Under the pieces are notes generated by a model. That model had not been told where the DNA came from. It ran no database searches and saw only the letters and a program-made list of their open reading frames with translations. A program made the position numbers and the translations under genes. A stretch of DNA of 32,000 nucleotides from Haliangiales bacterium (GTDB lineage: Bacteria; Myxococcota_A; Polyangia; Haliangiales; Haliangiaceae), in the NCBI GenBank assembly GCA_041916575.1, contig JAYRZI010000003.1:36234-68233 (forward strand), written 5' to 3'. Below are positions 1 through 32,000 of this stretch, piece by piece (positions within the stretch are counted from its first letter, which is position 1; every line of letters starts with the position of its first letter).

Positions 1-92
1 ACGCCTTCCTCCACCGGCTCGACCTCTGTTGCACACCCGGCCAGCGAAAGCCAAACAACTAGACATCCAAGCACTCCAATCCATTTCCTCAT
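1..92 (-). CDS. Exported lipoprotein, N-terminal fragment (gene runs off the left edge); paralog of the 631..1230 gene
   Basis: The reverse complement of 1..92 reads ATG AGG AAA TGG... = MRKWIGVLGCLVVWLSLAGCATEVEPVEEG. It has a basic n-region, a hydrophobic core and an LAGC lipobox. AGGAGG (plus 99..104) lies 6 nt upstream of the ATG. The N-terminus parallels MRNWVGLLACLWCCGALMACAGEV of the next gene. It is too short in this window to appear in the ORF track. Confidence 0.5.
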   Translation of the reverse strand, partial: MRKWIGVLGCLVVWLSLAGCATEVEPVEEG

Positions 93-202
93 CACAGTCC
101 TCCTGATGGACACGAGACCCAGCGCGCAGCGCACTTCGCCGCGCAACTACCAATCTCCCATCCAGATTCTCCATGACATCCGCGCATCACACGAGCGTTC
201 TC

Positions 203-279
203 TGGCGACTCGCGATGACCGACAGGCGCGCCGGCGCGCTGTCGCGCTCGCAGTGCGACCCGCGACCTGTCCGAGACTC
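203..279 (-). promoter_or_regulatory. Conserved 77-bp upstream element, copy A (upstream of the lipoprotein gene starting at 92)
   Basis: tggcgactcgcgatgacc...ccggcgcgctgtcgcgctcgcagtgcgacccgcgacctgtccgagactc. Hand alignment with 1341..1417 gives about 67/77 identical positions, with only 2 mismatches in the last 50 bp. It starts 111 nt from its gene's ATG, the same offset as copy B. It contains the imperfect palindrome GTCGCG-GG-TCGCA-C-TGCGA-G-CGCGAC (read on the minus strand). Confidence 0.6.
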
Positions 280-630
280 CCGATCAGCAACGCGGACTTC
301 CTTCTGGCAGCCAGGCCATCGCAACGCCGGTCTCTGATAGCGCACCGCGGTCGCACCGTCGCGATTGCATGCAAGGACCGTCGGCTCGACTACCAGCGCC
401 GCGCCATCGTGAGCCGCACAAGGTGCTCTCCCATCCAGTGCGTGCTGGTGACCGCAGCCGCGACGCCGGCGAACGTAGCTCGTCGCTGACAGGTGCGAAG
501 CGCCCGCGTCGCCCCGGGTCGCGGGGCCGCCACCGAGCAGGCGTGCCCCATCGTCGTGTCCCCGCGGTTGGTCACGTACTTTGGCGTGAACTGGTGCCGA
601 AGCTCGTCGCCGCCTCGCCGCAAACGAGCA

Positions 631-1230
631 CTAGTGGCAGAAGTTCTGATCCACCTTGGTGCAGCTCGTGATGGACGGCATGTTCGGGATGAACTGCTGG
701 CAGCAGGTCTGCGTCGACACGTTGAAGCACGTGGCCTCGCTCTTGAGGTAGCGCTGGTAGCGCGGCGCCGAGCCACACGAGCTCACGTCGTGATAGAGGC
801 GCTCGGCGTAGAACTCGAGATCGAAGTGCGGAATATGCGTGTCTTTGTCGATGTAGCACAGCGTATCGCTGACCTGCTGCCACACCGCATTATCCGCATC
901 GCAGGCAGTGCCCTGGCCGTCGCCATCGCAATCGGCCTGATCGGCGTTCGGCGTATAGTCGCAGTTGTCGGTGGCATCCGGGATGCCGTCGCTATCGGAG
1001 TCGAGCCCGGCGCAGATGCCATAGTCGGCGCACGTCATCGCCTCGTCCTCGACCTGGCAGGTCGTCGAACACGCTGCGGTGGCGGTGCAGCGCCACCGGC
1101 AGGTGTTGACGATGAGCGCCTCCTGCTGCTCCGTCGCCACGTCGACCGCGGTCTCCGTCACCTCTCCAGCACAAGCCATCAGCGCGCCGCAGCACCACAG
1201 ACATGCGAGCAATCCAACCCAGTTCCTCAT
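631..1230 (-). CDS. Cys-rich exported lipoprotein with thrombospondin type-3 (Ca-binding) repeats
   Basis: I place the start at the internal ATG (plus 1228..1230) because MRNWVGLLACLWCCGALMACAG is a signal/lipobox sequence and GAGGAGGA (plus 1236..1243) sits 5 nt upstream. The 31 aa before it in the ORF track have no signal character. DSDSDGIPDATDNCDYTPNADQADCDGDGQGTACD matches the TSP3 DxDxDGxxDxxDNC pattern. The tail is Cys-rich. TAG stop at 631..633. Confidence 0.75.
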   Translation of the reverse strand: MRNWVGLLACLWCCGALMACAGEVTETAVDVATEQQEALIVNTCRWRCTATAACSTTCQVEDEAMTCADYGICAGLDSDSDGIPDATDNCDYTPNADQADCDGDGQGTACDADNAVWQQVSDTLCYIDKDTHIPHFDLEFYAERLYHDVSSCGSAPRYQRYLKSEATCFNVSTQTCCQQFIPNMPSITSCTKVDQNFCH

Positions 1231-1340
1231 GGCAATCCTCCTCGTAGACGCTGGATCCCCTCGCGCGACGACCACCGCCGAGCGACTACAGATCCCGAGT
1301 TCGACTCTGCATGATGCGCTCACGATAAACGATCTATCCT

Positions 1341-1417
1341 TGGCGACTTACGATGACTGTCCCGGCCGCCGGCGCGCTGTCGCGCTCGCGGTGCGACCCG
1401 CGACCTGTCCGGGACTC
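1341..1417 (-). promoter_or_regulatory. Conserved 77-bp upstream element, copy B (upstream of the 631..1230 gene, inside the divergent intergenic region shared with the 1633 gene)
   Basis: tggcgacttacgatgact...ccggcgcgctgtcgcgctcgcggtgcgacccgcgacctgtccgggactc. Same length and same 111-nt offset from the ATG (1230) as copy A. Confidence 0.6.
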
Positions 1418-1632
1418 GTCCCTTGCTCTCGGTCTCGGGCGCTGACAGGCAGCGACCACCGGGTCATTCGGCTGTCAGGCCTCGGAGCCCGCACGCGCCG
1501 CGGCGGTGCAAGCGACGTCGGCCGCGCTACGACCGGCGCATCGCTGGCGGGAGATGACCGCCAGCGCACCGAGCGCGGCCCCCACCGGCCCGGTGCGCGC
1601 CCAGGTGCCGGCACCTGGAGAAACGAGGTATC

Positions 1633-3039
1633 GTGCCTCGTCCGGTGCGTACCTTCACCACCTACGGCCTGCTCTTGGCGCTGGGCCTCCTCGGCTACGG
1701 CGCGCTGGCCGGCGATCGGCTGCGGCGGCCCTCGCACGCGCCGCACTTCGTGGTGCAAGCAGCGGCCTGGCTACGAGGCCAAGCCCACATCGACCCGCCG
1801 TGGCCCGGCGACGACTGGGCGAAGGTGGAGACCGTGGAGCGACGCGACGCGACGCCGGGCGCGCCGCCTGCGCTCGAGCGCGGGCGCCGCCTGCACACCC
1901 GTCCCACCTTCCGCACCACCGATGGCCGGGAGCTACCACTGGCCGAGCTGGGGCCCAGCCACGGCGTCACCGCATACGTGTCGTTTCCTCCAGCGCCGAC
2001 CCTGCTCATGGTGCCCTCGGCGCTGCTCGGTGGCCGCGGCGGCAATGATGTCTGGCCGACCGTGCTCGTGGCCGCGCTGATCTTGCCGCTCGCCGCCGCG
2101 ACGCTGCGCCGCCTCGCCGAGGCCGGGCTGTCGACGCGCACCGCGGGCGAAGACCGTTGGCTGGTGCTCGCGCTGGGGTTTGGCACCGTGCTGTGGTTCT
2201 CGGCGGTCGGCGGCCGCGTCTGGTACACCGCGCACGTGCTGGGCGTGGCGCTGGCGCTGGCGTACCTGTGGGCCGCCATCGAGGCGCGTCGCCCGTTGCT
2301 CGCCGGCCTTGCGCTCGGTGCCGCGGCGCTCACCCGCACCCCGATGGCGTTCATGTTCCCGCTGTTTCTGCTGGAGGCCTGGCGAATGGCCGGCGGTCGC
2401 GCGCGCTGGGCCACCCGCGACGAGCGCGCCGCCATGGTACGCCAGCTCGGCCGGGGGCTGGCATGGTTCGCCGCGCCGGTGCTGGTGCTGGCGATCGCCG
2501 CCATGCTCTACAACCGGGCGCGCTTCGGCAACGTGCTCGAGTTCGGCCACAGCTACCTCGACGTGCGCCAGCAAGCGCAGATCGAGCAATGGGGGCTCTT
2601 CGACGTTCGCTACCTGGCGCGCAACCTGACGTGCGCGCTGACCCTCTTGCCCGAGCTCTCGGATCAAGCGCCGTATGTGCGGGTAAGCGGCCACGGCCTC
2701 GCACTCTGGGTGACCTCGCCGTTTCTGCTGCTGGCGCTGTGGCCACGTCGCAAGAGCCCCATCGCGCTCGCCCTCGGCCTCACCGCGCTGGCCACCGCCC
2801 TGCCCTCGCTGTTCTACCAGAACTCCGGCTGGGTGCAGTTCGGCTACCGCTTTAGCCTCGACTACATCGTGTTTCTGATCGCGCTGTTGGCGGTTGGCGG
2901 GCGCCCGCTGAGCCGGCTGGCCAAGAGCCTCATCGCAGTGGCGGTGGCGGTGAACCTGTTCGGCGCCCTCACCTTCGAGCGATTGCCCGGCGTGTACCGC
3001 ACCGGCGCCGACGCCTACGAGGTCGTCGTACGGCACTAG
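1633..3039 (+). CDS. Polytopic inner-membrane protein, GT-C-type glycosyltransferase-like (ArnT/PMT/GT39-like layout)
   Basis: GTG start preceded by GGAGAAACGAGG. The 468-aa product has 10 or more hydrophobic spans (TYGLLLALGLLGYGAL, VWPTVLVAALILPLAAA, WLVLALGFGTVLWFSAV, VLGVALALAYLWAAI, FMFPLFLLEAW, LAWFAAPVLVLAIAAML, LALWVTSPFLLLALW, IVFLIALLAVGG, LIAVAVAVNLFGAL). A ~100-aa loop follows TM1 and contains PWPGDDW. Confidence that this is a CDS is good; the family call is pattern memory only. Confidence 0.7.
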   Translation: MPRPVRTFTTYGLLLALGLLGYGALAGDRLRRPSHAPHFVVQAAAWLRGQAHIDPPWPGDDWAKVETVERRDATPGAPPALERGRRLHTRPTFRTTDGRELPLAELGPSHGVTAYVSFPPAPTLLMVPSALLGGRGGNDVWPTVLVAALILPLAAATLRRLAEAGLSTRTAGEDRWLVLALGFGTVLWFSAVGGRVWYTAHVLGVALALAYLWAAIEARRPLLAGLALGAAALTRTPMAFMFPLFLLEAWRMAGGRARWATRDERAAMVRQLGRGLAWFAAPVLVLAIAAMLYNRARFGNVLEFGHSYLDVRQQAQIEQWGLFDVRYLARNLTCALTLLPELSDQAPYVRVSGHGLALWVTSPFLLLALWPRRKSPIALALGLTALATALPSLFYQNSGWVQFGYRFSLDYIVFLIALLAVGGRPLSRLAKSLIAVAVAVNLFGALTFERLPGVYRTGADAYEVVVRH

Positions 3040-3138
3040 TCGCCGCGCTCGCCACGCGCGCTCTTCGCCACCGCTCACCGCCGGGCCACCGCGGACCGCC
3101 TGTCCGCCGCTCACCGCGCGCCACCTGCCCGGCACCTG

Positions 3139-3192
3139 CTCGCCACGGGCCACCCCGCTGAGCCCTCGCCACGGGGCCCCCCTCGCCACGGG
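3139..3192. repeat. Three exact copies of the 11-mer CTCGCCACGGG (3139, 3165, 3182), plus a degenerate copy CTCGCCACGCG at 3048, upstream of the 3264 ORF
   Basis: Read directly from the sequence. The spacings are 26 and 17 bp. The same intergenic region also carries CCGCTCACCGC twice (3070 and 3106). Confidence 0.5.
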
Positions 3193-3263
3193 CTCCATCG
3201 CCGCGGCGCCCCATCGCGACGCAACCACGTGCCAAGCGTGCCGCGGCGCGATAGGGTGAGAGC

Positions 3264-3560
3264 ATGACCGCGACCGAACGCATCACGCTGGTGGTGCTCA
3301 ACGAGGATGGAAGCCGGGACCGGTACCCTGTCAGCTCGTGGGTCGGCATCCCGCGCAAGAACGAGCTGATGTGGATCCAGGAGCAGCCGTACATGATCGT
3401 CGAGGTGGAGTACGCCGTTGCGGAGGGCTTCTTCGGCGCCCGCAGCATCGACGCCGCCGGCATCTACGTGCGCCGCCTCAACAAGGAGGAGCAAGACGCC
3501 GTCGCCCGCCGGCTCGAAGCGCCGATCCGCGGCAAAGACGAACAGCCGTTCCGGCCCTGA
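3264..3560 (+). CDS. Small hypothetical protein (98 aa), no recognised family
   Basis: ATG start and strongly GC3-biased codons throughout, consistent with genuine coding in this genome. The amino-acid composition is balanced ([52 protein letters not shown]...), unlike the Arg/Ala/Pro-rich shadow frames. The RBS (GGGTGAGAG) is weak. Confidence 0.55.
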
Positions 3561-3650
3561 GCGGCCGCGCCCCTGCGCCGGCGGGCTAGAAGGTCCCCGG
3601 CGACTGCACCGCGAGCGGGCGGTGGAGCCCAAGCTCTCGGCTGGCCGCCC

Positions 3651-5228
3651 ATGGGAGTGTGGTATCTAGTGCCACGCATGCAGCGCTTGGTACCCGCGAT
3701 CCTGCTCGCCGTCGCCCTCACCCTCGTCCTTGCCGGCTGCTCGAAGGGCTCGCCGTACAACTCTAACTTCTCATCGATACGGATCGAGAGTACCGGCATC
3801 GTCGATGCAAAGAGCGCCAAGCCTTACACGGGCAAGCTGATCGCTCGCGACGAGCAGATCGCCGAGGTCGCACGCGCTGTCCTCGGCAACTATCGCGACT
3901 ACGTCGCGGGCGCCCAGGTGACGGGACTCGTGCTCGTGATGCCCATCGTAGATGGAGCGCCCGATGGCCAGGCGGTCGTGCTCGTCGATCTCAAAGCACC
4001 GAAGCTCAACCCCGAGCTCGGACGACGCAGCGAGTTCGAGCTCGATGTCGCGCGCGCGGTCAGCCCGACGATCAAGGTCGCCGAGGTCATGTTTCGCGCC
4101 GGCAAGCTCGACGGTACGGCCACGGTCTACGGGCCGGCGAGCGCGAACTTCCGCATGGAGAAGGTCGCGGAAGCGACGTTCCGCGATCACCAGCTCGATG
4201 GCGTTGCACGGGAGTTCTTCCACGGCGACAAGGTCAAACGCGAATACCACTTCGCCAAGGGCGTTCGGAGCGGTGTCCAGAAGATCTTCCACGACAACGG
4301 CAAGGTCGCGCGCGAGACCCCCTTCGAGAATGGCGCACCACACGGCGAAGAGAAGGCGTTCTACGCGACCGGCGCGCCGCGTAGCCACGGCACGTACGAC
4401 CAAGGCGAGCCGACGGGCACCCACGTGACGCTGTTCCCGAACGGCAAGCCGGAGACCGAAACCACCTACTCTGCCGACGCGCCGCCGGTGGCGAAGCGCT
4501 GGTTTTCCACCGGCCAGAGCGCCGACGAACCACCGAACGGCGTCATCGAGGAGTTCTACGCGACGGCGGAGGTCCAGACCCGCACGACGTACACCGCGGG
4601 CGTCAAGTCCGGCCCGTTCGAGCAGTTCTACTCCGATGGCAAGAAGTGGAAGGCCGGCACCTACGCGCACGGCGAGCTCACCGGACGCTACGAGGAGTGG
4701 TGGAAGAACGGCAAACGCGCGGTCTTGGCGACCTACGTCAACGGCAAGCTCGATGGCGAGTACGCGCGCTACTACGCGAACGGCCGCGACTGGGAGCGTG
4801 CGATGTACTCCAATGGCGTGCTCATCGGCGCCTACAAGAAGTGGTGGAAGAACGGCAAGCCAGCCCACGTGTACGCGTACACACAAGAAGGCAAGCTCGA
4901 TGGCGAGTTCAAGCAGTTTTACGACAACGGCGCCAGGTGGGTGGAAGCGCGCTACGTCAATGGCAAGCCACAGGGCGCGATCCAACGCTGGTATCCCGAC
5001 GGCAAACTCGGCTACGTCATGAACCACGAGAACGGCCGACCGCACGGCGCCTTCAAGCGCTGGTACGCCGACGGCAAGCCGCGCCTCGAAGCCACCTACG
5101 TCAGCGGCACGTTTGACGGCGAGCTCAAGAACTGGAACCCCGACGGAACCGTCTTCGAGGTGGCGACCTATCGGCGCGGGGCGCTCGTCAAGAGCACCCG
5201 CGGCAGCGCCGAAACGCAGCCGCTCTGA
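3651..5228 (+). CDS. Lipoprotein with many MORN-variant (YwqK-type) repeats
   Basis: Lipobox LVLAGCS. The start may instead be the ATG at 3678 ([21 protein letters not shown]). The C-terminal two thirds are repeats of the G(K/E)LDGE(Y/F)xxYYxNGxxWxxxxYxNGxxxG type, e.g. [40 protein letters not shown], typical of the MORN repeat variant. Confidence 0.8.
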
Positions 5229-5295
5229 TCCCTCGATCGTGACGCGGCTGGGCCAGGCGAACGGCGTGGCGGAGCTGGCGACGTGCCGGGGAGCT

Positions 5296-5937
5296 TCAGG
5301 CGCCCTCGACTCGATCTCGATAGGCCTCGATCGTGCGCTTCCATGCGGGACGATCCATGCATCGCGCCAAGTACGCACGAAGGTGCGCGTACGGGTCGAG
5401 AAGCGTTGGATCGGTGCTCCCGGCACTCAGCACGTGCGTCATCAGGATGTCGGCCACCGTGAAGTCGTCCGTGGCAACGAACGTGCGAGTCGCTAGCCAA
5501 CCATCGAGCTGTTTCAGCCTCATGTCCGACCACTGGCGGAGGGCATCGTGAGGCTTCGAGCCTTTGCCACCAGCGAGCCCCACAAACCACATCGTCAACA
5601 CGGGCACCTCGACGCTATTTAGCGCGGCGAAGCTCCAACGGAGGACCTGCGCTTCGCCGGCAAGATCGCGCGGCATCAGCTTGCCGCTCTTGCGAGCGAG
5701 GTAGAGGAGGATCGCGCCGGACTCCGTCACGACCACGCCGTCGTCGTCGATGACAGGGATCTGACCGAACGGATTCTTCGCGCGGAACTCGTCGCTGTCT
5801 AGATCGTGGTTCGGATGGTCCATGCCGAGGATCTCGTACGGCAGCCCCATCTCCTCGAGTGCCCACAAGACGCGCAGGTCACGCGTGTTGCCGCGCGCGA
5901 ACTTGTTCACTCGAGAGAACCCGTAGACCTTCATCAT
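5296..5937 (-). CDS. Glutathione S-transferase family protein
   Basis: 213 aa. The N-terminal thioredoxin-like part reads NPFGQIPVIDDDGVVVTESGAILLYLARK, the classic GST G-site (P-V-L/I...ES.AI..YL). An alpha-helical C-terminal domain follows. Tandem ATG ATG start at 5932..5937 with AGGA 8 nt upstream. Confidence 0.85.
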   Translation of the reverse strand: MMKVYGFSRVNKFARGNTRDLRVLWALEEMGLPYEILGMDHPNHDLDSDEFRAKNPFGQIPVIDDDGVVVTESGAILLYLARKSGKLMPRDLAGEAQVLRWSFAALNSVEVPVLTMWFVGLAGGKGSKPHDALRQWSDMRLKQLDGWLATRTFVATDDFTVADILMTHVLSAGSTDPTLLDPYAHLRAYLARCMDRPAWKRTIEAYRDRVEGA

Positions 5938-5981
5938 GGGCGCATCCTAGGGCGGAACACCGAGGATGTCGAAACAGCCAT

Positions 5982-6003
5982 TCGAAAAATCATGAAGGCC
6001 ATG
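5982..6003 (-). terminator. Weak intrinsic-terminator-like hairpin downstream of the 6073..10266 gene
   Basis: The minus strand reads TCATG-GCCTT-CATGA followed by TTTTTCG. A T5 run is rare in this GC-rich window, but the stem is only 5 bp. Confidence 0.25.
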
Positions 6004-6072
6004 AGTCGAGGGATCCGGAGATCGTGGGTTCTGGAGGTCTGGCGAGGCCAGGACGTGACCGGCAAGATCGCC

Positions 6073-9000
6073 TCATGGAGCGCGCTGAGAAGTGACGAAG
6101 CCGTCCTGCGCGCCTGCAGATGGAGGACTCGAGGTCGCCCCCCCAAAGGCCATTCGACCATCGGAGGAGAACGCCGCCGTCGCCCCCGATGCCGAGGCCA
6201 CCGTGCCAAAATCGGAGATCGACTGGAGCTGATGCGCGGAGTTGTAGAACAGCACGAGTCCATCCGAGGTTCCGCTGCGCGTCACCGTGCCCACGGCGGT
6301 CGCGATGGACGTCGACACATACCGTCCCGTCGCCAGGATCCGACCGAGCCCGTCCGTCGCCAGCGCAGACAACATGTCGTCCCCCGTACCGCCGATGCGC
6401 CACGACGGTGGCACGATGGCTGCGCCGTTGGCGCGGGCGAGCTTTAGGACGAAGCCATCGTAACCACCCGCCGAGGTGCCCACGGTGGTCAGCGCCGAGG
6501 CGTCGAAGCCGACGCGCAACGTGCCGGTGAACTGTCCAGCGATCACCAGATCTTCGTTGGGCAAGAGCTTCACGTCGTTGACTTGCCCGGCATCGCTCTG
6601 CGATGGGTCCCCGATCCAGGCGGCCCACGACGGCGTCCCCATTTCCAGAGCCGAGCCAAATCGCGCGACCATGCCGTCGGAAGACGTCGTGGTCTTGCTG
6701 TTGAAGCCGAGCTGCACCCTGCCCGTGTAATTGACGGCCGCGTAAGTCCGGCTCTGGCTATCAGCGACCACGTTCTGCGCGTAGCAGCCGCCGGTACCGC
6801 CGAACCTCTGGACCGCTCGCTGGCTGCCTGAGGTGCGATCGAGCCACAACATGTAGCAGTCGTAGTCCACTCCATCGGAGACCAGCGTGCTGGAGCCGGT
6901 CTGCATCGTCCCGTGGAAGTGGCCGAGCGCGACGACATGACCATCAGCGGTCACGGCCAGACCGGTGCCGACGCTGGCCCCAGCACCGGTCAAGAACCGC
7001 GACCAGACCACCGACAGGTCGCTGCCGCGCAGCTTGAGAACAAAGGAGTCGCTGTCGGCCGATGATACGGTGGTAGAGCCAAAGATCGTGGTCCCCGTGA
7101 AGGAGCCGCTCAGGTAGACGTCGCCGCTCGAGTCCGTGGCGACATCGGTGATCGTCGCCGTCCCTTGGCCCATGACCTGGAAACGCCCCACGAGTGCTCC
7201 CTCGCGGTCGTACTTGAGCACGTGTGCGTCGTTGCCCAGGCCAGAGAACGGAGTCTGTGCGCTCTTGCCTCTCTCGATTCTCCCAGCGCCTGCGGTCGAC
7301 GCTGCGACGTACAGGTTTCCAGAGGCGTCGAAGGCGGACGCTGCCACCGAGTCGTAGCCGGTGCCCCCGAGGTGCCTGGTCCACGACGGAGCTTGCCCAG
7401 CGGCCGGGGCTGGATCGCAGAGGTCTGGCAAGTGGTCGAGATCGCGATCGAGGCTGCGATCGCTCGTCGGGCATCCGCTAGACGGGGCAGGCTTGCGCAG
7501 CGCCCACACCGGATTGGCAAACGCGTAGCGCGGCGAGCACTGCCCGCTGAAGCGAAGCGTGTCTGCGGTGTTTGGATTCTTGGCATCGCAACCTCGATAG
7601 GTGCGAGCGAACGCGCGAACGTACGCGCGCGTCGCGCGAGGAGAGATCGCCCCACTCGAAGGATAGTCGTCCAGGTTGAACTGGACGACCCGCGTTCCTC
7701 GGTAGGACTCGGCCTGAGATGGGACGTATCGAAGGTTCTGCCGAGCCGCGCCTTCGGTGGGCAGCCAGTACCCGTCTTGCATGCGGCATCGGCCCGCGCA
7801 CTCGGTGGCGAGAGGATCCGCGATGTACGAGCCACTCGTAGATCCGCGAACGAGATCGGAGGTCTCGTCGAGGTCTCGCCGTGCCCCGTGATCGGCTGGA
7901 GCGTAGGTGCGGGCCCGCGACTCGTTGATGGGATTCAAGCACTCGCCCACACACTGCGGATCGGCATCCACGCCCACGTAGAAGTCGATCCGATCGACCG
8001 TGCCGAACTCGGGCGTGCTGTGCCACTGGGCGATGATCGGAAAGGCCTCGGCACCGTAGAGGTCGACGACCGAGCCCATCGGGTAGTCGCTGTCATCGAT
8101 GATGCCGTTGCGATTGCGGTCGACGACCAGGCGCAGCGCCGGGCCGTCGGTGACGGAGAACCGTCCTTCCGCGAGAGCATCGGCGACCGTGGCCTGGTCG
8201 TGAGAGCTCTGCGCCTCAGGTGCCACCGGATCGACACACGTCGTGTCCGTTGGCCGGCAGCCGGTGCGAGCGCGCCCCGCGAAGACGAGGTTGCGCACTT
8301 TGGCGATCGCCGTATCGTTGGTCGCCGACGTCTCGGTCAGGTACCCTTCGCGCCGGTAGCTCCAGTCGCCGTGCGCATCCGAACCACCGGCCATGAACAA
8401 CCGCCGTGGCTCGCCGGGAGCCAGCCACGAGATCGACGCCGTACGCCCCTGATCGAGCCCCCAGCGCAACAGATGGTCCCAGACATAAGATCCATTGTGC
8501 AGGGCCTGATCGACATCGAAATGAATCTTCTGCCAGCCCCACCGGGCGAGATCATACATGGGGCTGAATCGATAGCTGCGATTGAGCCACCCTGCCATGT
8601 GATTCCCTGAGCTGGTCGCCCCGAGCCAGTTGTAGCCGGTGACGTCGTAGTCGCCTGCGTCGTAGCTCGAACTCACGCGAGCATCTTCATTCCACAGCTG
8701 GAGCCCGACCAGCGTCTGCTGGTCGAACATCTTCTGGTACTGATAGCCACTGTATGGCGCGATGCCAGGCCCCGACCCTGCTCCGCCAGCGGCCAGGGGA
8801 TGAGCCAAGAAAGCAACGCCCTGCTTGCTGCCGATCTCAGGCAGGATACCGCTCCCGGAGGTGCTGCCTTCTAGCGCATGGCGAGTAGCGCCGCCATAGC
8901 GACCGGTCTTGCTTGCCACGAAGCCAGTGGGCTGCTCTGCGAAGCGCGGGAGGTGCAGCAGGTGCTGGCGGCCGACGTTGATTTCATCCAGCCCCTGGGC

Positions 9001-10266
9001 CTCTCCCAACATGTAGGCCGGGAAGCCCCGATGATCGATGAATGGCTGAAAAATGGCGGGGATATCCGCCGCAGAAAACTCTTTGTCACTAAGAGTATGA
9101 TCCTTTGCCCATTTCTCGATGTCGAATACGCGATTGTCTCCATAAGAGTAGACCCAGTACCCCGACCCTGGGGTAAACGTCGTCGGCGCCAGCGCGACTT
9201 CGGGCGTGATGTCGATCTCGGCCCCCAAGAACATCCGTGGAACTCGATTTCGCTCCTGCGGCCAGGAACCGGCGATATCGGCATTGGCTCCCGCAGCGCC
9301 ATGCAGCAAGGTCTGAGCAGCGTTCCAGCGAAGGTCATTCAGGTCACGCAGTCCACGGGAGGTCTCCGAGAGAAGTTCGCTCAAGGAGACATCGACATCT
9401 ACGATCTGCTCCGAGTCCGAAGCGTGGTCGGTAGCGAACACGAAATCGACGCCGAGCGCACCGAGCGCAGCCGCGACGGCTCGATACGAGTAGCCGCTCT
9501 CGCCCTCGTTGTCGGTGCTCTGAGAATGATAGTGGAGATCGCCGTATAGCCACCGATCATCGTCGAACCTGGGCAGCGGGTCAGCCGCCCAGTGGGTTCG
9601 CGCGTAGTTGGTCAGCCGGATCTGCGACGAGGTGCAGTTTTCGAAGGCACTGACGTAGGCCACGAGCTGGAGGGTCTCGGAGGTGTTTGGCAAGGGCACC
9701 CCTGGGTCCCATTTCAGCAGGGCGTGCCACTCGCTGGTATCGTGAATGAGGGTGTGCGCGGTGCAGTCTCCGCGTGAAGGGTAGCAAGCCGTGGTCGATG
9801 GCGGGGCAAGGCCTTGGCTGACAGTAGGCCAGTAGGTCGCCTGGCTCGCCGGCGCGCCCGGCGCGCGCCCAGTGCGTTCGATCCAAGCGAGCTGGTTGGG
9901 AAGAAAGGTCTGAGTACCGGAGGGAAGACCGTTGCGATACCGGCTGACCTCCAGCTTGCAGAAGTTCCATAAGCGACCGTCCCCGGGTGAGACACCAGGA
10001 GTCCCGGGCGAGACGCTAAGAGGGTTGGTGTCTTCGTCGTGGATCGCAATCGTGATGGGCACCGGGTCGTAGCGGCGCGTGCCATCAGGCTGCAGGTTCG
10101 GCTCGATGCGCCACGGGATATCGATGGCGAACTCGAACATGCCCTCCATGCCGTTGAGCTCCTGCGCGACCTGGCTCTCGGACGGACTTGGCGGTGAAGC
10201 GTCGTTGGAGCCGAAGCTGCAGGCGCCGAGCGAAACCGCTACCACGATCGGTTTGAATGGCCTCAT
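6073..10266 (-). CDS. Large exported lipoprotein: split PHP-family metallo-phosphoesterase domain plus C-terminal SBBP-type beta-propeller repeats
   Basis: I place the start at the ATG at plus 10264..10266 (MRPFKPIVVAVSLGACSFG, a lipoprotein signal) rather than 10506. PHP motifs are GDLHYHSQSTDNEG (about 9510..9545), FVFATDH and GGSDAHGDW (about 8363..8389). A TSP3-like DRDLDHLPDLCD follows. From about 7383 to 6076 there are repeated xxDxSGNxYVxGxFxG / DGFVLKL units (FDASGNLYVAAST, TDSSGDVYLSGSFTG, DSFVLKLRG, DGFVLKLAR), typical of SBBP repeats. Confidence 0.8.
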   Translation of the reverse strand: MRPFKPIVVAVSLGACSFGSNDASPPSPSESQVAQELNGMEGMFEFAIDIPWRIEPNLQPDGTRRYDPVPITIAIHDEDTNPLSVSPGTPGVSPGDGRLWNFCKLEVSRYRNGLPSGTQTFLPNQLAWIERTGRAPGAPASQATYWPTVSQGLAPPSTTACYPSRGDCTAHTLIHDTSEWHALLKWDPGVPLPNTSETLQLVAYVSAFENCTSSQIRLTNYARTHWAADPLPRFDDDRWLYGDLHYHSQSTDNEGESGYSYRAVAAALGALGVDFVFATDHASDSEQIVDVDVSLSELLSETSRGLRDLNDLRWNAAQTLLHGAAGANADIAGSWPQERNRVPRMFLGAEIDITPEVALAPTTFTPGSGYWVYSYGDNRVFDIEKWAKDHTLSDKEFSAADIPAIFQPFIDHRGFPAYMLGEAQGLDEINVGRQHLLHLPRFAEQPTGFVASKTGRYGGATRHALEGSTSGSGILPEIGSKQGVAFLAHPLAAGGAGSGPGIAPYSGYQYQKMFDQQTLVGLQLWNEDARVSSSYDAGDYDVTGYNWLGATSSGNHMAGWLNRSYRFSPMYDLARWGWQKIHFDVDQALHNGSYVWDHLLRWGLDQGRTASISWLAPGEPRRLFMAGGSDAHGDWSYRREGYLTETSATNDTAIAKVRNLVFAGRARTGCRPTDTTCVDPVAPEAQSSHDQATVADALAEGRFSVTDGPALRLVVDRNRNGIIDDSDYPMGSVVDLYGAEAFPIIAQWHSTPEFGTVDRIDFYVGVDADPQCVGECLNPINESRARTYAPADHGARRDLDETSDLVRGSTSGSYIADPLATECAGRCRMQDGYWLPTEGAARQNLRYVPSQAESYRGTRVVQFNLDDYPSSGAISPRATRAYVRAFARTYRGCDAKNPNTADTLRFSGQCSPRYAFANPVWALRKPAPSSGCPTSDRSLDRDLDHLPDLCDPAPAAGQAPSWTRHLGGTGYDSVAASAFDASGNLYVAASTAGAGRIERGKSAQTPFSGLGNDAHVLKYDREGALVGRFQVMGQGTATITDVATDSSGDVYLSGSFTGTTIFGSTTVSSADSDSFVLKLRGSDLSVVWSRFLTGAGASVGTGLAVTADGHVVALGHFHGTMQTGSSTLVSDGVDYDCYMLWLDRTSGSQRAVQRFGGTGGCYAQNVVADSQSRTYAAVNYTGRVQLGFNSKTTTSSDGMVARFGSALEMGTPSWAAWIGDPSQSDAGQVNDVKLLPNEDLVIAGQFTGTLRVGFDASALTTVGTSAGGYDGFVLKLARANGAAIVPPSWRIGGTGDDMLSALATDGLGRILATGRYVSTSIATAVGTVTRSGTSDGLVLFYNSAHQLQSISDFGTVASASGATAAFSSDGRMAFGGATSSPPSAGAQDGFVTSQRAP

Positions 10267-10535
10267 GGACGAGGACAAAGCAACCGCCGTGCCGCCGAGA
10301 ACCTGGCGAAATGCAATGAAGGGCCGGTCGGTTTGATGGCTGTCTTCGCCGCGGTTGACAAACTGTGCGAGCGAAACGTCAGCGCGCACCTCGCCAGCGC
10401 CGGGCTCGAGGCCATAGAGCTCGCGACGCGCAGGCGTGAGAGGTCTGCGGATGGACCGCGCATCCCCGACCGAGCTTCTGCAGTGGACTCCCGCAACGGA
10501 CTCCATGGACGCAACATCATGGCGAGGCTTCGACG

Positions 10536-10590
10536 CCTCACCGCAGCCTCACCGCAGCCTCACCGCAGCCTCGCCGCAGCCTCACCGCAG
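10536..10590. repeat. Perfectly phased 11-bp tandem repeat, 5 units (CCTCACCGCAG x5, unit 4 = CCTCGCCGCAG)
   Basis: Counted base by base: units at 10536, 10547, 10558, 10569 and 10580. The array is intergenic, 59 bp downstream of the dapB stop and about 270 bp upstream of the lipoprotein ATG at 10266. Confidence 0.9.
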
Positions 10591-10614
10591 CCGGCTCAGC
10601 CCAGCTCAGAGCAA

Positions 10615-10635
10615 GCCGGCGCGGCGCAGGCCGGC
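10615..10635 (-). terminator. Possible weak dapB terminator hairpin
   Basis: GCCGGC-N9-GCCGGC (self-complementary 6-mers) lies 14 nt past the dapB stop and is followed on the minus strand by TTGCTCTG. The stem is short and the U-tract poor. Confidence 0.2.
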
Positions 10636-10648
10636 AGCGAAGGGTAGC

Positions 10649-11440
10649 TCAGCGCAGGCCGAGCACGTCTTGCATGTCGTAGCGGCCGGGCCGCTGGCCG
10701 ACCACCCACGCCGCGGCGCGCAGCGCGCCGGCCGCGAAGATGGTGCGTGAGGTGGCGCGGTGCCCCAGCTCGAGGCGCTCGCCAGCGCCGAAGAAGGAGA
10801 CCTGGTGCTCGCCCACCACGTCACCGCCACGCACCGCGTGCACACCGATCTCGCCCAGCGGCCGTGCGCCCACCTGGCCATCGCGGCCGTGGCACCGAAC
10901 CGAGTCGTAGGCCACGCCGTGGCCCTCGGCGGCAGCGGCGCCCAGCGCCAGCGCGGTGCCCGACGGCGCGTCGAGCTTGCCGCGATGGTGCGTCTCGACG
11001 ATCTCCACATCCCAGCTCGGGCCCAGCGCCTGTGCGGCCTTGCGTACCAGGCCGGTCAAGAGGTTCACCCCGAGCGAGAAGTTGGAGGCCACTACGATCG
11101 GGCTCACCCGAGCCAGCGCGTCGACCACCGCCTCGTCGGCGGGGGACAGGCCGGTGGTGCCGATGACCGCGGGCATGCCCAGCTCGTGCGCCACCAGCGC
11201 GGCGTTGACCGTGGAGGCGGTGGTAGTGAAGTCGACATAGACCTGCGCCGCCGAGAAGGCAGCGCGCAGATCGACGCCGACCACGACGCCGCCAGCGACG
11301 ACCTGGCCGATCCCCGGCGCATCCACGCGATCGACCGCAGCCGTGATGCGCACGTCCTGCCGCCCGGCTGCTGAGTCCAGGAGCGCTCGGCCCATGCGCC
11401 CCGAGGGCCCCAGCACGCAGACCGCAACAGCCGCGTTCAC
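10649..11440 (-). CDS. dapB: 4-hydroxy-tetrahydrodipicolinate reductase
   Basis: A GTG start at plus 11438..11440 overlaps the dapA TGA stop (GTGA). The N-terminus VNAAVAVCVLGPSGRMGRAL matches the DapB Rossmann motif (GxxGRMG). VVASNFSLGVNL and ETHHRGKLDAPSGTAL match the DapB signature E-x-HH-x-x-K-x-D-x-PSGTA. The 74 aa upstream in the ORF track overlap dapA and are rejected. Confidence 0.9.
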   Translation of the reverse strand: MNAAVAVCVLGPSGRMGRALLDSAAGRQDVRITAAVDRVDAPGIGQVVAGGVVVGVDLRAAFSAAQVYVDFTTTASTVNAALVAHELGMPAVIGTTGLSPADEAVVDALARVSPIVVASNFSLGVNLLTGLVRKAAQALGPSWDVEIVETHHRGKLDAPSGTALALGAAAAEGHGVAYDSVRCHGRDGQVGARPLGEIGVHAVRGGDVVGEHQVSFFGAGERLELGHRATSRTIFAAGALRAAAWVVGQRPGRYDMQDVLGLR

Positions 11441-12324
11441 AGAAGACCCCGAGCCACCAGCTCGGCGCGCAGCTGTGCAGTGAGCCCGGCGCTGCACGTC
11501 ACGAGCGGCAACCGGACCTCGGCGGTGGAGCGGCCCATCAAGGACAGCGCGGCCTTCACCGGGATCGGGTTGGACTCGACGAAGAGCAGATGGTTGAGCA
11601 CGCGCAACGCGAAGTGCAGCTCGCGCGCCTTGTCCCACTGGCCTTCGCGCGCGAAGTCCCACATCTGCGCCATCTCGCGCGGCGCGATGTTGGAGACCAC
11701 CGAGATCACCCCGCGCCCACCGACCGCGTACATGGGAAACGCGGTGGCGTCATCGCCGCTGAGCACCGACAGCCGATCGCCGACGCGCGCGACCAGCTCG
11801 GTGGCGCGCGGCAGGAGCCCCGTCGCTTCCTTCACCGCCACGATGTTGGGAATCTCGGCGAGCCGCTCCACGGTGTCCGGCAGCAGATCGCAGGAGGTGC
11901 GGCTGGGCACGTTGTAGAGGATGACCGGCAGCGCGGTGGCAGCGGCGATCGCGGCGTAGTGGCGGTACAGCCCCTCCTGCGTAGGCTTGTTGTAGTACGG
12001 AGTGACGTGCAGGAGCGCCTGTGCGCCGGCCTTCTCGGAGGCGGCGGTCAGCGCCAGCGCCTCCGAGGTGGCGTTCCCTCCAGCGCCCGCCACGACCGGT
12101 ACGCGCCCACGAGCCGCGCGCACCACGTGACGGATCACCTCGACGTGCTCTGCGACATCCAAGGTGGCCGACTCGCCGGTCGTGCCCACTGCCACCAACC
12201 CGTCGATCCCACACTCGATCTGCCAATCCACCAGCTTGGTGAGCGCTTCGTAATCCACTGCGCCGTCGCGAAACGGCGTGACCAGTGCGGTGAGACAACC
12301 TTCGATCGCGGGCAGCTTCGCCAT
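11437..12324 (-). CDS. dapA: 4-hydroxy-tetrahydrodipicolinate synthase
   Basis: MAKLPAIEGCLTALVTPF...GLVAVGTTGESATL...ILYNVPSRT...VAVKEATG are DapA/NAL-family motifs, including the Schiff-base Lys in VAVKEA. The ATG at plus 12322..12324 is preceded by AAGAGGA. The gene forms an operon with dapB. Confidence 0.9.
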   Translation of the reverse strand: MAKLPAIEGCLTALVTPFRDGAVDYEALTKLVDWQIECGIDGLVAVGTTGESATLDVAEHVEVIRHVVRAARGRVPVVAGAGGNATSEALALTAASEKAGAQALLHVTPYYNKPTQEGLYRHYAAIAAATALPVILYNVPSRTSCDLLPDTVERLAEIPNIVAVKEATGLLPRATELVARVGDRLSVLSGDDATAFPMYAVGGRGVISVVSNIAPREMAQMWDFAREGQWDKARELHFALRVLNHLLFVESNPIPVKAALSLMGRSTAEVRLPLVTCSAGLTAQLRAELVARGLL

Positions 12325-12434
12325 GGGTCCTCTTGCAGGTTGCATCGCGTCATATCAGCAACACCATGGTTAGGCTAGCTATTCCGTCATCTCCCGCGAT
12401 CGCTGCGATTGGCGGCGATCCAAGGTTTCATCGT

Positions 12435-13388
12435 ATGGTGCGGCGCATGGAAGTCGTCCGCGATCTCACCGCGCCAGCGCGCTGGAGCAAGGCTGCGGTG
12501 GCGATCGGCAACTTCGACGGAGTGCACCTGGGGCACCGCGAGCTCTTGCGACGCGCCAAAGCCTGGGCCAGCACGCATGGCGGCACGAGCGTGGCCGTGA
12601 CCTTCGATCCGCACCCGCTCGCCATCTTGGCCCCATCCCGCCCGCCGGCCCTCTTGACCACTGTCGCGCGCCGCCTCGAGCTGTTCGCTGAAGCTGGGAT
12701 CGAGGTCGCGGTGGTGCTGCCGTTCTCGCCAGCGCTGGCCGCCATGGAGCCCGCGGCCTTCGTCGAGGAAGTGCTGCGTCAGCGCCTGGCCGCCGCCCAC
12801 GTCGTGGTGGGCTACGATTTTGGCTACGGCAAGGCGCGCGCCGGCAACCCCGCCAGCCTCACCGCGCACGGCGCACGCGCAGGCTTCGGCGTGGAGGTCG
12901 TGGCGCCCGTCGAGGTGGATGGCGCGACCGCTTCGTCGAGCGCGATCCGGCAAGCGCTGCGGCGTGGCGAGGTGCACACCGCCAGCCGGTGGCTGGGCCG
13001 CCCGTTCGAGATCGATGGCGTGGTGGTGCATGGGCACAAGCGCGGCCGCCAGCTCGGGTTCCCCACCGCCAACGTGGCTCCGACGCTGCCGCTGGTGCTG
13101 GGCTCGGGGATCTACGCCTGCCGCCTGCGTGTGGCGGGCGCCGACGAGGCGCTGGGGCCGGCGTTGCCCGCGGTGGCCAGCCTCGGCACCAACCCCACCT
13201 TCGCCACCGATGACGTACGCACTCTCGAGGTGTACGTGCTCGACTTCTCCCAAGATCTCTACGATCGCAAGGTGCGTGTCGAGTTGGTGCACAAGCTGCG
13301 CGAGGAAGCGCGGTTCGATTCGGTGGAGGCGCTGGTGGCGCAGATCGCGCGCGATGTCGAGGACGCGCGCAGCGCCCTGGGCGCCTAG
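12435..13388 (+). CDS. ribF: Bifunctional riboflavin kinase / FMN adenylyltransferase
   Basis: AVAIGNFDGVHLGHRELL is the FAD-synthetase nucleotidyltransferase motif. C-terminal riboflavin-kinase motifs are GHKRGRQLGFPTAN and PTFATDDVRTLEVYVLDF. The start is ambiguous between the ATGs at 12435 and 12447. The ORF-track start at 12333 would overlap the dapA promoter region. Confidence 0.88.
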   Translation: MVRRMEVVRDLTAPARWSKAAVAIGNFDGVHLGHRELLRRAKAWASTHGGTSVAVTFDPHPLAILAPSRPPALLTTVARRLELFAEAGIEVAVVLPFSPALAAMEPAAFVEEVLRQRLAAAHVVVGYDFGYGKARAGNPASLTAHGARAGFGVEVVAPVEVDGATASSSAIRQALRRGEVHTASRWLGRPFEIDGVVVHGHKRGRQLGFPTANVAPTLPLVLGSGIYACRLRVAGADEALGPALPAVASLGTNPTFATDDVRTLEVYVLDFSQDLYDRKVRVELVHKLREEARFDSVEALVAQIARDVEDARSALGA

Positions 13389-13391
13389 CCT

Positions 13392-14423
13392 TCAGCGCAG
13401 CAGCAGCGAAGGCACCGTCACCACCAGTCCGGCGGCGGCGGCGAGCGCACCAGCGCCGAAAGCCAGCGCTCGGGTCAGCGGCGCCGGCCGGGCAGCGCTG
13501 GGTTCGCCTGCCAGAAGCTCTCCGAGGCGAGCGATCGCGATGCCGGCGCCCAACGCCAGCGCCAGCGCCAGCGGCGCGGCGGGCCCGACGCCAGGGCCGG
13601 GCAACAGCGCGCCGCCGACGAGCAGCGACACGCCGAGCGCGGCGGTGAGCCGATCGGCGCTGACCTCTGCTCGCCGCGATCCGGCGAGCGCCACCAGCGC
13701 CACCAGCGCCGCCGCGGTGGCGGTGGGCCCCAGCCGCTCCATGGCCAGGCGCAGCGCGCTGCGCGCCGCCACCAGGCGCGCTCCCAGCTCTGGAGCGGAG
13801 CCAGCGACGAGCGCGCGGCCCAGCAGCGCCACCGCCCCGGCGAGCGCCAACGGTGGCACCCACAGCATCGCCAACCGGCGCTCACGCCGTCCCGCGATCC
13901 GCCCGCGCTGCACCGCCACCCGCCGCCACCACACGGCCGCCGCCGGGATCGCGAGCGCACCGTAGGCCGGCGCCAGCGCCGACGCCACGAGCAGCAACAG
14001 CGCCGAGGCCAGCGCGGCGCGAACTGGGATCTCCGTCGACGAAGCGACCTTGCGCCACGACGCCAGCGCGTGCATCGCCAGCAAGGCCGCCGCCGCGCCG
14101 CCTGCGCCGAGTTGCCACAGCGCGGGCGTCGCCAGCGCCAGCGCACAAGCAGCGCCTGCGCCCACCGCGATGGGCGCGAGGTTGTTGCTGGTCGCAGTGG
14201 TCCACACCGCGCGCGCCACCGCCCAGCCCCACAGCCCAGCGCCGAGCGCGAGCGCCACCGACAACCGCAGCGAGGGCTCACTCACCGGCAGCGCCACCAA
14301 CGCCTCGACCCACGTCGCATCGCGCGCCCAGGCAGGCGCCCAGGCAGCCACCGCCAGCGCGGCCAGCACCACCGGAGCGGCCAGCACCGCGTGCGCCTTT
14401 CCTCGAAACCTCATCTCTTGCAT
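13392..14423 (-). CDS. Ala/Leu-rich polytopic membrane protein, unknown function
   Basis: Start taken at MQEMRFRGKAHAVLAAPVVLAALAVAAW (ATG at plus 14421..14423; alternative 14414). About 10 hydrophobic spans are separated by short Arg-containing loops, with Trp at span boundaries. I see no family motif. The stop lies 3 bp from the ribF stop (convergent). Confidence 0.55.
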   Translation of the reverse strand: MQEMRFRGKAHAVLAAPVVLAALAVAAWAPAWARDATWVEALVALPVSEPSLRLSVALALGAGLWGWAVARAVWTTATSNNLAPIAVGAGAACALALATPALWQLGAGGAAAALLAMHALASWRKVASSTEIPVRAALASALLLLVASALAPAYGALAIPAAAVWWRRVAVQRGRIAGRRERRLAMLWVPPLALAGAVALLGRALVAGSAPELGARLVAARSALRLAMERLGPTATAAALVALVALAGSRRAEVSADRLTAALGVSLLVGGALLPGPGVGPAAPLALALALGAGIAIARLGELLAGEPSAARPAPLTRALAFGAGALAAAAGLVVTVPSLLLR

Positions 14424-14644
14424 CCTGGCCCAGCGCTGGCGGCCGCGCGAGTTTTCGCCGAGCCCAGCCACCTCCCTCGTACCCTTCGCCACATTGCGAC
14501 AACTCGGCACAATCTCACGCTCTTGCCAGGTCCCTTGAATCGCCGCTGCGGTGATTCGTCGTATCGACACCTGGCCACGCCCCCATTCCAAGCGCGCCTG
14601 CTGGCGCGTGGTAGCGTAGCGCCGGCTGTTTCCTGGAGACCTCT

Positions 14645-16426
14645 ATGAAGCACTTGCAAAAGCTCACCATCCTCTTCGGCCTTGCGCTCGGCACCCCCGC
14701 GCTGGCGCAGGTGGTGGTTCCGCCGCCGGCCCCAAGCCAGCCCACCATGGCGCCACCGCCGCCGCCGGCCACGATCAACGCGCAGGTCGCCGCGCGCCCA
14801 GGCTTTGTCTGGGTGGCAGGCCGCTGGGATTGGAACAACGGCCAGTACCAGTGGATCGACGGCCACTGGGAGCGGTCTCGCGCCGACCAGGTGTGGCAAG
14901 ACGGCCACTGGGAGCAGCGCGGCAACGTCTACGTCTGGGTACCGGGTGGCTGGGTCGATCCGCATCGCTACCCGACCGCCGAGCCGCCGCCGCCCGCCGC
15001 GGAGACCCCAGCCACCAGCCCCGGCCACCACTGGACCCCGGGCCGCTGGGACTGGCGCAACGGTCGCTGGGTGTGGATGCCGGGCAAGCTCGTCAAGGAG
15101 CGCCGCGGCTACCATTTCATCCCTGGTCGCTGGGAGCGCCAAAACGATCGCTACCAGTGGATCGAAGGGCGCTGGGAAGAGATCCGATACCCCAACGAGG
15201 CACCGCCCGCTGCGCGCCCCGAGAACCCGGGCGTGCGCGCCGGTTGGACGTGGGTGCCGGGCCACTACGAGTGGCGGCGCGGCGCGTACCAGTGGGTCAA
15301 CGGCCGCTGGGAGCGCGAGCGTCCCGGCAAGAAGTGGGTGCCGGGCCGCTGGGAGCGCCGCAACGATCGCTACGAGTGGATCGGCGACTCCGTGATCGAT
15401 ATCGAGATCCCGCAGTTCCCCTCTGACGCGCCGCCGCCGATCGTCACCGAGAACCCAGGGACCCGCCAGGGCTGGGTCTGGGTCGCCGGACGTTGGGACT
15501 GGCATCAGGGGCAGTTCCGCTGGATCAAGGGCCGCTGGGAGCGTGAGCGCCCCGGCAAGCGCTGGCAGCCCGGACGCTGGGAGCGGCGCAACAATCGCTA
15601 TGAGTGGATCGCTGACGCCTGGATCGATGTGGCGGTGCAGTGGCCCACGCAGGCGCCGCCGCCCAACCCGCCCGAGATCTCGAACGTGCGCGACAGCCAC
15701 ATTTGGGTGCCGGGTCGCTGGGAGTGGCGCGACGGTCGCTACGTGTGGATCGACGGCCGCTACGAGCGCGAGCGCCCCGGCATGCGCCTGGTTCCCGGAC
15801 GTTGGGAGAAGCGCGGTGCGTACTACGAGTGGGTAGCCGAGCAATGGATCGCCGATGCGCCGCAGCGCCCGACGCAGCCGCCGCCGCCCAACCCGCCCGA
15901 GATCTCGAGCGTGCGCGAGAGCCACATCTGGGTGCCGGGCCGCTGGGAGTGGCGCGACGGTCGCTACGTCTGGGCCCCCGGTAGCTACGAGCGCGAGCGC
16001 CCCGGCATGCGCCTGGTTCCCGGGCGCTGGGAGCAACGCGGGGGCTACTATGAGTGGACGCCGGCGCAGTGGATCTCCGTCGAGCCGCAGCCCATCCCTT
16101 CGCCTGCGCCGCAGCCGGCGCCGCCGCGCGCACCGCAACCGCGGGTCGAGAACCCGCCGCCTCCGCCGACGAGCGGGGGGCCTTACCTGTGGATCCCCGG
16201 CGCCTGGGAATGGAGCAACGGCGCCTACGCCTGGGTCGAGGGGCGCTGGGATCGGCCGCGCAGGAACCAGCGCTGGGTGGCCGGCGGCTGGGAGATGAGC
16301 CAGGGCCGCTGGACCTGGACCCCGGGGCGCTGGGAGCGCACCAACCGCAAAGATCGAGGGGACCGCCGCGATGACGACCGTGGTCGCCGCCGCGACGACG
16401 ACCGAGGTCGCCGCGACAACGACTGA
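14645..16426 (+). CDS. Secreted WXXGXW-repeat protein (BcpO-related repeat type), 7 modules, Arg/Asp-rich tail
   Basis: Signal peptide MKHLQKLTILFGLALGTPALAQ with GGAGAC 7 nt before the ATG. Seven ~73-75-aa modules each carry several WxPGRWEWRxGxYxW / GRWERxRPG hairpin-like motifs plus a Pro-rich linker. The tail is RKDRGDRRDDDRGRRRDDDRGRRDND. Confidence 0.85.
   Translation: MKHLQKLTILFGLALGTPALAQVVVPPPAPSQPTMAPPPPPATINAQVAARPGFVWVAGRWDWNNGQYQWIDGHWERSRADQVWQDGHWEQRGNVYVWVPGGWVDPHRYPTAEPPPPAAETPATSPGHHWTPGRWDWRNGRWVWMPGKLVKERRGYHFIPGRWERQNDRYQWIEGRWEEIRYPNEAPPAARPENPGVRAGWTWVPGHYEWRRGAYQWVNGRWERERPGKKWVPGRWERRNDRYEWIGDSVIDIEIPQFPSDAPPPIVTENPGTRQGWVWVAGRWDWHQGQFRWIKGRWERERPGKRWQPGRWERRNNRYEWIADAWIDVAVQWPTQAPPPNPPEISNVRDSHIWVPGRWEWRDGRYVWIDGRYERERPGMRLVPGRWEKRGAYYEWVAEQWIADAPQRPTQPPPPNPPEISSVRESHIWVPGRWEWRDGRYVWAPGSYERERPGMRLVPGRWEQRGGYYEWTPAQWISVEPQPIPSPAPQPAPPRAPQPRVENPPPPPTSGGPYLWIPGAWEWSNGAYAWVEGRWDRPRRNQRWVAGGWEMSQGRWTWTPGRWERTNRKDRGDRRDDDRGRRRDDDRGRRDND
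15644..16093 (+). repeat. 225-bp (75-codon) in-frame tandem duplication inside the WXXGXW gene (copy 1 15644..15868, copy 2 15869..16093)
   Basis: PTQAPPPNPPEISNVRDSHIWVPGRWEWRDGRYVWIDGRYERERPGMRLVPGRWEKRGAYYEW... versus PTQPPPPNPPEISSVRESHIWVPGRWEWRDGRYVWAPGSYERERPGMRLVPGRWEQRGGYYEW.... Long runs are identical at the DNA level, e.g. gagcgcgagcgccccggcatgcgcctggttccc in both copies. Confidence 0.85.
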
Positions 16427-16569
16427 GCCCCGTTCGATCTCCGGTTCGGCGCCTGCGCGCCGACTCGCCGTCGCTCGGCGCTTGGACGCCGCCCGCCGCA
16501 CCACGGCCGGCGGCGTTTCGCTTTGTCGGAAACGAGGCTCGTCGTGCGGCGCGATGCTACCGTGCACGC

Positions 16570-17544
16570 ATGCGCGCCGTACGGATTCACCAGCTCACCG
16601 GCCCAAGCGGCCTCGTCGTCGACGAGGTGACCGACCCGACGGCCGGCCCCGGCCAGGTCGTCATCGCCGTCGAGGCGGCCGGGGTCAACTTCCCCGATCT
16701 GCTCATCACCTACGGCAAGTACCAGTTTCGGCCCACGCCGCCGTTCTCTCCTGGCGGTGAGGCCGCCGGCGTGGTTTGCGAGGTCGGCGCAGGAGTCACC
16801 TCGCTCGCTGTCGGCGACCGCGTCGCCGCCACCGTGCTCCATGGCGCCTTCGCGGAGAAGCTGGCCGTGCCAGAGGCCGCCGCGGTCAAGCTGCCGCCGG
16901 CCGTGACCATGCAGCAGGGCGCGGCCACGCTCCTCACCTACGCCACCACCTACCACGCCCTCGTCGATCGCGCGGCGCTACGCTCCGGCGAGAGCCTGCT
17001 GGTGCTCGGCGCCGCCGGCGGAGTCGGCCTCGCTGCCGTCGAGCTTGGAAAGCTGCTGGGCGCGCGCGTGCTGGCGGCCGCCAGCAGCGCCGACAAGCTG
17101 GCGCTGTGCCGCGCTCACGGCGCAGACGAGCTCATCGACTACAGCCGCGAAGATCTCAAGGAGCGAGTCAAGGCGCTCACCGGCGGCGCCGGCGTCGATG
17201 TCATCTACGATCCCGTGGGAGGCAGCTACGCAGAGCCCGCGCTGCGCGCGATCGGCTGGCAAGGCAGGTATCTGGTGATCGGCTTCGCCGCCGGCGAGAT
17301 CCCGCGCATCCCGCTCAACCTCACGCTGCTCAAGGGCTGCCAGATCGTCGGCGTGTTCTGGGGCCAGTTCGCCATGCGCGAGTCTGCGAGAAACCGCGCC
17401 AACTGCGAGCAGCTCTTGCGCTGGGTCGCCGAAGGCAAGCTGGCGCCACACATCGACGAAGCGCTGCCGTTCGATCGCGCCGCCGAGGCGCTGACCCGGC
17501 TCGAGGCACGCCAGGTCAAGGGCAAGCTCCTGCTGGTCCCCTAG
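16570..17544 (+). CDS. NADPH:quinone oxidoreductase / zeta-crystallin-type medium-chain dehydrogenase
   Basis: MRAVRIHQLTGPSGLVVDEV...VVIAVEAAGVNFPDLL...PGGEAAGVV..VG.GV..LAVGDRV, a nucleotide-binding LVLGAAGGVGLAAVELGK, and a C-terminal KGKLLLVP. This is the typical Qor/MDR pattern without the Zn-ligand Cys set. Confidence 0.85.
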   Translation: MRAVRIHQLTGPSGLVVDEVTDPTAGPGQVVIAVEAAGVNFPDLLITYGKYQFRPTPPFSPGGEAAGVVCEVGAGVTSLAVGDRVAATVLHGAFAEKLAVPEAAAVKLPPAVTMQQGAATLLTYATTYHALVDRAALRSGESLLVLGAAGGVGLAAVELGKLLGARVLAAASSADKLALCRAHGADELIDYSREDLKERVKALTGGAGVDVIYDPVGGSYAEPALRAIGWQGRYLVIGFAAGEIPRIPLNLTLLKGCQIVGVFWGQFAMRESARNRANCEQLLRWVAEGKLAPHIDEALPFDRAAEALTRLEARQVKGKLLLVP

Positions 17545-17768
17545 TACCTCGCGACAGAGGTTCTGACCGGTTGAGGTTGCCGATCCATCGCCGATCGCTG
17601 CGTTGCCGCTCCTCGCGGTACGCCCGGTAGCGCTTCGTCGCGGCGCCTTGCGCTCCGCGCGCCTCGGCGCCCCTCAACCCATCATCGCCTCTATGGAAGG
17701 GTCCTAGGCCGCGCGGCCCGCCTTCGACGCGAGTTGCAGGCCGCACGTGACGCGGGCATGCTGCGCGC

Positions 17769-18389
17769 ATGTCGCCCGCCCGCGCATGCCTCGTCCTCTC
17801 GCTCCTGATCGCATGTAAGGGCCAGGATCGCGAACGGCCGCGAGCCGCCGTCGCAGAGCCCGTCACCGCCGGCGAGCCAGCCGCCGAGACCACCGCCAGC
17901 CTGGCCGCCAAGACCTGGTCCGATGCGGCCTGCGAGCCCAGCGCCGATCCGGCAGCCAAGCAGCGCGCCGGCTTCGCCGATCTCACGCTCGAAGGCGATG
18001 GCCTCGGCGAGAAGCACACCGACCTGCCCGCGCTATGCGGCGCCCTGCACACCGAGGCCACCAAGCGCTTCGCCATCGGCGATGGCACGCTGTTTCGGGT
18101 CTGCGTCCCGGGCGGCGCGCGCTTCCAGATCTCCGCAGACGTGGTGCTCTCGGGCCCGATCTCGACCGAGTTCGTGCACGACGGCACAAAGAAGACAGGC
18201 CCGCTCATCGAGCTGTACCGCCCCGACCTAGGCACCTACAACCAACGCGACGTGCCCGGCGAGAACGACAAGCTCGTGATCGCGTTCGACTGGAGCACCG
18301 TCGAGGCCGAGGTCGACGTGGTGTGGCCTTCCAAGAAGGACCGCGCGATCCGCGTGGTGGCCACCTTCCGCTGCGGCGCGATGAGGTGA
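17769..18389 (+). CDS. Hypothetical lipoprotein (206 aa)
   Basis: MSPARACLVLSLLIACKGQD has the lipobox LLIAC. Composition downstream is non-shadow-like (FAIGDGTLFRVCVPGGARFQISADVVLSGPISTEFVHDGTKK...). No family recognised. Confidence 0.6.
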   Translation: MSPARACLVLSLLIACKGQDRERPRAAVAEPVTAGEPAAETTASLAAKTWSDAACEPSADPAAKQRAGFADLTLEGDGLGEKHTDLPALCGALHTEATKRFAIGDGTLFRVCVPGGARFQISADVVLSGPISTEFVHDGTKKTGPLIELYRPDLGTYNQRDVPGENDKLVIAFDWSTVEAEVDVVWPSKKDRAIRVVATFRCGAMR

Positions 18390-18446
18390 AGCCAGGCGCA
18401 CGCAGCAGCGGGCTGCCTCGGCTCGGGCCTCAAGAGAGATCCCTCC

Positions 18447-18527
18447 TCGTGACCTTGCCCTCCCATTTTCGTGACATAGCCCTCGAAAAATTGCTGAAAA
18501 GATGACACCCGGACACGCTGTCACGAA
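18447..18527. promoter_or_regulatory. Array of TCGTGAC(A) sites upstream of the porin gene
   Basis: TCGTGAC occurs at 18447 and 18469 (22 bp apart). TTCGTGACA (18468..18476) has its exact reverse complement TGTCACGAA at 18519..18527. The array lies in the most AT-rich intergenic stretch of the window (ttttcgtgacatagccctcgaaaaattgctgaaaag). Confidence 0.4.
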
Positions 18528-18553
18528 GGCGTTTCCGAGCTGCAACATTGCGC

Positions 18554-18569
18554 TGGTACCACTGCCGCA
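18554..18569 (+). promoter_or_regulatory. Possible sigma-54 (-24/-12) promoter for the porin gene
   Basis: TGGTACCACTGCCGCA has GG-N10-GC spacing like the consensus TGGCAC-N5-TTGCA, but the -12 element is CCGCA rather than TTGCA. It lies 55 bp upstream of the ATG at 18624. Confidence 0.3.
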
Positions 18570-18623
18570 CCGATCAGGGGCACTGTGGGTGCCGTCTCGA
18601 TCGACTGACAAGGAACGCGATCC

Positions 18624-20009
18624 ATGAAAGCACAAGTAGTTACCCCTCGCCGCGCTGTCGCGGCCACCGCGCTGGCCCTGGCCCTGACGCCCGCCGGCAA
18701 CGCCCTCGCGCAGTACGCCCCGCCCGCGCCTCCGGCGCCGACCGCTCCTGTTGCCCCGGCGCCGACGCCGGCGCCCGTCCCGGCCCCTGCCGCCACCGTC
18801 GAGGCCGCCCCGGCCCCGACGGCCGAAGCCACCCCGGTCGTGGCCGAGGTCGCCCCGGTCGTGACCGAGGCCGCCCCGGTCGTAGCCGAGGCCAAGAAAG
18901 ACGAGAAGCCGACGGTGGCCGTGCGCTACGACAAGGGCTTCGTCCTGTCCAGCAGCGACGACAAGTTCGAGACTCGCATCTCGCTGCGCACGCAGTTCCG
19001 CTTCGAGACTCGCCGCGACACTGAGGACGGCGAGGAGATGGAGTCGCAGTTCTACATCGCGCGCGCCCGCCTGCAGCTCGAGGGCCACGTCTACGGCTCC
19101 GACAACCGGTACAAGCTCGAGGCCGCGCTCGGGGATCGCGGCAGCTTCACCTACGTGCGTGACGCCTTCCTCGAGCACAAGGTGGGCCAAATGTGGCTGC
19201 GGCTGGGGCAGTGGAAGCGCCCGCACAACCGGCAGGAGCTGGTGTCCGATTTCAACTCGGTGTTCAACGAGCGCGCGATCAACGCCGAGCTGGTCGGCGG
19301 CGGCCGCGACATCGGCTTCGCGGTGCACAACGACTACGAAAAGTCGCCCGAGGGGCTCGAGTGGGTCTTCGGCATCTTCAACGGCTTCGCTGGCGGCGGT
19401 GACCGCCCGGTCTCCACGCCCACCTGCACCACGGGCGCTGACGGCGCGATCACCTGCCGCAACTCCACGCCGAGCAACTTCCCCACCGACTTCCGCCCGG
19501 CGCTGGTCGGCCGCATCGGCTGGAACCACGGCAAGATCAAGGGCTACTCCGAGGGCGATCTCGAGGGCGGTCCCCTTCGCCTGGCGGTGGGCGCCAGCTA
19601 CAAGATCGACCTCGCCAACTTCGATCAAGGAGACCACTCCTCGGTCGCCGCCGCGTTCTCGCACAGCGTGCAAGCCGACCTGTTGCTGAAGGTGGAAGGA
19701 CTCGACGTCTTGGCCGCTGTGTACCTGCAGAAGCTCGCCGGCGGCAGCACTGACCTCGGCGGCCTGCTCCAGGCCGGCTACTTCTTGACCCCCAAGAAGG
19801 TCCAGCTCGCGGGCCGCTTCGCCTTGCACGAGATCTCGGAAGATCGCGCTCGCCTCGAGACGCGCGCTGCCCTCAACTACTTCCTGGCGGGCCACGCCTT
19901 CAAGGTGGCCTCCGATGCCGGCATGGTGATGGACACCGGCGAGGACGCCGCCGGCGAGAGCGACAAGCCCGAGTTGCAGCTCCGCGTGATGGCGCAGATG
20001 ACGTACTAG
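18624..20009 (+). CDS. Outer-membrane porin, phosphate-selective porin O/P (OprO/OprP) family-like
   Basis: Signal peptide ...ALALTPAGNALAQ, then a Pro/Ala-rich linker. The barrel start is VRYDKGFVLSSSDDKFETRISLRTQFRF. ARARLQLEG, LGQWKRPHNRQELVS and FNERA match Porin_O_P landmarks (RRARL.L.G, GqfK.Pfs.E...S, f.ER). The protein ends with an aromatic residue (MAQMTY). RBS AAGGA. Confidence 0.8.
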   Translation: MKAQVVTPRRAVAATALALALTPAGNALAQYAPPAPPAPTAPVAPAPTPAPVPAPAATVEAAPAPTAEATPVVAEVAPVVTEAAPVVAEAKKDEKPTVAVRYDKGFVLSSSDDKFETRISLRTQFRFETRRDTEDGEEMESQFYIARARLQLEGHVYGSDNRYKLEAALGDRGSFTYVRDAFLEHKVGQMWLRLGQWKRPHNRQELVSDFNSVFNERAINAELVGGGRDIGFAVHNDYEKSPEGLEWVFGIFNGFAGGGDRPVSTPTCTTGADGAITCRNSTPSNFPTDFRPALVGRIGWNHGKIKGYSEGDLEGGPLRLAVGASYKIDLANFDQGDHSSVAAAFSHSVQADLLLKVEGLDVLAAVYLQKLAGGSTDLGGLLQAGYFLTPKKVQLAGRFALHEISEDRARLETRAALNYFLAGHAFKVASDAGMVMDTGEDAAGESDKPELQLRVMAQMTY

Positions 20010-20097
20010 CGGGCGTGGTGCGGGCCGCGACCAACCCGGGCGGCAATTGTATCGCGGCATGCTAGGTTCCGCGAACCTGCCCGCTGCAAAGGCCCGC

Positions 20098-22035
20098 ATG
20101 CCTGCTCGATCCCATCGTTTTCCCCTCCTCCTAGGGTCGCTGTCGCTCGCTCTCGTGGCGAGCTGCGGTTCCTCCAAGCCAGCCCCTACGCCCAAGGCTG
20201 CCCGGCCGACCGCGACCGCCCCAGCCCTGGCCGCACCAGCGGCTGAGGTGGCCCCCGCCCCGACGCCCAGCCTCGACGAGCGGCGCAAGGCGCTGGCCGC
20301 GCTGCTCGAAGAGCACTGGCAAGCCGAGCTGCGCGCCAAGCCCGAGCTGGCGAGCATCCTCGGCGACAAGCGCTACAACGATCGCTGGTCAGATCGCTCG
20401 CTGTCCGGCATCCGGACGCAGCTCGAGGACAAACGGCGCTGGCTCGAGCGCTTCGAGGCCATCGACGCCGCAGCTCTGCCGGAGCAGGAGCAGCTCAGCC
20501 ACCGGCTGATGGTGCGCGACCTGCGCGAGGCGCTCGATCTGGCGCGCTTCGAAGAATGGCTGATGCCGATCGATCAGTTCGATGGCGCGCACCTGGCGCT
20601 GGCGCAGATCCCCTCGATGCTCGACCTGACCACCGCCAAGGACTACGAGGACTATCTGGCACGCCTCGACGCCGTGCCGACGGTGCTCGCCCAGATCACC
20701 GAGGTGGCGAGCGAAGGCATGAAGCGAGGGCTGATGCCGCCGCGCCTGCTGCTAGAGCAGTGCGTCGAGCAAGCCCAGGCGTTGGCGCGCGGCAAGCCCG
20801 AGCAGAGCCCGTTCTTCGCGCCGGCCAAGCAGAAGAGCCGCGGCCTGCCGGCCGCCGAGCAGCGCCGCCTGCGCGCGCGGGTCGCCAGCGCGGTGCGCAC
20901 CAAGGTGCAGCCAGCGTACGCCACCTTCGCCGCGTTCCTCCGCGACACCTACGTCCCGGCTGGGCGCGAGGAGCCAGGGATGTGGGCTTTGCCCGACGGC
21001 GCTGCACGCTACGCCGCGCGCGTCCGCCAGATGACCACCACCAACCTCAGCCCGGTGCAGATCCACGAGCTGGGCCGCGCCGAGGTATCTCGCATCGAAG
21101 ATGAACAGCTAGCGATCGGCAAGAAGCTTGGCTTCCCCACGCTCGAGGCCTTTCGCGCCCACATTCGCAAGAACCGCAAGCTGCTGGCGCGCAGCGAGGC
21201 CGACATCCTGAGCCGCTATCGCCGCTACACCGCGCAGATGTATCAGAAGCTGCCCGAGTTGTTCGGCCGCCTGCCAAAGCAGCAGATGCAGATCGAGAAG
21301 ACCGAGCCGTTCCGAGAGAAGCAGGCCGCCGCCGCCGAGTACATGCTGGGCGCCCCCGACGGATCGCGACCCGGCATGGTGCGCGTCAACACCTACCAGG
21401 CGCGCAAGCGGCTGTGGATCGACATGGAATCCACGGCCTACCACGAGGGCGTGCCCGGCCATCACTTCCAGAGCGCCCTGCAGCAAGAGCTCACCGAGCT
21501 ACCGGCCTTCCGCAGACTCCCTCTCTACGTCGCCTTCGGAGAAGGCTGGGCGCTCTACGCCGAGCGCCTGGGCAAAGAGGTGGGGCTCTACCGCGACCCT
21601 TACAGCGACTATGGCCGCCTGCAAGACGAGATGCTGCGCGCGATCCGGTTGGTAGTGGACACCGGCTTTCACGCCAAGAAGTGGCCGCGCGACAAGGTGG
21701 TGCAGTTCTTCCGCGAGCACTCCACCATCGACGAGGTGACCATCCAGTCCGAGACCAATCGCTACATCGCGGTGCCGGGACAGGCCCTCGGCTACAAGGT
21801 CGGACAGCTCACCATCTCGCGCCTGCGCGAGGAGGCGCAGCGCGAGCTCGGCGCGGCCTTCGACTTGCGCGCCTTCCACGATCGCGTGCTCGAGGCCGGC
21901 GGGCTACCGCTCGAGGTGCTCGAGGAGCGTATCGATGCGTGGATCGCCGCGCGGCGTGCGCCCGGCGCCGAGCCCGCAAGCGACGAGGCGCGCGCGGGCG
22001 GAGACCGCCCCGGCAGCGGCGACGCTCAGCGCTGA
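20098..22035 (+). CDS. DUF885-family lipoprotein (putative metallopeptidase-like)
   Basis: Start chosen at MPARSHRFPLLLGSLSLALVASCGSS (lipobox LVASC). The track start at 20047 is TTG, and an ATG at 20059 is also possible. The AYHEGVPGHHFQ motif and overall length fit DUF885. Confidence 0.8.
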   Translation: MPARSHRFPLLLGSLSLALVASCGSSKPAPTPKAARPTATAPALAAPAAEVAPAPTPSLDERRKALAALLEEHWQAELRAKPELASILGDKRYNDRWSDRSLSGIRTQLEDKRRWLERFEAIDAAALPEQEQLSHRLMVRDLREALDLARFEEWLMPIDQFDGAHLALAQIPSMLDLTTAKDYEDYLARLDAVPTVLAQITEVASEGMKRGLMPPRLLLEQCVEQAQALARGKPEQSPFFAPAKQKSRGLPAAEQRRLRARVASAVRTKVQPAYATFAAFLRDTYVPAGREEPGMWALPDGAARYAARVRQMTTTNLSPVQIHELGRAEVSRIEDEQLAIGKKLGFPTLEAFRAHIRKNRKLLARSEADILSRYRRYTAQMYQKLPELFGRLPKQQMQIEKTEPFREKQAAAAEYMLGAPDGSRPGMVRVNTYQARKRLWIDMESTAYHEGVPGHHFQSALQQELTELPAFRRLPLYVAFGEGWALYAERLGKEVGLYRDPYSDYGRLQDEMLRAIRLVVDTGFHAKKWPRDKVVQFFREHSTIDEVTIQSETNRYIAVPGQALGYKVGQLTISRLREEAQRELGAAFDLRAFHDRVLEAGGLPLEVLEERIDAWIAARRAPGAEPASDEARAGGDRPGSGDAQR

Positions 22036-23162
22036 CCGAAGCGAGCCAGCCGCAGAAAGCTCAGGTCGTGCGAGGTGCGGCCCTCGGCGGCCAGCTCCGC
22101 CAGGGCCTCGCCGATCGCGGAGGCGAACTTGAAGCCGTGCCCGGAGAAGCCGGCGGCGAAGCAAACGTTGGCGTGCTGCGGATGCACATCGACGAGGAAG
22201 TGGGTGTCCGGCGTCATCGCGTAGAGGCAAGGCTTGGCGGCGACCAGGGCGGGCTCGACGAAGGGCAGATAGGTAGCGATGATCCGCTGCACCGCTGCCG
22301 GCACCGCGGGCGCGCCCGGCGCTGCATCGGGAGACACCTCATCGAGCGGCGCATGCTCGCAGATCTTGCACCCCCACTGCCCCCAGCGCGGAAATCCATA
22401 CACGAAGCTGCCGTCGAGATCGAAGGCGAAGGCCGGCGTGCCACGCTCGGCGCTCATGGCCTCGCTGGCGGCGAACCAGAGCTGCCACACGCGATGCACG
22501 CGCACCGGCAGCGCCAGCTCGGTGAGCACCTGCGCCGCCCACGGCCCGGCCGTGACCACCAGCCGCGCGGCCGTGTAGCTGCCGGCGTCGGTGGTCACCG
22601 TGACCTGGCCGGGCGTCGCCGACCAGGCGCGCACGCGCTCGCCGGTGCGCAGCTCGGCGCCGAGCTGGCGGGCCAGCGCGGCGTACGCCGCCACGCAGCG
22701 ATCGACCTCCACGAAGCCCGCGCCTGGCTCGAACAGGCAGGTCAGATCTTCGCCGGGCGCCAGCGCAGGGAAGCGCGCGCGCGCCTGGCTCGCCGAGAGC
22801 TCCTCGATCGAGATCCCTAGCTCCTGCGCGGTGGCTCTGGCTCTGGCCTGCGGGGTGTCCGCTCCGGCGTCGTTGCGCGCGAACAGCGCCAGGCCGGTCC
22901 GGTGCAAGAGCTGAGTCTCGGTGCGCTCGCCGAGCGCATCCCAGAGCTGGTACGAGCGCTCGAGCAGCGGCACGTAGCGCGGGCTCTCGAAGTAGGCCTT
23001 GCGGATGAGCCGGGTCTCGCCGTGCGAGGCGCCGCGATCGTGCCCGAGCGCGTGTTGCTCGAGCCCGAGCACCCGTAGCCCGCGCTCGGCCAGGTGCGCA
23101 GCAGCGGAACTCCCCATGCCTCCCAGGCCGACAACGATCACATCGTAGACGCCTTGCTCCAT
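22026..23162 (-). CDS. FAD-dependent sarcosine / N-methyl-L-tryptophan oxidase family (MSOX/MTOX, SolA-like)
   Basis: Start at MEQGVYDVIVVGLGGMGSSAAAHLAERGLRVLGLEQ (ATG at plus 23160..23162), which carries a GxGxxG dinucleotide fold. HGETRLIRKAYFE and FSGHGFKFASAIGE are typical of monomeric sarcosine oxidase/MTOX. The upstream 96 aa in the track are rejected. Confidence 0.85.
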   Translation of the reverse strand: MEQGVYDVIVVGLGGMGSSAAAHLAERGLRVLGLEQHALGHDRGASHGETRLIRKAYFESPRYVPLLERSYQLWDALGERTETQLLHRTGLALFARNDAGADTPQARARATAQELGISIEELSASQARARFPALAPGEDLTCLFEPGAGFVEVDRCVAAYAALARQLGAELRTGERVRAWSATPGQVTVTTDAGSYTAARLVVTAGPWAAQVLTELALPVRVHRVWQLWFAASEAMSAERGTPAFAFDLDGSFVYGFPRWGQWGCKICEHAPLDEVSPDAAPGAPAVPAAVQRIIATYLPFVEPALVAAKPCLYAMTPDTHFLVDVHPQHANVCFAAGFSGHGFKFASAIGEALAELAAEGRTSHDLSFLRLARFGQR

Positions 23163-23265
23163 GACAGCCACTGTCTCCTGCCGCAGCGCCGCCGCCAAGA
23201 GGCCTCCGCCCCGTCTTGGACCAACCCACGCGGCGAGCCGTGGTGTAGGCTGCCCCCGAGGCCCT

Positions 23266-26200
23266 GTGACGCAAGGCTCCGGCTCCCTGCCGCCCACCGG
23301 CGACATCGATGAGTTCCGCTTGCTTCGATTGCTCGGGCGCGGCGGCATGGGTGCGGTGTATCTGGCGCACGATACCGTGCTCGATCGCGCGGTCGCGCTC
23401 AAGCTCATGCGAGTCGGCGCCAGCGAAGAGCACCGCCTGCGCTTCCTCACCGAGGCGCGCGCGTTGGCGCGAGTCCATCACCCCAACGTGGTGTCCATCT
23501 ACCGCGCCGGACTCTCGTCGCGCGGCGAGCCCTACCTGGTGCAAGAGCTCGTCAGCGGCACCTCGCTCGATCGCGGCGTCAGACCGGTGCCGCCGCGGCG
23601 CGCGCTCGAGTTGGCCATCGGCATCGCGCGCGGGCTCGCCACCGCACATCGGCGCGGCGTGCTGCACAGAGACATCAAGCCGAGCAACATCATGGTCGAC
23701 GAGACCGGCACGCCGCGCTTGCTCGATTTCGGCTTGGCCAAGTTCACCGGCGCGGCTCGCGCCGAGCCGCCGCCGACCGCCGCCTTCGACGCCACCGCCG
23801 AGCGGCTGGCCGAGCTCGACGCGACGGCGCCCGCCGCCGCGACAGCCGACCTCGGCCGCCCCGCGGCTCTCGACGCCACCGCCGAGCGGCCAGCCGCCCT
23901 CCCCACGACCGCGGCGCGCCACGCCCTCGTCACCGCCGAGCGGCCGGCTCTCGACCTCACTGCCGAGCGGCCCGCGTCTCCCAATCCGTCCATCGATCGC
24001 CGCGCCGAGGCCTGGCCGGTCACCGAGCACGACCTCGCCGACGGCTCCCACCCCGCCGATACCAGCGTCGGCACGATCCTCGGCACCCCGCGCTACATGG
24101 CGCCCGAGGTGTGGACCGGCGCGCCCGCCACCGCGCGCAGCGATCTGTACTCGCTCGGCGTGGTCCTCTACGAGCTGCTCGCCGGCGCGCCACCGCACCC
24201 CCAGACCGAGCTCGACGAGCTGCGCAGCGCTGTGCTCGAAGGGCCCGCGCCGGCCTCGCTCCGCGAGCAGGTCGCCGAGCTGCCTGTCGACTTGGCAAGC
24301 CTGGTCGCGCGCTGTCTCGAGCGAGAGCCGAGCGCTCGCCCCGAGTCGGCCGACTCCGTGCTCTACGAGCTCGAGCACATCGCGGCCGGCGCCCCGCCCA
24401 TCCCCGAAGGCAGCCCGTACCGCGGCCTAGCGCCGTTCGAGGCCGAGCAGCGCGCGCTGTTCTTCGGTCGCGGCGCCGACATCGCCGCCATCGTCGACCG
24501 GCTGCGCAGCGAGCCGCAGGTGGTGGTGGCCGGCGACTCCGGGATCGGCAAGTCGTCCCTGTGCCGTGCCGGCGTGCTGCCCGCGCTCACCGCCGGTGCT
24601 CTCGCCGACGGACGCACCTGGACCTCGACCGTGGTGGTGCCGGGGCTGGCGCCGAGCGCCGCGCTGGCCGCCGCCTTCGAATGGCAACTCCCCGAAGGCG
24701 AGCTGCCTCCCCCGGGCGAGCTGGCCCAGGAGCTGGCGCGCCGCACCACGGCCGACCGAGGCCGCGTGCTGCTCCTCGACCAAGCAGAGGAGCTAGTCAC
24801 CCTCGCCAGCCCACGCGAGGCCGAGCGCGCCGCCACGCTCCTCGCCGCCCTGGCCGAAGGCCTGCCGGGCGTGCGCCTGCTGGTCGCCGTGCGCGGCGAC
24901 TTTTTGACCCGCGTCGCCGCCCTGCCCGCCCTGCGCGGCACGCTGACCCGCAGCCTGCACCTGGTCCGCGGCCTGTCACCAGAAGACGCACGCGCCGTGG
25001 TCATCGAGCCGGCGCGAGCCAAGGGCGTGCGTTTCGAGAGCGAAGAGCTGGTCGCCAACCTGGTGAGCTCGATCCTCGAGCGGCCCGCGGCCTTGCCTTT
25101 GTTGCAGTTCGCGCTCGCCGAGCTGTGGACACACCGCGATCTGGAGCGCTCCGTGATCCCGGCGCGCGCGCTCGAAGAGCTCGGCGGCGTCGCCGGGGCG
25201 CTCGCCAGCCACGCCGATCGCGTGCTCACCGCGTTGGCCGCGCCAGAGCGCGCCGCCGCGCGCCGAGTGCTCCTGGCGCTGGTGACCGCCGAAGGCACCA
25301 GGAGCAGCCGCGGGCGCAGCGAGCTGGTCGCCGGCTCAGACACCGCCGCCGCGCTCGAGGCGCTGGTGCGCGGCCGCCTGGTGGCGGCGCGCGACGTCGC
25401 CGATGGCGAGCCGCGGTACGAGCTGGCGCACGAGTCGCTGCTCTCGGCTTGGGGCACGCTGCGCAGGTGGCTCGACGAGATCGCAGGTGAGCGCGGCGTG
25501 CGCGCCCGGCTCGCCGCCGCCGCCGAGGAGTGGCACCGGCTCGGCCGCCGCCGCGAGCTATTGTGGCGGCGCTCGCAGCTCGCCGAGACCGCCCGGCTCA
25601 GCGAGCTGCCGCCGCGCGAGCACGCCTTCCTGCGAGCCAGCCGCCGCGCCCAGCACCTGCGCACGTCGCTGGCGGTGGCGCTCGCCGCCGCCGTGCCAGC
25701 GGTGGCCGGCCTCACCTGGTGGAGCGTGTCGGCGCGCGAGCACGCCCACCGCGTCGCCGCCGTCGACTACCGGCGCGCCGCCGCCGAGGACGCCATGCGC
25801 AACGCTCGCGCCGAGCTGACCCAGGCGACCCGGCTCCGCGCCGAAGCGGTGTCACTGTTTCGCGGCGCCGCCGCCCCCAAGCTCACCGCGCCGGTGCCCG
25901 AGCTGGCGGAGGCGCTACGCCAGCACTACGAGCGCGCGGAGCAGGATCGGAACCAGCGCTGGGAGCTGGCCGAGCGCCGCTTCACCGCGGCGCGAACCGC
26001 CATGCGCGAGGCCGCGCGCCAGCTCGAGGGCGCGCTCGGGCTCGGCGCCAACCGCCACGCGGTGGCGCGCCAGCTCGCCGACGTGGTCGCCGCGCAGCTC
26101 GCGCTCGCCGAGCAAGTCGGCGACGAGACAGCGATCGCCGATCTCGAGCCGCGCCTGGCCGAGTACGACGATGGCTCGAGGCTCGAGCGCTGGCGCCGCC

Positions 26201-27297
26201 CGGTGCAGGTCACCGTGCGCGCCGCTGGCGCCGAGCGCATCAAGCTCAACCGATACAGCGCCACCGAAGCGGGCCAACTTTTCGAGGAGAACGTCGCCGC
26301 CGGTCATGGGCCATCGCTCACCGCGCAGCTTGCCCCTGGCTCGTACCGCGCCCTGCTCTCGACCGCCGGCATGACGCCAGTGGCAGCGCCGTTCGTGGTG
26401 AGCCGGGCCAAGCCGCTGTCGCTCCTGATCCCGCTGCCCGCGCCCGGATCCGTCCCGGCCGGCTTCGTCTTCATCCCTGCCGGCACGTTCCTGCACGGGC
26501 TCGATGACCACCGCGAGCCGGACCTGACCTGGGTGCGCAAGAACTTCTTCCGCGCCCCGCCACTGCACCAGGAGACGCTCCCGGCCTATCTCATCGGCCG
26601 CCACGAGGTCACCTTCGGCGAGTACCTGCGCTTTCTGCGTACGCTGCCTGCCGACGAGCTGGCCCGCCGAAGGCAGAGCGGAGACCCGTCGACCGAGCGC
26701 TCGGTGCGGCTCGAGGGCGACGGCCGCGGCCCGTTCACGCTCACCCTGCGCCCGCTCCAGGTCGCCTACTCGGCGCGCGAAGGCGAACCCATGATCTTCG
26801 CCGGTCGCCGCCAGCGCCAGCAGGTGCGCTGGGAGGACACGCCGGTGGTCGGCATCGACCGCGCCGACGCCGAGGCCTATGCCGCGTGGCTCGCGACCAG
26901 CGGCCAGGTGCCTGGCGCGCGCCTCTGCACCCCGCTCGAGTGGGAGCGCGCCGCGCGCGGCGCCGATGGCCGCCGCTTCCCGCACGGCAACTCGCTGGCG
27001 GCGCACGAGGCCAACATCGACCTCACCTACCGACGCGACGCCATGAGCCCCGATCCCGTCGGCACCTATCCCGCATCCGCCTCGCCGTTTGGCCTCTACG
27101 ATCTCGCCGGCAACGCCTACGAGATGGTGGCCAACGGCTGGGAGCTCTCCATCCGCGGCGGGAGCTGGTGGAGCGGCCCCACCTCCGCCGCCACCATGAA
27201 CGTGACCTCGATCCAGGCCACCCGGCGCGATGTCTACATCGGCCTGCGCCTGTGCGCGAGCTGGCCGGCTACGGCGCCGGCGCCACGTAGCCGATGA
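23266..27297 (+). CDS. Multidomain Ser/Thr protein kinase, STAND-type P-loop NTPase, TM helix, coiled/Ig-like spacer, FGE/SUMF1-like domain
   Basis: I prefer the GTG at 23266, because the track ATG at 23161 overlaps the divergent oxidase start codon. Kinase motifs: GRGGMGAVY, VALK, HRDIKPSN, DFG, GTPRYMAPE. NTPase motifs: SPYRGLAPFEAEQRALFFGR, Walker A GDSGIGKSS (24532..24558), Walker B VLLLDQAEE, and HESLLSAWGTLRRWLDE. TM helix: LAVALAAAVPAVAGLTWW (about 25660..25728). FGE-like motifs: FVFIPAGTF, YLIGRHEVT, PLEWERAARG, GLYDLAGNAYEMV, RGGSWW (about 26458..27270). Confidence 0.85.
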   Translation: MTQGSGSLPPTGDIDEFRLLRLLGRGGMGAVYLAHDTVLDRAVALKLMRVGASEEHRLRFLTEARALARVHHPNVVSIYRAGLSSRGEPYLVQELVSGTSLDRGVRPVPPRRALELAIGIARGLATAHRRGVLHRDIKPSNIMVDETGTPRLLDFGLAKFTGAARAEPPPTAAFDATAERLAELDATAPAAATADLGRPAALDATAERPAALPTTAARHALVTAERPALDLTAERPASPNPSIDRRAEAWPVTEHDLADGSHPADTSVGTILGTPRYMAPEVWTGAPATARSDLYSLGVVLYELLAGAPPHPQTELDELRSAVLEGPAPASLREQVAELPVDLASLVARCLEREPSARPESADSVLYELEHIAAGAPPIPEGSPYRGLAPFEAEQRALFFGRGADIAAIVDRLRSEPQVVVAGDSGIGKSSLCRAGVLPALTAGALADGRTWTSTVVVPGLAPSAALAAAFEWQLPEGELPPPGELAQELARRTTADRGRVLLLDQAEELVTLASPREAERAATLLAALAEGLPGVRLLVAVRGDFLTRVAALPALRGTLTRSLHLVRGLSPEDARAVVIEPARAKGVRFESEELVANLVSSILERPAALPLLQFALAELWTHRDLERSVIPARALEELGGVAGALASHADRVLTALAAPERAAARRVLLALVTAEGTRSSRGRSELVAGSDTAAALEALVRGRLVAARDVADGEPRYELAHESLLSAWGTLRRWLDEIAGERGVRARLAAAAEEWHRLGRRRELLWRRSQLAETARLSELPPREHAFLRASRRAQHLRTSLAVALAAAVPAVAGLTWWSVSAREHAHRVAAVDYRRAAAEDAMRNARAELTQATRLRAEAVSLFRGAAAPKLTAPVPELAEALRQHYERAEQDRNQRWELAERRFTAARTAMREAARQLEGALGLGANRHAVARQLADVVAAQLALAEQVGDETAIADLEPRLAEYDDGSRLERWRRPVQVTVRAAGAERIKLNRYSATEAGQLFEENVAAGHGPSLTAQLAPGSYRALLSTAGMTPVAAPFVVSRAKPLSLLIPLPAPGSVPAGFVFIPAGTFLHGLDDHREPDLTWVRKNFFRAPPLHQETLPAYLIGRHEVTFGEYLRFLRTLPADELARRRQSGDPSTERSVRLEGDGRGPFTLTLRPLQVAYSAREGEPMIFAGRRQRQQVRWEDTPVVGIDRADAEAYAAWLATSGQVPGARLCTPLEWERAARGADGRRFPHGNSLAAHEANIDLTYRRDAMSPDPVGTYPASASPFGLYDLAGNAYEMVANGWELSIRGGSWWSGPTSAATMNVTSIQATRRDVYIGLRLCASWPATAPAPRSR

Positions 27298-28714
27298 TCT
27301 CGGCGCCGCCGCTGCCGTCTAGCTCGTACCCCGCCGCCCGCATCGCCGTGTGCTCCATCGTGGTCGACACGTAGTCGCCAGAGCTCGTGTGCTTGTACAG
27401 CCGCAGCGGCACCAGGCTCGGGTTGTAGCGACTGGCATAGACGTACCCCTCCCAGCTCGCGCCCCACGCCGGGCTCGAGGCGCTCCCCGCGAACCGCGAG
27501 TCGTTGGTTCGCGCCAGCACTCGATCGCCGCCATCGGGGCGCTCGAACATCGACACCTCGACGAGCTGCGACTGCGGCACGCTCAGCGGCGGCACCCGCA
27601 TCAAGATGGCATCGGTGCCGGCGTGCTCGTAGCCCGTCCACGGCGTCTTCTGCTGATTCTGATCGTAGTAGCCGCGCACCGTGGTCACCCAGTCCGAGCT
27701 GCGATGCCAGCGCTCCAGGCGGAGCTGGTTGTAGCGACTGGCAAAGAACATCACCGCGCCGTCCTGGGCGATCATGTCATCGATGTCTGCATCGCCGCAG
27801 TCACGAATCGTGGTCACGCAGGGCGCGGTGATCGCCGGCCAACGCAGCTTGCCCACGCAGGTGGCGTTGCGGTGCCCGGGCGGAAACGCCGTCTCGAAGT
27901 AGTAGTCGTGGGGGTTGGGCGGCCAGTCGCTGAGCTTGAGCGACAAGATCTGCTGCCCGGGCGCCACCTGATTGATCCCCACGTTGTCCTGAAACGAGAT
28001 CAGGGTACCCACGCGCGTGCTGGTGGCGCCGTTGGCGCAGTAGTCCGCAGTCACGCCTTGCATGCAGGCCTGATGCGCGCCCCAAAACGGGCTCGTAGCA
28101 GAGGCCGTAGGCGCATAGGCCCAGCGCACGCACTTGCCCCCCGCGCCGTCGAGACATGCGAACGTGATCCGGCTCGGCATCGTCAGGTGCTCACCCGTCC
28201 GGGTCACGACTCCGGCCAGCGGGATCGCCTCGGCACATACGGTGACCACCTTGCTGGTGCTGGCGTCGCGTACGTCGAGCCGGTAGTAGGTCACGCTCAG
28301 ATCGCCGCGCACCACCGTAGGCAGCACCGTGTACCGGCCATCAGGGGTCGGCATCGCGATGCCGTTGAAGCGCGGATCGGCCCCCGCGAACGTGCCGTCG
28401 ATGCCGGTGGAGCGCAGCGAGGCGCCGCCGATCACCGACACCACCTGCGCAAACTTGCCGCGGTTGCCGGTGGTGAGCACGTTGAAAAACTCGGTCGCCG
28501 TGTCGAGCGTATAGGGAGGCGCATCGAGCACCGCGCCGAGCAGGTAGCGCCCGTTGGGCTCCTCATCCTGGCAGGCGGCGCGTAGCTGCGACGAGCAACG
28601 CGGCCGGCCAGCAACTGGCTCTACTTGCGGCTCGGCCGCCGGGGTCTCGCCGCTCTCGCCCGCCACACAGCCGGTGGCGACGACGATGAGAATGGAAGCA
28701 AGCAACGTTCGCAT
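27269..28714 (-). CDS. Exported lipoprotein with an 'ADYC' motif domain (resembles proteins annotated as ADYC domain-containing in myxobacteria, from memory)
   Basis: Start at MRTLLASILIVVATGCVAG (ATG at plus 28712..28714) with AGGAGG upstream and lipobox ATGC. The central GKCVRWAYAP...WGAHQACMQGVTADYCANGATSTRVGT contains the ADYC motif. Conserved Cys are spaced throughout. The 3' end overlaps the kinase gene by 29 bp (convergent). Confidence 0.75.
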   Translation of the reverse strand: MRTLLASILIVVATGCVAGESGETPAAEPQVEPVAGRPRCSSQLRAACQDEEPNGRYLLGAVLDAPPYTLDTATEFFNVLTTGNRGKFAQVVSVIGGASLRSTGIDGTFAGADPRFNGIAMPTPDGRYTVLPTVVRGDLSVTYYRLDVRDASTSKVVTVCAEAIPLAGVVTRTGEHLTMPSRITFACLDGAGGKCVRWAYAPTASATSPFWGAHQACMQGVTADYCANGATSTRVGTLISFQDNVGINQVAPGQQILSLKLSDWPPNPHDYYFETAFPPGHRNATCVGKLRWPAITAPCVTTIRDCGDADIDDMIAQDGAVMFFASRYNQLRLERWHRSSDWVTTVRGYYDQNQQKTPWTGYEHAGTDAILMRVPPLSVPQSQLVEVSMFERPDGGDRVLARTNDSRFAGSASSPAWGASWEGYVYASRYNPSLVPLRLYKHTSSGDYVSTTMEHTAMRAAGYELDGSGGAEIIGYVAPAP

Positions 28715-28729
28715 GGCTCCTCCTTCGGA

Positions 28730-28832
28730 CGGCATGCCGCCCTACATAGCAATCCCGAAGCCACCCGTAACCACCCGACACCCTTGAAGTGACCACACCT
28801 GGCCCCCTCTCACACGCGAAAGCGGCATGCCG
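28730..28832. promoter_or_regulatory. Two copies of the 10-bp perfect palindrome CGGCATGCCG (28730..28739 and 28823..28832) bracketing the ADYC-gene upstream region
   Basis: Read directly. Copy 1 sits just upstream of the RBS. Copy 2 lies 93 bp further upstream and about 20 bp past the GH13 stop. Confidence 0.35.
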
Positions 28833-28850
28833 AATCGGCACGCCGTGAGA

Positions 28851-30641
28851 TCACCCAAGGGAACCTCTGAGATCGAGGTCGGTCCATAGCACCACGCCAC
28901 TGCGCGGCGGCAGCGAGAACCCAAGCTCGCCGCTGGCCGGCACCACCCGGTCTTCAGCCAGCGCTTCACACCAGCGGGTCGCCGTCGCCGGCACGGCGAC
29001 CCGCAGCTCCCGCGGCTCGTCCTCTGCGCTGAGCGCCACCACGACCGTCTGCGTGGTCGTGACGCGCGCAAACACCAGGGCCCGCCCCACCGTTTGCAGG
29101 GGCTGAAAGTCCCCTTCCGATAGCGCCTCGAGCCGGCGGCGCAGCGCCAGGCGTTCTCGGTAACCCCGAAACAGCGCAGCGTCGAACGCCACGGGATCGA
29201 CGACCGCTCGCCGCGTGCCGTCGGCCAGCGCGCGCTCGTCGTCGTAGCGGAGCTCGGGCCACAGCATCGGCTTGCGACAGCAGGGATCGTTGGCGCCCCA
29301 CAAGCCGGCCTCGTCGCCGTAGTAGATCATCGGCGCGCCCACGTAGGTCACCTGGAAGAGCACGAACAAGAGCTGCAGCTCGCGCTCACGCTCATCGGGG
29401 GCCCGCGGCTGCCACGCCGGGTGCGTCACCCGCGCCTGGCGGAGCGAGTACTCATCGAACCGGTGGTAGGTCAGACGCTCGCCGTTGACCGTGTGCGAGG
29501 CCAGCCGCGCAGTGTCGTGGCTGCCAAACAGGTTCTGCATCACCGGCGGTACCTGCGCCGGCAGCGTCGCGCGCTGCGCCTCGAGCCGCGCCACCAGCTC
29601 GGCGGCCTGGCACGCGCGAGGTCCCGCGAAGAAGAAGTCGTGGCAAGCGAACGCGAACGGGTAGCCCATCGCCGCGTCGAACTGATCGCCTTGCAGCATC
29701 TCCGGCAGCCGATCGAGCTCGTCGATGATCTCGGCGGTCAGGTAGGCCTCCGGGTTGATCGAACGCACCAGCGCCCGCCACTTGCGCCAGAACGGCGCCG
29801 CCACCTTGCCGGCCACGTCGAGCCGCCAGCCATCGATGCCCTCGGCAGCGCTGCCGTGTGGCGCCATCCAGCGCCGGGTGGCCGCGAAGATGTAGTCGCG
29901 CGGCCCCGCCACCGGGCCTTGCTCGTCCTGGCGCAGCTCGGGCAACGAGGAGTGCCCGGCCCAGCCCTGATACGCGAACGCCGTGCCGGCGGCCGGATCC
30001 TCCCACGAGGTGATGCGGAACCAGTCGCGGTACGGCGACGAGCGCTGCCGCGTCGCCACGTCGCGTAGCGCCCAGCTCGTACGCCCCATGTGGTTGAACA
30101 CCCCGTCGAAGATGATGCGCATGCCGCGGCGATGCACCTCGGCGATGAGCGCCAGCATCAGCCGATCGGCAGAGGTCCAGCGCCAGGTCGAAGGATCGTG
30201 CGGCACCTCGTCGGCGATGAGCGCCAGATCGCCCGCCGGGTCGGGGCCGAAGTACGGATCGATGTGGTGATACGTCGCGGCGTCGTACTTGTGCACCGAC
30301 GGCGACTGGAACACCGGCGTGAGATACAGCGCGTTGACCCCCAGCTCTTGCAGATAATCGAGCTTGTCGAAGATGCCCTGCAGATCGCCGCCGTAGCGCC
30401 GGCGAAACACGTGATACGCGAAGTCGCCGCCCTGCGCGCGCTCGTAGGGCGCCAGCTCATACCAATCCGAGGTCCAGCGGTGGATCTGCCAGTGCGGCGA
30501 CGGATCGCCGTAGTGCGAGCCGGCCAGACTCTCCACCGTGGGATCGTTGTTCGGATCGCCGTTGCAGAAGCGCTCGGGGACGATCTGGTACCAGATCGCG
30601 CGGCGCGCCCAAGCCGGCGGCAGACTCGAGGAATCGACCAT
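28851..30641 (-). CDS. GH13 alpha-amylase-family glycoside hydrolase (neopullulanase/cyclomaltodextrinase-like), cytoplasmic
   Basis: Start at MVDSSSLPPAWARRAIWYQIVPERFCNGDPNND (ATG at plus 30639..30641). GH13 conserved regions: IIFDGVFNHMG (region I), GIDGWRLDVAGKV (region II, nucleophile Asp), YLTAEI (region III, Glu), FGSHDTARL (region IV). No signal peptide. The track's 240-aa N-terminal extension overlaps rluF and is rejected. Confidence 0.88.
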   Translation of the reverse strand: MVDSSSLPPAWARRAIWYQIVPERFCNGDPNNDPTVESLAGSHYGDPSPHWQIHRWTSDWYELAPYERAQGGDFAYHVFRRRYGGDLQGIFDKLDYLQELGVNALYLTPVFQSPSVHKYDAATYHHIDPYFGPDPAGDLALIADEVPHDPSTWRWTSADRLMLALIAEVHRRGMRIIFDGVFNHMGRTSWALRDVATRQRSSPYRDWFRITSWEDPAAGTAFAYQGWAGHSSLPELRQDEQGPVAGPRDYIFAATRRWMAPHGSAAEGIDGWRLDVAGKVAAPFWRKWRALVRSINPEAYLTAEIIDELDRLPEMLQGDQFDAAMGYPFAFACHDFFFAGPRACQAAELVARLEAQRATLPAQVPPVMQNLFGSHDTARLASHTVNGERLTYHRFDEYSLRQARVTHPAWQPRAPDERERELQLLFVLFQVTYVGAPMIYYGDEAGLWGANDPCCRKPMLWPELRYDDERALADGTRRAVVDPVAFDAALFRGYRERLALRRRLEALSEGDFQPLQTVGRALVFARVTTTQTVVVALSAEDEPRELRVAVPATATRWCEALAEDRVVPASGELGFSLPPRSGVVLWTDLDLRGSLG

Positions 30642-30712
30642 GAGCCATGGTGAAGTGCGGCGCCGGCCTGGATCAAGCCTCGGCGTGAGGCGTGACCGCG
30701 ATCGCCGGTTCA

Positions 30713-30889
30713 GAACACCGAACGGGTTGAATGCCGTCGCGAGACCAGACCTTGCAAGGAGATCCGGGCGCACGCCGGCAAGCACAGCGAGGAGCGTAGT
30801 GGCGCTACCCGACGAGCGAGCATCGGACGTACGCCCGAAGGCGCCCGCAAGGTCTCGTCGCAGCAGGCATTTCAAACCGTTTGGCGTTC
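30713..30889. repeat. 177-nt nested inverted-repeat element / candidate structured RNA between GH13 and rluF
   Basis: Outer arms are gaacaccgaacgggttgaatg (30713..30733) and catttcaaaccgtttggcgttc (30868..30889), complementary at about 18 of 21 positions with one indel. Correctly nested inside them are agaccttgc (30747..30755) with gcaaggtct (30847..30855), and gggcgc (30766..30771) with gcgccc (30841..30846). Confidence 0.45.
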
Positions 30890-30905
30890 TAGTAGGGTAG
30901 CCGTC

Positions 30906-31745
30906 GTGCGTCGTGCCGGACCTCCCGCTGCTCCCGTCGCGCGCCCTGCGGGCGCGGCCAAGGCCCAGTCGCCGGGCGAGCGCATGCGGATCAACCGTTA
31001 CTTCACCGATCAAGGCGTGTGCTCCCGGCGCGCCGCCGATCGAGCGATCGAGGCCGGCCGCGTCGCCATCAACGGCGCCATCGCCAAGCTCGGAGATACC
31101 GTCGCCCCGGGCGACAAGGTCACGCTCGACGGAGAGCCCATCGGCCAGGCGCCGCGCCAGCGCGTGGTGCTCGCCTACCACAAGCCGCCCGGTATCGAGT
31201 GCACGAGCGACCCGCGCGTGCCCGACAACATCATCGATGCGGTCGGCTACCCCGAGCGCATCTTCCACATCGGCCGCCTGGACAAGTACAGCGAGGGGCT
31301 CATCCTGCTCACCAACCGCGGCGACCTGGTCAACCAGATCTTGCGCGCCCGCGGAGGCCACGAGAAGGAGTACGTGGTCGACGTCGATTTGCCGATCACC
31401 GAGGCGTCGCTGGCGCGCATGCGCAACGGCATCGAGATCCTGGGCAGCCTGACCGCCCCGTGTCGCGCTGAGCGCCTGGGGCCGCGCACCTTCCGCATGG
31501 TGCTCATCGAAGGCCGCAACCGCCAGATCCGCCGCATGTGCGAGGCCGAAGGACTGCGGGTCAGGCGCCTGGTCCGGGTGCGCGTGATGAACCTCGAGCT
31601 AGGCAACCTGCCGCGCGGCCGCTGGCGCGAGCTATCGCCGCGCGAGCTGGCGGAGCTCGAGCGCCTGGTGATGCGCGCCGAAGAGCGGCTCGCGCGCACG
31701 CCGCGGCGCGGCGAAGAGCGAGCCCCCGAAGACGACGAAGAGTAG
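30906..31745 (+). CDS. rluF: 23S rRNA pseudouridine synthase, RsuA/RluF family
   Basis: S4 domain RINRYFTDQGVCSRRAADRAIEAGRVAING. Catalytic HIGRLDKYSEGLILLTNRGDLVNQILRA..HEKEYVV and EGRNRQIRRMCEA closely parallel E. coli RluF as I recall it. The start is either the GTG at 30906 or the ATG at 30984 (MRINRYF). Confidence 0.85.
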   Translation: MRRAGPPAAPVARPAGAAKAQSPGERMRINRYFTDQGVCSRRAADRAIEAGRVAINGAIAKLGDTVAPGDKVTLDGEPIGQAPRQRVVLAYHKPPGIECTSDPRVPDNIIDAVGYPERIFHIGRLDKYSEGLILLTNRGDLVNQILRARGGHEKEYVVDVDLPITEASLARMRNGIEILGSLTAPCRAERLGPRTFRMVLIEGRNRQIRRMCEAEGLRVRRLVRVRVMNLELGNLPRGRWRELSPRELAELERLVMRAEERLARTPRRGEERAPEDDEE

Positions 31746-31923
31746 GCCGAAGAGTAGGCCGGCGAGCAAGCCGGCGAGCACAGGCCAGCGAGCAAGGCGA
31801 CGAGCTTGCCGACGAATGGAAACGAAGCACCACTCGATCGTGAGTGCCGCTACGCTGAAGCCGGCCACAGAGGCCGCTGGCTCCTCGAGCGAGGGCGCAG
31901 AAACTGCGCTCGGTGCAACGCAA

Positions 31924-31999
31924 GCGCAAGGTCCGCGTGGCCAGCACCGCCCGCTCCTTCCCGAGCGGCCGTCCTCGGCTGCGCAAGGTCCGCGTGGCC
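31924..31999. repeat. 19-bp direct repeat GCGCAAGGTCCGCGTGGCC (31924..31942 and 31981..31999), period 57 bp, at the right window edge
   Basis: Read directly. Only two copies are visible because the window ends at 32000. Confidence 0.4.
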
Positions 32000-32000
32000 C

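Follow-up and report, generated by a model that had tools for sequence, protein, structure and literature searches.

Does a single polypeptide that joins a Ser/Thr kinase, a STAND NTPase, a transmembrane (TM) helix and a domain of the formylglycine-generating enzyme (FGE) fold act by itself as a conflict switch, or does it serve as the receptor of a larger signaling system? This question is raised by a gene at 23266..27297 on the + strand (stop codon included) of a 32-kb stretch of DNA from a Haliangiales bacterium, henceforth the window. Its 1343-aa product and its GTG start at 23266 were matched by an independent gene call, and an identical 1343-aa protein (P0001) is present in the database. 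The sequence observation behind the original prediction is confirmed by the ORF, its translation and Pfam: all the listed motifs were located in place, and profiles for each of the expected domains, namely Pkinase, nSTAND1 and FGE-sulfatase, matched the receptor. Its interpretation as a solitary sensing or conflict switch is partly supported. The explanation that we favor, with moderate confidence when taken as a whole, is that of a bitopic inner-membrane Ser/Thr kinase with a periplasmic sensor, working within a conserved module. From the N- to the C-terminus the protein comprises a Hanks-type kinase, an nSTAND1 NTPase, the TM helix, a helical stalk, a beta-sandwich and the FGE-like domain.

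The kinase domain (aa 18-375; 23317..24390, + strand) was recovered by Pfam Pkinase (E 4.7e-44) in a match split into two stretches. Its catalytic motifs are complete, including GRGGMGAVY (aa 24-32), VALK (43-46) with K46, HRDIKPSN (134-141) with D136 of the HRD, DFG (154-156) and YMAPE (277-281) with the APE at 279-281, and are conserved across 120 homologues. The activation segment contains an Ala/Pro/Thr-rich low-complexity insert (23752..24075, + strand) bearing the DNA repeat D8 (23777-23829 / 23861-23913); the distance from DFG to APE is 128 aa, with four "TAER" repeats inside, and the dN/dS of the insert against the orthologue is 0.88. The succeeding nSTAND1 domain (aa 384-763; 24415..25554, + strand; PF20703, E 3.9e-92) is a full-length match covering profile positions 1-378 of 379. 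It is typified by the lead-in SPYRGLAPF (aa 383-391), the Walker A motif GDSGIGKSS (aa 423-431; 24532-24558, + strand) with K429, the Walker B motif VLLLDQAEE (aa 501-509; 24766-24792, + strand) and the segment HESLLSAWGTLRRWLDE (aa 722-738). The high family-wide conservation of both Walker motifs and of further positions in nSTAND1, taken together with a dN/dS of 0.19 against an 83%-identical orthologue, argues for a maintained NTPase function.

A single TM helix, SLAVALAAAVPAVAGLTWW (aa 801-819; 25666..25722, + strand), predicted to have its N-terminus inside, follows the NTPase. Its hydropathy in the query is only 1.71 (Kyte-Doolittle, 19-aa window), and an uncharged hydrophobic run of 19-29 aa occupies the same aligned position in 120/120 homologues, over which the maximum hydropathy of the run averages 2.04. 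Lysine and arginine are more abundant on the N-terminal flank (K+R of 5.98 versus 3.83 on the C-terminal flank), this flank being the richer one in 105 of the 120 homologues, and AlphaFold renders the TM helix as part of a continuous helix (2-80, model numbering). The positive-inside bias, the TM run and the structural model agree with the topology proposed at the outset, with the sensor outside: on this evidence the kinase and NTPase domains are cytoplasmic and the FGE-like domain is periplasmic.

The AlphaFold model (pLDDT 94, pTM 0.90) covers aa 790-1343 of the receptor and bears out the helical and short beta-rich segments that had been discerned after the TM helix. The former is a stalk or bundle (aa 820-985; 25723..26220, + strand) of helices 2-80, 89-137, 141-161 and 165-178 in model numbering (pLDDT >90), with a dN/dS of 0.30, and the latter a beta-sandwich (aa 986-1060; 26221..26445, + strand; model strands 191-265). 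In some relatives the sandwich is PEGA-like, PEGA (PF08308) being annotated in four homologues and matched by one scanned member. At 55% identity and a dN/dS of 1.18 (bootstrap 0.66-2.04) against the 83%-identical orthologue, it is the fastest-evolving folded domain of the receptor. The C-terminal domain (aa 1066-1335; 26461..27270, + strand), which includes RGGSWWSGPTSAATM (aa 1297-1311), is assigned to the FGE/C-type-lectin fold by PF03781 (E 3.4e-27, aa 1066-1293), PDB sequence matches and Foldseek matches to CalU17 (3e-16), ToxD, OvsA, pFGE, PvdO, FGE, PorK and TvpA. Two of its cysteines, C1221 and C1330, are conserved across the family. In human FGE (PDB: 1y1e_X), C336 and C341 lie within a 7-residue loop, MCHRSYC, which is aligned to a gap in 60/60 family members, and no alignment column after RGGS contains more than 7% Cys, as anticipated by the suggestion that this is not a formylglycine generator. 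The domain shares its fold with SUMF1 and pFGE (SUMF2) and lacks the catalytic cysteine pair as pFGE does, but unlike SUMF1 (FGE) it has lost the MCHRSYC loop and forms part of a membrane-anchored receptor. The expectation that its surface would be unusually diverse failed: its dN/dS of 0.11 is the lowest in the receptor and indicates strong purifying selection, the equivalent of the DGR variable region (aa 1210-1329) has a dN/dS of 0.06-0.09 and is not hypervariable between orthologues, and the fast part is instead the beta-sandwich.

The receptor gene had been described as sitting alone, a self-contained single-gene system; it does not, because the convergent gene downstream is a conserved partner. 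This gene (27269..28714, - strand), whose 3' end shares 29 nt with that of the receptor gene, encodes a 481-aa ADYC-domain protein (PF20032, E 8e-25). ADYC adjoins the kinase gene in all 10 of the kinase-anchored loci whose flanks are complete, and in an eleventh the distance is 3.2 kb; reciprocally, the kinase gene adjoins ADYC in 6/6 assessable ADYC-anchored loci. The kinase-anchored loci, which span 40-83% identity and have unrelated upstream genes, include those from Stigmatella, two Polyangium paralogues, Sorangium and Kofleriaceae. The lipoprotein-type signal peptide of ADYC (MRTLLASILIVVATG followed by C) and its seven cysteines, invariant or near-invariant in alignments, fit an extracytoplasmic protein. 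Its structure model is poor (pLDDT 52), no structural or PDB sequence relative of ADYC was found, and a literature search on it gave no relevant paper.

Upstream of ADYC, a sigma-54-type -24/-12 element, TGGCTTCGGGATTGCT (28748..28763, - strand), ends 34 nt before the ATG, with the GG and GC in register and 8/11 consensus positions matched. The block is conserved in the orthologue L038, and 9-10/11 matches occur at the corresponding position in L039, L051, L043-L047 and L052-L055, the background rate of sites with at least 8/11 matches being 4.4e-4 per position. Of 13 distinct ADYC genes with their own promoter, 10 have such an element no more than ~60 nt from the start. The metagenome loci L043-L047, which were examined only after the element had been predicted, all show 10/11 matches, L046 and L047 being near-identical at this site. 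Seven sites with at least 10/11 matches were found in the ~470 kb scanned, each of them preceding an ADYC gene. Across the whole window, sequences within two mismatches of the 15-nt core consensus are not enriched. Four loci have ADYC co-directional with the kinase gene and devoid of its own promoter element, so that separate induction of ADYC is not a constant feature.

Linkage to sigma-54 is also seen at the other end of the module: a sigma-54 activator gene of the FHA or GAF type lies immediately upstream of the kinase gene, on the same strand, in 6 of 14 relatives. The two genes often overlap by 1 to 4 nt, and in L040, L048 and L051 it is a gene for an FHA-type activator that runs into the start of the kinase gene. 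Full-length identity between the activators (55-59% for the FHA type, 66% for the GAF type) shows that they are co-inherited with the module. L040 has activator, kinase and ADYC genes in one direction, with an 8/11 site 48 nt upstream of the activator gene. No sigma-54 activator gene was found within the 32-kb window, so the output step rests on relatives. FHA-domain sigma-54 enhancer-binding proteins reportedly take part in Myxococcus xanthus development, as described by Jelsbak, Givskov and Kaiser in 2005. Our module resembles that system in the connection of Ser/Thr kinases to sigma-54 transcription via a phosphothreonine-binding FHA domain, but differs in that the activator is unlinked in the window; in the literature covered, no particular kinase and no STAND, FGE or ADYC module is described for those activators.

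From these features we infer the direction of signaling, the oligomerization of the STAND module, the activator as kinase target, a contact between ADYC and the sensor, and the nature of the ligand. A periplasmic event, probably ligand binding and possibly involving the ADYC lipoprotein, would be transmitted via the TM helix and stalk and would permit NTP-dependent oligomerization of the STAND domain. The kinase domains would thereby come close enough to autophosphorylate in trans, the long Thr-rich insert of the activation segment being a possible target. The phosphorylated kinase might then engage a sigma-54 enhancer-binding protein, of the FHA type in the closest sub-family and of the GAF type in another (not linked in the window), which would drive the sigma-54 promoter of the adjacent ADYC gene. 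In this scheme ADYC may serve as the induced output in the periplasm, as a partner that feeds back on the sensor, or in both roles.

The best-surviving alternative, which we nonetheless regard as rather unlikely, is an NLR-like conflict or immunity role, wherein the lectin-fold sensor would detect an invader or non-self molecule (phage, prey or kin surface), the STAND domain would oligomerize and the kinase effector would shut down or kill the cell by mass phosphorylation, with ADYC as an accessory sensor or decoy. The same three-part syntax is catalogued in the NTPase-FGS predicted conflict systems, in which an effector, with an S/T/Y kinase among those listed, is combined with nSTAND1 and FGS (PF03781), nSTAND1 being otherwise typical of predicted conflict systems; these are enriched in multicellular bacteria, and a genome can have more than one copy (Kaur, Iyer, Burroughs, Aravind, eLife 2021, PMC8195603). 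The receptor is also like the DGR-diversified STAND-CLec "antigen sensors", which unite nSTAND1 or NACHT with a C-terminal FGE/CLec domain; in some of them, TM segments are predicted to place the CLec domain on the periplasmic side (Dore et al., PNAS 2024, PMC10907252). At least two paralogues occur in Polyangium aurulentum, the Stigmatella locus has AbiEii and NNH1 genes at a distance of a few kb, and the kinase domain resembles the defence kinases PD-T4-6, mad6 and PglW (PADLOC, NCBIfam). Divergence is faster in the periplasmic than in the cytoplasmic half, and this, together with the beta-sandwich dN/dS of ~1.2 and an apparently mosaic pair of relatives (P0009/P0016) with its breakpoint at the TM helix, would fit an immune sensor too. 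However, among the best 25 of 33 PADLOC matches the similarity is confined to the kinase domain, and the published model is of an intracellular invader sensor, often DGR-diversified (PMC8195603), whereas the FGS of our receptor is predicted to be periplasmic, held by the TM helix on a stalk and beta-sandwich, and is under purifying selection. Its locus, unlike those of the STAND-CLec sensors, is without a reverse transcriptase and a template or variable repeat within the window, its effector is a kinase, and it sits among housekeeping genes with synteny preserved in the 83% orthologue. Its conserved partners, the ADYC lipoprotein gene and the sigma-54 activators, likewise distinguish it from the NTPase-FGS systems, and term searches of PMC8195603 returned no mention of sigma54 or periplasmic location. 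The activator linkage and promoter point to a transcriptional output rather than abortive infection, and an immune role is possible but unsupported.

Less probable still is an ordinary receptor Ser/Thr kinase whose STAND domain would be a mere scaffold or spacer rather than an NTP-gated switch and whose activation would follow ligand-induced dimerization as in the PknB type. The receptor has the classic PknB/PrkC-type layout, with an N-terminal cytoplasmic Hanks kinase, one TM helix and an extracytoplasmic ligand-binding domain; it differs in the 380-aa STAND NTPase between kinase and membrane, in a sensor of the FGE fold instead of PASTA, and in the activation-segment insert of ~100 aa. Kinases without STAND can carry the same periplasmic module too, as in 16 of the 145 best new representatives; 14 of these are N-terminally complete (about 800-870 aa) and have exactly the PknB/PrkC-type layout, a link between the family and ordinary receptor kinases that also fits the reading we favor. 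Against this stand the conserved Walker motifs and low dN/dS noted above, and most representatives (76/145) retain STAND.

EgtB and OvsA require an additional DinB-type domain. That the FGE-like domain is an enzyme of different chemistry (non-heme-iron or other catalysis, like EgtB, OvsA, PvdO, CalU17 and ToxD), which modifies the cysteine-rich ADYC or another periplasmic substrate while kinase and STAND report or regulate its activity, seems highly improbable: its strong conservation, its best sequence and structure matches to the biosynthetic proteins CalU17, ToxD and OvsA, the NCBI name of relatives, "SUMF1/EgtB/PvdO family nonheme iron enzyme", and the seven conserved cysteines of its obligate neighbor are set against the missing FGE Cys pair, the lack of a Pfam-detectable DinB-type domain in the periplasmic part, the lack of a CxPxR-type motif on inspection of ADYC, and several purely structural or binding FGE folds among the Foldseek matches (pFGE/SUMF2, PorK, DGR variable proteins).

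Returning to the transcriptional receptor that we favor, its architecture is less novel than was implied at first, effector-nSTAND1-FGS having been catalogued previously (PMC8195603) and proteins of this architecture being already named by NCBI. The family is large and apparently Myxococcota-specific, and the gene context, with housekeeping neighbors, stable synteny, sigma-54 activators and no DGR, fits a role in transcriptional signal transduction at least as well as one in conflict.

The receptor gene extends on the forward strand from a GTG at 23266 to a stop at 27297 and specifies a product of 1343 aa, the form used by both an independent gene call and an identical database protein (P0001); an alternative longer ORF from an ATG at 23161 would run into the start of the divergent FAD-oxidoreductase gene. 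All motifs quoted in the original prediction were found where it had placed them, and its combination of kinase, STAND and FGE domains was borne out by Pfam profile searches, in which Pkinase matched over two stretches (E = 4.7e-44), nSTAND1 (PF20703) covered aa 384-763 with profile positions 1-378 of 379 at E = 3.9e-92, and FGE-sulfatase (PF03781) matched at E = 3.4e-27. All three domains are present in each of the 120 best database matches, which show 40-100% identity to the receptor, mostly measure 1220-1430 aa, a few lying below or above this range, and derive, where the source is named, from Myxococcota, namely Stigmatella, Polyangium, Sorangium and Kofleriaceae. The motifs GRGGMGAVY, VALK (K46), HRDIKPSN, DFG and YMAPE, kept across 120 homologues, identify the N-terminus as a predicted Hanks-type (eukaryotic-like) Ser/Thr protein kinase with all catalytic motifs in place. 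Its activation segment is atypical, spanning 128 aa from DFG to APE as against the usual 25-35, and contains an Ala/Pro/Thr-rich insert (23752-24075, aa 163-270) with four 'TAER' repeats, which holds a 53-nt DNA repeat (23777-23829 and 23861-23913). Long, hypervariable inserts at this point are a trait of the family (median ~90 aa), the Kofleriaceae members L002 and L003 being exceptions with a normal-length activation loop.

Scanning the window for Rfam families and tRNAs gave no match, and a scan for sigma-70 promoters and terminators around the receptor gene returned nothing informative. Elsewhere in the window, a 1477-aa ORF (6073-10506, minus strand) has no Pfam match and lies in a region with a G+C content of 0.61-0.66, compared to ~0.70 elsewhere, its third-position G+C falling under the 0.8 cut-off for likely genes. 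A 603-aa WXXGXW-repeat protein (14615-16426, plus strand; PF12779, E = 1e-45) is coded by degenerate 225-nt tandem DNA repeats (families D1-D4 and D7), and a 115-nt direct repeat (165-279 and 1303-1417), its copies 77% identical and separated by 1138 nt, lies on either side of a minus-strand ORF that weakly matches the thrombospondin type 3 repeat.

The hydrophobic segment following nSTAND1 (aa 801-819) is borderline in the receptor, with a Kyte-Doolittle value of 1.71 in an Ala-rich protein. At the same aligned position all 120 of 120 homologues contain an uncharged hydrophobic run of 19-29 aa (mean maximum 2.04), and the 15 residues that precede the segment contain on average 5.98 K+R as opposed to 3.83 after it, the N-terminal side being the richer one in 105 of the 120 sequences. 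The conservation of the TM segment, taken together with this bias, supports an N-in topology, in which the kinase and STAND domains are predicted to be cytoplasmic and the C-terminal 520 aa periplasmic; the earlier proposal of an outside sensor with the STAND and kinase domains inside was a good inference. Modelling of aa 790-1343 with AlphaFold from 67 sequences gave a very confident structure (pLDDT 94.1, pTM 0.90), which displays in order a continuous TM-plus-stalk helix, three more helices, a beta-sandwich and the FGE fold.

The receptor had been thought to constitute a lone single-gene system, a view at odds with the ADYC-domain lipoprotein gene that adjoins it across loci, irrespective of which of the two genes serves as the anchor. 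In the window this gene (27269-28714, minus strand; PF20032, E = 8e-25) is convergent with the receptor gene and encodes a 481-aa protein with a lipoprotein-type signal peptide (…VATG-C) and seven invariant or near-invariant cysteines, comprising the TADYC motif and six further Cys. An ADYC gene lies directly 3' of the receptor gene in the 83%-identical orthologue (L038), in L039 (57% identity, with other upstream genes), in L040 (49% identity, there on the same strand), in Stigmatella aurantiaca (L041), in both Polyangium aurulentum paralogues (L042 and L049), in the Kofleriaceae MAG L051 and in L003. Two divergently oriented ADYC genes adjoin one receptor gene in Sorangium sp. So ce131 (L050, 10814-13327), and in L002 the two genes are 3.2 kb apart. 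Conversely, ADYC-anchored loci show the convergent 3' end of a receptor-family gene in 6/6 distinct cases with readable 3' flanks (L048, L043, L044, L046, L053 and L054/55). The pairing is constant while both orientation (convergent or co-directional) and upstream genes vary. The 3' ends overlap by exactly 29 nt in the window (27269-27297), L038, L039, L048 and L053, whose proteins are 47-83% identical, the remaining loci having gaps of 3-36 nt or a 64-nt overlap; as the 29-nt overlap leaves no space for a terminator, convergent transcription could interfere. At least 15-16 ADYC proteins were counted in a word-indexed search, and a metagenome scan with an alignment of close ADYC sequences added five short loci. 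The AlphaFold model of ADYC is poor (pLDDT 52), neither Foldseek with that model nor a PDB profile search gave a match for its fold, and no mention of the domain was found in the literature searched.

In 6 of 14 loci the receptor gene is immediately preceded by a co-oriented gene for a sigma-54 enhancer-binding protein, often with an overlap of 1-4 nt. These activators are FHA-type in L040, L048 and L051 and GAF-type in L041 (Stigmatella) and L050 (Sorangium), while that of L004 has no recognised N-terminal domain. Full-length identity is 55-59% among the FHA-type and 66% among the GAF-type versions, which marks them as orthologous sets co-inherited with the module. No sigma-54 activator gene was found in the 32-kb window; given that its ADYC protein is the long form that accompanies FHA-type activators, we infer that an unlinked FHA-type activator is encoded elsewhere in the genome. 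In S. aurantiaca (CP002271, 10.19-10.21 Mb) the GAF-activator-receptor-ADYC block sits between rsmG/gidB-parAB and mnmG/gidA, genes of a usually origin-proximal cluster, with AbiEii and NNH1 genes a few kb beyond the block.

Regions upstream of ADYC genes were scanned for TGGCAC-N5-TTGCW, with GG (-24) and GC (-12) required in register and 10 nt between them. The window contains a putative sigma-54 -24/-12 element, TGGCTTCGGGATTGCT (28763-28748, minus strand), which ends 34 nt upstream of the ADYC ATG, matches at 8/11 positions with exact GG/GC spacing, and is kept in L038 although the flanks diverge. Matches of 9-10/11 occur at the same position upstream of ADYC in nine other distinct loci, with L039 and L051 both at 10/11. 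The ADYC-anchored metagenome loci L043-L047, examined after the prediction as an independent test (L046 and L047 being near-identical there), have 10/11 matches in all five, ending 17-32 nt before the start codon, and two further ADYC loci have 9/11 and 10/11. The background rate of matches of at least 8/11 is 4.4e-4 per position, and the seven sites of at least 10/11 in the ~470 kb scanned are all in front of ADYC genes. Of the L050 pair, the second gene only (L050b) is preceded by a sigma-54-like element (8/11). Co-directional ADYC genes had no site of their own in the scan, and in L040, whose activator, kinase and ADYC genes run as a single block in one direction, an 8/11 site is found 48 nt upstream of the activator gene. 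Matches to the 15-nt core consensus with up to two mismatches are not enriched over the whole window, the signal being visible only by position relative to ADYC starts across loci. In L048, small hypothetical genes adjoining the ADYC-receptor-activator block have 9/11 sigma-54-like sites 60-85 nt in front of them, at 4515 (plus) and 6769 (minus), and may be further targets of the same activator.

With the anatomy, the receptor-ADYC pairing, the sigma-54 motif and the linkage to activator genes shown, we lean towards a reading in which the receptor kinase module acts via the FHA- or GAF-type sigma-54 activator on ADYC transcription. The succession of signalling steps is inferred, as is any contact of the sensor with ADYC: periplasmic sensing by the receptor would be relayed through the TM helix and stalk to an NTP-dependent oligomerisation of the STAND domain, upon which trans-autophosphorylation of the kinase would engage the activator and thereby sigma-54 transcription of the lipoprotein gene.

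The domain architecture, whose novelty the original prediction implied, is not new, because it is shared by the 120 relatives, carries NCBI names ('bifunctional serine/threonine-protein kinase/formylglycine-generating enzyme family protein' or 'nSTAND1 domain-containing NTPase') and was already catalogued by Kaur et al. 2021 (PMC8195603). That study defined nSTAND1 and described effector-STAND-FGS proteins, with the S/T/Y kinase named among the effectors, as predicted counter-invader systems whose lectin-fold sensor is modelled as intracellular and often DGR-diversified; Dore et al. 2024 (PMC10907252) described DGR-targeted nSTAND1/NACHT-CLec proteins. The receptor resembles these NTPase-FGS conflict systems in the succession of effector, STAND (nSTAND1, NACHT or MNS) and C-terminal FGS in one polypeptide, a likeness that would fit an NLR-like conflict system in which the kinase serves as effector. 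We regard this alternative as rather unlikely: the FGS of those systems is modelled as intracellular, whereas that of the receptor is placed outside by the conserved TM helix and positive-inside bias and goes together with a lipoprotein partner, and it is often DGR-diversified there, whereas the receptor has no DGR found in the window and a dN/dS of 0.11 in its FGS. In a comparison with PADLOC, which covers known anti-phage STAND systems such as Avs, the best 25 of 33 matches to the receptor are all confined to the kinase domain. The receptor represents a membrane-spanning branch of the nSTAND1-FGS proteins with a conserved ADYC and sigma-54 context, which is absent from all the literature that could be searched; literature searches found no experimental work on the kinase-nSTAND1-FGS architecture and no published description of the receptor-ADYC-sigma-54 module.

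The distribution of sequence change also differs from the hypervariable FGE-like surface previously envisaged. In the single-pair comparison of the receptor with its 83% orthologue, dN/dS was 0.12 in the kinase N-lobe (bootstrap 0.06-0.20), 0.19 in nSTAND1 (0.13-0.25), 0.30 in the helical stalk (0.18-0.50), 1.18 in the beta-sandwich (0.66-2.04, not significantly above 1) and 0.11 in the FGE-like domain (0.06-0.17), with 0.88 in the activation-segment insert and 0.29 in the whole ADYC protein. Hence, the variable folded element is the beta-sandwich instead. Across 154 close homologue pairs, identity was 0.81-0.87 in the cytoplasmic domains versus 0.57 in the stalk, 0.56 in the beta-sandwich and 0.68 in the FGE-like domain. 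The database homologues P0009 and P0016 share 96-97% identity over nSTAND1, the pre-TM segment and the N-lobe of the kinase, and 89% over its C-lobe; beyond a breakpoint at the membrane, identity is 33-35% in the TM helix, stalk and beta-sandwich and 58% in the FGE-like domain, a mosaic that could reflect recombination (sensor swapping) or a metagenome assembly chimera. A DGR at the receptor locus was rejected on account of the low FGE-like dN/dS, the lack of a reverse transcriptase among the window ORFs scanned, and the lack of a template repeat, no repeat within the window pairing with the 3' end of the receptor gene (26.9-27.3 kb).

When the periplasmic half served as the sole query in a search run without filters, clusters at 50% identity yielded 522 representatives with E <= 1e-30. 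Among the best 145 new ones, 76 combine kinase, STAND and periplasmic module, 16 combine kinase and periplasmic module without STAND, and the remainder look like fragments. Fourteen of these 16 look N-terminally complete at ~800-870 aa, and in examples such as P0146, P0148, P0161, P0163, P0172 and P0202 the periplasmic module follows the Hanks kinase directly. Since Hanks kinases carry the module without nSTAND1, the STAND domain is an optional insert in the receptor lineage. A plain receptor kinase whose STAND does not switch would resemble these versions; the nSTAND1 domain of the receptor has both Walker A (GDSGIGKSS) and Walker B (VLLLDQAEE), conserved in the family, whose membership suggests a nucleotide-dependent oligomerisation switch, and we consider the non-switching alternative improbable. 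A scan of genome contigs with the single receptor protein returned mostly generic kinases, with L002-L004 as the only family members. A Pkinase-nSTAND1-WD40 protein in the Chloroflexi MAG L005 (7863-12548) constitutes a cytoplasmic counterpart of the kinase-STAND cassette, and its 18-kb locus showed no ADYC gene.

Foldseek comparisons against the PDB gave a probability of 1.00 to FGE, pFGE and other FGE-fold proteins, the matches being CalU17, ToxD, OvsA, pFGE/SUMF2, PvdO, FGE, PorK and EgtB. The DGR variable proteins TvpA and TaqVP were also matched; the receptor is like such Mtd/TvpA-type proteins in fold only (2y3c, 5vf4), and their identity was rejected for its C-terminus as no template repeat was found in the window. 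Alignment with human FGE (a sequence matching PDB 1y1e chain X at all 286 residues compared) upheld the claim of a domain devoid of catalytic cysteines: the loop MCHRSYC (C336/C341) corresponds to a 7-residue gap in 60/60 family members in the profile alignment, Cys is at most 7% in every family-alignment column after RGGS, and the only conserved cysteines are C1221 (99%) and C1330 (100%). The name 'bifunctional kinase / formylglycine-generating enzyme' is misleading because this loop is gone. An FGE/SUMF1 identity has the fold in its favour, but the cysteine pair is missing from every member aligned. A catalytic FGE-like domain acting on ADYC is very improbable.

STAND or NLR-type NTPases are generally viewed as cytosolic sensors. 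The receptor family, with hundreds of diverged members, sets the STAND between a periplasmic sensor and a kinase. The analysis recasts an isolated, odd fusion as the receptor kinase of a testable circuit of three parts, the others being the ADYC lipoprotein and the sigma-54 promoter together with its activator. It provides the uncharacterised ADYC domain with a first functional context, shows that databases wrongly name the family 'formylglycine-generating enzyme', and points to a concrete way in which Ser/Thr phosphorylation could feed into sigma-54 transcription in Myxococcota. A bolder and doubtful extension is a 'transmembrane NLR' pathway in myxobacteria, in which the exterior would be read by the lectin-fold domain, the fast-evolving beta-sandwich and the dedicated ADYC lipoprotein, FHA- or GAF-type activators would drive sigma-54 transcription, and ADYC would be induced as a secreted effector or feedback element. 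If true, prey, kin, phage or envelope damage would be monitored from the outside in by an inducible circuit, one that joins three modules not previously known to cooperate and stands closer to receptor-kinase or Toll-type signalling than to abortive infection. The immune reading, if true, would amount to a transcription-based, outside-in pathway of bacterial innate immunity; the signalling reading, if true, would imply that the STAND switch has been reused for ordinary envelope sensing.
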